Shown here: positions 1 through 24,279 of the stretch, piece by piece
Layout of the letters: the number at the start of each line of letters is the position of its first letter
Numbering within the stretch: the first letter of the stretch is position 1
Source: Oligoflexia bacterium
GTDB taxonomy: Bacteria > Myxococcota_A > UBA796 > UBA2385
Assembly (NCBI GenBank): GCA_013152105.1
Contig: JAADHA010000514.1
Coordinates: forward strand, 1 to 24,279
Direction of reading: 5' to 3'
Length of the DNA stretch: 24,279 nucleotides
Program-made: the position numbers and the translations under genes
Notes under the pieces: generated by a model
The model's database searches: none
Seen by the model: the letters and a program-made list of their open reading frames with translations, nothing else
What the model was told of the DNA's origin: nothing

Positions 1-183
1 GTCACCTTCACCGTTGGCAAGTCCACCTTCCACGCCCGAGTGGTCGAGGATCGTGGTACCCTCGGCGTCGGTGGTCGCCAGATCGTGCGCATCGAGATTC
101 TGTCCGACGACGACATCGATGAAGAGCCACGGCGGTTCGAAATGCCCGCCGAGGAGCTGAAGCGCGACCAGACGGCCGCCTGA
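1..183 (+). CDS. Small hypothetical protein, 5'-partial (beta-rich, possibly SH3/KOW-like)
   Basis: Frame 1 is open from base 1 to TGA at 181-183: VTFTVGKSTFHARVVEDRGTLGVGGRQIVRIEILSDDDIDEEPRRFEMPAEELKRDQTAA. Third codon positions are strongly G/C. Not in the ORF track because the start lies outside the window. The fold is an inference from the alternating beta-strand pattern. Confidence 0.65.
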   Translation, partial: VTFTVGKSTFHARVVEDRGTLGVGGRQIVRIEILSDDDIDEEPRRFEMPAEELKRDQTAA

Positions 184-323
184 TGCCGCCGCTCGGAAGT
201 CCTCGACCACCTTGACCTGCGGAGCAAGCCTGACCGCGCGCAGGAGCCGCCCGAAGAGCACAGATTTGTAGATGGACGAGGGCTTCCTCTAGCAGGCGAA
301 GCCTTCTCGATAGCACGCCTTGC

Positions 324-1310
324 TCAGGGCAACCGGATGCCGGCCTTGTCGGCGATGGCCCGGGTCAACTGACGAAAGTCCTCGCCACACTTCCGAGCGG
401 CAGCGCCGCGGGAGCCAAGCGCGCCGTCGGCCGGCTTGAGGTGGAAGATGGGCTTGCGGGCCTCTATTGCCATGGGCATCAGGCTGCGGTAGTGCTTGAG
501 CTGGGCGAGGCAGTGGGGGTCCTTGTCGACTTTCACCACGTCCGCCGAAGGCTCGTCCAGCACAGAGCCCCGATACTCCGACGGGATCCTGGCCATCCAC
601 TTCGCATTGGCTCGCATCGGTCGATCCAGTCGCACGTTGTGCTGGAGGACGACATACCCGGCGGGTGCCATCGCCCCGGTTGGGAGATCCAGGTCTCGTG
701 GTGCCTTTTGGCGGCGTTCAGCCCAGCCCTCTCGCCAGTCGCGCAGGGCGGGGCCAAGGTTACGCAGCCCTTGGAGCGAGAACAGGTCCGGTGCGAGGGG
801 CATGACCACGTGGTCGGTTCCAAGCAGGGCCGCGCGCTTGATGGCGCCCAGGTTTGGACCCACATCGATGAGCACGATCTCGGTACCACGTGCCTCGGCC
901 GCCATGAGCATCATCCGGTAGAAGGCCGTCAGCATTCGGAAGGCGGCTTCGTCCTGGTCGAGGCAGCGGTGCCAGTCCTGGGAGAGGCGATCCTCGATGC
1001 GGGAGAGACCCAGGTCTCCCACGACCAGGCCGATGGCGTCGCTGATCTCCTCGACATGGGGCTGGCGCACATCGCCAAGCCCCCGCAGAATCGGCCCGAC
1101 CGCACCGAGCACAGTGTCGACGTGATCGTCGTCCGGCCACAGCTTCGCCAAGCGCTCTTCTTCCAGGAACATCGACGTGAGGTTGGCCTGGGGATCGAGA
1201 TCGGCGACCACGACATCGACCCCGAGGTCGGCCAGTGTCCAGGCCACGTGGTAGACCAGGGTGCTCTTGCCCACGCCGCCCTTGTTGTTGAAGAAGGCGA
1301 TGGTGTTCAT
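324..1310 (-). CDS. ParA/MinD-family ATPase (328 aa)
   Basis: Deviant Walker A NNKGGVGKST, ADLDPQANLT motif, Walker B IVLIDVGP and PLAPDLFSLQGL. The C-terminus HYRSLMPMAIEARKPIFHL is typical of the non-partitioning ParA subfamily. The ATG overlaps the upstream stop (ATGA at 1310-1307). Confidence 0.92.
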   Translation of the reverse strand: MNTIAFFNNKGGVGKSTLVYHVAWTLADLGVDVVVADLDPQANLTSMFLEEERLAKLWPDDDHVDTVLGAVGPILRGLGDVRQPHVEEISDAIGLVVGDLGLSRIEDRLSQDWHRCLDQDEAAFRMLTAFYRMMLMAAEARGTEIVLIDVGPNLGAIKRAALLGTDHVVMPLAPDLFSLQGLRNLGPALRDWREGWAERRQKAPRDLDLPTGAMAPAGYVVLQHNVRLDRPMRANAKWMARIPSEYRGSVLDEPSADVVKVDKDPHCLAQLKHYRSLMPMAIEARKPIFHLKPADGALGSRGAAARKCGEDFRQLTRAIADKAGIRLP

Positions 1311-2065
1311 GATCTCCGCCTGACGGTGACGAGCGTGGCGCTTTGCGAGAGCGAGAACTCCGGTGGAGGGTTGCCGTTGTCTCGCAGCAGTCGCCTGGAG
1401 AGGGGGATCCCGTAGCCGAAGCGCTGGACGTAGCCGAGGTTGGCCATGGCTTCCGCCACCAGGGGGTTGCGATAGTCGGTCGCGCCACTGCCGAAGTTGT
1501 CCAGAGTCACCTGCCCGAAGGGGCCGCCGGGGTTGTGGATCTCGACGCGATCATCGAACCAGTAGATGCGAACGGGGGCGTTGCTGGTCTCGTAGTTGCG
1601 ATGGATCAGGGCGTTGCGGGCGAGCTGCTGCAAGGCCGCCAGGGGGTAGTCGCGGACGCGTGACTCGGTCGCCCCGCCTGCGATGTCGACGGCGGTGGAG
1701 ACATTGAGCTTCAGCAGGCCGTCGAGCCGATGAACGACTTCGTACAGCGGACCGGACAGATCGTGGTCGTCCTTGATGGGGTCGCCCAGCTCGGTGCCGT
1801 CGATGCGCAGGAACACCAGGTACGCGCCGGGGACGAAGCTCCTCGGGTCCTTCCCCAGGACCAGGATGGCACCGTAGGTAGGCAGATAGCCAGACAGCAA
1901 GCGCAGGGACTCAAGGCGTTCCTGGACGGTTCGTTGGTTGTGACGGAGCACATCCGCATCGACTGCCGCGGGGAGGTAATTGCTCTTGAAGTAGGCAAGG
2001 TCGAGATCGTCCAGGCCCGAGCCGTCGGCTGGACGCCGGTCGAAGGGCTGGCTTCGGTGACTCAT
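1307..2065 (-). CDS. RecG-C/HATPase_c_4-type ATP-binding protein lacking the N-terminal Schlafen/AlbA_2 domain (252 aa)
   Basis: Motifs YPLAALQQLARNALIHRNY, RVEIHNPGG, YRNPLVAEAM and GYVQRFGYG. ATG at 2065 has GAGGAG just upstream. It begins at the PFD..P...LDDLD segment that normally follows the AlbA_2 domain. It could be a truncated remnant. Confidence 0.8.
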   Translation of the reverse strand: MSHRSQPFDRRPADGSGLDDLDLAYFKSNYLPAAVDADVLRHNQRTVQERLESLRLLSGYLPTYGAILVLGKDPRSFVPGAYLVFLRIDGTELGDPIKDDHDLSGPLYEVVHRLDGLLKLNVSTAVDIAGGATESRVRDYPLAALQQLARNALIHRNYETSNAPVRIYWFDDRVEIHNPGGPFGQVTLDNFGSGATDYRNPLVAEAMANLGYVQRFGYGIPLSRRLLRDNGNPPPEFSLSQSATLVTVRRRS

Positions 2066-2143
2066 GCCGGTGCTCCTCTCTTCCTGCTTGCCCTGCGGCG
2101 CCGGCCCGCAGCCCCAGATCCCCATGAGCCCCCCACCCGAGCG

Positions 2144-4228
2144 TCAGTGACCGGGGGCCAGCGTGGTCTCGAAGGTCCAGTAGTCGGCGGGATCACTCAG
2201 CGCGAAGGTCATCGTGTGCAGCCCGCGAGAGATGCAGCCCAGAAAGTCGGGGTCTACATCGGCTGGTTCCAGTGCGGTGAGGCCCTGAACATGACCGCTG
2301 AAGCCCACGAATGCCCGCAGCTTGATGCTGCTTGGTGCGTCTGCATGGGCGGTGAAGCAGGTGTCGAACATGGCGCGCGAGACTTGGAGTTGTTCCTGGA
2401 CAGCGGCCGCCGAGAGGGTGACGCCTTCTTGGCTCTTCGTGGGCTGGAAGAGGGGCTGGTCCAGTTCAAGGTGGGGCTGTACAGAAATGGGGTGATCTGG
2501 CTTTGGGTCCACCACGTCCTGGAAGGGCTGGAAGCCGTCGAGGGACACGGTGAGCCGCACGGGACCGGGTGGGAGCTGGTCGCCCTGGAAGGTGTGCGGG
2601 CCGACTCCGACCAGGACATCGTTGAGGTACACGACGGCCGTCGGTGGATCGGGGTCCACCTGAAGGAGTCGTTGGCTGGAATTGGGTTGGGTGCTGACTT
2701 GGTAGGCCAGCCGCCCGGCTCCCCAGAGCGTGAGCGCGCCCACCGCCACCAGGCCGGCGATGAGCAGGACCCGTGGAACCCGCTCGCGCTCGACATCCAA
2801 GGTGACGGTCACTCGCGGACCATGGGATGGCACGATTGTCACGATGCTGCTGCCGCGTTGGCGGGGCATCCGATCTGGATGAACGGTCGCCGTGATCTGG
2901 TGCTGGGTCTGTCCGGCGTCCAGCCGCTCGGGATTGACGGTGACCCAGTCGCGATCCGCCATGATGCGGCCGGTGGTGGGCCCGGTTCCGACCTGCTTGA
3001 GTCGAATGGTGACGGAGCGGTTTCGCCTGCCGACGCGTAGGCTGTACTGGTTGGGAGTGAGCAGTTCGACGCAAGTTCCACTGCGCTGTGAGCCGAGAGA
3101 CAGGGTCTTACCGGTGATACGCTCGGGCGGTCGAGGAATGCTCAGCACCGAGGGTTTTGGCGGTGTGGACCCGGGATTGGACCGGATGGCGGCCATGAGG
3201 TGGGACGCGGGGACCGGTGGGATCGTGCCAGGTGGCTGTGTGACGGGACGTTTGCCAGGTGATGGTCGTCTGGGCTGGGACTGTGGTGGAGCGGAGATCG
3301 TGCGTGCACCGGGGGGGGCGCTGCTACCCGAGCGCTCGAGTCTGATGGGTGGGAGGGTCCCGGGCGGTTCGGTCGTGTCGCGCCGCTTCTTGTCCTTTGC
3401 AGATGAACTTCCGCCAAAGGAGACAAAATTGAGACTGGGCAGCGAGGGCTCCTGGTCCGCGCTGGCCTGGCTCGGCTCGTTGGTGGGCGGTCGCAGGAAG
3501 CCGTCGGTAGGGTCCAAATCAAAGGCAGAGGCAGCAGGAAAATGGGCCCGGTACTTGTCGTCATAGGCGGCACGCCGAGTCGGGTCCTTCAGGTCTCGGA
3601 GCGCTGCGTCGATGCGGGAATACTCGTCTCGCGATCGTCGCGTGTCGGACAAGGTGCGTGCCCAGCGGTACTTTTCTCGGTACGCGTGGTCGATCTCGTC
3701 TGGTGTGGCGGAGATCGGGACTCCCAGGACCAGGTAGTGGTTGGGGAAGTCGTCGGGGGGCGCACTGCCGCTGGCTGCACCGCCGCTGGTGTCGATGCCG
3801 TGTTCCTTGGCGAGGGACTGGATTTGCTGGCGCACGGCGCTTTCCTTCAAGCCGAGCTTCTTGCCCTGAGCGAGGATGGCGGCTTCGCCGGCTGGGGTGA
3901 GCGAGCCGCTGGCCAGCGTGCCCCGGATGAAGAGAGACAGGACCTCGAGACCGCGGGTCTGCTCGTGGTCGGCGAGATAGTCGATATACTGCTGGCGCGC
4001 GTCCATCAGCGATCCGCGCAGCAGGCGGATGTTCTTGATCACCCAGATCGCTTCGCCACGGTACTTGGGATTGGCTTGTTGGCCCTGGGCCCAGGCGCGG
4101 CGGCTCTTGATCGCTTGTTCGGCTTCGCCCGCAGGAGCCTGTGGGTCGAACGACAGGTAGTCGAACAACGAGGTCTTTCCCACTGTCGTGAGGAAGCGGG
4201 TGATTTCTTCGAAGTCGCGCTCGTTCAT
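2144..4228 (-). CDS. Single-pass membrane protein: J-like domain, TerB-like helical segment, J-like domain, Pro-rich linker, Ig/BACON-like domain, TM helix, PEGA, AgmX/PglI (TonB-C-like) C-terminal domain
   Basis: The J fold is clear at 3742-3551 (NHYLVLGVPISATPDEIDHAY...DLKDPTRRAAYDDKY) but has no HPD. TM helix VLLIAGLVAVGALTLWGAG at ~2770-2714 is preceded by RERVPR. PEGA pattern LQVDPDPPTAVVYLNDVLVG..P...L.PG...L.V...GF. C-terminal VQEQLQVSRAMFDTCF...F.GCI..L..M.F. Start is ATG 4228 or TTG 4264 (ORF track). Confidence 0.8.
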   Translation of the reverse strand: MNERDFEEITRFLTTVGKTSLFDYLSFDPQAPAGEAEQAIKSRRAWAQGQQANPKYRGEAIWVIKNIRLLRGSLMDARQQYIDYLADHEQTRGLEVLSLFIRGTLASGSLTPAGEAAILAQGKKLGLKESAVRQQIQSLAKEHGIDTSGGAASGSAPPDDFPNHYLVLGVPISATPDEIDHAYREKYRWARTLSDTRRSRDEYSRIDAALRDLKDPTRRAAYDDKYRAHFPAASAFDLDPTDGFLRPPTNEPSQASADQEPSLPSLNFVSFGGSSSAKDKKRRDTTEPPGTLPPIRLERSGSSAPPGARTISAPPQSQPRRPSPGKRPVTQPPGTIPPVPASHLMAAIRSNPGSTPPKPSVLSIPRPPERITGKTLSLGSQRSGTCVELLTPNQYSLRVGRRNRSVTIRLKQVGTGPTTGRIMADRDWVTVNPERLDAGQTQHQITATVHPDRMPRQRGSSIVTIVPSHGPRVTVTLDVERERVPRVLLIAGLVAVGALTLWGAGRLAYQVSTQPNSSQRLLQVDPDPPTAVVYLNDVLVGVGPHTFQGDQLPPGPVRLTVSLDGFQPFQDVVDPKPDHPISVQPHLELDQPLFQPTKSQEGVTLSAAAVQEQLQVSRAMFDTCFTAHADAPSSIKLRAFVGFSGHVQGLTALEPADVDPDFLGCISRGLHTMTFALSDPADYWTFETTLAPGH

Positions 4229-4267
4229 GTCCGCCAGCGGCGTCGCCTGGTTCACGTTGGCCAAGGC

Positions 4268-4300
4268 GTTTGTACCGCCCGAGCAGGGGGGCGGTCAAAC
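4268..4300 (-). promoter_or_regulatory. Intergenic 12-bp hairpin/inverted repeat containing a possible TTGACC-N18-TACAAA promoter
   Basis: Minus strand reads GTTTG-ACCGCCC-(CCCTGCTC)-GGGCGGT-A-CAAAC: 7 bp plus 5 bp with a one-base bulge and no U-tract. The -35-like hexamer is at 4298-4293 and the -10-like hexamer at 4274-4269. Function is inferred. Confidence 0.35.
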
Positions 4301-4330
4301 TTGTAAAGACCGTCCTGTGCGAGCGTGACC

Positions 4331-6112
4331 TTAACTGACTTGGGCCCGGTTCACGTTCTCGAAAGCGCGGGACAGATCGTCCTGTCCGAGGCCGCCGCGG
4401 AGGCTGATCTCGGCGCTACGCGTGGCCTGTGTCTCGACATCGACGACGTCGACTTCCAGGATCTGATTGACGCCGTATCGATAGCTGACCTCGATGACCG
4501 TGCCCCGAGGCCGGGGTGGCAGCTTGTCGAGGATCACCTCGCCGATGACCTTGACTTCGGCGCGTGAGCCGCCTTCACCCTCGGTTACTTCGACGCGCAC
4601 GGCGGTCATATTGTCGTAGGCATAGGCGAAGCGACCGTGTTTCTCGCAGGGAAGCGGGGTCGCCGATGGGATGATCGGCACCACGCGTTCGCGGAGCTGC
4701 TTGTCCAGGACGACGATACCCAGCGTGTGGCTGGTGATATCCGTGACCTTTACGTTCGGGATTCCGACGGTGGTGCGGCCGATTTCGTTGGTGAACGGGT
4801 TGGAGGCTGACCGCCCATGCCTGGAGCGTTCCGGAGCGGGTTCCAGCGTGGGCGTCAGGTCGTGTTCGAGGTGGCTGGGTTCGGTTGGCGCGGGTACCGG
4901 CAGGGGTGCCGGTAGGGGTGCCGGTAGGGGTGCCGGCAGGGGTGCCGGTCGGGGTGCCGGCGCGTCCTGGCTTGGAGAGGCTGCGCGCCTGCGCCCGACC
5001 GCGCGATGGGCCAGCGCTTGCCGATGGGCGAGCAGCGCCGGGTGCGAGGGGCGGTGTCGCAGCACGCCTGCCAGGGCAGCGCCCAGCGCCACGCACTCGT
5101 CGGGGTTGACGCCCAGGGCCGCTTCCTGACCCGACATTGTACGCAGCCGCTGACTGATCATCGGCATGCGTGTCGAGCCCCCCACCAGCAGGACCTCGTC
5201 CAGATCCCCCCACCCGACGCCGGAACGCTTGAGCACCAGATCGCAGGTCTCCGCACACTGCTCGACCAGGTCTGCCGTCATCGCCTCGAACTCTTCCCGC
5301 ATGACGCTGACCACCATGCGGTTCCCCTTGTAGGTGACGGGGATCACGGCCCGCTCGCGGCTCGACAGGGAGATCTTGGCGTGCAGACAGCGTTCGTAGA
5401 GTTCCTGGTAGCGGTGTGGGTCATCGCGCGGATCAGAGCCGAACTTGCTGACGAATTCCTCGGAGACGTGGTTCACCAGCCGGTCGTCCCAGTCCTTTCC
5501 CCCCAGCTCGGCGTTGCCATCGCTGGCTACGGTGCGAAACGACACGCCCGTGATCTCCATCAGCGTCACGTCAAAGGTGCCTCCGCCCAGGTCGAAGACC
5601 ATCAGGCGGCGGTCCTGGCCCAGCCGCTCGATGCCGTAGGCGATCGCGGCCGTGGTCGGCTCGTTGATGATGGACAGCACATTGAGGCCAGCGAGCTTCC
5701 CGGCTTCGGCGGTGGCACCGCGCTGGGCGCTGTTGAAGTAGGCGGGCACCGTGACCACCGCGTCGCAGACGGCTTTTCCGAGCGCTTCTTCAGCGTCTTC
5801 CTTCATCTTTCGCAAGATGATGGCCGAGAGTTCTTGGGGGGTGTAGGTCCTGCCGAAGAACTCCAAGGAGAAGTCGGGTTCGCCCATGGTGCGCTTGATG
5901 AAGCGCACGACATTGGTCGGATCGACGACCACCATCTTGACCGCTTCTTCGCCGACAACACAAGCGTCGCGATGGTAGAAGTGAATCACCGAGGGCGTGG
6001 TCGGGTGACCGTCGGCGTTGGGGACGATCACCGGCTTGCCGAAGCGATCGACAATTGCCATGGCCGAGAAGGTCGTGCCAAGGTCGATGCCCATGACCAG
6101 ATCGCTGTTCAT
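4331..6112 (-). CDS. Hsp70-family protein, lidless, with ~100 aa Pro-rich insertion before the interdomain linker (593 aa)
   Basis: GIDLGTT, TVPAYF, INEPTTAAIAYG, VFDLGGGTFDV, LVGGSTRMP and NPDECVALGAAL are present. The SBD-beta runs DITSHTLG...LPPRPRG...YRYGVNQILEV. The protein ends about 20 aa later. ATG 6112 lies 13 nt after the grpE stop. Confidence 0.93.
   Translation of the reverse strand: MNSDLVMGIDLGTTFSAMAIVDRFGKPVIVPNADGHPTTPSVIHFYHRDACVVGEEAVKMVVVDPTNVVRFIKRTMGEPDFSLEFFGRTYTPQELSAIILRKMKEDAEEALGKAVCDAVVTVPAYFNSAQRGATAEAGKLAGLNVLSIINEPTTAAIAYGIERLGQDRRLMVFDLGGGTFDVTLMEITGVSFRTVASDGNAELGGKDWDDRLVNHVSEEFVSKFGSDPRDDPHRYQELYERCLHAKISLSSRERAVIPVTYKGNRMVVSVMREEFEAMTADLVEQCAETCDLVLKRSGVGWGDLDEVLLVGGSTRMPMISQRLRTMSGQEAALGVNPDECVALGAALAGVLRHRPSHPALLAHRQALAHRAVGRRRAASPSQDAPAPRPAPLPAPLPAPLPAPLPVPAPTEPSHLEHDLTPTLEPAPERSRHGRSASNPFTNEIGRTTVGIPNVKVTDITSHTLGIVVLDKQLRERVVPIIPSATPLPCEKHGRFAYAYDNMTAVRVEVTEGEGGSRAEVKVIGEVILDKLPPRPRGTVIEVSYRYGVNQILEVDVVDVETQATRSAEISLRGGLGQDDLSRAFENVNRAQVS
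4897..4960. repeat. 12-bp tandem repeat, about 5 copies, in frame (PAPL units)
   Basis: Units CCGGYAGGGGTG start at 4897, 4909, 4921 and 4933, CCGGTCGGGGTG at 4945, plus a partial CCGG. They encode PAPRPAPLPAPLPAPLPAPLP. Confidence 0.9.
5082..5109. repeat. 28-bp perfect direct repeat shared by the two Hsp70 genes (other copy 7658-7685)
   Basis: CCCAGCGCCACGCACTCGTCGGGGTTGA is identical at 5082-5109 and 7658-7685, encoding NPDECVALG. Confidence 0.85.
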
Positions 6113-6125
6113 GGGCGGTCCGTCT

Positions 6126-6671
6126 TCACTTGCCACCCGACGTCTCCGAGCCAGTAGCGCGACCAGGCTCGAAGCGATTGATCACGACTTCTTCGGGTCG
6201 CAGGATCCGCTCGCCCCGGGTGAAGCCCCGCTTCAGGACCTGGCGCACGACATAGTCCTTGAGCTTGTCGTTGGCGTAGACGACCTTGATGGCCTTTTGG
6301 GTCTCGCGATCGAACTTGTCCTTGCTCTCCATGGGCAGGACGTCTCGGCGGTAGAGCAGCTCGAGGAACTCGTCGATCAGGTACTGAAAGCTGTCCGCGA
6401 TCACCTCGGCGCTCATCTCTTGCTTTACCAGGCTTTGCTGGAACCAGTTGAGGCTGTCGTAGAACAACAGCAGGTCGAGCAAGAGCGGCTTCTCCATCTG
6501 GTAGATGAAGTCGTCCTTGTACTGCCGAAGCTCTTCGTAGAGGGCATCAAAGGCACGCTGCTGGACATCGTCGCGCTTGGCCTGCTGGTCGACGAAGTCG
6601 CGCAGGCTGTCGACTTCGTCGCTCTGGACGTCGATCGAGTAGTCCTGCTCAGGTGTCTGGTTGTCTGCCAC
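6126..6671 (-). CDS. grpE: GrpE-family nucleotide exchange factor (181 aa)
   Basis: Coiled-coil N-terminus, KPLLLDLLLFYDSL, KFDRETQKAIKVV and the C-terminal VRQVLKRGFTRGERILRPEEVVI. GTG start with AGGAG overlapping the upstream TAG stop. Confidence 0.85.
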   Translation of the reverse strand: MADNQTPEQDYSIDVQSDEVDSLRDFVDQQAKRDDVQQRAFDALYEELRQYKDDFIYQMEKPLLLDLLLFYDSLNWFQQSLVKQEMSAEVIADSFQYLIDEFLELLYRRDVLPMESKDKFDRETQKAIKVVYANDKLKDYVVRQVLKRGFTRGERILRPEEVVINRFEPGRATGSETSGGK

Positions 6672-6681
6672 GGGCTGACTC

Positions 6682-8682
6682 CTAGCTTGGGTCGCTCAGC
6701 TCGGTCGCGAGGTTGATGAAGGTGCCTTCCAATTCCACGCTCTGGTTGCAGTGGTGGTAGTCGGAAGGGCGCGAGCACAAGCCCATCAGGAATTCCTGAT
6801 GGACCTGTCTGCCCACGCCGATGGCGACGATGCGGCCCCCGGTGCGGCGGATGCGCTGGCTCTCTGCCATGGTCGCGGCCGGATCGTCAGGGTGCCCGTC
6901 CGCCAGGATGACCACGACGCGCTGGGCCCCCGAGTTGCTCTTGAGAGCCTTGCGGGCCTGTTGCAGCCCCAGCGCCATGGGCGTGGACCCGATGGGGCTC
7001 AGGCCACTGAGCGCGGCGTGCAGCGCGTCTCGATCCTGGGTTGGCGCGGCACGAAGCCCGCCAGGGAAGGCGATGACGGCGATGTGTCGGGAACGGTCCA
7101 GGGTGCGGTCGACGAAGGCCAGGGCGGCCGCGCGGGCGTCCCGGATATTGCTGCCGTACATCGATCCCGAGCAGTCCATCACCAGCGCGATGTGCATGGG
7201 CACACGATTGCTGGCCAGGTCTTCCAGGGTCACGCCGCCCTGCGCCAGACGGTGGGCCAGCGTCTGGCCGGTGTTGAGGTCCATTGCTTCGACTTCGACG
7301 ATGCCGTTTGCGTTGTAGCGGTAGGTCACAGCGAGCTGTGTAGCGCCAGCGGGCCGGGGCGGGATCCCGTAGAACTCGAAATGCCCGAGCACATTGCAAT
7401 TCAGCGGGTCGGGGTTTTCGCCTTGGACCAGCCACAGGTCCATCGTGGACTGACCGTCGTGGGTCGTGACGTAGTTGTCGCGCGTGTGTTCGCATGGAAT
7501 GCGGCTGTTGCGCCGGATGATCGGGCTGTTGTGCATCTTGTTGTCGCGGTACACGACCATGCCCAGGCTGTGGCTGGTGACGTCGTGGGTGCGGATGTCG
7601 ATCGGTGGTCGGTCGCCAGTGAGTCGTGCGCTCTCCAGGGCCGCGGTGAGCGCCGCACCCAGCGCCACGCACTCGTCGGGGTTGATGTCAGTGGCGGGCT
7701 CGCGCTGAAACAGGCGCCGGATCAGCTCGCGCACCATGGGCATGCGGGTTGATCCACCGGCCAACAAGACCGTGTCGATGTCCTGGGGGCGAACCTTGGC
7801 GTCGTCCATGACATCCAGGGTCAAGGCTTCGCAGCGGCCGAGCAAGCCGATCGACAGATCCTCGAAGATCTCACGGGTGATGGACTGCCGCAGGATCTGG
7901 CCCTGGAAGTCATAAAAAATGTTGACCTTTGGGCGACGCGAGAGGCTGAGCTTGGCGCTTACACACTTCTGGCGCAGGTCGTGGTAGGCGACCAGGTCGT
8001 CGAGGGGGTCGACGCCGTGTTTCAGACTGAACTCGTGCGCGACGTAGCGCATCAGCGCGTCATCCCAGTCCTTTCCGCCGAGCTGATGGTCGCCGGTGCT
8101 GGCCAGCACGTTGATGTCGTTGCCGCGAATGTCGACGATGGTCACATCAAAGGTGCCACCGCCAAGGTCGAAGACCAGGCACTTCATGTCCTGGCCCTGG
8201 TGGGCCAGTCCGTAGGCGAAGGCGGCCGCGGTGGGTTCGTTGACCAGCTTGAGGACCTGGAGACCGGCCAGCTCGCCGGCCCGGATCGTGGCGCGGCGCT
8301 GCCGGTCGCCGAAGTAGGCTGGAACCGTCACGACCGCCTGTTCGATGCTGTGCCCCATGCGGTGTTCGGCGTCGTGCTTGAGTCGGGCCAGGATGAAGCT
8401 GGACAGCTTTTCGGGGCTGTACTGTTCGCCGCGGTACTCAAAGCTGAAGTCGTCGGGGCCCATGTGGCGCTTGATGAACTCAACCACCTGGTTTGGAAAC
8501 GCGATCGCGGCCTGCTTGGCGTAGTTTCCGACGATGATGTCGTCGCCGTCAAAGAGCAGGACGGATGGGGTGATCCGGTCCCCCTCGGCGTTGGCGAGGA
8601 TCTCCGGTACACCGTGCTTGTTGACGTGGGCGATGGCCGAGTAGGTCGTGCCCAGGTCGATGCCGACAGCTCGGATACTCAT
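6682..8682 (-). CDS. Hsp70-vWA fusion protein (666 aa)
   Basis: Hsp70 motifs GIDLGTT, VPAYF, VNEPTAAAFAYG, DLGGGTFDV, LAGGSTRMP and DVTSHSLG. These are followed by a vWA domain (~7200-6685) with MIDAS DCSGS, GSTP and ILADG. ATG 8682 has a TAAGGAG SD. Confidence 0.93.
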   Translation of the reverse strand: MSIRAVGIDLGTTYSAIAHVNKHGVPEILANAEGDRITPSVLLFDGDDIIVGNYAKQAAIAFPNQVVEFIKRHMGPDDFSFEYRGEQYSPEKLSSFILARLKHDAEHRMGHSIEQAVVTVPAYFGDRQRRATIRAGELAGLQVLKLVNEPTAAAFAYGLAHQGQDMKCLVFDLGGGTFDVTIVDIRGNDINVLASTGDHQLGGKDWDDALMRYVAHEFSLKHGVDPLDDLVAYHDLRQKCVSAKLSLSRRPKVNIFYDFQGQILRQSITREIFEDLSIGLLGRCEALTLDVMDDAKVRPQDIDTVLLAGGSTRMPMVRELIRRLFQREPATDINPDECVALGAALTAALESARLTGDRPPIDIRTHDVTSHSLGMVVYRDNKMHNSPIIRRNSRIPCEHTRDNYVTTHDGQSTMDLWLVQGENPDPLNCNVLGHFEFYGIPPRPAGATQLAVTYRYNANGIVEVEAMDLNTGQTLAHRLAQGGVTLEDLASNRVPMHIALVMDCSGSMYGSNIRDARAAALAFVDRTLDRSRHIAVIAFPGGLRAAPTQDRDALHAALSGLSPIGSTPMALGLQQARKALKSNSGAQRVVVILADGHPDDPAATMAESQRIRRTGGRIVAIGVGRQVHQEFLMGLCSRPSDYHHCNQSVELEGTFINLATELSDPS

Positions 8683-8827
8683 CGTGCTCCTTACGGTGCG
8701 GCACGGGTGAAGTGGGGTCCCGCGATCAGGTCCGCGACCGGAGAGTGAGTCCGGGTGCGCGGATGCCCGGCACGGTAGCATCCCAGTGCGCGCCAGACTA
8801 ACCGAGTGTCTGCTCACTGGAGCCGAG

Positions 8828-9487
8828 ATGACCGATCACGACGCGGGGGTCAAGGGCCGGATCGTGCTGGCCAGCAGCAGTCAGTGGCGTCGGCAGCTAC
8901 TCCTCGACGCGGGTCTGCCCTGTGTCGTGGTGGCACCAGACGTGGACGAGGATGCCATCAAGGGACGGAGCCCCGTCGACACGGCGGTGCGCAGGGCTCG
9001 GGCCAAGGCGCGTCAGGTGGCCTGTCGACATCCCCAAGCGCTGGTGCTGGGAGCGGATCAGGTGCTGTGGTGGGCGGATCATGGCGTCGATGGGGGCGCG
9101 GTGGCGGAGACGATCGGCAAGCCCCGGGACCCGGCAGACTGGCTGCGTCGCCTGCGCCAGCTCCGCACCGGCCGGCACGAACTGACGACCGCCGTGTCCC
9201 TGGTGGCACCCCCTCAATTGGGCGGGTCAGACGACTTCACGGTCACGACCGGCGTGACGCTGCGGTCGGACCTGAGCCAGGCCGAGCTGCTGGCCTATGT
9301 GGACTTTGGAGAAGGGGCCGGCTGCGCTGGCGGCTACATGGTCGAGCGTCGGGGGGCGTGGCTGGTCGATCGCATCGACGGCGACTGGTACAATGTGGTC
9401 GGGCTGCCGGTCTTGCACGTCGTGGCTCGGCTGCGGGCTCGGGGTTGGCGCCTGGGGGCGGACGGCCGCGCTCGGCCACCGGCCTGA
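8828..9487 (+). CDS. maf: Maf-family nucleotide pyrophosphatase, YceF-type (probable m7GTP pyrophosphatase)
   Basis: IVLASSSQWRRQLL, GADQV, IGKP, CAGGYMVE and NVVGLP. The W/Q/E signature matches the YceF rather than the YhdE subfamily. ATG 8828 follows GGAG. Confidence 0.9.
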   Translation: MTDHDAGVKGRIVLASSSQWRRQLLLDAGLPCVVVAPDVDEDAIKGRSPVDTAVRRARAKARQVACRHPQALVLGADQVLWWADHGVDGGAVAETIGKPRDPADWLRRLRQLRTGRHELTTAVSLVAPPQLGGSDDFTVTTGVTLRSDLSQAELLAYVDFGEGAGCAGGYMVERRGAWLVDRIDGDWYNVVGLPVLHVVARLRARGWRLGADGRARPPA

Positions 9488-9546
9488 CACCTCTTCCCCG
9501 CCGGGCTGTCGGCGGGATAGCTGCCGCATGACCGGAGCCGGCTGCG

Positions 9547-10509
9547 TTGACCACCAACCTCCAAGCCACCACCCTCCAAGACCTGGCCGAGCTGCTCGCC
9601 GACATTCAGGCCAGCGCGGACTGGGACGCGCTGCGCGGCGCGGCCGTGCTGCCGATCGAGAAGGTCGAGATGGTTCAGCGCAGCTCGCGGCCTGCGCAAG
9701 TCCAAGTCCAAGCTCCCGCGGCGCCAGCCCCTCGCCCCAAGACCGCGAAACCGCCCTCACCAGAACCGAAGCAGCCTGCGCAACCGCTGGTCCTCGGGGG
9801 GCGCTGGGCCTCGCTTGCCCAGGACGGCGGCCTCAGCGGATTGGCACTCCAGCAGGCCCTCAAGGACGCGGTGCGGCGGCCGTCTGGGGACCAGCGCCTG
9901 GTCGGGGTGCGCGATGCCCTCGGCGACTGTCAGCGCTGCACGCTCTGCCACGACCGCTCCCAGATCGTCTTCGGCACAGGCGATCCCGACGCCCGCCTGG
10001 TGGTCTTGGGCGAGGCCCCGGGGGCCGAAGAAGACAGGCGAGGGGAACCCTTTGTCGGACCGGCGGGGGCGATGCTCGATGCCATGCTGAGTCGTGTCCT
10101 CGGCCTGTCACGTGAAAATGTCTACATCCTGAACATGGTGAAGTGTCGGCCGCCCAGGAACCGCAACCCAGACGACCTGGAATTGCAGGCCTGCGCGCCT
10201 TTCTTGCGGGCCCAGTTGGCCTCGATACGTCCGAACCTGGTGCTCTTGCTGGGTAGTGTCGCGTCGCGCGCGCTGCTCAAGCAGGGGATCACGCGTGCCC
10301 GTGGTCAGTGGACTCATCTGGGCTGGCCGGGCGGCAGGGCCAGGATGATGGCGACCTTCCACCCGGCCTACCTGCTGCGCAAGCCCGCCGACAAGCGGCT
10401 GAGTTTCGCCGACCTGAAGCAGCTCCGTCAGGCGCTCGATGCGCTGCCGCTGGATGGGCTGCCGCCGGATGGGCTGCCGCCGGATGGGCTGCCGCCGTCG
10501 ATCGGGTAG
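9547..10509 (+). CDS. udg: Uracil-DNA glycosylase family 4 (4Fe-4S) with N-terminal extension
   Basis: CQRCTLC, GEAPG.EED..GEPFVG.AG, NMVKCRPP.NRNP, C.PFL and TFHPAYLLR. TTG start follows GGAG. Confidence 0.93.
   Translation: MTTNLQATTLQDLAELLADIQASADWDALRGAAVLPIEKVEMVQRSSRPAQVQVQAPAAPAPRPKTAKPPSPEPKQPAQPLVLGGRWASLAQDGGLSGLALQQALKDAVRRPSGDQRLVGVRDALGDCQRCTLCHDRSQIVFGTGDPDARLVVLGEAPGAEEDRRGEPFVGPAGAMLDAMLSRVLGLSRENVYILNMVKCRPPRNRNPDDLELQACAPFLRAQLASIRPNLVLLLGSVASRALLKQGITRARGQWTHLGWPGGRARMMATFHPAYLLRKPADKRLSFADLKQLRQALDALPLDGLPPDGLPPDGLPPSIG
10444..10497. repeat. 15-bp tandem repeat, about 3.6 copies, in the UDG C-terminus (LPPDG)
   Basis: CTGCCGCYGGATGGG at 10444, 10459 and 10474, plus a partial copy at 10489. 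Confidence 0.9.
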
Positions 10510-10526
10510 CGGTGTGCCTGCTTCCT

Positions 10527-11942
10527 TCAGCCCTTCAGCTTGATGCCGCCCATCAGGTCGGCCAGCGTGCCGAGGCTTCCGCCCTGGCTTCGATGGGCGG
10601 GCCCTGAAGTCGCGGTGCTGACCTTGCCCGACCAATCCTCTGATGCCTGGCGCACACCCAGCTCGATGCGCTCACGCTCGCGGTCGACCGACAGCACGCG
10701 GACGGGCACCTGCTGGCCGACGCTCAGCACGTCTGAAGGACTCTCGATGCGGTGATCGGCCAGGGTCGAGATGTGGGCCAGGCCCTGGAGCCCTGGGAGG
10801 ATCTGGATGAAGGCCCCGAAGTCCGTCAGGCGCATCACCGTGCCCGGGTAGACCTGACCAACCAGGATATCGGTGCCGACCCGAGTCCAGGGGTCCAGCG
10901 CCTGATCCTTCATTGACAGCGACACCCGCCCGGCCTGGATATCGACCTGGACGACACGGACGGTGACCCGAGTGCCTCGCGGCGGAGCGACCTGGTGTTC
11001 GTCCCAGCCCAGCTCGGTCTTGTGGACCAGGCCGGTGATGCCGCCGACGTCCACGAAGACGCCGTAGGGTTTCTCGCCGGTGACGACGCCCTTGAGCTGG
11101 TCGCCGGGCTGCAGGGTGGTCCAGAGCTTGGCCGCCTGCTGTTCGGCGAGCTGGTCCGCGATCACCCGGTGGCTCACGACCAGATCACGCCCCTTCAGCT
11201 CGAGTACGCGGAAAGACAAGGTCCGACCGATGTAGCTGTCGAGATCCAGGTCGGGGATTCGGTCGATATGAGAGATGGGGCAGAAGGCGCGCAGGGCACC
11301 CATGGCGACGACGTAGCCACCCGCGTTGCGAGACTCGACCCGACCATCGACCGGGATCTCGGCCTGCATGGCGGTCTCCAGGGCTTCGAGTCCGGCGGCC
11401 GCCGAGAGATGGAGGGTCAGGCGAACACCCTGTCCGCCCGCGGAGAGGACCCAGGCGGTGAGCGCGCCGCCCACTGTGAGCGGCTGATCATTGTCAAGCT
11501 CGGCGTGGGGCAGCCAGGCTTCGCTCTTGCCGCCGATGTCGACGAAGATCGTGTCCTTGGTGATCCTGACGACGGTGCCAGTGACTTCGTCGCCGACCTC
11601 GAGATCGACCGGGCTCCCCTGGGCCAGTAGCGCCGCGAAGGCGTCCTGGTCGAAGCCGTCCAGCTCGGCGAGCAGCGCGTCCCCGTCCAGGCTGGGGCGG
11701 ACCGCTTCGGCCATGCTTGAAGCTGCCGCTTGTGCTTCCTGCGCTTCCCGTGCTTCCCGTGCTTCTCGCGCTTCCTGCGCGGCTTGCTTGGCCGAGGCGA
11801 TCTCCTTGGCCTGATCTGCTGCGAGTTGGGTCCCTGCCGCTTCGATGGGGGCACCATCACCTGTCTTGTCGACCTCGGCGGAGCGGCGGATGGTCGTGCG
11901 TCGTGTGGTCGGCGCGTCGTCCTGCTTGGGGAACTGGGCCAT
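10527..11942 (-). CDS. Ribosomal protein S1-like protein with four S1 domains (471 aa)
   Basis: Four S1 repeats: EVGDEVTGTVVRI, PVDGRVE...RAFCPISHI, QPGDQLKGVV..YGVFVDVGG..GLVH and VGQVYPGTV...DFGAFI...GLAHIS. C-terminal GSLGTLADL and a low-complexity N-terminus. Whether this is the main rpsA or a paralog cannot be decided here. Confidence 0.88.
   Translation of the reverse strand: MAQFPKQDDAPTTRRTTIRRSAEVDKTGDGAPIEAAGTQLAADQAKEIASAKQAAQEAREAREAREAQEAQAAASSMAEAVRPSLDGDALLAELDGFDQDAFAALLAQGSPVDLEVGDEVTGTVVRITKDTIFVDIGGKSEAWLPHAELDNDQPLTVGGALTAWVLSAGGQGVRLTLHLSAAAGLEALETAMQAEIPVDGRVESRNAGGYVVAMGALRAFCPISHIDRIPDLDLDSYIGRTLSFRVLELKGRDLVVSHRVIADQLAEQQAAKLWTTLQPGDQLKGVVTGEKPYGVFVDVGGITGLVHKTELGWDEHQVAPPRGTRVTVRVVQVDIQAGRVSLSMKDQALDPWTRVGTDILVGQVYPGTVMRLTDFGAFIQILPGLQGLAHISTLADHRIESPSDVLSVGQQVPVRVLSVDRERERIELGVRQASEDWSGKVSTATSGPAHRSQGGSLGTLADLMGGIKLKG
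11734..11778. repeat. 9-bp tandem repeat x5 in the S1-like N-terminus (AQE/ARE)
   Basis: GCTTCCTGC, GCTTCCCGT, GCTTCCCGT, GCTTCTCGC, GCTTCCTGC. Confidence 0.85.
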
Positions 11943-11959
11943 GGCTCGTCCATTGAGGA

Positions 11960-11989
11960 GAGGAGTGAGGTGGTGAGGAGTGAGGTGGT
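11960..11989. repeat. 15-bp tandem repeat x2 in the leader of the S1-like gene
   Basis: GAGGAGTGAGGTGGT at 11960-11974 and 11975-11989, inside a 49-nt stretch (11952-12000) with no C on the + strand. Confidence 0.85.
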
Positions 11990-12144
11990 GGTGGGGAGAA
12001 CGACGCGGCTTCTAGCCCGGCTCAGCTCAGGGCGCTTGCATCCTGCGTTGCCGCGACGAGTCGCACCGGCTACCGCGCGGCCCCATGTGCCAGCCCTCGC
12101 CCCATCCCACGCGCCATCCCACGCCAGAGCCCGCTGAGAATGCC

Positions 12145-13200
12145 GTGAGCCGGCTGCTGGCTGATCTTCACTACGACCTGCCGGATCAGCAGATCGCGCG
12201 CCATCCGCCCAAGCAACGCGATGGCGGGCGCTTGATGGTGGTCGGCGATGGCGGGCTGGTGGACGGGACAGTTCGCGATCTTCCCAGTCGATTGGAGCCG
12301 GGAGATCTGCTGGTCGTCAATGACACCCGGGTGGTGCCAGCGCGGCTGTTTCTGTCCCGAAGCTCAGGAGGCCGGGTCGAGGCTTTGGTCCTGCCTGGGT
12401 CGGGTTCGGGCTCCGAGCGCCTTGCCATGCTGCGACCCGGGCGGCGCCTTTCTGTGGGCGAGGTCCTGCAAGTCGAGGGGGGTGTCGGGGAGCTGCGCCT
12501 GAGCGAGTGCCTGGCGGATGGCACGTGGCGCGTGTCCATCCAGCCCGATCCCGCGTACGTGATGGCCCTGGCCGGTCATGTGCCCCTGCCTCCCTACCTG
12601 CGGCGCCCCGATGAGCCCGCGGATCGTGACCGCTACCAGACGGTCTACGCCGGCCCACCCGGTGCGGTGGCGGCGCCGACCGCCGGGCTTCACCTGTCGC
12701 GGCGGCTGTTGGCTGCCCTGGCAGAGCGCGGGGTAGGGCTGGCCAAGGTGACCCTCCATGTCGGGCCGGGCACCTTTCGGCCTCTGCGGGCCCAGGACCT
12801 GTCGAGTGGTCAGCTTCACGCCGAGGCCTGGTGGGTGTCCGAGCAGACGGCCCAGGCTGTCGTGCAGACCCGTTCAGCCGGCGGCCGGATCGTCGCAGTT
12901 GGAACGACGGCGACGCGGGTGCTGGAGAGCGCGGCTCTTCCGGGCGGTGTCATCGCCGCGGGGCAGGGCATGACTCGGCTCTTCCTGCGACCGGGAAGCC
13001 GCTTCCTGGTCGTTGATCGCCTGCTCACCAACTTCCACCTGCCGGGTAGTTCGCTGCTTGCGCTGGTCCAGGCATTCGGCGGAGTGGCCCGGCTTCAGGC
13101 GGCCTATCGCCACGCGGTCGACGCTGGCTATCGCTTCTACTCCTACGGAGACGCCATGTTCTTGGACCTTGCCCCTCCGGGTCGACGAGGTCCGCGGTGA
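12145..13200 (+). CDS. queA: S-adenosylmethionine:tRNA ribosyltransferase-isomerase
   Basis: YDLP...IA..P, NDTRVVPARL, PLPPYL, DRYQTVYA, AAPTAGLH, TLHVGPGTF, AVGTT, TNFHLP.SSLL and YRFYSYGDAM. Start uncertain (GTG 12145 or ATG 12085). Confidence 0.96.
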   Translation: MSRLLADLHYDLPDQQIARHPPKQRDGGRLMVVGDGGLVDGTVRDLPSRLEPGDLLVVNDTRVVPARLFLSRSSGGRVEALVLPGSGSGSERLAMLRPGRRLSVGEVLQVEGGVGELRLSECLADGTWRVSIQPDPAYVMALAGHVPLPPYLRRPDEPADRDRYQTVYAGPPGAVAAPTAGLHLSRRLLAALAERGVGLAKVTLHVGPGTFRPLRAQDLSSGQLHAEAWWVSEQTAQAVVQTRSAGGRIVAVGTTATRVLESAALPGGVIAAGQGMTRLFLRPGSRFLVVDRLLTNFHLPGSSLLALVQAFGGVARLQAAYRHAVDAGYRFYSYGDAMFLDLAPPGRRGPR

Positions 13201-14324
13201 CCAGTCCGCTCAGCTTTACGCTGCATGCCACCGCTGGTGCTGCCCGGGCCGGCGTCTTGAAGACTCCCCACGGTGACGTACACACGCCAGCCTTCATGCC
13301 GGTTGGAACCTGCGGCACCGTGAAGGGCATGACGCCGGTCGACCTGGCCGCGATGGACACCGAGATGGTGCTGGCGAACGCCTACCACCTGTGGGTTCGG
13401 CCGGGACACCAGACCGTGCAGCGTCTCGGGGGCCTCCACCAATTCATGGGGTGGAGCGGCCCGATCTTGACCGATTCCGGTGGCTTTCAGGTGTTCAGCC
13501 TGCGCGAGATGAACAAGGTCACCGAGCAGGGCGTGCGCTTCCGGGCGCCCCTGGATGGCCAGTACCGCACACTGAGCCCCGAGCTGTGCGTGGAGATCCA
13601 GGAGGCCCTTGGCGTCGACCTGGCCATGGCCCTCGACGAGTGCATCGAGTGGCCCGCCGATCGGGACCGGGTCGCCCGGAGCACGGAGCGCACGACCCGC
13701 TGGCTGAGACGCTGCCTGGTTCATCGCCGACACCCCGAGGCCACCGCGCTGCTGGGCATCGTCCAGGGGGGCTTCGAAGAGGACCTGCGCGTCGCCCATG
13801 CCCAACAACTCGTCGACATGGATCTAGACGGCTACGCCATCGGCGGACTGTCGGTGGGTGAGCCAAAGGAGCAGCTCCTCTCGATGGTCGCCTTCACCGC
13901 TCCCTTGCTTCCGGTCGACAAGCTTCGCTACCTGATGGGGGTCGGCTACCCCCTTGACATCGTTGAGGCGGTGATGAGGGGTGTGGACCTGCTCGACTGC
14001 GTCCTGCCGACCCGCAGCGGCCGCTTCGGTCAGGTGTTCACCAGTAAAGGGCGGCTGAATATCAAGCACGCCCGCTTTCGCGAAGACCCGCGCCCGATGG
14101 ACGACGCATGCACGTGTTATGCGTGCCGCTCTTTCTCCCGTGCCTACCTTCGCCACCTCTTCCTCTCCCACGAGATCCTCGCCCCCCGCCTCCTCACCCT
14201 GCACAACCTGACCTTCTACCAGCAGTTGATGTTGCGCCTGCGCGCGGCGATCACCGACGACCCCGGCGCGGTCACGGCCGTCCGTGACGATGCTAAGGGC
14301 TGGATGGAAGCGCTACAGGATTGA
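13197..14324 (+). CDS. tgt: Queuine tRNA-ribosyltransferase (tRNA-guanine transglycosylase)
   Basis: TPAFMPVGT, TDSGGFQVFS, ALDEC, GIVQGG, AIGGLSVGE, YLMGVG, DCVLPTR and zinc ligands CTCYAC...HNL. GTGA overlap with queA. Confidence 0.97.
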   Translation: MTSPLSFTLHATAGAARAGVLKTPHGDVHTPAFMPVGTCGTVKGMTPVDLAAMDTEMVLANAYHLWVRPGHQTVQRLGGLHQFMGWSGPILTDSGGFQVFSLREMNKVTEQGVRFRAPLDGQYRTLSPELCVEIQEALGVDLAMALDECIEWPADRDRVARSTERTTRWLRRCLVHRRHPEATALLGIVQGGFEEDLRVAHAQQLVDMDLDGYAIGGLSVGEPKEQLLSMVAFTAPLLPVDKLRYLMGVGYPLDIVEAVMRGVDLLDCVLPTRSGRFGQVFTSKGRLNIKHARFREDPRPMDDACTCYACRSFSRAYLRHLFLSHEILAPRLLTLHNLTFYQQLMLRLRAAITDDPGAVTAVRDDAKGWMEALQD

Positions 14325-14377
14325 GGCCGCCCCAGTGGCGGAAATGAGCGACTGGGCCGTCCAAAGACGGAGCCTCG

Positions 14378-14788
14378 ATGCTGCCTGCACCCACCACATT
14401 GTCTGATCAGTCTTCTTCCCAGGGCACGGTCCTGGTCACCCATGACGCGCCCGCCAGCGCCGCTGCTGGTAGTCCAGGCGGCGCCCTGCTGACGCAGCTC
14501 CCGCTGCTCGTCGCGATCGTCGCCATCTTCTACTTCCTGGTGATCCGTCCGCAGAATCAAGAGCGGAAGACCCACCAGAAGCTGGTCGAGAGCCTCAAGA
14601 AAGATGACGATATCATCACGCAGAGCGGCATCTTCGGTCGTGTGGTCCGAGTAGGGGGTGCGCGGGTCGAGCTGGAGATCGCGCCCAAGGTTCGGATCTG
14701 GGTCGAGGCAAGCTCGGTCAAGGTCCGCCAGACTGATGACGCCGCTGGTACAGACGACGCTTCGGATGACTCCAAGAAGGGGAACTAG
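14378..14788 (+). CDS. yajC: Preprotein translocase subunit YajC
   Basis: TM helix ending IFYFLVIRPQ, then LKKDDDIITQSGIFGRV. Conserved position between tgt and secD. Confidence 0.92.
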   Translation: MLPAPTTLSDQSSSQGTVLVTHDAPASAAAGSPGGALLTQLPLLVAIVAIFYFLVIRPQNQERKTHQKLVESLKKDDDIITQSGIFGRVVRVGGARVELEIAPKVRIWVEASSVKVRQTDDAAGTDDASDDSKKGN

Positions 14789-14791
14789 CCC

Positions 14792-16576
14792 ATGTCTGGT
14801 ACCTGGTGGACCCGCTTCATCGCCATCTTGATTACGGTCGGATGGGGCATGTGGATGCTGATCCCGACCTTTACGGGCGACTCGGCCGAGACCCGTCGGC
14901 AACATGTCGCCGACCAGGCTGCGGGCATTGTCGACGACACGGCCGTCGACGCGGATCTGCCGTGGTTCGATTCCCTGCTGCCCACTCGGCGGATCAGCCT
15001 GGGCATCGACCTGCAAGGCGGCATCGACATGACGCTCCAGGTCGAAGTGGACGAGGCCGTCATCTCGTCCGTCCAGCGGGACATCGTCCCCGTCAAGGAC
15101 ACGGCCGAGCGTGACGGCCTCAAGCTGGCCGAGGTCCGGCGAGCCCAGGGCGAGGCCACGCTGCTCATCCTTGGCGAAGATGGCGTGGGGCTGAACGACA
15201 TCCGGGTCTTCATGGACCAGCGCTTTCCTGGCTACGAGTACATCAACAGCCGAGACCTGCCGTCCGTGGCCGGTCCCGTCGAGAGCTTCCACGCCTTCAG
15301 CATCACCGAGAAACAGCACGACTACCTGGCAGATCAGGCGGTCCAGCAGGCGCTGGAGACGCTGCGCAACCGAATCGATGAGACCGGCGTAAAGGAACCA
15401 TCCATCGTGCTGAAGGGTGGCCACCGCATCAATGTTCAGCTCCCGGGCATCGACGACATCCAGCAGGCGGTCAGGGCTATCGGTACCACCGCGATGCTCG
15501 AATTCATGATGGTCGATGAAGAAGTCATGAAGAACTTCTCGTCGGTGGAGAAAGCGCTTCTGGTCGCCGAGAAGCAGCCCGCTGATGTCTACGGTGATGA
15601 TGACGCCCTGTCCGACTGGATGGTGCGCAACGGTCACATCCCGCCCGACGACCGCCTGATGTGGGAATACGCCAAGGGCAAAGACGGGCAAGATGCTCGC
15701 ACGAACCCGTACGTGGTCAAGCAGGAGGTCATCCTCACCGGCGACGACATCAACGACGCTCGAGTGGGTTTGAACCAATACAACGAGCCCTATGTCAGCC
15801 TGGAGTTCAAGCCCCGCGGGGCGAACATCTTTGCCGAGGTGACGGGCGAAAACGTGGGTCGCCGCTTCGCCATCGTGCTGGACAAGAAGATCCGCAGCGC
15901 TCCGTATATTCGCGAGAAGATCGGGGGCGGTCGGGCCAGCATCGAGATGGGCGTCACCGACTACCAGATGGCCATGGAGGACGCCAAGGTCCTCAGCCTG
16001 GTGCTGCGGACCGGAGCCTTGCCGGCACCGGTCACCATCGGCGACATCCGTCAGGTCGGCGCCAGCCTTGGCGAGGACGCCATCGCAGCCGGAGAAGAAG
16101 CGACCGTGGTCGGCTTCGGTCTGGTCCTGGTCTTCATGCTGGTCTACTACCGTCGCCTGGGCGTGGTGTCGGTGATCGCGTTGCTGTGCAATATCGGCCT
16201 GGTCCTGGCGTTATTGGCGGCTGTGGGTGCCACCCTGACCTTGCCGGGGATCGCGGGGATCGCCCTGACCATCGGCATGGCCGTGGACTGCAACATCATC
16301 ATCTACGAGCGCATCCGGGAAGAACGGCGGCTTGGCAAGAATGACCGCTCGGCGGCGGACAGCGGCTTCAGCAAGGGGGTCTGGGCGGTCATCGACGCCA
16401 ACGTGACGACCTTCATCGCGGGAGTTGTGCTGTACACCTACGGCACAGGCCCCATCAAGGGCTTCGCCGTGACGCTGATGATCGGCATCATCACGACGCT
16501 CTTCACGGGCATCTTCGTTTCGCGCACGCTGACGGACTTCCTCACGCGGAAGGCCACCTCGCGGCTGTCTTTCTGA
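14792..16576 (+). CDS. secD: Protein translocase subunit SecD
   Basis: LGIDLQGG, LRNRIDETGVKEP, RRFAIVLD, LRTGALPAP, TLTLPGIAGIALTIGMAVD, YERIREE and GPIKGFAVTL. Confidence 0.97.
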   Translation: MSGTWWTRFIAILITVGWGMWMLIPTFTGDSAETRRQHVADQAAGIVDDTAVDADLPWFDSLLPTRRISLGIDLQGGIDMTLQVEVDEAVISSVQRDIVPVKDTAERDGLKLAEVRRAQGEATLLILGEDGVGLNDIRVFMDQRFPGYEYINSRDLPSVAGPVESFHAFSITEKQHDYLADQAVQQALETLRNRIDETGVKEPSIVLKGGHRINVQLPGIDDIQQAVRAIGTTAMLEFMMVDEEVMKNFSSVEKALLVAEKQPADVYGDDDALSDWMVRNGHIPPDDRLMWEYAKGKDGQDARTNPYVVKQEVILTGDDINDARVGLNQYNEPYVSLEFKPRGANIFAEVTGENVGRRFAIVLDKKIRSAPYIREKIGGGRASIEMGVTDYQMAMEDAKVLSLVLRTGALPAPVTIGDIRQVGASLGEDAIAAGEEATVVGFGLVLVFMLVYYRRLGVVSVIALLCNIGLVLALLAAVGATLTLPGIAGIALTIGMAVDCNIIIYERIREERRLGKNDRSAADSGFSKGVWAVIDANVTTFIAGVVLYTYGTGPIKGFAVTLMIGIITTLFTGIFVSRTLTDFLTRKATSRLSF

Positions 16577-16591
16577 CCTGGTGGTTCCGAC

Positions 16592-17926
16592 ATGCATTTG
16601 ATCTCTCCAGACATCAACATCGACTTCGTCGGCAAGCGCAAGATCGCGTCGATTGTGTCGGGGCTGTTGGTCGTGGCATCCCTGCTGCTCTTCTTCGTCC
16701 ATGGGCCGACCTGGGGCATTGACTTCACCGGCGGCACCGAGGTCCGCCTCAAGTTCGCGGACAGCACGGAGATCGGCGATCTGCGTGGCGCGCTGGGTGC
16801 GCTCAACCTTGGTGCGGACGCGGTCCAGCAGTACGGCGAGCAGTCCGACAACGAATTCGTGGTGCGGATCCAGGACGCGACCTTCGGGACCAACGACCTG
16901 CAGGACTCGGTCACCGCGGCGCTGAGCTCGGCTTTCGGCACGGATTGGATCGCGGAGAGCACCTTTGATGCCCAGGTCGGTGCGCGCATGACCGTGCGCT
17001 ACAACGGCGACTCGGTGCCGATCTCCAAGGTCGAGCACGCCTTGGCGGGCATCGACGGCGCCCGGGTGCGGGACGCGAGCGATGACAACACCATCTATGT
17101 GGAGCTGCCCGGGCTGTCTTCCAAGATCGAGCAGGCCATCTCGGCCGAACTAAAGGGACGGGAATTCGAGATCCGCAACGTCGACAGCGTCGGACCCAAG
17201 GTCGGTGACGAGCTCCGGCTACAAGGCTTCATCTCGATCCTGGCGACCATGGCGCTGATCCTGGTCTACGTGGGCTTCCGCTTTGAGCTGGCTTTCGCGC
17301 CCGGCGCCGTGATCGCCCTGTTTCACGATGTCTCGCTCACCGTCGGGATGTTCGTCCTGCTCGACATCCTGGGCTGGACCCACGAATTCAACCTGCCGAT
17401 GATCGGCGCCTTGTTGACCATCATCGGCTACTCGCTCAACGACACGATCGTCATCTATGACCGAATTCGCGAGAACAAGAAGCGCTATCGGCGACGCGAC
17501 ACCGCAAACCTGATCAACGCGTCGATCAACGAGACCATGTCGAGAACGCTGGCGACATCGATCACGACAGCCTTGGCCATGCTGGCCTTCCTGGTCCTGG
17601 GTGGACCGGTGATCGAGACCTTTGCGCTGGCCATCCTCTTCGGCGTCGTGTTCGGTACCTACTCAACGATCTTCATCGCCAGCCCGATCATCCTGCTGAT
17701 GGAAGACCTCAAGCCTGCCATCGACCGGTTCTTTGTGCCCTCGGCCAACCACCGCACCGCCCACGCTGGGGCAGGTGGCGCGCCGGTGTCTGGTCGCGGT
17801 CGAGGTGGTGGGGCTCAGCAGCGTGTCGGGGCGGACCCGGCCAGCGATCGGGCGCTCACCCAATCTGAGCAGCGGAGAAGAGAACGTGATGCCCGGCGAC
17901 GTGGCGAGAAGACCGACGACGAGTAG
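16592..17926 (+). CDS. secF: Protein translocase subunit SecF with enlarged periplasmic domain
   Basis: GIDFTGGT, VGPKVG, YVGFRFE, FHDV, GYSLNDTIVIYDRIRE and INETMSRTL.TS. 444 aa. Confidence 0.96.
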   Translation: MHLISPDINIDFVGKRKIASIVSGLLVVASLLLFFVHGPTWGIDFTGGTEVRLKFADSTEIGDLRGALGALNLGADAVQQYGEQSDNEFVVRIQDATFGTNDLQDSVTAALSSAFGTDWIAESTFDAQVGARMTVRYNGDSVPISKVEHALAGIDGARVRDASDDNTIYVELPGLSSKIEQAISAELKGREFEIRNVDSVGPKVGDELRLQGFISILATMALILVYVGFRFELAFAPGAVIALFHDVSLTVGMFVLLDILGWTHEFNLPMIGALLTIIGYSLNDTIVIYDRIRENKKRYRRRDTANLINASINETMSRTLATSITTALAMLAFLVLGGPVIETFALAILFGVVFGTYSTIFIASPIILLMEDLKPAIDRFFVPSANHRTAHAGAGGAPVSGRGRGGGAQQRVGADPASDRALTQSEQRRRERDARRRGEKTDDE

Positions 17927-18064
17927 GGACCGGGCGCAGTGTCGACGGGGCCTTGGCTTGACCTACAGCTTGACCCACGGCCATCGGTATCCTAAGTGGG
18001 TCCAGATCCATGGAAGGCGATCTCGCACCCATGGTTTTCATCTTCGACTGGCGGTAGGAAGATC

Positions 18065-18349
18065 ATGACGAAATCTGAGCTGATCGACGCTCTTGCCGAG
18101 CGCAGGGACTTCTCGCGTCGTACGTCCGAGCACATCGTCAACGTGGTCTTCGGCGCCATGAAGCGGTCGCTGATGGAGCGCGGACGGATCGAGGTTCGGG
18201 GATTCGGCAGCTTCAAGGTGCGGCAGTACAAGGGCTACGTGGGCCGCAATCCCAAGACGGGCCAGGAGATCTCCGTCGCTCCAAAGGTCCTGCCGGTCTT
18301 CAAGGTCAGCAAGAACCTGCGCGCCCAGCTCAACGATGATCTCTCATAA
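18065..18349 (+). CDS. ihfB: Integration host factor subunit beta / HU family (94 aa)
   Basis: MTKSELI, RIEVRGFGSF and GRNPKTG..V.V.PK..P.FK. AGGA upstream of ATG 18065. Confidence 0.88.
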   Translation: MTKSELIDALAERRDFSRRTSEHIVNVVFGAMKRSLMERGRIEVRGFGSFKVRQYKGYVGRNPKTGQEISVAPKVLPVFKVSKNLRAQLNDDLS

Positions 18350-18401
18350 AAGCGTTGGCGGGCGGCAAGTCTCAACGCTCTCCCCTCACTCGAGGTCGAC
18401 G

Positions 18402-19022
18402 ATGCGCAGCCTGAAGTACTTCTCTGGAACGATGGCTCTCGTGGCCGGCGCCATGCTGGTGATCGGCACCTTGGCAAGTACGCCCGCCTACGCTGCAAAG
18501 TCCACCAAGGTCTACGTCAACGGGACCGATGCCACGGGCATGAAGGACTTTGAGTTCACGGCGGTCGATGTGCGTATCGATTCCAACGGCGATGTCTGGA
18601 TCGACGCACCGCGCTACCGCATTGAAGTGACCAGGCCGGCGACCAGCGAACCGGCAACTTCGGCGCCCCAGACGGCGGCGCCGGTCGCCGTCGCGTCGGG
18701 TCAGCACTGGCTGGTGACCCAGGACCAGGGCTCGGTCGGCCAGGTGGTCGACGTGCTGATCAACGGCACCTCGGTTCGTGAGATTCGCAGCGGTCAGGCC
18801 CAGCTCATCCTGGACATCGGCCCCTTTCTGATGCCTGGAAGCAACGTCGTGACCTTCCGACCTGTGTTTAGCGACATTCCCGCCCAGGGTGCCCTGACGA
18901 TCCACCTGGGCGAGGGCAGCAACGACGACGGCACGCTGAAGATGCAGAACCCGCAGATCTCCTATGCTCGGAATGGGGGCGAGCCGACTGGCGAAAAGGC
19001 GGTGGAATACGTGGTGAAGTAG
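18402..19022 (+). CDS. Secreted/periplasmic hypothetical protein (206 aa), two beta-rich domains
   Basis: GAGGT SD before ATG 18402. Signal-peptide-like N-terminus ending AYA-A. An Ala/Pro/Thr linker separates two beta-strand-rich halves. No family recognised. Confidence 0.75.
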   Translation: MRSLKYFSGTMALVAGAMLVIGTLASTPAYAAKSTKVYVNGTDATGMKDFEFTAVDVRIDSNGDVWIDAPRYRIEVTRPATSEPATSAPQTAAPVAVASGQHWLVTQDQGSVGQVVDVLINGTSVREIRSGQAQLILDIGPFLMPGSNVVTFRPVFSDIPAQGALTIHLGEGSNDDGTLKMQNPQISYARNGGEPTGEKAVEYVVK

Positions 19023-19084
19023 TCGCGCCTGCTTCCTCTCCGCATCAACTCCGCCATCCTCATCCCCTCTTCCCCGATCCCCTG

Positions 19085-20464
19085 ATGCCTCCTGTCGCTT
19101 CGCTTGAGGATCCCGCCAACGCGGACCGCAGAACCTTTGTACTCGACACCAATGTCCTTCTCTATGACCCAGGCGCCATCAACGTCTTCAAGGACAATGA
19201 CCTGGTCATCCCGATCACGGTGATCGAGGAGATCGATCGCTTCAAGAAGGACCTCAACGACACCGGTCGCAACGCGCGCCAGATCTCTCGCCTGCTCGAC
19301 AAGCTGCGCCGTGAGGGCAGCCTCAGCCAGGGCGTGCTCCTCCCAGGCGGGGGATTGCTGCGAGTGAACATGGCGCCAGCGGACATGACGCTCCCGCCCG
19401 GCTTCGGCGAACGCAGCAATGACAACCTGATCCTGCTGACCTGCCTCGCTTTGGCACAGGACAAGTCGCACGGCGCCGTCATCTTGGTGACGCGCGACAC
19501 CAATATGCGGCTAAAGGCCGATGCCCTCTCCTTGCTGGCCGAAGACTACGAACACGCGCACATCTCCTTTGACGAGAGCTACTCGGGCGCTGTCGAGTGG
19601 GAAGTACCCGAGTCCGTCGTCGATCGTGCCTACCGTGACGGTGCGGTCGAGTTGGACGATGAGCGCCTCAACATGGCGCTGCCCCATCAATTCGTCTCGT
19701 TGCGTGCCGCGGGACAGCCTCGCAAGACCGCGCTGACCCGCTGGATCCAGTCCGAGGGCAGGCTGCGCATGGTGGGGCGCCACAAGGACGGTGTGTGGGG
19801 GATCTTCGCCCGCAACAAGGAACAGCTCTTCGCCCTCGAGCTGCTGTTGGACGACGACATCAAGCTGGTGACCCTCGATGGCATCGCGGGCACCGGCAAG
19901 ACGCTGCTGGCGCTGGCCTGCGGGCTCCGCAAGGTCGCCGATGATCAGACCTTCCGTCGGCTGGTCGTCAGCCGGCCCATCTTCCCGCTGGGACGGGACA
20001 TCGGCTTCTTGCCTGGTGATATCGGTGAGAAGCTCAATCCGTGGATGAAGCCGATCTTCGACAATCTGGACCTCTTGATGGGTGGGCAGCGGGACGAAGC
20101 CGAGCAGCGTCGGCGCAACGGCGGTCAGCCCAGCTACCAGACCTTGATCGATCAGCGCATGCTCGAGGTCGAGCCCCTGACCTACATCCGAGGGCGGTCC
20201 CTCCCCGCCCAGTATCTCCTGGTGGACGAAGCCCAGAACTTGACCCCGCACGAAGTCAAGACGGTGATCACGCGCGCGGGCGAAGGCACCAAGATCGTGC
20301 TGACAGGCGACCCGTACCAGATCGACAACCCCTACGTCGACGCCACCAGCAACGGCCTCACCTACGTGATCGAGCGCTTCAAGGCCGAGTCCATCGCCGG
20401 GCACATCACCCTGCGCAAGGGCGAACGCTCCGAGCTGGCCGAGCTGGCGGCCGGGCTGTTGTGA
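19085..20464 (+). CDS. PIN-PhoH (PhoH2/YlaK-type) ATPase-ribonuclease
   Basis: PIN motifs FVLDTNVLL, VIEEID, NDNLIL and VTRDTNMR. PhoH motifs GIAGTGKT, SRP, YIRGRSL, VDEAQNL and TKIVLTGDPYQID. Confidence 0.93.
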   Translation: MPPVASLEDPANADRRTFVLDTNVLLYDPGAINVFKDNDLVIPITVIEEIDRFKKDLNDTGRNARQISRLLDKLRREGSLSQGVLLPGGGLLRVNMAPADMTLPPGFGERSNDNLILLTCLALAQDKSHGAVILVTRDTNMRLKADALSLLAEDYEHAHISFDESYSGAVEWEVPESVVDRAYRDGAVELDDERLNMALPHQFVSLRAAGQPRKTALTRWIQSEGRLRMVGRHKDGVWGIFARNKEQLFALELLLDDDIKLVTLDGIAGTGKTLLALACGLRKVADDQTFRRLVVSRPIFPLGRDIGFLPGDIGEKLNPWMKPIFDNLDLLMGGQRDEAEQRRRNGGQPSYQTLIDQRMLEVEPLTYIRGRSLPAQYLLVDEAQNLTPHEVKTVITRAGEGTKIVLTGDPYQIDNPYVDATSNGLTYVIERFKAESIAGHITLRKGERSELAELAAGLL

Positions 20465-20494
20465 TCGCCGGCTGCTTGACGCTGAGGACGCCCC

Positions 20495-21247
20495 ATGGCC
20501 GTACGTGATCAACTCGAGGGACGAAATGTCGTGATCGAAGCGCTGCGGCGTCAGCGTCGACCTGTGACCAGGATCTGGCTGGATGAGCGTGCGCGACCGG
20601 GCGCCAAGGTGGATGAGCTGTTGGCGCTGGCCGATGCCCAGGGGGTGCCGGTCCAGCGCGTCGCGCGGCAGACCCTGGATCGTCGCAGCGCGACCGGTGC
20701 GCACAATGGCGTGATCGCCGAAGCCGAGCCCCTGCCGGAATTCACGGTGGTGTCCTTGTTGGGGGACCTGGCCTGGCGCAAGCAAGACCCCTTCCTGGTC
20801 CTGGTCGACGAGGTCCAGTACGAACACAACCTGGGCGCCATCCTGCGCAGCGCCCTGGGGTCTGGTGTCAACGGTGTGATCGTTCCGACTCGGCGCGGCA
20901 AGGGCCTCAGCCCGGTCGTCGCGCGGGTGGCCATGGGCGGCGCCGAAGAGGTCCCCGTGGTCCGCGAGGGGCTGTCCAGCGCGCTGGCGACCATCCGTCG
21001 GGCGGGGGTGCGCGTGGTCGGGTGCGATATGAAGGGCCGCCCCATGTGGAAGGTCGCGCTCACCGGGCCGATCGCGCTGGTCTTGGGTGGCGAGGACAAG
21101 GGGCTGTCGCCGACCCTGCGCAAGCGGTGCGATGAGATCGCGGCCGTGCCACTGGCTGGACAGCTCGACTCCCTCAACGTCAGCGTGAGCGCCGCCCTGA
21201 TGATGTTCGAGAAGGTTCGGCAAGAGCGGTCTGGCACCACGGGCTGA
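20495..21247 (+). CDS. rlmB: 23S rRNA (guanosine-2'-O)-methyltransferase, TrmH/SpoU family
   Basis: G.N.V.EAL, HNGVIA, HNLGAILRSA, LVLGGEDKGL and SLNVSVSAAL..FE. GAGGA SD. Confidence 0.88.
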   Translation: MAVRDQLEGRNVVIEALRRQRRPVTRIWLDERARPGAKVDELLALADAQGVPVQRVARQTLDRRSATGAHNGVIAEAEPLPEFTVVSLLGDLAWRKQDPFLVLVDEVQYEHNLGAILRSALGSGVNGVIVPTRRGKGLSPVVARVAMGGAEEVPVVREGLSSALATIRRAGVRVVGCDMKGRPMWKVALTGPIALVLGGEDKGLSPTLRKRCDEIAAVPLAGQLDSLNVSVSAALMMFEKVRQERSGTTG

Positions 21248-21432
21248 TGGCGCGGCCTGACGCAGCGGTCTGATGGGGCGGGCGGGCTGCGACTTGCTGG
21301 ACCTGCCGCGAAGACGGCTCCTCTGACCCGTCCTGGGGTTAGTCCCCCGGCTGGGCCCGGTTCGAACCTCGGGTCGCTCTCTGCCAGGCCCGCGCCTGCC
21401 CCTCCCTCGTCGCCGTTGCCCGGAGCCTGCCG

Positions 21433-23130
21433 GTGGACATTCTCGCCGCCGTCGCCATGGTCGCCATGCTTGTGTTCATTCACGAGTTCGGTCACTTCAT
21501 CGTCGCGAAGGCCTGTGGCGTCCACGTGCCCGTGTTCTCGCTGGGTTTCGGCCGGCGGCTGGTAGGTTTCAAGCTGGGCGGAACGGATTACCGGCTTTCA
21601 ATGCTGCCGTTTGGTGGCTACGTGAAGATGGCCGGGGCGAATTTCGGCACGATGGACGACGACGACGACGACGATGACGCCCCCGACGACCCGTCCAAGG
21701 GCTTCGCCAAGCGTCCAGTCTGGCAGCGCTGGTTGGTGGTCGCGGCGGGCCCGACCTTCAACCTGCTGCTGCCGGTGGTGATCTTCACGACCCTGCTGAT
21801 GGCTGGTGAACCGCAACCCGCCGCGGTCGTCGGAGGTGTGGAGCCAGACTCACCAGCAGACACCGCCGGCGTGTTGCCGGGGGACTCCATCGCCGCCGTC
21901 GACGGCGTGGAGACGGATACCTGGGGCGAAGTGATCGATCTGATCGGTGCGGATCCCTCGGCTCCGCACAAGCTCCATGTGCTGCGGGGGGCCGCTTCGC
22001 TGGATCTCTCCCTGACGATACCTGAGGGTGGCAGCATCGGGGTCAGCCAAAGCCGTCCCGGCCCCACAGTGGGGGTGGACGACCCGCGCTCTCCGGCCGG
22101 AAAGGCTGGTCTCGTCACTGGAGACACCCTTACCGAGATCGATGGCACCGCCGTGGCGGACTGGGTGGCGGTGCAGCAGATGCTGGCCCAGGCTGGGACC
22201 CGGGTCTCGGTCCGCTACCAGCACGACGGAGACTCACACCAGGCAGAGATGGTGGCGGACCCCTCCTGGTCCCTGGTGGGAGCGCCCACAGGCGGTGCGG
22301 ACGAAGCCTGGGGCTTGTTGCCAGCGACCCTCTTCGTGGGCAGCGTTGGGGAAACGGTAAACAAGGATCCCGACGGCCTGTTCTCGCGATTCAAGCCGGC
22401 ACCCCCTCCTCCAGAGACCCCGGCGCGGCTGGCCGGCGTGCAGGCTGGCGACCGCTTCTTTCGCATTGACGGGCTGGAAGTAAGCCACTGGGGGGACGTG
22501 TTGAGCGCCGTCGCTCAGACCATGGTGGGCGACGGCGAAGACGCAACCGCGCGAACCGTGGACATCAGCCTGGTTCGTGCTGGCCAGGTCATCAACCTGA
22601 GCTTGACCCCCGAAGTCATGCGCGACACCGACAGCATGGGTCGTTTCTACTATCGACCGATCCTGGGCGTGACGCGCCTGGGGACCTTTGTGGATGGGCC
22701 GACGACGCGGGTCTACTACAGCTTCTTCCCTGCGCTCAGCAGGGCGACCGGCGAGACCACCCGCCTGGCGGGATTCATCGTCGAACAGCTTGGCAAGCTC
22801 GTCACCGGCGAAGCTGCGGTCCAGAAAAGCCTGGGTGGGCCGGTGGAGATCGTTCGCCAGGCCAGCTACGCCGCGGCGGCCGGCGTGTTCGCCTATGCGC
22901 GCCTGGCAGGGATGCTGTCGATCTCCCTGGGCATCGTGAACCTGCTGCCCGTCCCTGTGCTCGATGGTGGTCAGCTCCTGTTCTTCACGGTCGAAGCCGT
23001 CCGTGGCCGCGAGCTCAGCCCTCGCTTGCGTGAGCGGGCCCAACAGGTGGGGGTGCTCTTCCTGGTGCTGTTGATGTTGTCCGTGCTGGTCTTCGACATC
23101 ACCCGGCTCTTCGACGGAGGCGGTGGGTGA
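21433..23130 (+). CDS. rseP: RIP metalloprotease RseP (site-2 protease) with three PDZ domains
   Basis: HEFGH, FSLGFG, PFGGYVKM, AAGPTFN, GGPVEI and NLLPVPVLDGG. Three SPA/TPA..AG...GD....DG...W repeats. Confidence 0.95.
   Translation: MDILAAVAMVAMLVFIHEFGHFIVAKACGVHVPVFSLGFGRRLVGFKLGGTDYRLSMLPFGGYVKMAGANFGTMDDDDDDDDAPDDPSKGFAKRPVWQRWLVVAAGPTFNLLLPVVIFTTLLMAGEPQPAAVVGGVEPDSPADTAGVLPGDSIAAVDGVETDTWGEVIDLIGADPSAPHKLHVLRGAASLDLSLTIPEGGSIGVSQSRPGPTVGVDDPRSPAGKAGLVTGDTLTEIDGTAVADWVAVQQMLAQAGTRVSVRYQHDGDSHQAEMVADPSWSLVGAPTGGADEAWGLLPATLFVGSVGETVNKDPDGLFSRFKPAPPPPETPARLAGVQAGDRFFRIDGLEVSHWGDVLSAVAQTMVGDGEDATARTVDISLVRAGQVINLSLTPEVMRDTDSMGRFYYRPILGVTRLGTFVDGPTTRVYYSFFPALSRATGETTRLAGFIVEQLGKLVTGEAAVQKSLGGPVEIVRQASYAAAAGVFAYARLAGMLSISLGIVNLLPVPVLDGGQLLFFTVEAVRGRELSPRLRERAQQVGVLFLVLLMLSVLVFDITRLFDGGGG
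21655..21678. repeat. (GAC)6-GAT-GAC trinucleotide run encoding 8 Asp in RseP
   Basis: Read directly from the sequence at 21655-21678. Confidence 0.9.
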
Positions 23131-23858
23131 GCGCGCACGCGCGGGACCGCTTGCACCAGGGCCAAGCCAAGGCGAAGCTGACCGCTGGTGGCGCGGTGTT
23201 GGGTATCGACACGGCGGCTCCCGTCGTGGGGGCCGCGCTGTGGCTGCCGGATGGGACCGCTGCCACCTGGCAGCAGCGGGTCGTGCGAGGGGCCGATGCG
23301 GTGCTGTTGCCAGCGGTCGCCGCCATGCTCGAGTCGCTGACTGTCCCACTGGTGCGGGTCGCTGTGGTGGTTGGACCCGGCGCCTTCACCGGCCTTCGGG
23401 TCGGCGTGGCGACGGCGCTGGGGCTGGCAGTGTCCCGAGATCTGCCGGTGGTGCCGGTAGGAGCCCTGGCGGCCCGTGCGGCGCTGGTGGACGGACCGCG
23501 CGTGCTGGCGCTGCTCGATGCGCGCAAGGGTCGGGTCTACGCTGGCTTGTTCTCGGTGCAGGACGGCTGGCCCCGTGCCCTGGGCCCACAGCTCGACGCA
23601 CCGCTGTGCGATGTCCTGCCAGAGCAACCCTTCGTGGCGGTGGGCGAGGGCGCGGCCGCCTTCTCCCAGGTGATCAAGCAGGCCGGCGGAGAGATTGTGG
23701 AGCAGCCCCAGCGATCAGCCGCCCTGGCCGTCGCCCGGTGCGGCGTTCGCCTGCCCGCGCTGGACCCAGCCGAGCTCGCGTTGCGATACCTGCGGTCCGC
23801 TGACGCTGTTCCGCCCCGAGACCTGGGTCAACGAGTGGGCTGGCCCAGGTCGGGCTGA
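23127..23858 (+). CDS. tsaB: tRNA threonylcarbamoyladenosine biosynthesis protein TsaB
   Basis: VLGIDTA, GPGAFTGLRVG..A.GL and LDARKGRVY. GTGA overlap with rseP. Confidence 0.92.
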   Translation: MSAHARDRLHQGQAKAKLTAGGAVLGIDTAAPVVGAALWLPDGTAATWQQRVVRGADAVLLPAVAAMLESLTVPLVRVAVVVGPGAFTGLRVGVATALGLAVSRDLPVVPVGALAARAALVDGPRVLALLDARKGRVYAGLFSVQDGWPRALGPQLDAPLCDVLPEQPFVAVGEGAAAFSQVIKQAGGEIVEQPQRSAALAVARCGVRLPALDPAELALRYLRSADAVPPRDLGQRVGWPRSG

Positions 23859-23908
23859 CCGGTCTTATGACCGGGGCCGCTCCGGCACTCTCTCACTACG
23901 AGGACACC

Positions 23909-24279
23909 ATGACCGACGCCGCTTCTCCAGCCAGCTCCAACTCGGGCTCTCAGGCTGACTCGCCGGCGGGTCTCACGCTTGCACTCATCGGCGCCACCGG
24001 AGCGGTGGGGTCCGACTTGCTGGCGACCCTCCATCGCTCGGCCCTGCCGATTCGCGAGCTGCGCCTGTTGGCGGGGGCTGGCAGTGCGGGCAAGACCGTC
24101 GACGTAGAGGGGCAGCCACAGCGTGTGCATGCGCTAGTGGGAGACCCTCGCGAATCGCCCTTGCTGGAGGGGGTCGATCTCGTCTTCCTCGCCGTACCGC
24201 CAGAGCCGGCTCGTGGTCTGGGCATGGCGCTCGCAGAGAGCGGCGTGATGGTCATTGACATCGGCGGGGCGCTGGCGGA
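23909..24279 (+). CDS. asd: Aspartate-semialdehyde dehydrogenase family protein (Asd/Usg-like), 3'-partial
   Basis: GAGGA SD, ATG 23909, open to the window end: LALIGATGAVGSDLL..L....LP..EL.LLA...SAGK...GVDLVFLA...G..VIDIGGALA. Absent from the ORF track. The catalytic region lies outside the window. Confidence 0.8.
   Translation, partial: MTDAASPASSNSGSQADSPAGLTLALIGATGAVGSDLLATLHRSALPIRELRLLAGAGSAGKTVDVEGQPQRVHALVGDPRESPLLEGVDLVFLAVPPEPARGLGMALAESGVMVIDIGGALA

What the first reader, a model, noticed from the sequence alone, without database searches (positions are those of the whole stretch)
2144..8682. Candidate new system: membrane-tethered dual-Hsp70 operon (Hsp70-vWA, GrpE, lidless Hsp70, J-like/PEGA/AgmX-like membrane protein)
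Seen: four co-oriented genes with gaps of 10, 13 and about 66-102 nt, and the grpE SD overlaps the upstream stop. They supply a complete dedicated Hsp70 cycle, yet three of the four parts are atypical. Neither Hsp70 has the alpha-helical lid, one ends in a MIDAS vWA domain, the other has a ~100-aa insert, and the J partner is a transmembrane protein with extracytoplasmic domains. ATPase residues equivalent to DnaK D8, K70, E171 and T199 are retained in both Hsp70s. No CIRCE or clear sigma32 promoter is visible upstream. Established: specialised Hsp70/J sets exist (E. coli HscA/HscB, HscC/DjlB/DjlC; M. xanthus StkA, SglK), and vWA domains serve as client adaptors for chaperone-like ATPases such as MoxR. 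Inference: this is a dedicated trans-envelope machine coupling a periplasmic cue or structure to a cytoplasmic Hsp70 pair, for surface-complex assembly, signalling or biological conflict, rather than heat-shock folding. I do not recognise this combination as described.
Basis: partly seen in the sequence, partly recalled or inferred. Interest (0 to 1): 0.85.

Follow-up and report, generated by a model that had tools for sequence, protein, structure and literature searches.

The report
Conserved membrane-tethered dual-Hsp70 operon
This is a real gene cluster, kept in one fixed housekeeping position across a whole order of uncultured Myxococcota, that encodes two shortened Hsp70 chaperones, their own recharging factor and a membrane anchor protein; nobody has studied it and its job is unknown.

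Summary
Four intact, co-oriented genes on the minus strand encode Hsp70-vWA, a GrpE-like factor, a lidless Hsp70 with an insert of about 95 aa, and a J-like/TM/PEGA protein.

New facts:
- In relatives it is a five-gene operon. A TPR + Asp-zincin minipeptidase gene overlaps the end of the J-like gene. In this window that gene is replaced by a HATPase_c_4/ParA pair.
- The cluster occurs in essentially every sampled genome of the window's order, always beside maf-UDG-S1-queA-tgt-yajC-secDF. The fusion is almost unseen in the rest of the phylum.
- Both J-like domains lack HPD in all 21 orthologues. DnaK R167 is K or S in the two Hsp70s, so a canonical J-triggered cycle is doubtful.
- Neither Hsp70 groups with DnaK, HscA or HscC.
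- Distant Hsp70-vWA + Hsp70 cassettes sit in GAP1-N2 DO-GTPase conflict systems (Kaur et al. 2020). That GTPase core is missing here and rare in the order.

I read it as a vertically inherited, membrane-tethered specialised Hsp70 machine, not a heat-shock set or a mobile defence island. The function is inferred. This scan already noted the same module type in another genome (e1-4418930). Verdict: new variant of a known kind, moderately interesting.

The parts
6682..8682 (-). Gene A: Hsp70 (NBD + SBD-beta, no helical lid) fused to a C-terminal vWA domain with an intact MIDAS motif. 666 aa. SD AAGGAG lies before ATG 8682.
   Evidence: Pfam HSP70 443 bits (model 1-493/599) and VWA 54 bits. Aligns to Geobacillus DnaK 2v7y residues 3-468. 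DxSGS invariant in 24/24 orthologues. 64-89% identity across the order. Start region read.
6685..7191 (-). vWA/MIDAS domain of A (residues about 498-666). It sits where DnaK has its lid.
   Evidence: Pfam VWA at residues 498-643. DCSGS at residue 503. Conserved C-terminal Cys-x-Cys...EGTFINLATEL motif.
6126..6671 (-). Gene B: short GrpE-like nucleotide-exchange factor, 181 aa. Its SD overlaps the stop codon of A.
   Evidence: Pfam GrpE 50.5 bits. One of only two GrpE genes found in the assembly. TAGGAG-N8-GTG junction. Present in 22 loci.
4331..6112 (-). Gene C: second Hsp70 (NBD + SBD-beta, no lid), 593 aa from ATG 6112. It carries a variable Pro-rich insert between the NBD and the interdomain linker.
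   Evidence: Pfam HSP70 407 bits in 3 stretches. The genome scan shows the model ending at position 517. ATPase motifs intact and R167->S. Start codon.
4742..5023 (-). Insert of about 95 aa in C. It has a conserved basic helix-like start, then low-complexity Pro/Ala-rich sequence. Its length varies among orthologues (C is 512-607 aa).
   Evidence: Alignment against the genome's own DnaK. Orthologue lengths.
2144..4228 (-). Gene D: bitopic inner-membrane protein, about 694 aa from ATG 4228. Cytoplasmic J-like/TerB-like/J-like/Ig module, one TM helix, periplasmic PEGA and AgmX/PglI-type C-terminal domain.
   Evidence: AF2 model m252524da1312, mean pLDDT 79.8. Found in 54 of 61 relatives. Alignment of 21 orthologues.
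3791..4228 (-). D N-terminal helical domain. First half is a J-like domain without HPD ('RRxWAQGQQANPKYR'). Second half is weakly TerB/DjlA-like.
   Evidence: pLDDT about 95. Alignment A3. TerB 2ou3 at E 0.028. DjlA NCBIfam hit for the L037 orthologue, residues 35-184. Atlas lead at 0.77.
3521..3748 (-). D second J-like domain. A true J-domain homologue, but HPD is replaced by 'RWARTL'.
   Evidence: Pfam DnaJ 28.4 bits. Profile versus PDB J domains E 4e-14. No HPD in any of 21 orthologues.
3083..3520 (-). D disordered Pro-rich linker. It carries two short motifs, each found in about half of the 21 orthologues.
   Evidence: pLDDT below 50. Motif counts.
2780..3076 (-). D cytoplasmic Ig-like (PapD/MSP/ASH/BACON-like) beta-sandwich next to the membrane.
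   Evidence: VIA-align Z up to 13.4 over residues 394-492. Foldseek hits. Weak BACON_2.
2708..2773 (-). D transmembrane helix.
   Evidence: Helix 495-516 in the model, hydrophobic sequence. Aligned in all orthologues.
2156..2668 (-). D predicted periplasmic part: PEGA domain plus a C-terminal alpha/beta domain with two conserved Cys (AgmX/PglI C-terminal type in orthologues).
   Evidence: Pfam PEGA 24.6 bits. NF033768 hits in 10/21 orthologues, best E 2.9e-9, below the curated cut-off; the window copy itself gives no hit. Variable or absent in some orthologues.

Best explanation
This is a vertically inherited, order-specific, specialised Hsp70 machine that works at the cytoplasmic face of the inner membrane. 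It is not a heat-shock folding set and not a mobile defence island.

Shown:
- Two ATPase-competent, lidless Hsp70 paralogues (A and C), a private GrpE, a bitopic membrane protein D and, in relatives, a TPR + Asp-zincin minipeptidase are co-transcribed-looking genes.
- They are kept together in a fixed housekeeping neighbourhood across the order.

Inferred mechanism:
- D holds the two Hsp70s at the membrane through its two HPD-less J-like domains. These act as stable docking modules rather than catalytic triggers, comparable to Pam16 in the mitochondrial import motor or Zuotin-Ssz1.
- The matching loss of R167 in both Hsp70s fits such a rewired contact.
- GrpE resets the nucleotide state.
- The vWA/MIDAS domain that replaces the lid of A captures an acidic motif of a partner or client.
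- The TPR-zincin, which is translationally coupled to D, trims or cleaves that client.
- Where present, the periplasmic PEGA and AgmX/PglI-type domain ties the complex to the envelope, as proposed for the GltG/GltJ family.

The most likely role is remodelling, extraction or processing of a membrane or envelope-associated client.

In this particular genome the peptidase gene has been displaced by an inserted HATPase_c_4/ParA pair, or lies beyond the contig end.
For: Conservation and synteny:
- D found in 54 of 61 relatives.
- The SBD-beta+vWA fusion matches at full length in all about 60 sampled genomes of the order. It does so in none of 18 same-class genomes and in only about 3 weakly matching ones among about 320 same-phylum genomes.
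- Identical gene order A-B-C-D-zincin, with maf/UDG/S1/queA flanks, in more than 24 loci.
- The D stop and the zincin start overlap by 1-4 nt in most loci.
- A is more conserved (64-89%) than flanking QueA, S1 and Maf.

Protein features:
- Catalytic motifs intact. R167 is K in A and S in C. The linker is altered in a family-specific, conserved way.
- MIDAS invariant.
- HPD absent in all orthologues, yet the J fold is kept.
- Asp-zincin motif HExxHxxGxxD kept in 20 of 22 (PMC3890501).
- D domain model. AgmX/PglI-type and DjlA-like hits.

Context in the genome:
- A separate canonical dnaK-dnaJ and a second grpE exist.
- A and C are each monophyletic and lie outside DnaK, HscA, HscC and seven own paralogues.
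- No PADLOC hit for A-D. No CIRCE.
- GAP1-N2 found in 1 of 61 relatives and DO-GTPase2 above the cut-off in 4 of 61; neither in the window's genome.
Against: - There are no expression, interaction or phenotype data. No RNA runs hold the locus.
- The client is unknown.
- D evolves fast (26-50% identity), and its periplasmic part is lost in some members. That pattern also fits a sensor in a conflict system.
- Distant homologous cassettes lie in DO-GTPase/GAP1-N2 systems or beside an AAA_21/DUF3696 ATPase.
- Here the zincin gene is missing, so the window copy may be incomplete or working differently.
- Without HPD it is unclear what stimulates ATP hydrolysis.
- The tree is unrooted and was built by the quick method.
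- The genome is a 79%-complete MAG and the window is a whole contig.
Confidence: 0.55

Rival explanations
1. It is a conflict or immunity module. It would be a GTPase-less descendant of the HSP70-GrpE-DnaJ theme of GAP1-N2 DO-GTPase systems. D would act as the fast-evolving sensor, and the Hsp70 pair, vWA and zincin would act as a thresholded effector or regulator.
For: - The described theme has HSP70 + GrpE + a second HSP70 + a DnaJ-fused beta-sandwich protein, with PEGA domains and membrane proximity (PMC7159879).
- A distant Hsp70 + Hsp70-vWA cassette lies directly beside DO-GTPase2 and GAP1-N2 genes (L068).
- Another lies next to an AAA_21/DUF3696 ATPase (L060).
- D is the least conserved component.
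- A defence-like ParA/HATPase_c_4 pair sits immediately downstream in the window.
Against: - Present in essentially all sampled genomes of the order, at one fixed core-genome position.
- A is more conserved than neighbouring housekeeping genes.
- No nuclease, TIR or pore effector is present.
- No PADLOC match for A-D.
- GAP1-N2 in 1 of 61 relatives and DO-GTPase2 above the cut-off in 4 of 61; neither in this genome.
Confidence: 0.2
2. It is an assembly or coupling factor for a specific trans-envelope machine, for example a Glt-like gliding or secretion complex. D would act as a GltG/GltJ-like connector that recruits Hsp70 power.
For: - C-terminal domain of D orthologues matches the AgmX/PglI C-terminal family in 10 of 21 (best E 2.9e-9) and GltG weakly.
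- D has a long Pro-rich linker, a single TM helix and PEGA, like such connectors.
- AFDB fold neighbours include TonB-family and PEGA proteins.
Against: - All matches are below the curated cut-off, and the window copy itself gives no hit.
- The periplasmic domains are missing in several orthologues.
- No motility or secretion genes are linked in any locus examined.
Confidence: 0.12
3. It is simply a redundant general proteostasis or stress Hsp70 set, a back-up for DnaK/DnaJ/GrpE.
For: - Both Hsp70s keep all ATPase motifs and an SBD-beta.
- A GrpE is present.
- Myxococcota carry many Hsp70 paralogues with partly overlapping roles (PMC8265645).
Against: - No lid in either Hsp70, no HPD in the J-like partner, an altered interdomain linker and an altered R167.
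- Membrane tether, vWA and peptidase partners.
- No CIRCE.
- Separate clades from DnaK.
- The lidless M. xanthus paralogues tested did not complement E. coli dnaK (PMC8265645).
Confidence: 0.08

Closest known systems
HSP70-GrpE theme of GAP1-N2-type DO-GTPase conflict systems (Kaur, Burroughs, Iyer, Aravind 2020, eLife, PMC7159879)
   Same: - A private HSP70, a GrpE, a second truncated HSP70 and a DnaJ-fused beta-sandwich protein.
- Membrane proximity, with PEGA-type extracytoplasmic domains.
- A distant Hsp70 + Hsp70-vWA cassette really sits next to DO-GTPase2 and GAP1-N2.
   Different: - No DO-GTPase or GAP1 in the window or in this genome, and both are rare in the order.
- Both Hsp70s keep SBD-beta here.
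- A vWA is fused in place of the lid.
- A TPR-Asp-zincin partner is present in relatives.
- The locus is fixed in the core genome and near-universal in the order, rather than patchy.
E. coli HscC with DjlB/DjlC
   Same: A specialised, non-heat-shock Hsp70 paired with membrane-anchored J proteins encoded nearby.
   Different: - A and C fall outside the HscC branch.
- According to the literature (from memory), DjlB and DjlC have HPD; D does not.
- HscC has no GrpE, vWA or second Hsp70.
E. coli DjlA (TerB-like domain + J domain, membrane-anchored)
   Same: A TerB-like helical region followed by a J-type domain on a membrane protein. One orthologue matches the DjlA model over both parts. There is weak TerB similarity.
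   Different: - The anchor is C-terminal to the J-like domain and is followed by periplasmic domains.
- HPD is absent.
- There is an extra N-terminal J-like domain and an Ig domain.
- All matches are far below the family cut-off.
Mitochondrial PAM import motor (Tim44, Pam18, HPD-less Pam16, mtHsp70, Mge1/GrpE) and yeast RAC (Zuotin-Ssz1)
   Same: This is a functional analogy from established knowledge. These are membrane- or ribosome-tethered Hsp70s, with J-like domains lacking HPD used as structural or regulatory partners, and a GrpE-type exchange factor.
   Different: No sequence relationship beyond the shared domain families. The direction of work and the client are unknown here. No catalytic HPD J domain is encoded in the operon at all.
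Myxococcus xanthus grpS-sglK and StkA
   Same: Non-heat-shock Hsp70 paralogues of Myxococcota, one with its own GrpE.
   Different: SglK is a full-length DnaK-type (PRK00290) protein that complements E. coli dnaK (PMC8265645). No vWA architecture is mentioned in that survey (0 occurrences).
MoxR-vWA chaperone/co-chaperone pairs
   Same: A MIDAS vWA domain is coupled to a chaperone-like ATPase, presumably as a peptide or partner adaptor.
   Different: The ATPase is an Hsp70, not an AAA+ protein, and the vWA is fused to it rather than encoded separately.

Membership tests
GAP1-N2 DO-GTPase system (HSP70-GrpE theme) | A DO-GTPase (Pfam DO-GTPase2, PF19993) encoded in the system | tested here: not met
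   No GTPase among the window's genes. PF19993 not found in G000 (79% complete). Found above the cut-off in 4 of 61 relatives, never next to the operon.
GAP1-N2 DO-GTPase system (HSP70-GrpE theme) | A GAP1 protein with a GAP1-N2 domain (PF20013) | tested here: not met
   PF20013 found in 1 of 61 relatives and not in G000.
GAP1-N2 DO-GTPase system (HSP70-GrpE theme) | HSP70 + GrpE + DnaJ-fused beta-sandwich (FNIII) protein | tested here: met
   Pfam HSP70 twice, GrpE and DnaJ. D has an Ig-like beta-sandwich. It is a single domain, not rapidly evolving repeats.
Canonical DnaK | Full NBD + SBD-beta + helical lid; scores above the NCBIfam DnaK equivalog cut-off | tested here: not met
   A scores 435 bits and C 420 bits against a cut-off of 648 (NF001413). 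The HSP70 model ends at position 493 in A and 517 in C. Both form separate clades from DnaK.
HscA / HscC | Groups with E. coli HscA or HscC in an Hsp70 tree | tested here: not met
   A (support 99) and C (support 100) are each monophyletic. They lie outside the branch (support 99) that holds DnaK, HscA, HscC and seven own paralogues. The tree is unrooted and was built by the quick method.
J-domain protein (functional Hsp70 ATPase activator) | J-domain fold | tested here: met
   Pfam DnaJ 28.4 bits, against a cut-off of 27.8. Profile versus PDB J domains E 4e-14. Structural matches Z 9-10.
J-domain protein (functional Hsp70 ATPase activator) | Invariant HPD motif between helices II and III | tested here: not met
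   No HPD in either J-like domain in any of 21 orthologues. The sequence is 'YRWARxLxD' in place of 'KYHPD'.
GrpE | Pfam GrpE above the gathering score | tested here: met
   50.5 bits against 25.8. All NCBIfam GrpE equivalogs are far below their cut-offs, so this is a divergent, short GrpE.
vWA with functional MIDAS | DxSxS...T...D metal-site motif | tested here: met
   DxSGS is invariant in 24 of 24. The T ('GSTP') and D ('ADGHPDD') positions are read directly from the sequence.
AgmX/PglI (GltJ/GltG) C-terminal domain family, NF033768 | Match above the curated cut-off (40 bits) | tested here: inconclusive
   10 of 21 orthologues match at E down to 2.9e-9 (36.9 bits), all below the cut-off. 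The window's own copy gives no hit at E 0.1 or better.
Known anti-phage defence systems (PADLOC-DB 2.0) | Any component model matches A-D | tested here: not met
   Only one marginal hit for A (E 0.004). None for B, C or D.

The most novel reading that the evidence does not exclude
The five proteins form a previously unknown kind of J-independent, membrane-tethered Hsp70 'dislocase-protease'. Two lidless Hsp70s would be docked on HPD-less J-like domains. A MIDAS vWA adaptor would seize an envelope or membrane client, GrpE would reset the motor, and a coupled Asp-zincin would cleave the client. That would make it a bacterial counterpart of organellar Hsp70 motors, important enough to be kept by a whole order of Myxococcota.
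Probability: 0.15. Interest if true: 0.75.

Novelty: new variant of a known kind. Interest (0 to 1): 0.55.

Why it matters
Specialised Hsp70 systems are few and mostly known from E. coli and organelles. This one combines several departures from the textbook cycle:
- neither Hsp70 has a lid;
- the partner has no HPD, and the Hsp70s show a matching R167 change;
- a MIDAS adaptor is fused to one Hsp70.

It is nevertheless under strong purifying selection in every sampled member of an order. That makes it a good natural test case for two questions. How does an Hsp70 work without a catalytic J domain or a lid? How was a cassette that elsewhere sits in predicted conflict systems fixed as a core-genome function? 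The deep search shows at least 36 clusters (50% identity) of Hsp70-vWA fusions, so whatever is learned would apply widely.

Tried and rejected
- PADLOC scan of all six genes: nothing for A-D.
- CIRCE and sigma-70 scans: nothing.
- Orthology with M. xanthus SglK/GrpS: rejected, because SglK is a full DnaK-type protein with a lid.
- The search for related loci in genome contigs gave only 5 orthologous loci, since its peptide patterns were too specific. The genome search was used instead.
NCBI labels of related MAGs are inconsistent.
- The TPR-zincin gene was sought in the window's own assembly and not found. Homology with the nearest relative stops at the end of D.
- Foldseek and VIA searches with the whole D model were dominated by the Ig and J domains. 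They gave nothing decisive for the N-terminal helical domain or the C-terminal domain.
- Word-based homologue search with the D N-terminus returned only orthologues.
- Candidate D-like partners next to the distant cassettes (L060 315-aa ORF; L068 513- and 566-aa ORFs) show no similarity to D.
- RNA evidence: only DNA-type runs from a hydrothermal-vent metagenome hold the locus.
- Literature searches for an Hsp70-vWA fusion operon found no description.
- The CoCoNuT Hsp70-like units are a different context.

Full report
**1. What is in the window**

Four intact genes lie head to tail on the minus strand.

- Gene A (8682..6682, 666 aa) is an Hsp70. Its Pfam match stops at model position 493 of 599, which is the end of SBD-beta. 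A vWA domain follows. An AAGGAG sits 6 nt before its ATG.
- Gene B (6671..6126) is a short GrpE (50.5 bits). Its AGGAG overlaps the TAG stop of A.
- Gene C is a second Hsp70. Orthologue N-termini show that it starts at ATG 6112, 13 nt after the B stop. It ends about 25 residues after SBD-beta. It carries a Pro-rich insert of about 95 aa between the NBD and the linker.
- Gene D most likely starts at ATG 4228. It carries a weak DnaJ match and a PEGA domain.

The rest of the contig is housekeeping: maf, UDG, an S1 protein, queA, tgt, yajC, secD, secF, phoH-PIN, a SpoU methylase, rseP and tsaB. No CIRCE or sigma-70-like promoter was found.

**2. Conservation**

- The Hsp70-vWA protein has thousands of close homologues, all about 666 aa long and 70-90% identical. 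They come from MAGs labelled Myxococcota, Delta- or Alphaproteobacteria.
- Protein D was found in 54 of 61 relatives.
- A query made of SBD-beta plus vWA matched at full length in all about 60 sampled genomes of the window's order. It matched in none of 18 genomes from other orders of the class. Among about 320 other genomes of the phylum it matched only weakly (29-30% identity) in three.
- More than 24 loci from six families of the order were mapped by tblastn/blastp. They show the same order A-B-C-D, always divergent from maf-UDG and followed by S1, queA, tgt, yajC, secDF and HU.
- A is 64-89% identical across these loci, which is more than QueA, S1 or Maf.

This is vertical inheritance in a core-genome position. 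It is not the patchy, island-borne pattern of a defence system.

**3. A fifth gene**

In all relatives a gene of about 275 aa follows D. In most loci it overlaps D's stop by 1-4 nt. It encodes TPR repeats plus a Pfam Zincin_1 domain. The C-terminal Asp-zincin motif HExxHxxGxxD is kept in 20 of 22 (the motif is defined for this family in PMC3890501).

In the window this gene is absent. Similarity to the nearest relative (L001, A 89% identical) stops at the end of D. What follows is a HATPase_c_4 gene and a ParA gene, after which the contig ends. The zincin gene was not found elsewhere in the 79%-complete assembly.

A divergent subgroup (L038, L039) has a shorter D without PEGA and a zincin homologue that has lost HExxH.

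In one genus (G034, G054) and in G049, the D and zincin genes lie on a different contig from A-B-C. For G034 the fetched loci show A-B-C in mid-contig with D-zincin elsewhere.

**4. The proteins**

*The two Hsp70s.* Both keep every ATPase motif in all orthologues. The residue equivalent to DnaK R167 is K in the A family and S in the C family. The hydrophobic VLLLD linker is 'DIRTHD' in A and 'VxVTD' in C, each conserved within its family. The MIDAS DxSGS motif is invariant.

*Phylogeny.* In a tree with E. coli DnaK, HscA and HscC and seven other Hsp70 paralogues of the same genome, A and C are each monophyletic (support 99 and 100). Both lie outside the branch that holds all the others (unrooted, quick method). 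The genome also has a canonical dnaK-dnaJ pair, an HscA-like gene and a second grpE next to a J gene.

*Protein D.* It was modelled with 21 orthologues (mean pLDDT 79.8). Its parts, in order:

| Residues | Part | Evidence |
|---|---|---|
| 10-155 | Helical N-domain. First half is J-like without HPD; second half is weakly TerB/DjlA-like | |
| 170-245 | Second J-like domain. Clearly homologous to J domains, but with 'RWARTL' for HPD | |
| about 246-391 | Disordered Pro-rich linker, about 145 aa | |
| 394-492 | PapD/MSP-like Ig domain, Z 13.4 | |
| 495-516 | One TM helix | |
| 530-600 | PEGA domain | |
| 610-700 | C-terminal alpha/beta domain with two conserved Cys | |

- No orthologue has an HPD in either J-like domain.
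- The C-terminal domain matches the AgmX/PglI (GltJ/GltG) C-terminal family in 10 of 21 orthologues. The best E-value is 2.9e-9, all scores are below the curated cut-off, and the window's own copy does not match.
- The periplasmic part is dispensable in evolution. L004 and L005 end right after the TM helix, and L033 and L034 lack the last domain.

**5. Relation to what is known**

- The library holds no paper describing this gene set.
- The nearest description is the HSP70-GrpE theme of GAP1-N2 DO-GTPase conflict systems. It has HSP70, GrpE, sometimes a second truncated HSP70, and a DnaJ-fused FNIII protein (PMC7159879).
- A profile search of 1.84 billion representatives found 585 proteins at E 1e-30 or better. 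Among the best 150, at least 36 are full-length Hsp70-vWA fusions of about 650-780 aa.
- Context look-ups gave varied results. One is flanked by two further Hsp70 genes and followed by DO-GTPase2 and GAP1-N2 genes (L068). One sits with GrpE, a beta-propeller protein and a lidless Hsp70 (L066). One has no Hsp70 or GrpE gene next to it (L069).
- Within the phylum, G116 has GrpE/Hsp70/Hsp70-vWA beside an AAA_21/DUF3696 ATPase.
- So the Hsp70 + Hsp70-vWA (+GrpE) cassette is widespread and appears in several contexts.
- In the window's order, GAP1-N2 was found in 1 of 61 genomes. DO-GTPase2 was found above its cut-off in 4 of 61. Neither was found in the window's genome. Membership in that system is therefore not met.
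I confirmed independently its point about GTPase-linked relatives.

**6. Interpretation**

The data best fit a specialised, membrane-tethered Hsp70 machine with a lineage-specific housekeeping role.

- Shown: the gene set, its conservation and synteny, intact ATPase and MIDAS sites, the missing HPD, lid and R167, the membrane topology implied by the model, and the coupled Asp-zincin.
- Inferred: the J-like domains act as docks rather than triggers; the vWA replaces the lid as a partner or client adaptor; the zincin processes the client; the periplasmic domains link the complex to the envelope.
- Rivals: the conflict-system reading keeps about 0.2, because of the distant GTPase-linked relatives and the fast evolution of D. 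A role as accessory to a Glt-like trans-envelope complex keeps about 0.12. A general stress back-up keeps about 0.08.

**7. Limits**

- The genome is an incomplete MAG from a hydrothermal-vent metagenome, and no RNA data exist for it.
- The window is a whole contig, so the loss of the fifth gene cannot be told apart from an assembly break after an insertion.
- Counts across relatives are samples. 'Not found' does not mean absent.

Noticed in passing
window 324-2125 (minus strand): A HATPase_c_4 protein lacking the usual Schlafen/AlbA_2 N-domain is translationally coupled (ATGA) to a ParA-like ATPase. The pair occupies the place where all relatives have the TPR-zincin gene. PADLOC links the first gene to Aga SIR2-PNTD models and the ParA to candidate PDC-M28B. 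A 2026 preprint describes ParA-effector immunity systems with a histidine kinase fused to Schlafen. It looks like a small defence-type insertion.
   Followed up: partly
L064:6655-8034 (-) and L063:7635-8825 (+): The N-terminal J-like/TerB-like domain of D also occurs on its own in other proteins of the same order. One copy is fused to a SAM methyltransferase. Another is in a 397-aa protein beside dnaE2/imuB-like genes. It is therefore a mobile module, perhaps a general Hsp70-docking adaptor.
   Followed up: partly
window 3485-3502 and 3092-3136 (D linker): There are two short motifs in the disordered linker. The first is 'GFLPPP'-like, about 10-25 residues after the J-like domain (8 of 21 orthologues by pattern, plus the window's variant GFLRPP). 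The second is 'P..P...G[KR]T[LI]xL' before the Ig domain (10 of 21). From memory, the first resembles the LPPVK motif of IscU that HscA binds. They could be pseudo-substrates for the two SBD-beta domains. Untested.
   Followed up: partly
L038, L039, L040 (G030, G056, G032): A divergent subgroup of the order has A at only 48-53% identity. In L038 and L039, D is short (397-415 aa) and lacks PEGA, and the TPR-zincin homologue has lost HExxH. L039 also lacks a recognisable GrpE.
   Followed up: partly
L030/L031 (G034); also G054, G049: In one genus and one further genome the D and zincin genes lie on a different contig from A-B-C. In G034 gene C is split into two overlapping frames within its low-complexity insert.
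   Followed up: no
G000 contigs C28, C57, C66, C100, C381 (L048-L051, L054): The genome has at least ten Hsp70-family genes. Several others also end at SBD-beta and carry other C-terminal extensions, for example a 910-aa ORF on C66. Three have small J-domain genes beside them. Lid replacement seems to be a general theme in this lineage.
   Followed up: no
L002, L004, L005, L020: Public records of genomes that share this operon and its synteny carry conflicting taxonomic labels: 'uncultured Enterobacterales', 'Alphaproteobacteria bacterium', 'Deltaproteobacteria', 'Myxococcota'. The first two labels are probably wrong.
   Followed up: no
L060:2206-9749 (G116): In another family of the phylum a GrpE/Hsp70/Hsp70-vWA cassette has a different gene order. 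It lies directly after an AAA_21/AAA_15 + DUF3696 ATPase, a combination typical of defence islands.
   Followed up: partly

What the first reader, a model, noticed from the sequence alone, without database searches (positions are those of the whole stretch)
2144..4264. Unusual domain string across the membrane: cytoplasmic J-like/TerB-like/Ig domains joined to periplasmic PEGA and AgmX/TonB-C-like domains
Seen: one TM helix with a basic N-side (RERVPR) and no signal peptide, which implies N-in/C-out topology. The cytoplasmic side has two J-like domains, a helical segment (GSLTPAGEAAILAQGKKLGL), a long Pro/Ser-rich linker and an Ig/BACON-like beta domain. The outside has PEGA and a C-terminal alpha/beta domain. 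Established: AgmX/PglI-type TonB-C-like domains occur in myxobacterial gliding proteins such as GltG/GltJ and contact outer-membrane partners, and DjlA combines TM, TerB-like and J domains. Inference: the protein could recruit Hsp70 to a site defined by an outer-membrane partner, analogous to membrane J proteins of organellar translocases.
Basis: partly seen in the sequence, partly recalled or inferred. Interest (0 to 1): 0.7.

Follow-up and report, generated by a model that had tools for sequence, protein, structure and literature searches.

The report
Membrane J-like anchor of Hsp70 operon
This gene encodes a real, previously undescribed single-pass membrane protein with two degenerate J-like co-chaperone domains inside the cell and a TonB-like domain outside it. 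It is the conserved last-but-one gene of an operon that encodes two unusual Hsp70 chaperones, so it most likely tethers that private chaperone machine to the cell envelope.

Summary
The domain string is real. The gene (window 2144-4228, minus strand; true start ATG at M13) encodes a 694-aa bitopic protein, N-in/C-out.

**Cytoplasmic side**
- J-like domain 1.
- A short TerB-like helical unit.
- J-like domain 2.
- A 150-aa Pro/Ser-rich linker.
- A beta-sandwich domain.

**Periplasmic side**
- A PEGA domain.
- A C-terminal domain remotely homologous to AgmX/PglI tails (hhalign 97.6%, P 3.7e-12), with a TonB/TolA C-terminal fold.

1. Neither J-like domain has the HPD motif. Both neighbouring Hsp70s lack the DnaK-R167 partner residue.
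2. In 40 related loci the gene sits in a fixed operon: Hsp70-vWA, GrpE, lidless Hsp70, this gene. A TPR-zincin gene usually follows but is absent here.
3. A complex prediction (0.70, best control 0.00) puts the invariant J1 loop on Hsp70 lobes IB/IIB, not on the canonical J site.
4. The periplasmic part is short and compact, so an outer-membrane partner is unproven.

**Distribution.** The family was found in one order of Myxococcota (at least 40 of 60 genomes sampled) and in none of 341 genomes elsewhere in the phylum.

**Earlier scan notes.** The scan noted a similar Hsp70/vWA/J-like-PEGA module on other DNA (e1-2883328).

**Verdict.** This is a new variant of the "specialised Hsp70 with a dedicated membrane J protein" theme. 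Its function is inferred, not shown.

The parts
2144..4228 (-). Gene for the 694-aa bitopic J-like/PEGA/AgmX-like membrane protein. P0001 is numbered from the upstream TTG at 4264; the real start is M13 at 4228.
   Evidence: all homologues start at MNERDF.: large family.
3965..4177 (-). J-like domain 1 (residues 30-100). It carries the family signature W-A-Q-G-Q-Q-x-N-P-K-Y/F in place of the HPD loop. It is present in all family members.
   Evidence: (hhalign against J2: 94.8%, P 4.8e-8)
3779..3967 (-). Helical unit (residues 100-162), weakly TerB-like. It forms one rigid body with J1 in the model.
   Evidence: TerB sub-threshold in 9/89 members; 2ou3_B: Z 6.1, rmsd 1.9, 56 aligned, 27% identity; tied with unrelated helical proteins
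3545..3742 (-). J-like domain 2 (residues 175-240). It is a true J-domain homologue with W-A-R-T where HPD should be.
   Evidence: HPD is kept only in two distant members, and J2 is missing in about a dozen.
3080..3529 (-). Pro/Ser-rich, probably disordered cytoplasmic linker (residues 246-395).
   Evidence: 20% P, 15% S; variable length, many gaps
2774..3079 (-). Cytoplasmic beta-sandwich (Ig/BACON-like) domain (residues 396-497) with a highly conserved D-R-D-W-V motif.
   Evidence: BACON_2 sub-threshold in 9/91 members; PDB 4zmh, E 1e-4
2702..2770 (-). Single transmembrane helix (residues 499-521).
2465..2665 (-). Periplasmic PEGA domain (residues 534-600).
   Evidence: 29 bits against a cut-off of 20.8; 50/91 members
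2147..2431 (-). C-terminal AgmX/PglI-like domain with a TonB/TolA-C fold (residues 612-706) and two invariant Cys.
4331..6136 (-). Lidless Hsp70 (here called Hsp70b), directly upstream. Ser is invariant at the DnaK-R167 position. It is the predicted partner of J1.
6126..6671 (-). GrpE-like nucleotide exchange factor.
6682..8682 (-). Hsp70 with a vWA domain in place of the lid. It is the first gene of the operon; the ORF runs up to 8817 and the likely start is M46.

Best explanation
The protein is the membrane anchor and adaptor of a private, lineage-specific Hsp70 machine.

**Shown.**
- It is a single-pass inner-membrane protein, N-in/C-out.
- The cytoplasmic half carries two HPD-less J-like domains, a short helical unit, a long Pro/Ser linker and a beta-sandwich.
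- The periplasmic half is PEGA plus an AgmX/PglI-type TonB-C-like domain.
- Its gene is fixed in an operon behind an Hsp70-vWA fusion, a GrpE and a lidless Hsp70.

**Inferred.**
- The invariant loop of J1 holds the lidless Hsp70 by the upper rim of its nucleotide cleft (lobes IB/IIB). J1 would then act as a tether or nucleotide-state regulator, not as a classical ATPase-stimulating J domain.
- J2 is an accessory domain, possibly for the second Hsp70.
- The periplasmic TonB-C-like domain binds a peptide of an envelope protein by strand addition, as TonB and TolA do.
- Chaperone activity at the inner face of the membrane is thereby placed at, or coupled to, a defined envelope site.

The client and the envelope ligand are unknown.
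For: **Operon.**
- The order Hsp70-vWA / GrpE / Hsp70 / this gene is kept in 40 of 47 related loci. Six more are cut by contig ends but agree.
- A TPR-zincin gene follows in 37 loci.

**Genomic setting.**
- The locus is flanked by housekeeping genes (Maf, UDG, S1, QueA, Tgt) in the same order in relatives.
- The genome has canonical DnaK-DnaJ pairs elsewhere, so this set is an extra one.

**Domains.**
- J2 is a J-domain homologue. J1 is homologous to J2.
- The C-terminal domain is AgmX/TonB-C-like.

**Loss of the canonical J contact on both sides.**
- HPD is absent from both J-like domains.
- The DnaK-R167 equivalent is Ser in 27/27 Hsp70b sequences. It is K/A/S/Q, never Arg, in 39 Hsp70-vWA sequences.

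**Complex prediction, Hsp70b with residues 13-245.**
- ipSAE was 0.71/0.70/0.70 and the best control 0.00.
- This mark was reached by 58 of 80 solved complexes and by 2 of 110 mismatched pairs. My own alignments were used, so these counts hold only roughly.
- The runs share at least 95% of their contacts, and the partner's pLDDT is 79.
- The interface is not the textbook J site, so the pass is unlikely to come from memory of DnaK-DnaJ.
- The J1 contact residues are far more conserved than the rest of J1 plus the helical unit (0.69 against 0.41; none of 10,000 resamples reached it).

**Topology.** K/R bias, a single helix and a Cys pair outside.
Against: - No experiment exists on any family member.
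- The complex prediction is a model's confidence, not a measurement. Only one of the two Hsp70s could be tested.
- On the Hsp70b side, the contact residues are not more conserved than the NBD background (P 0.28).
- J1's J fold rests on profile-profile homology and helix order, not on a structural superposition.
- The C-terminal domain does not reach the NCBIfam NF033768 cut-off.
- In this window the fifth operon gene (TPR-zincin) is missing. It was not found in the 79%-complete assembly either, so the system here may be incomplete.
Confidence: 0.5

Rival explanations
1. It is a working J-domain co-chaperone with a rewired catalytic contact. The W-A-R / W-A-Q motifs replace HPD, and the Hsp70s changed R167 to match. 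The protein would then still stimulate ATP hydrolysis at the canonical IIA/linker/SBD-beta site, as DjlA does for DnaK or DjlB/DjlC for HscC.
For: - J2 is a genuine J-domain homologue.
- Two distant family members keep HPD in J2, so the ancestor was a real J protein.
- The replacement motifs are nearly invariant.
- R167 is lost in both Hsp70s, which looks like a matched change.
- Dedicated membrane J proteins for specialised Hsp70s are known (DjlB/DjlC with HscC; PMC8215388).
Against: - HPD substitutions abolished stimulation in every system tested, according to the review PMC8215388.
- The prediction puts J1 on lobes IB/IIB, not on the J site, and shows no J2 contact.
- J2 is missing in about a dozen family members whose operons are otherwise complete.
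- The acidic loop of the NBD that binds J-domain helix II is four residues shorter in both Hsp70s.
Confidence: 0.2
2. It is part of a biological-conflict or stress-switch module. Other examples are the Hsp70/GrpE/vWA sets with J-fused membrane or FN3 proteins described computationally in other phyla. The outside domains would sense an invader or damage, and the Hsp70/vWA part would set a threshold for an effector such as the TPR-zincin peptidase.
For: - Kaur et al. 2020 (PMC7159879) describe Hsp70 + GrpE + DnaJ-fused FN3 proteins in GAP1-N2 GTPase systems.
- vWA domains are typical of such systems.
- Earlier scan notes report Hsp70/vWA/J-like-PEGA sets on mobile islands in other phyla (unchecked by me).
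- AlphaFold DB clusters show the same double-J N-terminal module on entries named for HtrA-like, FGE-sulfatase-like and FN3 domains.
Against: - There is no GTPase, nuclease or other effector in the window.
- None of the four proteins hits PADLOC.
- The locus is syntenic with housekeeping genes and follows one order of the phylum, which points to vertical inheritance and not to a mobile island.
Confidence: 0.12
3. It is a GltG/GltJ-type or TonB-type energy transducer. It would work with a proton-driven Tol/Exb/Agl motor in gliding or outer-membrane transport, and the Hsp70 genes would be only neighbours.
For: - It has the same overall plan as GltG (FHA-TM-TonB_C, 640 aa) and GltJ (ZnR/GYF-TM-TonB-C, 674 aa) (PMC3169522, PMC11135422).
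- The C-terminal domain is homologous to AgmX/PglI tails.
- The genome carries eight other such tails.
Against: - No motor or glt genes lie in the window.
- The link to the Hsp70 genes is kept in 40 loci.
- The transmembrane helix is central, poorly conserved and lacks a His.
- The Pro-rich spacer is on the cytoplasmic side, and the periplasmic part is only about 185 aa.
- No FHA, zinc-ribbon or GYF domain is present.
Confidence: 0.08

Closest known systems
E. coli DjlB/DjlC with HscC (dedicated membrane-anchored J proteins of a specialised Hsp70)
   Same: A membrane-anchored J-type protein encoded next to a divergent Hsp70 that does not use the housekeeping DnaJ. The presumed site of action is the inner face of the plasma membrane (PMC8215388).
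   Different: DjlB/DjlC are tail-anchored, with no outside domain, one J domain and an intact HPD. Here the protein is bitopic with a 185-aa periplasmic part and has two J-like domains without HPD. The operon has two lidless Hsp70s (one fused to vWA) and its own GrpE.
E. coli DjlA (TM - TerB-like - J domain)
   Same: It has the order helical TerB-like unit, then linker, then J domain, on the cytoplasmic side of a single-pass membrane protein. A weak NCBIfam DjlA match covers residues 109-197 (E 0.25).
   Different: In DjlA the membrane helix is N-terminal, the TerB domain is full-length and HPD is intact. Here the TerB-like part is about 60 aa and weakly supported. There is also an extra J-like domain, and large domains follow the helix.
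Myxococcus xanthus GltG (PglI) and GltJ (AgmX)
   Same: Bitopic N-in/C-out proteins of about 650 aa, with cytoplasmic protein-interaction domains, a low-complexity Pro-rich stretch and a C-terminal AgmX/PglI-type TonB-C domain with two Cys.
   Different: The cytoplasmic modules differ (FHA, or zinc ribbon plus GYF). GltG/GltJ sit in glt gene clusters and work with the AglRQS proton motor. In them the flexible region is periplasmic; here it is cytoplasmic. This C-terminal domain falls below the NF033768 cut-off.
TonB / TolA C-terminal domains
   Same: The same fold: 12 of the 13 best PDB representatives are TolA or TonB C-terminal domains (Z 4.8-6.5, 75-85 residues aligned, rmsd 3.2-4.5).
   Different: There is no N-terminal anchor helix with the His-containing motif, no periplasmic Pro-rich rod, and no ExbBD/TolQR genes nearby. 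Sequence similarity to TonB itself is not significant (E 0.29).
Pam16/Tim16 and other HPD-less J-like proteins of organelle import motors
   Same: A membrane-associated J-like domain without HPD that works beside an Hsp70 as a regulator or tether and not as an activator (own knowledge; PMC3806816 was listed).
   Different: Pam16 acts by pairing with a true J protein (Pam18), and no HPD-bearing J domain is present here. The predicted contact here is directly with the Hsp70 NBD at lobes IB/IIB.

Membership tests
J-domain proteins (Pfam PF00226) | Four-helix J fold | tested here: met
   J2: Pfam 28.4 bits against a cut-off of 27.8; PDB profile E 4e-11; Z 10.7, rmsd 2.0, 66 aligned. J1: only profile-profile homology to J2 (94.8%) and helix order in the model. 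No superposition of J1 alone was made.
J-domain proteins (Pfam PF00226) | His-Pro-Asp motif in the loop between helices II and III | tested here: not met
   J2 has A-R-T and J1 has A-Q-G at the aligned positions. Across the family, HPD occurs only in J2 of two distant members.
J-domain proteins (Pfam PF00226) | Stimulates the ATPase of a partner Hsp70 | not testable with these tools
   Needs an ATPase assay.
AgmX/PglI C-terminal domain (NCBIfam NF033768, myxo_SS_tail) | Scores at or above the curated 40-bit cut-off | tested here: not met
   No hit even at E<=10 for residues 596-706. The genome-wide search finds eight tails elsewhere and none in this contig.
AgmX/PglI C-terminal domain (NCBIfam NF033768, myxo_SS_tail) | Homology to the family profile, with both Cys aligned, at the C-terminus of a membrane-anchored protein | tested here: met
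   hhalign of 93 family tails against 7 tails of the same genome: 97.6%, P 3.7e-12, 92 columns. Reversed and shuffled controls gave P>=0.012. The Cys pair is invariant in 93/93. AlphaFold DB top hits are named AgmX/PglI or TonB C-terminal, E 5e-5 to 8e-4.
TonB-type energy transducer | C-terminal TonB/TolA fold | tested here: met
TonB-type energy transducer | N-terminal anchor helix with a conserved polar motif, and a periplasmic Pro-rich spacer | tested here: not met
   The helix lies at residues 499-521, has no His and is not conserved in sequence. The Pro-rich region lies before the helix, on the cytoplasmic side.
TonB-type energy transducer | ExbB/ExbD or TolQ/TolR-type motor genes alongside | tested here: not met
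   None among the window's genes. The rest of the genome was not searched for them.
DjlA | N-terminal membrane helix, full TerB domain, C-terminal J domain with HPD | tested here: not met
   The helix is central. TerB is sub-threshold in 9/89 members. HPD is absent. The NCBIfam DjlA match is E 0.25.
GltG/GltJ gliding transducer proteins | Cytoplasmic FHA or zinc-ribbon/GYF module, and location in a glt cluster | tested here: not met
   No such Pfam domains. The neighbours are Hsp70, GrpE and housekeeping genes.
PEGA domain (Pfam PF08308) | Scores at or above the gathering cut-off | tested here: met
   24.6-29 bits against a cut-off of 20.8. 50 of 91 family members match.
Hsp70/GrpE/J-fused conflict systems of Kaur et al. 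2020 | GAP1-N2 GTPase core with FN3-DnaJ protein | tested here: not met
   There is no GTPase and no FN3 in the window.

The most novel reading that the evidence does not exclude
J1 is a J-domain descendant that has changed its docking site on Hsp70. It has moved from the ATPase-activating IIA/linker site to the upper rim of the nucleotide cleft (lobes IB/IIB), the side used by exchange factors. It would then be a new kind of Hsp70 NBD binder that tethers a lidless Hsp70 to the membrane and gates its nucleotide state. The whole protein would be an ATP/Hsp70-driven link across the inner membrane to a TonB-C-like envelope contact, a chaperone-powered counterpart of the proton-driven Ton/Tol/Glt transducers.
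Probability: 0.2. Interest if true: 0.8.

Novelty: new variant of a known kind. Interest (0 to 1): 0.6.

Why it matters
Hsp70 specificity is thought to be set by J proteins through one universal contact, HPD with R167 and the interdomain linker. Here an order-wide conserved system has lost both sides of that contact but kept a different, invariant loop. A prediction places that loop on the opposite face of the ATPase.

If this is confirmed, it would show a second way in which a J-derived domain can hold an Hsp70. It would also give a bacterial example of an Hsp70 machine wired through the membrane to an envelope-binding domain. Finally, it gives a concrete, testable handle on the many uncharacterised "lidless Hsp70 / GrpE / vWA" operons seen across bacterial phyla.

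Tried and rejected
- **Single-sequence Pfam and NCBIfam scans of the C-terminal domain.** No hit at E<=10. Foldseek against the PDB gave nothing at E<=0.001, although TolA/TonB filled the top ranks.
- **Myxococcus SglK/GrpS/StkA idea.** Rejected. The family was not found outside its own order in 341 other genomes of the phylum sample. The M. xanthus Hsp70 survey contains none of the terms vWA, GrpE, J domain or operon.
- **CoCoNuT Hsp70-like proteins (PMC11090510).** These are fused to McrB/McrC and are unrelated to this operon.
- **GAP1-N2 GTPase systems.** There is no GTPase here.
- **PADLOC.** No match for the four operon proteins.
- **A conserved T-E-P-P-G-T..P-P-V motif in the linker as a family-wide vWA/MIDAS ligand.** It is present in only 13 of 99 members, so it was dropped.
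- **Search for the missing TPR-zincin gene in the same genome.** Only weak TPR matches were found.
- **Literature search for J-domain plus PEGA.** No relevant paper.
- **Conservation of the predicted contact residues on the Hsp70b side.** Not above NBD background (P 0.28).
- **Search for other architectures carrying J1 by sequence.** It returned only the same family, all annotated as hypothetical proteins.
Full report
**1. The observation**

The ORF at 2144-4264 on the minus strand is real. Its first codon in the list is TTG. All eleven close homologues begin at the Met that is residue 13 here (MNERDF...), so the gene most likely starts at the ATG at 4228 and encodes 694 aa. I keep the numbering of P0001, which counts from the TTG.

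The family is large. A profile search of 1.84 billion representatives gives 211 clusters at E<=1e-30, some of which are unrelated PEGA-repeat proteins. A scan of species genomes gives 53 loci. All are metagenome-assembled genomes and most are titled Myxococcota or "Deltaproteobacteria". Where any source gives a name, it is "hypothetical protein".

**2. Topology**

- There is one hydrophobic segment, at residues 499-521. 93 of 99 full-length members have exactly one, and none has an N-terminal hydrophobic stretch.
- Across the family, the 15 residues before the helix carry on average 3.0 Lys/Arg and the 15 after it 0.96. The N side is richer in 82 of 99 members and poorer in 4.
- The C-terminal domain has two Cys that are invariant in 93 of 93 sequences. 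This fits an oxidising, extracytoplasmic location.

N-in/C-out is therefore well supported, though not demonstrated.

**3. Cytoplasmic half**

An AlphaFold2 model of residues 13-245, built from 89 aligned sequences, has mean pLDDT 93.5. It is all-helical, with two rigid bodies joined by a low-confidence hinge (model residues 150-156).

*J2 (175-240).*
- It reaches the Pfam DnaJ cut-off (28.4 against 27.8 bits).
- The family profile finds PDB J domains at E 4e-11.
- The model matches J domains at Z up to 10.7 (rmsd 2.0, 66 aligned) and with Foldseek probability 1.0.

*J1 (30-100).*
- Pfam does not see it.
- Its profile aligns with the J2 profile at 94.8% probability, P 4.8e-8.
- The model shows the expected order: short helix, long helix, loop, long helix, helix.

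*HPD.*
- Neither domain has it. In the HMMER alignment, R-W-A-R-T of J2 lies on R-W-H-P-D. J1 has A-W-A-Q-G in the same register.
- The replacement is a family signature. J1 reads W-A-Q-G-Q-Q-x-N-P-K-Y/F in the nearer members and Y/K-M-Q-G-M-Q-S-N-P-K-Y/F in the distant ones. It is present in every member.
- J2 reads Y-R-W-A-R in most members and keeps a true HPD in two distant members. It is lost altogether in about a dozen.
- J1 is therefore the constant part, and J2 descends from a real J domain.

*Helical unit (100-162).*
- It belongs to the same rigid body as J1.
- The TerB-like label is weak. 9 of 89 members give sub-threshold TerB hits (best E 0.001).
- The match to a TerB-family structure (2ou3_B: Z 6.1, rmsd 1.9, 56 aligned, 27% identity) is tied with unrelated helical proteins.

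*Linker and beta-sandwich.*
- A 150-aa linker follows, with 20% Pro and 15% Ser.
- After it comes a strongly conserved beta-sandwich at 396-497. BACON_2 scores 21.3 bits, below its cut-off of 25. The family profile hits a beta-sandwich stretch of PDB 4zmh at E 1e-4.

**4. Periplasmic half**

PEGA (534-600) is above the Pfam cut-off and is seen in 50 of 91 members.

The last 95 residues match no Pfam or NCBIfam model, even at E<=10. The NF033768 model (AgmX/PglI tail) finds eight copies elsewhere in this genome but not this one.

- **Profile-profile.** The family profile aligns with the seven best tails of the same genome at 97.6%, P 3.7e-12, over 92 columns, with both Cys in register. Reversed and column-shuffled controls give P>=0.012.
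- **Solved structures.** The AlphaFold2 model has pLDDT 96.3. Of the 13 best among 48,161 PDB representatives, 12 are TolA or TonB C-terminal domains (Z 4.8-6.5, 75-85 aligned, rmsd 3.2-4.5). Unrelated chains follow at Z 4.6 and below. These Z values are modest. The weight lies in the concentration of one fold at the top of the list.
- **Predicted structures.** In AlphaFold DB clusters the top 30 are mostly named "AgmX/PglI C-terminal domain" or "TonB C-terminal domain" (E 5e-5 to 8e-4, TM by query 0.58-0.71).

The domain is thus a divergent relative of the AgmX/PglI tail with the TonB/TolA fold. It is not a member by the curated cut-off.

**5. Context, which changes the reading**

*Operon.*
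- The gene is the fourth in a minus-strand operon. The first gene is an Hsp70 whose helical lid is replaced by a vWA domain (6682-8682). The second is a GrpE (6126-6671). The third is an Hsp70 that ends after the beta subdomain (4331-6136).
- In 40 of 47 related loci, all four genes occur in this order. Six more loci are cut by contig ends but agree as far as they go. One short contig (L037) shows no Hsp70 in its 3.7 kb upstream.
- A fifth gene, a TPR protein with a zincin-like H-E-x-x-H domain, follows directly in 37 loci. It overlaps the stop codon in L002-L004.
- In this window that position is taken by an HATPase_c_4 / ParA-like pair. The TPR-zincin gene was not found in the 79%-complete assembly.

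*Setting and distribution.*
- The operon lies between housekeeping genes (Maf, UDG, S1 protein, QueA, Tgt) in the same order in relatives.
- In an even sample of 401 genomes of the phylum, the full N-terminal module occurs in at least 40 of 60 genomes of the window's order. It occurs in none of 341 genomes outside it, where only generic J-domain hits near E 1e-11 appear.
- The genome has canonical DnaK-DnaJ pairs on other contigs and about ten Hsp70 paralogues. The two in the window are among the most divergent.

This is a vertically inherited, order-specific accessory chaperone system.

**6. How the J-like part may meet the Hsp70s**

According to the review PMC8215388, Asp35 of DnaJ's HPD bonds to DnaK R167 and Q378. 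The same review states that HPD mutations abolished stimulation in every system tested.

- At the R167 position, the lidless Hsp70 has Ser in 27 of 27 family sequences.
- The Hsp70-vWA has K (17), A (11), S (9) or Q (2) there, and never Arg.
- The acidic NBD loop that meets J-domain helix II is four residues shorter in both.
- The catalytic motifs of both Hsp70s look intact in the sequences.

Both sides of the canonical contact are therefore gone.

- The score was 0.70 (three runs: 0.71, 0.70, 0.70) and the best of three controls 0.00.
- The runs share at least 95% of their contacts, and the partner's pLDDT is 79.
- This mark was reached by 58 of 80 solved complexes and by 2 of 110 mismatched pairs. 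Because my own alignments were used, these counts hold only roughly.

The model supports binding; it does not show it.

*The interface.*
- On the J side it is the J1 signature itself: K53, R56-W58, Q60-Y68, I73 and I76-R80.
- On the Hsp70 side it is fragment residues 60-79 and 201-234. Using the catalytic Lys and the D-L-G-G-G-T motif as landmarks, these correspond to about DnaK 62-81 (lobe IB) and 230-263 (lobe IIB).
- That is the upper rim of the nucleotide cleft, the side used by exchange factors (own knowledge). It is not the IIA/linker/SBD-beta site of the DnaK-DnaJ structure.
- The pass is therefore not a simple recall of a textbook complex.
- The J1 contact residues are much more conserved than the rest of J1 plus the helical unit (0.69 against 0.41; none of 10,000 resamples reached it). 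The Hsp70 contact residues are not above NBD background (P 0.28).
- J2 makes no confident contact in this model. Its partner, if any, was not tested.

**7. Best explanation and rivals**

*Best explanation (about 0.5).*
- The protein is most likely the membrane anchor and adaptor of this private Hsp70 machine.
- J1 holds the lidless Hsp70.
- The long linker and the beta-sandwich give reach and further binding surfaces.
- The periplasmic PEGA plus TonB-C-like domain ties the assembly to an envelope component.

*Rivals.*
- A rewired but still activating J protein (0.2).
- A conflict or stress-switch module of the kind predicted by Kaur et al. 2020 (0.12). This is disfavoured by the synteny, by the absence of PADLOC hits and by the lack of an obvious effector.
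- A Glt/TonB-type proton-driven transducer (0.08). This is disfavoured by the absence of motor genes in the window, the unconserved central helix, and the Pro-rich spacer lying on the wrong side of the membrane.

A periplasmic, peptidoglycan-associated or inner-membrane partner is at least as likely. This is inference.

**8. Comparison with known systems and novelty**

- The closest known kinds are DjlB/DjlC with HscC, and DjlA with DnaK. Both are membrane-anchored J proteins serving an Hsp70.
- GltG/GltJ share the overall bitopic plan and the tail.
- Pam16-type proteins share the idea of an HPD-less J-like domain beside an Hsp70.
- None of these combines the features found here.
- No paper in the library links a J domain with PEGA.
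- AlphaFold DB shows the same double-J N-terminal module on entries named for HtrA-like, FGE-sulfatase-like and FN3 domains in other bacteria. Earlier notes of this scan report Hsp70/vWA/J-like-PEGA sets in another phylum (unchecked by me). The theme is thus broader than this order.

I rate the finding as a new variant of a known kind, with interest 0.6.

Noticed in passing
window 324-2125 (-): In this window an HATPase_c_4 protein (1307-2125) and a ParA-like ATPase (324-1310) occupy the place where 37 related loci carry a TPR-zincin (H-E-x-x-H) gene. The TPR-zincin gene was not found elsewhere in the 79%-complete assembly. The HATPase_c_4 protein matches PADLOC Argonaute-associated models (E 2.7e-14), and the ParA-like protein matches PDC-M28B (E 2e-9). 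This may be a defence-type insertion that displaced the fifth operon gene.
   Followed up: partly
window 4331-6136 (-) and 6682-8682 (-): Neither Hsp70 of the operon has Arg at the DnaK-R167 position. It is Ser in 27/27 orthologues of the lidless one, and K/A/S/Q in 39 orthologues of the vWA fusion. Both lack four residues of the acidic NBD loop and have altered interdomain linkers (I-D-I-R-T-H and V-K-V-T in place of V-L-L-L).
   Followed up: yes
window about 4766-5059 (-): The lidless Hsp70 carries an insert of about 100 aa, rich in Pro, Arg and His, with P-A-P-L repeats. It lies between the NBD and the linker. Relatives are 30-50 aa shorter in total length.
   Followed up: no
same-order genomes, e.g. 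G102:C47:124661-125839, G050:C14:5769-6905: Genomes of the same order also encode paralogues of 430-510 aa that carry the J1-plus-helical-unit module (profile positions 1-154). Some follow it with a second helical-unit-plus-J2 copy. None was found in the window's own genome.
   Followed up: no
L037 (contig JBEIQZ010000514.1): This is the one locus with a family-type N-terminal match but no Hsp70 or GrpE within the 3.7 kb upstream. It may be a paralogue or a rearranged copy.
   Followed up: no
own genome G000, contigs C264, C685, C238, C477, C494, C396, C380, C344: There are eight AgmX/PglI-type C-terminal tails elsewhere in the genome, six of them above the NCBIfam cut-off. The genome also has about ten Hsp70 paralogues, including two DnaK-DnaJ pairs (C30, C57).
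   Followed up: partly
AlphaFold DB clusters A0A1G1HRF4, A0A399FUJ6, Q1Q0A1, A0A2V6JHI3, A0A1H1DVY1: Predicted structures from other bacteria align over the whole double-J N-terminal module (E 1.9e-8 to 1.1e-2). Their entries are named for an HtrA-like protease, an FGE-sulfatase-like domain and an FN3 domain, so the module may be a portable cytoplasmic head for varied outside domains.
   Followed up: no

What the first reader, a model, noticed from the sequence alone, without database searches (positions are those of the whole stretch)
3551..4171. Two HPD-less J-like domains sharing a WA signature, matched by R167 substitutions in both Hsp70s
Seen: domain 2 (3742-3551) has AYREKYRWARTL where DnaJ has AYKRLAMKYHPD, so HPD is replaced by RTL. 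Domain 1 (~4171-3974) has AIKSRRAWAQGQ, with WA in the same register, which suggests an internal duplication. At the DnaK R167 position (VKRIINEPT) the Hsp70s read VLKLVNEPT (K) and VLSIINEPT (S). Established: the HPD Asp contacts DnaK R167 (R167H is an allele-specific suppressor of DnaJ D35N), and HPD-less J-like proteins such as Pam16/Tim16 do not stimulate ATPase. Inference: this is either a co-evolved orthogonal J-Hsp70 interface insulated from housekeeping DnaK/DnaJ (possibly one J-like domain per Hsp70) or an inhibitory/tethering role.
Basis: partly seen in the sequence, partly recalled or inferred. Interest (0 to 1): 0.65.

Follow-up and report, generated by a model that had tools for sequence, protein, structure and literature searches.

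The report
HPD-less J-like domains, rewired Hsp70s
A membrane protein of a myxobacterial lineage carries two J-type co-chaperone domains that lack the normally essential HPD motif, and the two Hsp70 chaperones encoded beside it have changed the residues that HPD normally touches, so this looks like a private chaperone pairing that is conserved rather than decayed.

Summary
All quoted motifs sit at the stated coordinates. Domain 2 is a clear J-domain homologue without HPD. Domain 1 has no Pfam match, but its predicted fold matches J domains and its profile aligns to domain 2 with WA in register.

This is not local decay. The four-gene cassette (Hsp70-vWA, GrpE-like, Hsp70, J-like membrane protein) recurs in about 55 loci. 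It was found in 47 of 59 genomes of one Myxococcota order and in none of about 340 others sampled in the phylum. Position 167 is Ser in every second Hsp70, and Lys, Ala or Ser (once Arg) in the vWA-Hsp70. All eight other Hsp70 paralogues of this genome keep Arg. Other HPD-contact residues are also replaced, while catalytic residues are intact.

The emphasis needs correcting:
- WA is not the core signature. A sister clade has Y-M there, and domain 2's Trp varies.
- The near-invariant element is the domain 1 loop QG[QM]QxNPK, at the HPD position.
- Domain 2 is dispensable in some relatives.
- No covariation with position 167 was found.

Domain 1 also occurs fused to methyltransferases.

The scan noted similar HPD-less J-like/lidless Hsp70 modules before on other DNA. 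I did not test those notes.

The parts
2144..4228 (-). Gene for the J-like membrane protein (694 aa from the ATG at 4228). Order of parts: domain 1, three-helix subdomain, domain 2, disordered Pro-rich linker, Ig-like domain, one TM helix, PEGA domain, C-terminal alpha/beta domain.
   Evidence: All homologues start at MNERDF.
3968..4180 (-). Domain 1 (residues 17-87): a divergent J-fold domain with no Pfam model.
   Evidence: Model pLDDT 93.8. J domains are the matches for this part. hhalign to domain 2 gives 92%. No Pfam hit in 43 members.
4058..4093 (-). Domain 1 signature WAQGQQANPKYR (end of helix II plus the helix II-III loop). Q48-G49-Q50 fall on H-P-D in an ungapped register.
   Evidence: WAQ.QQ.NPK (W46 A47 Q48 Q50 Q51 N53 P54 K55) is invariant in the 43-sequence alignment. 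G49 is >=90% and position 52 is A or S. QG[QM]QxNPK is kept in the sister clade. Register.
3794..3967 (-). Three-helix subdomain after domain 1 (residues 88-145), weakly TerB-like.
   Evidence: generic three-helix matches; TerB-family 2ou3 at Z 6.2. (weak DjlA-N/TerB lead at 0.78).
3551..3742 (-). Domain 2 (residues 163-226): a J-domain homologue whose HPD loop is collapsed to a four-residue turn (TLSD).
   Evidence: Secondary structure.
3644..3670 (-). Domain 2 motif YRWARTLSD, which replaces KYHPD.
4331..6112 (-). Hsp70-B: lidless, with a Pro-rich insert. S at DnaK position 167 (codon 5672-5674).
6126..6671 (-). GrpE-like nucleotide exchange factor.
   Evidence: PF01025, E 2.5e-13. Syntenic in all full cassettes.
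6682..8682 (-). Hsp70-A with a C-terminal vWA domain. K at DnaK position 167 (codon 8248-8250).

Best explanation
The cytoplasmic N-terminus of this single-pass membrane protein carries the private J-equivalent of the cassette's two Hsp70s. Domain 1 is a J-fold domain whose HPD loop has been replaced by the near-invariant loop QG[QM]QxNPK. I propose that it docks at the usual J site (the junction of NBD, linker and SBD-beta) on Hsp70s whose side of that site has been rebuilt. The rebuilt positions are R167 to S or K/A, Q378 to A or T, a polar linker in place of LLL, D477 to R, and D479/D481 to N. The canonical Asp35-Arg167 switch cannot operate here, so recruitment to the membrane, and probably triggering of hydrolysis, would run through a different and mostly uncharged contact. 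That would insulate the system from housekeeping DnaK/DnaJ. Domain 2 is a more ordinary J domain with a collapsed loop and is an accessory element. Shown: the folds and homologies, the conservation patterns, the synteny, and the retained catalytic residues. Inferred: physical docking at the J site, insulation from DnaK/DnaJ, and ATPase triggering.
For: (1) The cassette Hsp70-vWA / GrpE / Hsp70 / J-like is syntenic in 32 of 46 genome loci, plus 6 more cut by a contig end, and in about 19 metagenome loci of a sister clade. (2) Neither domain has HPD in any close homologue. The domain 1 loop residues Q48, Q50, Q51, N53, P54 and K55 are invariant in 43 sequences, and QG[QM]QxNPK persists at ~30% overall identity. 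Conservation that tight at the HPD position argues for a functional contact rather than decay. (3) Position 167 is S in 36/36 syntenic Hsp70-B and in 119/120 nearest clusters. It is K17/A11/S3 in Hsp70-A. All 8 other Hsp70 paralogues of this genome have R167, and 10 J domains of this genome have HPD. (4) The residues that Mayer 2021 (PMC8215388) lists as contacting HPD or the J domain are changed to new conserved states. Q378 becomes A (36/36) or T (30/31). L390-392 becomes R-T-H or polar-I/V-T. E217 becomes R/K in Hsp70-B. D477 becomes R. P419 and all catalytic residues (D8, K70, E171, D194, T199, D201) are kept. (5) Between the two clades, the domain 1 motif change (WAQGQQ to YMQGMQ) coincides with changes at Hsp70-B interface positions 217, 392, 477 and 481, but not in Hsp70-A. 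(6) The domain 1 module also occurs at the N-terminus of other proteins, such as SAM methyltransferase fusions, in genomes that hold the cassette. This mirrors how J domains are distributed among class C J-proteins.
Against: Structural matches of domain 1 to J domains are modest (Z about 6, Foldseek E > 1), and its direct profile match to canonical J domains is weak (38%). The loop is invariant, so residue covariation cannot be used. The clade contrast in point 5 is a single evolutionary split. Position 167 drifts in Hsp70-A (K/A/S, and R in one genome), which looks like relaxed constraint rather than a tuned contact. The rebuilt Hsp70 residues also form the intramolecular NBD-SBD-beta clamp, so they could have changed for reasons unrelated to a J partner. 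In canonical systems, H-to-Q and D-to-N changes in HPD abolish stimulation.
Confidence: 0.4

Rival explanations
1. Pam16-like tether or brake. The J-like domains bind the cognate Hsp70s and hold them at the membrane protein, but they do not trigger ATP hydrolysis. Hydrolysis would be set by substrate, or the domains would even inhibit it.
For: HPD-less J-like domains such as Pam16/Tim16 do not stimulate Hsp70 (established knowledge). The Asp35-Arg167 switch is missing on both sides. The protein is membrane-anchored with its J-like domains on the cytoplasmic side. Domain 2's loop is reduced to a four-residue turn.
Against: A mere tether would be expected to tolerate variation, yet the domain 1 loop is as invariant as HPD is in real J domains. 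The cassette holds no HPD-bearing partner J domain for a Pam16/Pam18-type pair.
Confidence: 0.25
2. The J fold has been repurposed and no longer contacts Hsp70 at the J site. Domain 1 would be a protein-interaction or assembly module, for example for the vWA domain, for self-association or for another partner. The Hsp70 changes would then reflect a J-independent cycle of lidless Hsp70s.
For: The changed Hsp70 residues (167, 393-side linker, 477-481) also form the intramolecular clamp (PMC8215388, PMC7289447). Both Hsp70s lack the lid and have polar linkers. Position 167 drifts in Hsp70-A. Domain 1 has an extra N-terminal helix and a fused three-helix subdomain not seen in J domains.
Against: There is strict synteny with two Hsp70s and a GrpE. 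A basic helix II is retained in both domains (K41/R43/R44 and R184/R188/R191). The domain 1 motif and the Hsp70-B interface change together between clades.
Confidence: 0.25
3. Local or lineage-specific decay. The J domains and the Hsp70s are degenerating paralogues under relaxed selection.
For: Domain 2's HPD region is hypervariable in the sister clade. Two distant relatives still show HPD there (P0134 and P0142).
Against: The Hsp70s are 57-88% identical across loci with all catalytic residues intact. The domain 1 motif is near-invariant. The cassette was found in 47 of 59 genomes of the order. There are no frameshifts or stops.
Confidence: 0.03

Closest known systems
Canonical DnaJ J domain with DnaK (E. 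coli; complex structure 5NRO as summarised in PMC8215388)
   Same: Domain 2 is a sequence homologue (E 3e-12 to solved J domains, including 5nro_B). Domain 1 shares the helix I-IV fold. Both keep a basic helix II. The genes sit beside Hsp70 and GrpE genes.
   Different: Neither domain has HPD. The partner Hsp70s lack R167 and Q378 and have a polar linker, so the Asp35-Arg167 trigger cannot work. There are two tandem J-type domains in one membrane protein.
Pam16/Tim16 (with Pam18/Tim14) J-like regulator of mitochondrial Hsp70
   Same: A J fold without HPD, attached to a membrane complex, with two J-type domains acting side by side on a dedicated Hsp70.
   Different: There is no HPD-bearing partner domain here. 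No detectable sequence relation exists (no PF03656 hit). The partner Hsp70s themselves are rewired, whereas mtHsp70 is canonical.
HscC with DjlB/DjlC, and HscA with HscB (specialised bacterial Hsp70/J pairs)
   Same: A dedicated Hsp70 with its own, partly membrane-anchored, J partner that does not cross-react with DnaK/DnaJ (PMC8215388).
   Different: Those J partners keep HPD or HPE (PMC10410713). They have one Hsp70, not two, no GrpE and no vWA fusion.
DjlA (TM + TerB-like domain + J domain)
   Same: A membrane-anchored J-protein with a helical TerB-type domain next to the J domain. The three-helix subdomain here gives weak TerB leads.
   Different: DjlA has an N-terminal TM helix and a canonical HPD. 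The TerB relation here is not established.
HSP70-GrpE theme of GAP1-N2 GTPase conflict systems (Kaur et al. 2020, PMC7159879)
   Same: An extra Hsp70 plus GrpE plus a DnaJ-domain protein in one neighbourhood, sometimes with a second Hsp70.
   Different: No GTPase, tubulin or effector genes are present here. The flanks are housekeeping genes (rpsA-like S1, queA, tgt, secDF, rseP). That paper's theme is mostly in actinobacteria and firmicutes.

Membership tests
J domain (Pfam PF00226) | Four-helix J fold with a helix II - loop - helix III hairpin | tested here: met
   Domain 2: PF00226 at 28.4 bits, profile E 3e-12 to solved J domains, hhalign 98.9%. Domain 1: fold level only (Z 5.7-6.5, rmsd 2.4-3.3 A), 92% to domain 2, and only 38% directly to canonical J domains.
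J domain (Pfam PF00226) | Invariant His-Pro-Asp between helices II and III | tested here: not met
   Domain 1 has Q-G-Q(Q-A-N-P-K) and domain 2 has R-T-L(S-D) or a deletion there. HPD is absent in all 43 close homologues. HPD is present in 10 other J domains of the same genome.
J domain (Pfam PF00226) | Basic face of helix II | tested here: met
   K41, R43 and R44 (domain 1) and R184, R188 and R191 (domain 2) are invariant or nearly so.
J domain (Pfam PF00226) | Stimulates the ATPase of a partner Hsp70 | not testable with these tools
   Needs biochemistry. Only gene adjacency to two Hsp70s is shown.
J-like proteins of the Pam16/Tim16 kind | J fold lacking HPD | tested here: met
   As in the rows above.
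J-like proteins of the Pam16/Tim16 kind | Works paired with an HPD-bearing J protein (Pam18) | tested here: not met
   No HPD-bearing J domain lies in the four-gene cassette or in the window next to it. A partner encoded elsewhere is not excluded.
J-like proteins of the Pam16/Tim16 kind | Sequence membership in the Pam16 family | tested here: inconclusive
   No Pam16 hit at E <= 0.1 in Pfam. No profile-profile test was run.
DjlA-type co-chaperone | TerB-like domain next to a J domain with HPD | tested here: not met
   The TerB likeness is weak (Z 6.2 to 2ou3; atlas 0.78; Pfam TerB E 0.008 in one relative). HPD is absent.
Hsp70 (PF00012), for the two partners | Catalytic and nucleotide-binding residues (D8, K70, E171, D194, T199, D201) | tested here: met
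   All are conserved in 31 Hsp70-A and 36 Hsp70-B sequences.
Hsp70 (PF00012), for the two partners | J-domain contact set R167, Q378, L391, D477 (PMC8215388) | tested here: not met
   R167 is S (B) or K/A/S (A). Q378 is A or T. L391 is I/V or T. D477 is R.

The most novel reading that the evidence does not exclude
Domain 1 defines a second, HPD-independent way of coupling a J-fold co-chaperone to Hsp70. An invariant QG[QM]QxNPK loop would trigger ATP hydrolysis in Hsp70s that have no Arg167 switch. This would form a fully orthogonal chaperone network with several clients or adaptors (the membrane protein, methyltransferase fusions) inside cells that also run canonical DnaK/DnaJ.
Probability: 0.3. 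Interest if true: 0.8.

Novelty: new variant of a known kind. Interest (0 to 1): 0.62.

Why it matters
HPD and its partner Arg167 are treated as universal requirements for J-domain action on Hsp70. Large surveys of J-proteins even discard sequences without HPD (PMC10410713).

Here a whole bacterial order keeps a cassette in which both sides of that contact are replaced by new conserved residues, while the ATPase core stays intact. If domain 1 does act on these Hsp70s, three things would follow:
- The J fold can drive or hold Hsp70 through different chemistry.
- It would give a natural example of an insulated chaperone circuit.
- It would provide a defined loop motif and a small set of Hsp70 positions that can be tested by mutation.

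If domain 1 does not act on them, the case shows how J folds are recycled for other uses.

Tried and rejected
Genomic context came instead from the search for related loci and the genome search.
- The fold search with the full-length model was swamped by the Ig-like domain. I therefore modelled domain 1 alone.
- The domain 1 profile found nothing significant against solved-structure sequences. It had no Pfam hit in 43 members and no named cluster in the protein atlas.
- Foldseek E-values for domain 1 were all above 1. Only the consistent identity of the low-rmsd hits and the VIA search support the J fold.
- The covariation test between Hsp70-A position 167 (K/A/S) and domain 2's Trp or domain 1 residues showed no pattern beyond phylogeny.
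- I tested the idea that HPD in domain 2 goes with R167. It fails both ways. L054 has HPD with K and S at 167. G152 has R167 in Hsp70-A with ISD in domain 2.
- A defence-island reading is rejected for this locus, because the flanks are housekeeping genes.
- Five literature searches found no description of this cassette or motif.
Full report
**What is at the site.**
The minus strand of the window carries four co-oriented genes:
- Hsp70 with a C-terminal vWA domain (6682-8682, here Hsp70-A).
- A GrpE-like gene (6126-6671).
- A second Hsp70 (4331-6112, Hsp70-B).
- A 694-residue protein (2144-4228).

All homologues of the last protein begin at MNERDF, so its start is the ATG at 4228 and not the TTG at 4264. 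The quoted strings are all present. AIKSRRAWAQGQ lies in domain 1, AYREKYRWARTL in domain 2, VLKLVNEPT in Hsp70-A and VLSIINEPT in Hsp70-B. Alignment to E. coli DnaK (locus L047) confirms that the K and the S fall on position 167.

**Are both domains J-like?**
Domain 2 (residues 163-226) clearly is:
- It reaches the Pfam DnaJ cut-off (28.4 against 27.8 bits).
- A profile of 43 orthologues matches solved J domains at E 3e-12, including DnaJ of the DnaK complex 5nro_B.
- It matches the ten HPD-bearing J domains of this same genome at hhalign probability 98.9%.
- The aligners place a one- to three-residue deletion at HPD.
- In the AlphaFold model the helix II-III loop is only four residues long, TLSD.

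Domain 1 has no Pfam match in any of 43 members and no sequence match to solved structures. Modelled alone with 43 sequences it folds with pLDDT 93.8. An exhaustive structural comparison gave J domains in nine of the ten listed rows that cover residues ~10-87. These include Ydj1, HscB, ERdj5, DNAJB8 and mitoribosomal mL77, at Z 5.7-6.5 and rmsd 2.4-3.3 A over 61-70 residues. Foldseek listed the same family, but with E above 1.

The domain 1 profile aligns to domain 2 at 92% probability (E 6e-7) with WAQ over WAR. It aligns weakly (38%) but in the same register to canonical J domains. I accept domain 1 as a very divergent J fold. It has an extra N-terminal helix and is followed by a three-helix subdomain with only weak TerB-like leads.

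**Conserved or decayed?**
Conserved.
- A scan of one genome per species found 46 loci, nearly all Myxococcota MAGs, several under plainly wrong taxonomic labels. The complete four-gene order is present in 32 of them and cut by a contig end in six more.
- A more distant branch of the J-like protein (about 30% identity) has the same cassette in about 19 metagenome loci.
- A search of 401 genomes of the phylum found the domain 1 module in 47 of 59 genomes of the window's own order. It found none in the roughly 340 genomes sampled outside that order.
- The flanks in the window are housekeeping genes (S1 protein, queA, tgt, secD/F, rseP), so this is not a defence island.

**The J side.**
No close homologue has HPD in either domain. 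In domain 1 the residues W46, A47, Q48, Q50, Q51, N53, P54 and K55 are invariant in 43 sequences. In the distant branch the motif reads RRKYMQGMQSNPKY, so W and A are replaced while QG.Q.NPK stays. In an ungapped register Q48-G49-Q50 lie on H-P-D, and N53-P54 probably correspond to the NP of the common HPDxNP.

Domain 2 is less constrained:
- Its Trp is Q, S, A or K in 9 of 43 close relatives.
- The motif is unrecognisable in L024 and L038.
- The loop is hypervariable in the distant branch, and two representatives there even show HPD.

So the WA signature is a feature of one clade. The real signature is the domain 1 loop.

**The Hsp70 side.**
- Position 167 is S in 36 of 36 syntenic Hsp70-B and in 119 of the 120 nearest protein clusters.
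- In Hsp70-A it is K (17), A (11) or S (3). It is K in the distant branch and R in one genome (G152).
- All eight other Hsp70 paralogues of this genome have R.

Mayer's review (PMC8215388) lists the J contacts. H33 contacts the L391 backbone, P34 contacts P419, and D35 contacts R167 and Q378. Basic J residues contact E206, D211, E217 and D477. D481 clamps R167/I168. Tomiczek et al. (PMC7289447) describe R167 switching between D481/D393 and D35.

| DnaK position | Hsp70-A | Hsp70-B |
|---|---|---|
| Q378 | T (30/31) | A (36/36) |
| L390-392 | R-T-H | polar-I/V-T |
| E217 | T/N/S | R/K |
| D477 | R | R |
| D479 and D481 | N | T/N/G and N |
| P419, D393 | kept | kept |

All catalytic residues (D8, K70, E171, D194, T199, D201) are kept as well. 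These are new fixed states in active-looking ATPases, not drift.

- Position 167 of Hsp70-A does not covary with any domain 2 or domain 1 variant.
- A relative with HPD in domain 2 still has K and S at 167 (L054).
- The genome with R167 in Hsp70-A has ISD in domain 2.

So 'one domain per Hsp70' and a 167-linked code are not supported.

One contrast is suggestive. Between the WAQGQQ clade and the YMQGMQ clade, Hsp70-B differs at interface positions 217 (R/K against S/T), 392 (T against E), 477 (R against S) and 481 (N against D). Hsp70-A is unchanged at all of them. The YMQGMQ clade also gains a basic residue just before the motif. This is a single split and therefore weak, but it points to domain 1 pairing with Hsp70-B.

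**A further observation.**
The domain 1 module is portable. Many genomes of the order have two or three copies. Some are N-terminal fusions to SAM methyltransferase domains with no Hsp70 gene within 10 kb (L076 and L077; L082 and L084 in genomes that also hold the cassette). Ordinary J domains are spread over class C J-proteins in the same way, which fits a recruiting module acting in trans.

**Reading.**
The best-supported view is a private J-Hsp70 pairing with both sides rebuilt. Domain 1 is the active element and domain 2 an accessory. I cannot tell whether domain 1 triggers hydrolysis, only tethers (Pam16-like), or has left the Hsp70 J site altogether. The invariance of its loop makes me lean to a functional contact. 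I found no paper describing this cassette or motif. The nearest published theme is the HSP70-GrpE-DnaJ neighbourhood of GAP1-N2 GTPase systems (PMC7159879), which differs in context.

Earlier notes of this scan report similar lidless-Hsp70/HPD-less J-like modules in other genomes. I did not test those and do not count them as evidence.

Noticed in passing
L076:9929-11326, L077:3698-5038, L082:7444-8808(-), L084:7002-8498(-): The domain 1 module (with the QxMQxNPK loop) also occurs as the N-terminus of 445-500-residue proteins. In L076 and L077 the rest is a SAM methyltransferase domain by Pfam (L082 and L084 not scanned). L076 has no Hsp70 gene within 10 kb. L082 and L084 come from genomes that also have the cassette.
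   Followed up: partly
L083:8635-9828 (genome G102): A second domain-1-bearing protein (397 aa, WAQAQQSNPKYR) without a recognisable domain 2. It seems to repeat the helical subdomain instead.
   Followed up: no
window 4331-6112 (Hsp70-B) and its orthologues: The DnaK clamp pair K414-D326 is charge-swapped in most Hsp70-B sequences (E at 414, K/R at 326). Hsp70-A keeps R/K414 and D326. This suggests that SBD-beta still docks on the NBD in Hsp70-B.
   Followed up: partly
window 4331-8682 (both Hsp70s): DnaK N13 in the phosphate-1 loop is F or Y in all Hsp70-A and Hsp70-B sequences. Six of the eight other paralogues of the genome have N (H and C in the other two).
   Followed up: no
L086:5017-7017 (genome G152, a 9.4-Mb single-contig genome): The only vWA-Hsp70 seen that keeps Arg at position 167. 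Its J-like partner still lacks HPD (ISD in domain 2).
   Followed up: partly
L010, L013, L044, and L004, L005 and others: Record titles of several MAG contigs that carry this Myxococcota-type cassette name Klebsiella pneumoniae or Enterobacterales. These look like mislabelled submissions.
   Followed up: no
window 324-2125 (-): Directly downstream of the cassette lie a 272-aa protein with only an HATPase_c_4 (RecG C-terminal-like) domain and a ParA-type ATPase. Whether they belong to the cassette was not examined.
   Followed up: no
L008, L025, L029, L043, L045: Some J-like homologues have no Hsp70 gene in the 2-10 kb available upstream. L045 also has a different region after domain 1. The cassette may be split in some genomes.
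   Followed up: no

What the first reader, a model, noticed from the sequence alone, without database searches (positions are those of the whole stretch)
6682..8682. vWA domain replaces the alpha-helical lid of an Hsp70
Seen: a complete SBD-beta is followed after only ~15 aa by a vWA domain with intact MIDAS (DCSGS, T, D). Established: MIDAS vWA domains bind acidic residues of partners through a metal ion and act as adaptors for MoxR AAA+ ATPases, and TerY-type vWA proteins occur in stress-response loci. Inference: client selection here may be metal-dependent and protein-specific, with the vWA as a built-in adaptor positioned where the lid would close.
Basis: partly seen in the sequence, partly recalled or inferred. 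Interest (0 to 1): 0.65.

Follow-up and report, generated by a model that had tools for sequence, protein, structure and literature searches.

The report
Lidless Hsp70 fused to vWA domain
The gene does encode an Hsp70 chaperone whose helical lid is replaced by a metal-dependent vWA docking domain; it heads a conserved, unstudied chaperone-plus-protease operon kept by a whole uncultured order of Myxococcota, and similar fusions occur in several other phyla.

Summary
Observation confirmed. Window 6682-8682 (minus strand) is a 666-aa ORF. It has an Hsp70 NBD and SBD-beta, about 10 residues of lid helix A, then a vWA domain with an intact MIDAS (D503-x-S505-x-S507, T567, D595).

It is not a chimera:
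- Syntenic orthologs occur in 58 of 59 sampled genomes of the same Myxococcota order and in 92 species-level MAGs.
- They always lie in the gene order Hsp70-vWA, GrpE-like, second lidless Hsp70, membrane protein with an HPD-less J-like domain and PEGA. In 45 of 48 loci a TPR-zincin metallopeptidase follows; that gene is missing from this contig.
- Collinear Hsp70-vWA fusions of 27-59% identity also form large clusters whose commonest phyla are Bacillota, Actinomycetota, Planctomycetota and Thermoplasmatota.
- The MIDAS and the Hsp70 catalytic residues are invariant in 109 aligned fusions.

The locus sits among housekeeping genes, with no MoxR, GTPase or known defence gene nearby.

Most likely the vWA is a built-in, metal-dependent docking hook. 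It would tether a lidless Hsp70 to one specific partner within a private, membrane-anchored chaperone/protease machine. The partner, and whether the vWA sits "where the lid closes", remain untested.

I found no paper describing the fusion. This scan has already noted the same architecture on other DNA (at least 18 genomes).

The parts
6682..8682 (-). Hsp70-vWA gene (666 aa plus stop), first gene of the operon
   Evidence: ORF and translation; Pfam HSP70 E 1.7e-132 and VWA E 2.9e-14; AlphaFold mean pLDDT 90.4, pTM 0.78
8687..8692 (-). Shine-Dalgarno AAGGAG, 4 nt before the ATG at 8682
   Evidence: Sequence read directly
7603..8682 (-). Nucleotide-binding domain (residues 1-360), catalytic set intact
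   Evidence: D9, K71, E149, D172, T177 and D179 (DnaK D8, K70, E171, D194, T199, D201) are invariant or nearly so in 109 fusions
7243..7602 (-). Polar interdomain linker (IRTHD in place of DnaK VLLLD) and SBD-beta (residues 361-480) with the family signature TSHSLG
   Evidence: Alignments with DnaK, HscA and HscC. SBD-beta is the most conserved domain among orthologs, 80% mean identity
7198..7242 (-). Junction (residues 481-495): remnant of lid helix A, fixed length
   Evidence: Helix 486-490 in the model. The spacing from G472 to D503 is 31 residues in 55 of 55 orthologs and 27-43 in distant fusions
6694..7197 (-). vWA domain (residues 496-663)
   Evidence: Pfam VWA, VWA_2 and VWA_3. Foldseek matches the CMG2/ANTXR2 vWA at TM 0.77-0.83, rmsd 2.4-2.9, and also TRAP, TFIIH p44 and BatB. 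PDB sequence hits to TRAP and PTMP1
7162..7176 (-). MIDAS DxSxS (D503, S505, S507)
   Evidence: Invariant in 109 of 109 fusions
6982..6984 (-). MIDAS Thr567
   Evidence: Present in 99 of 109
6898..6900 (-). MIDAS Asp595
   Evidence: Present in 109 of 109
6126..6671 (-). GrpE-like nucleotide exchange factor (181 aa); its GTG lies 11 nt after the Hsp70-vWA stop
   Evidence: Pfam GrpE E 2.5e-13 over profile 9-164 of 165. Follows the fusion gene in 79 of 80 related loci. Sequence
4331..6112 (-). Second lidless Hsp70 with no vWA and a disordered insert of about 100 aa before the linker
   Evidence: Pfam HSP70 E 1.4e-121. Alignment ends about 20 aa after beta8. Nested inside the fusion clade in the tree
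2144..4264 (-). Single-pass membrane protein: J-like domain without HPD, proline-rich region, TM at about 497-517, periplasmic PEGA
   Evidence: Pfam DnaJ E 1.8e-6 and PEGA E 2.4e-5. HPD position reads RTL; hydropathy peak at 499. Follows the second Hsp70 in 56 loci

Best explanation
The gene encodes an ATPase-competent Hsp70 of a distinct, non-DnaK subfamily. After the first 10 or so residues of helix A its helical lid has been replaced by a vWA domain with a complete MIDAS. It is the lead subunit of a private, vertically inherited chaperone machine made of a GrpE-like exchange factor, a second lidless Hsp70, an inner-membrane protein with an HPD-less J-like domain and a periplasmic PEGA domain and, in relatives, an active TPR-zincin metallopeptidase. 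I infer that the vWA is a built-in docking hook. Through its Mg2+/MIDAS site it would hold an acidic residue of one specific partner, either an operon component or a dedicated client. This would place the lidless SBD-beta and its ATP cycle on that target at the membrane. It would also compensate, by a second attachment point, for the fast substrate release expected of a lidless Hsp70. The logic matches ATPases that carry or pair with a MIDAS domain (MoxR-vWA, Mg-chelatase subunit D, midasin). Shown here: the architecture, residue conservation, operon, distribution and fold. Inferred: metal-dependent docking, the identity of the partner, and membrane-proximal action.
For: - Architecture and junction.
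- Conservation: the MIDAS DxSxS and the Asp are invariant, the Thr is present in 99 of 109, and the Hsp70 catalytic residues are invariant across fusions down to 27% identity.
- Junction length: exactly constant in 55 of 55 orthologs.
- Selection on the vWA: 64% mean identity among orthologs, against 73% for the NBD.
- Operon order: Hsp70-vWA, GrpE, Hsp70, J-like/PEGA in every locus with enough DNA. A TPR-zincin gene with HExxH intact in 45 of 45 follows in 45 of 48 loci.
- Distribution: orthologs in 58 of 59 genomes of the order, at a fixed position next to UDG and an S1 protein.
- Phylogeny: the fusion proteins and the partner Hsp70 form one clade apart from the DnaK-type proteins (support 1.0).
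- NCBIfam: DnaK and HscA models score below their cut-offs.
- Structure: NBD and SBD-beta are modelled in the docked, ATP-like state. The vWA matches ligand-binding MIDAS domains such as CMG2 and TRAP.
- Context: no MoxR, GTPase or defence gene nearby.
Against: - No partner or ligand has been identified, and no multimer modelling was possible.
- The junction is the least confident part of both models. The two-domain model has pTM 0.67, so a fixed geometry is not established.
- The hydrophobic linker VLLL that couples the DnaK domains is polar here (IRTH), DnaK R167 is Lys, and the operon's J-like domain lacks HPD. The ATPase cycle may therefore be regulated in a way not covered by the DnaK model.
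- The TPR-zincin gene is absent from this contig and from the 79%-complete assembly.
Confidence: 0.6

Rival explanations
1. The vWA is a pseudo-lid. It packs over the SBD-beta cleft. Its MIDAS binds acidic residues of the bound client, or of the SBD itself, so that closing and client choice depend on metal.
For: The vWA starts only about 10 residues into helix A, and the junction length is fixed, so the domain must lie next to SBD-beta. The full-length model has pTM 0.78. One family-specific acidic position lies in the cleft strand: D415, equivalent to DnaK T437, is D or E in 99 of 109.
Against: No coordinates were available to show contact with the cleft. The junction pLDDT is 67-82 and the two-domain pTM only 0.67. 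Apart from D415 there is no family-specific invariant acidic residue in the Hsp70 part that could be an internal MIDAS ligand. The partner Hsp70 of the same clade does without both lid and vWA.
Confidence: 0.15
2. The operon is a conflict or defence system of the kind described by Kaur et al. 2020 (the HSP70-GrpE theme of the GAP1-N2 GTPase systems). In that reading the vWA and the lidless Hsp70 act as sensors and the protease as a trigger.
For: The parts list resembles that theme: HSP70, GrpE, a second HSP70 and a J-fused membrane repeat protein (PMC7159879). A 2025 preprint proposes a lidless DnaK-like domain as a stress sensor fused to protease-effector modules (PMC12642450). An active metallopeptidase is part of the conserved operon.
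Against: No GAP1 or DO-GTPase and no recognisable effector is present. PADLOC gives no hit. The locus is order-wide and syntenic between housekeeping genes (S1 protein, UDG, queA, tgt, secDF) rather than patchy or in an island. No fused copy was found on plasmids.
Confidence: 0.1
3. The fusion is an assembly or gene-calling artefact of this fragmented MAG.
For: The genome is a 693-contig MAG, 79% complete.
Against: The same uninterrupted frame of about 666 aa occurs in 92 species genomes and in more than 250 protein clusters from independent projects.
Confidence: 0.01

Closest known systems
DnaK-DnaJ-GrpE (canonical bacterial Hsp70 system)
   Same: Actin-fold NBD with all catalytic residues, an SBD-beta with a hydrophobic cleft, and an operon-encoded GrpE-type factor.
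   Different: No helical lid. The linker is polar instead of VLLL. R167 is Lys. The partner J-like domain lacks HPD. A second Hsp70 sits in the same operon. The protein scores below the NCBIfam DnaK cut-off (434.6 against 648).
E. coli HscC with the membrane-anchored J-proteins DjlB/DjlC
   Same: A specialised, non-DnaK Hsp70 paired with a dedicated membrane J-type partner. HscC and an own-genome HscC-like gene are the nearest outgroup of the fusion clade.
   Different: The sister relation is weak (support 0.66). HscC has a helical C-terminal part and no vWA. From general knowledge, HscC does not use GrpE, whereas a GrpE-like gene is conserved here.
ATPases with a MIDAS partner or domain: MoxR-vWA pairs (RavA-ViaA), Mg-chelatase subunit D (AAA+ fused to vWA), midasin/Rea1
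   Same: A nucleotide-driven remodelling ATPase is combined with a MIDAS domain that grips an acidic residue of a specific target (general knowledge; PMC3893208 and PMC7159879 for MoxR-vWA).
   Different: The motor here is an Hsp70, not an AAA+ protein, and no MoxR gene is nearby.
HSP70-GrpE theme of the GAP1-N2 GTPase-centric systems (Kaur, Burroughs, Iyer and Aravind 2020, PMC7159879)
   Same: HSP70, GrpE, a second HSP70 and a membrane repeat protein fused to a J domain. vWA and PEGA domains recur in those systems.
   Different: That description does not mention an Hsp70-vWA fusion. Its defining GTPases are absent here. Its second HSP70 lacks the peptide-binding domain, whereas this one keeps SBD-beta. 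This operon is vertically inherited in a housekeeping context.
Lidless DnaK-like domain fused to EACC1-protease modules (bioRxiv 2025, PMC12642450)
   Same: An Hsp70 without a lid is joined to another module and linked to a protease, and is proposed to sense rather than refold.
   Different: The fusion partner and context differ. That DnaK-like domain is about 50% identical to DnaK, whereas this family is about 33% identical.

Membership tests
Hsp70 (PF00012) | Actin-fold NBD with catalytic Asp, Lys, Glu and Thr residues | tested here: met
   D9, K71, E149, D172, T177 and D179 are conserved; Pfam E 1.7e-132
Hsp70 (PF00012) | SBD-beta peptide-binding sandwich | tested here: met
   Aligned through beta8 with DnaK structures. 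Eight strands in the model. Foldseek matches DnaK, BiP and mortalin SBDs
Hsp70 (PF00012) | Alpha-helical lid (SBD-alpha) | tested here: not met
   Profile positions 494-599 are unmatched. Only about 10 residues of helix A remain
Hsp70 (PF00012) | Hydrophobic interdomain linker (DnaK 389-VLLLD-393) | tested here: not met
   Reads IRTHD here; the positions are polar or variable across the family
DnaK or HscA equivalog (NCBIfam) | Score above the curated cut-off | tested here: not met
   DnaK model NF001413 scores 434.6 against 648; HscA model TIGR01991 scores 364.7 against 708.55. The tree places it outside the DnaK-type group
Hsp70/J-protein/GrpE system | J-domain partner with an HPD motif | tested here: not met
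   The operon's J-like domain has RTL at the HPD position. Other J-proteins elsewhere in the genome were not examined
Hsp70/J-protein/GrpE system | GrpE-type exchange factor | tested here: met
   Pfam GrpE E 2.5e-13, full-length match. Conserved next to the fusion in 79 of 80 loci. All NCBIfam GrpE equivalog models score below their cut-offs
vWA domain with MIDAS | DxSxS...T...D motif | tested here: met
   D503, S505, S507, T567, D595
vWA domain with MIDAS | Alpha/beta Rossmann-like vWA fold | tested here: met
   Alternating strands and helices in the model. TM 0.77-0.83 to the CMG2 vWA
vWA domain with MIDAS | Binds a divalent metal and an acidic ligand | not testable with these tools
   Needs biochemistry or a structure
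MoxR-vWA chaperone pair | Adjacent MoxR-type AAA+ ATPase | tested here: not met
   No AAA+ MoxR among the window's genes
TerY-P triad | vWA with an adjacent PP2C phosphatase and Ser/Thr kinase | tested here: not met
   Neither is present in the window
GAP1-N2 GTPase-centric system (Kaur et al. 2020) | GAP1-N2 protein and paired DO-type GTPases in the neighbourhood | tested here: not met
   No GTPase domain in the window. The flanks are housekeeping genes and are conserved across the order
Known anti-phage defence systems (PADLOC) | Match to a defence-system protein model | tested here: not met
   Only one sub-threshold hit (E 0.004) for the four operon proteins

The most novel reading that the evidence does not exclude
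Hsp70-vWA fusions define an undescribed class of Hsp70 machine that works without a lid and without an HPD J-domain. Two paralogous lidless Hsp70s, a private GrpE and a MIDAS hook would be tethered to an envelope-spanning J-like/PEGA protein and would control an active TPR-zincin protease. This would give regulated proteolysis, or cytoplasm-to-envelope force or signal transmission, on one dedicated client. The system would be essential cell biology of a whole uncultured Myxococcota order, with cousins in Bacillota, Actinomycetota, Planctomycetota and possibly archaea.
Probability: 0.25. Interest if true: 0.8.

Novelty: new variant of a known kind. Interest (0 to 1): 0.55.

Why it matters
Hsp70 mechanism is understood almost entirely through lid-bearing, J-domain-driven chaperones. 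Here is a large, strongly conserved family that discards the lid, replaces it with a metal-dependent protein-docking domain, pairs with a second lidless Hsp70 and an HPD-less J-like membrane anchor, and keeps its own GrpE. It offers a natural experiment on what the lid and the J-domain are for. It also suggests that bacteria build client-dedicated Hsp70 machines on the same principle as MoxR-vWA or midasin. The family is annotated only as "Hsp70 family protein" or "DnaK" in public records, so it is invisible to users of annotations. Members in cultured Bacillota, such as Ureibacillus xyleni WP_161946656.1, make it testable.

Tried and rejected
Gene neighbourhoods of the distant fusions outside Myxococcota could therefore not be read.
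- The single metagenome scan, with distant member P0207, returned only two short contigs. One holds tandem Hsp70 genes. The other holds a lidless Hsp70, a TerB-domain protein and an M48 peptidase. This is suggestive but not enough.
- A search with the vWA part of the Ureibacillus protein found only 3 close fused relatives.
- A plasmid search found Hsp70 SBD hits only, with no fusion.
- PADLOC gave nothing.
- Eight full-text searches found no paper describing an Hsp70-vWA fusion. The library omits most subscription journals, so this is not proof of absence.
- The position of the vWA relative to the substrate cleft could not be determined, because the structure tools return no coordinates or PAE. 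Folding the SBD-beta-vWA pair alone gave pTM 0.67, which is inconclusive.
- A MoxR or TerY context was considered and rejected, as was a chimeric assembly.
- The sister relation to HscC is weak (support 0.66) and is not claimed as membership.
- The tree's fused sequences were chosen by similarity to the query, so a single origin of the fusion is not shown.
- The GTDB name of the order could not be recovered, because genome handles are anonymous.
Full report
**What is there.** On the minus strand an ORF runs from 8817 to 6682. The ATG at 8682 is preceded by AAGGAG at 8687-8692 and gives a 666-aa protein starting MSIRAVGIDLGTT. These are exactly the finding's coordinates. Pfam gives HSP70 at E 1.7e-132 for residues 5-476, covering profile positions 1-493 of 599, and VWA at E 2.9e-14 for residues 498-643. 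The best solved relative by sequence is Geobacillus DnaK (2v7y, E 9e-104), aligned over residues 4-477.

**The junction.** In an alignment with E. coli DnaK, the last SBD-beta strand (KITIKA) corresponds to LAHRLA. The first residues of lid helix A (SGLNEDEIQK) correspond to GGVTLEDLAS. The next residues are already strand beta1 of the vWA, which ends in the MIDAS motif DCSGS.

**The full-length model.** An AlphaFold2 model built on 109 sequences has mean pLDDT 90.4 and pTM 0.78. It shows beta8 at 474-479, a 5-residue helix at 486-490 and vWA beta1 at 496-503.

**Is it functional?**
- I aligned 109 full-length fusions: 55 orthologs and 54 distant members down to 27% identity. The MIDAS DxSxS and D595 are invariant, and T567 is present in 99 of 109.
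- The Hsp70 catalytic and phosphate-binding residues (DnaK D8, K70, E171, D194, G196-T199, D201) are invariant or nearly so.
- Among orthologs, mean pairwise identity is 73% for the NBD, 80% for SBD-beta and 64% for the vWA, so all three parts are under purifying selection.
- The distance from G472 to the MIDAS Asp is exactly 31 residues in 55 of 55 orthologs and 27-43 in distant members.
- The vWA model matches ligand-binding MIDAS domains: CMG2/ANTXR2 at TM 0.77-0.83 and rmsd 2.4-2.9, plus TRAP, TFIIH p44 and BatB. Sequence hits agree (TRAP, PTMP1).
- NBD plus SBD-beta superpose best on docked, ATP-like Hsp70 structures (BiP-ATP 5e84, rmsd 4.4 over 526 columns; AMPylated BiP, TM 0.85). They fit undocked ADP-state structures less well (2kho and 2v7y, query TM below 0.5).

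**Departures from DnaK.**
- The hydrophobic linker VLLLD reads IRTHD.
- DnaK R167, which contacts the J-domain, is Lys.
- DnaK L397 is a nearly invariant His, giving the family signature TSHSLG, which the partner Hsp70 shares.
- Position 415 (DnaK T437, in a cleft strand) is Asp or Glu in 99 of 109.
- The NCBIfam DnaK and HscA models score well below their cut-offs.

**Not a chimera: the conserved operon.**
- A search with the vWA part found 259 protein clusters. All of the best 120 carry PF00012 plus PF00092, and nearly all are 655-685 aa long apart from four shorter, mostly partial entries. Where they are named at all, it is "Hsp70 family protein", "hypothetical protein" or "DnaK/YegL".
- A scan of one genome per species found 92 loci. 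All are uncultured MAGs, mostly labelled Myxococcota or Deltaproteobacteria.
- tblastn with the window's proteins shows the fixed order Hsp70-vWA, GrpE-like, second Hsp70, J-like/PEGA protein wherever the contig is long enough (80, 79, 80 and 56 of 80 loci). UDG and an S1-domain protein lie upstream in 50 and 47 loci.
- In a sample of 400 Myxococcota genomes, 58 of 59 genomes from the window's own order have the gene. Outside the order only generic vWA hits appear (E 1e-11 to 1e-18). Five of these were inspected and have no Hsp70 part.
- The more diverged in-order copies (29-41% identity in the vWA) sit at the same syntenic position.
- Gene junctions in the window are tight. The GrpE-like GTG is 11 nt after the fusion's stop, and the second Hsp70's ATG at 6112 is 13 nt after the GrpE stop.

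**A fifth gene that the window lacks.**
- In 45 of 48 related loci with room, the J-like gene is followed, sometimes with overlapping stop and start, by a gene of about 280 aa. It encodes TPR repeats plus a Zincin_1 domain (PF06262, E about 1e-22), and HExxH is intact in 45 of 45.
- The closest relative (L001, 89% identical fusion protein) has this gene.
- In this window the J-like gene is instead followed by a HATPase_c_4/ParA-like pair, found in 0 of 80 related loci, and then the contig ends. The TPR-zincin gene is not found anywhere in this 79%-complete assembly.

**Context.**
- The rest of the window is housekeeping: an S1 protein, UDG, queA, tgt, secD, secF, PIN-PhoH, a SpoU methylase and an RseP-type protease.
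- There is no MoxR AAA+ protein, GTPase, kinase/phosphatase or PADLOC match.
- The genome has about ten Hsp70 paralogs, including DnaK-type genes, so this operon is additional to general proteostasis.
- The J-like membrane protein has RTL where HPD should be, one TM segment near 497-517 and a periplasmic PEGA domain.

**Wider family.**
- A profile-free search of 1.84 billion representatives with SBD-beta plus vWA gave 31 hits below 1e-30. Of the best 150 hits, 55 are full-length collinear Hsp70-vWA fusions of 657-797 aa. One is from cultured Ureibacillus xyleni.
- The ESM Atlas lists at least eight clusters of 53-270 members in which essentially all members carry HSP70 plus a VWA family. Their commonest phyla are Myxococcota, Bacillota, Actinomycetota, Thermoplasmatota and Planctomycetota.
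- A FastTree of the NBD and SBD-beta columns puts all sampled fusions and the partner Hsp70 in one clade (support 1.0). The partner Hsp70 is nested inside it (0.92-0.96). The DnaK-type proteins are separate, and E. coli HscC with an own-genome HscC-like gene is a weakly supported sister (0.66).
- The fused sequences were picked by similarity to the query, so a single origin of the fusion is suggested but not shown.

**How it most likely works.**
- Shown: an active-looking Hsp70 ATPase and peptide-binding domain is rigidly or semi-rigidly joined to a MIDAS domain. It is co-inherited with its own exchange factor, a sister Hsp70, a membrane anchor with a degenerate J domain and a metallopeptidase.
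- Established elsewhere: lidless DnaK releases substrate fast and binds it less stably (Moro 2004 and Slepenkov and Witt 2002, cited in PMC12642450). MIDAS vWA domains grip an acidic residue of a protein ligand through a metal and serve as adaptors of remodelling ATPases (PMC7159879, PMC3893208).
- Inferred: the vWA gives this Hsp70 a second, specific, metal-dependent attachment to one partner. The partner could be an operon subunit or a dedicated client at the inner membrane. The SBD-beta/ATP cycle would then act locally, possibly feeding or regulating the zincin.

I put this reading at 0.6. A defence or conflict role (0.1) is suggested by the resemblance to the HSP70-GrpE theme of Kaur et al. 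and by the lidless-DnaK sensor idea. It is disfavoured by order-wide vertical inheritance in a housekeeping context and by the lack of GTPases, effectors or PADLOC hits.

**Novelty.** The architecture is present in public databases, but I found no paper describing it. The nearest published description, Kaur et al. 2020, lists HSP70, GrpE and vWA components but not this fusion, and its defining GTPases are absent here. Earlier notes of this scan report the same fusion in at least 18 other genomes. Those notes are unverified AI leads. My own data agree that the fusion travels with a second Hsp70 and a GrpE, and disagree, for this lineage, with an obligatory GTPase partner. I rate it a new variant of a known kind, of moderate interest.

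Noticed in passing
window 324-2125 (minus strand); compare L001:7450-8283 and L003:14851-15693: In 45 of 48 related loci a TPR plus Zincin_1 metallopeptidase gene (HExxH intact) follows the J-like gene. In this window a HATPase_c_4/ParA-like pair (0 of 80 related loci) sits there instead, and the contig then ends. The zincin gene was not found anywhere in this assembly. This could be an insertion, a rearrangement or an assembly gap.
   Followed up: partly
window 4766-5059 (minus strand), inside the second Hsp70: An Arg/Pro/His-rich insert of about 100 aa with PAPL repeats lies between the NBD and the linker of the partner Hsp70. Orthologs have an insert of different sequence at the same place (e.g. 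L050), so it is a conserved disordered spacer.
   Followed up: partly
L084 (G342) and L082 (G117): In two diverged members of the order the fusion gene is followed directly by the second Hsp70, and tblastn detects no GrpE-like gene between them. GrpE may have been lost or have diverged strongly.
   Followed up: no
L097:850-4735: A metagenome contig encodes a 517-aa lidless Hsp70 of this family, without vWA, followed by a TerB-domain protein and an M48 metallopeptidase. This is a second instance of a lidless Hsp70 linked to a metallopeptidase.
   Followed up: no
own genome: G000 contigs C30, C57, C20, C28, C100, C66, C381: About ten Hsp70-family genes lie in a 4.8-Mb, 79%-complete MAG. They include an HscC-like gene (C381) and several with truncated or extended C-termini (open frames of 544-910 aa).
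   Followed up: partly
window 8806-9531 (plus strand): This 241-aa ORF upstream of the operon has no Pfam or NCBIfam match and no tblastn match in any of 80 related loci. It is probably not a gene but a chance open frame in GC-rich intergenic DNA that holds the operon promoter.
   Followed up: partly
residue 415 of the fusion protein (window 7438-7440): A family-specific acidic residue (Asp or Glu in 99 of 109) sits at the position of DnaK T437 in a substrate-cleft strand. It could bias the cleft towards basic peptides.
   Followed up: no
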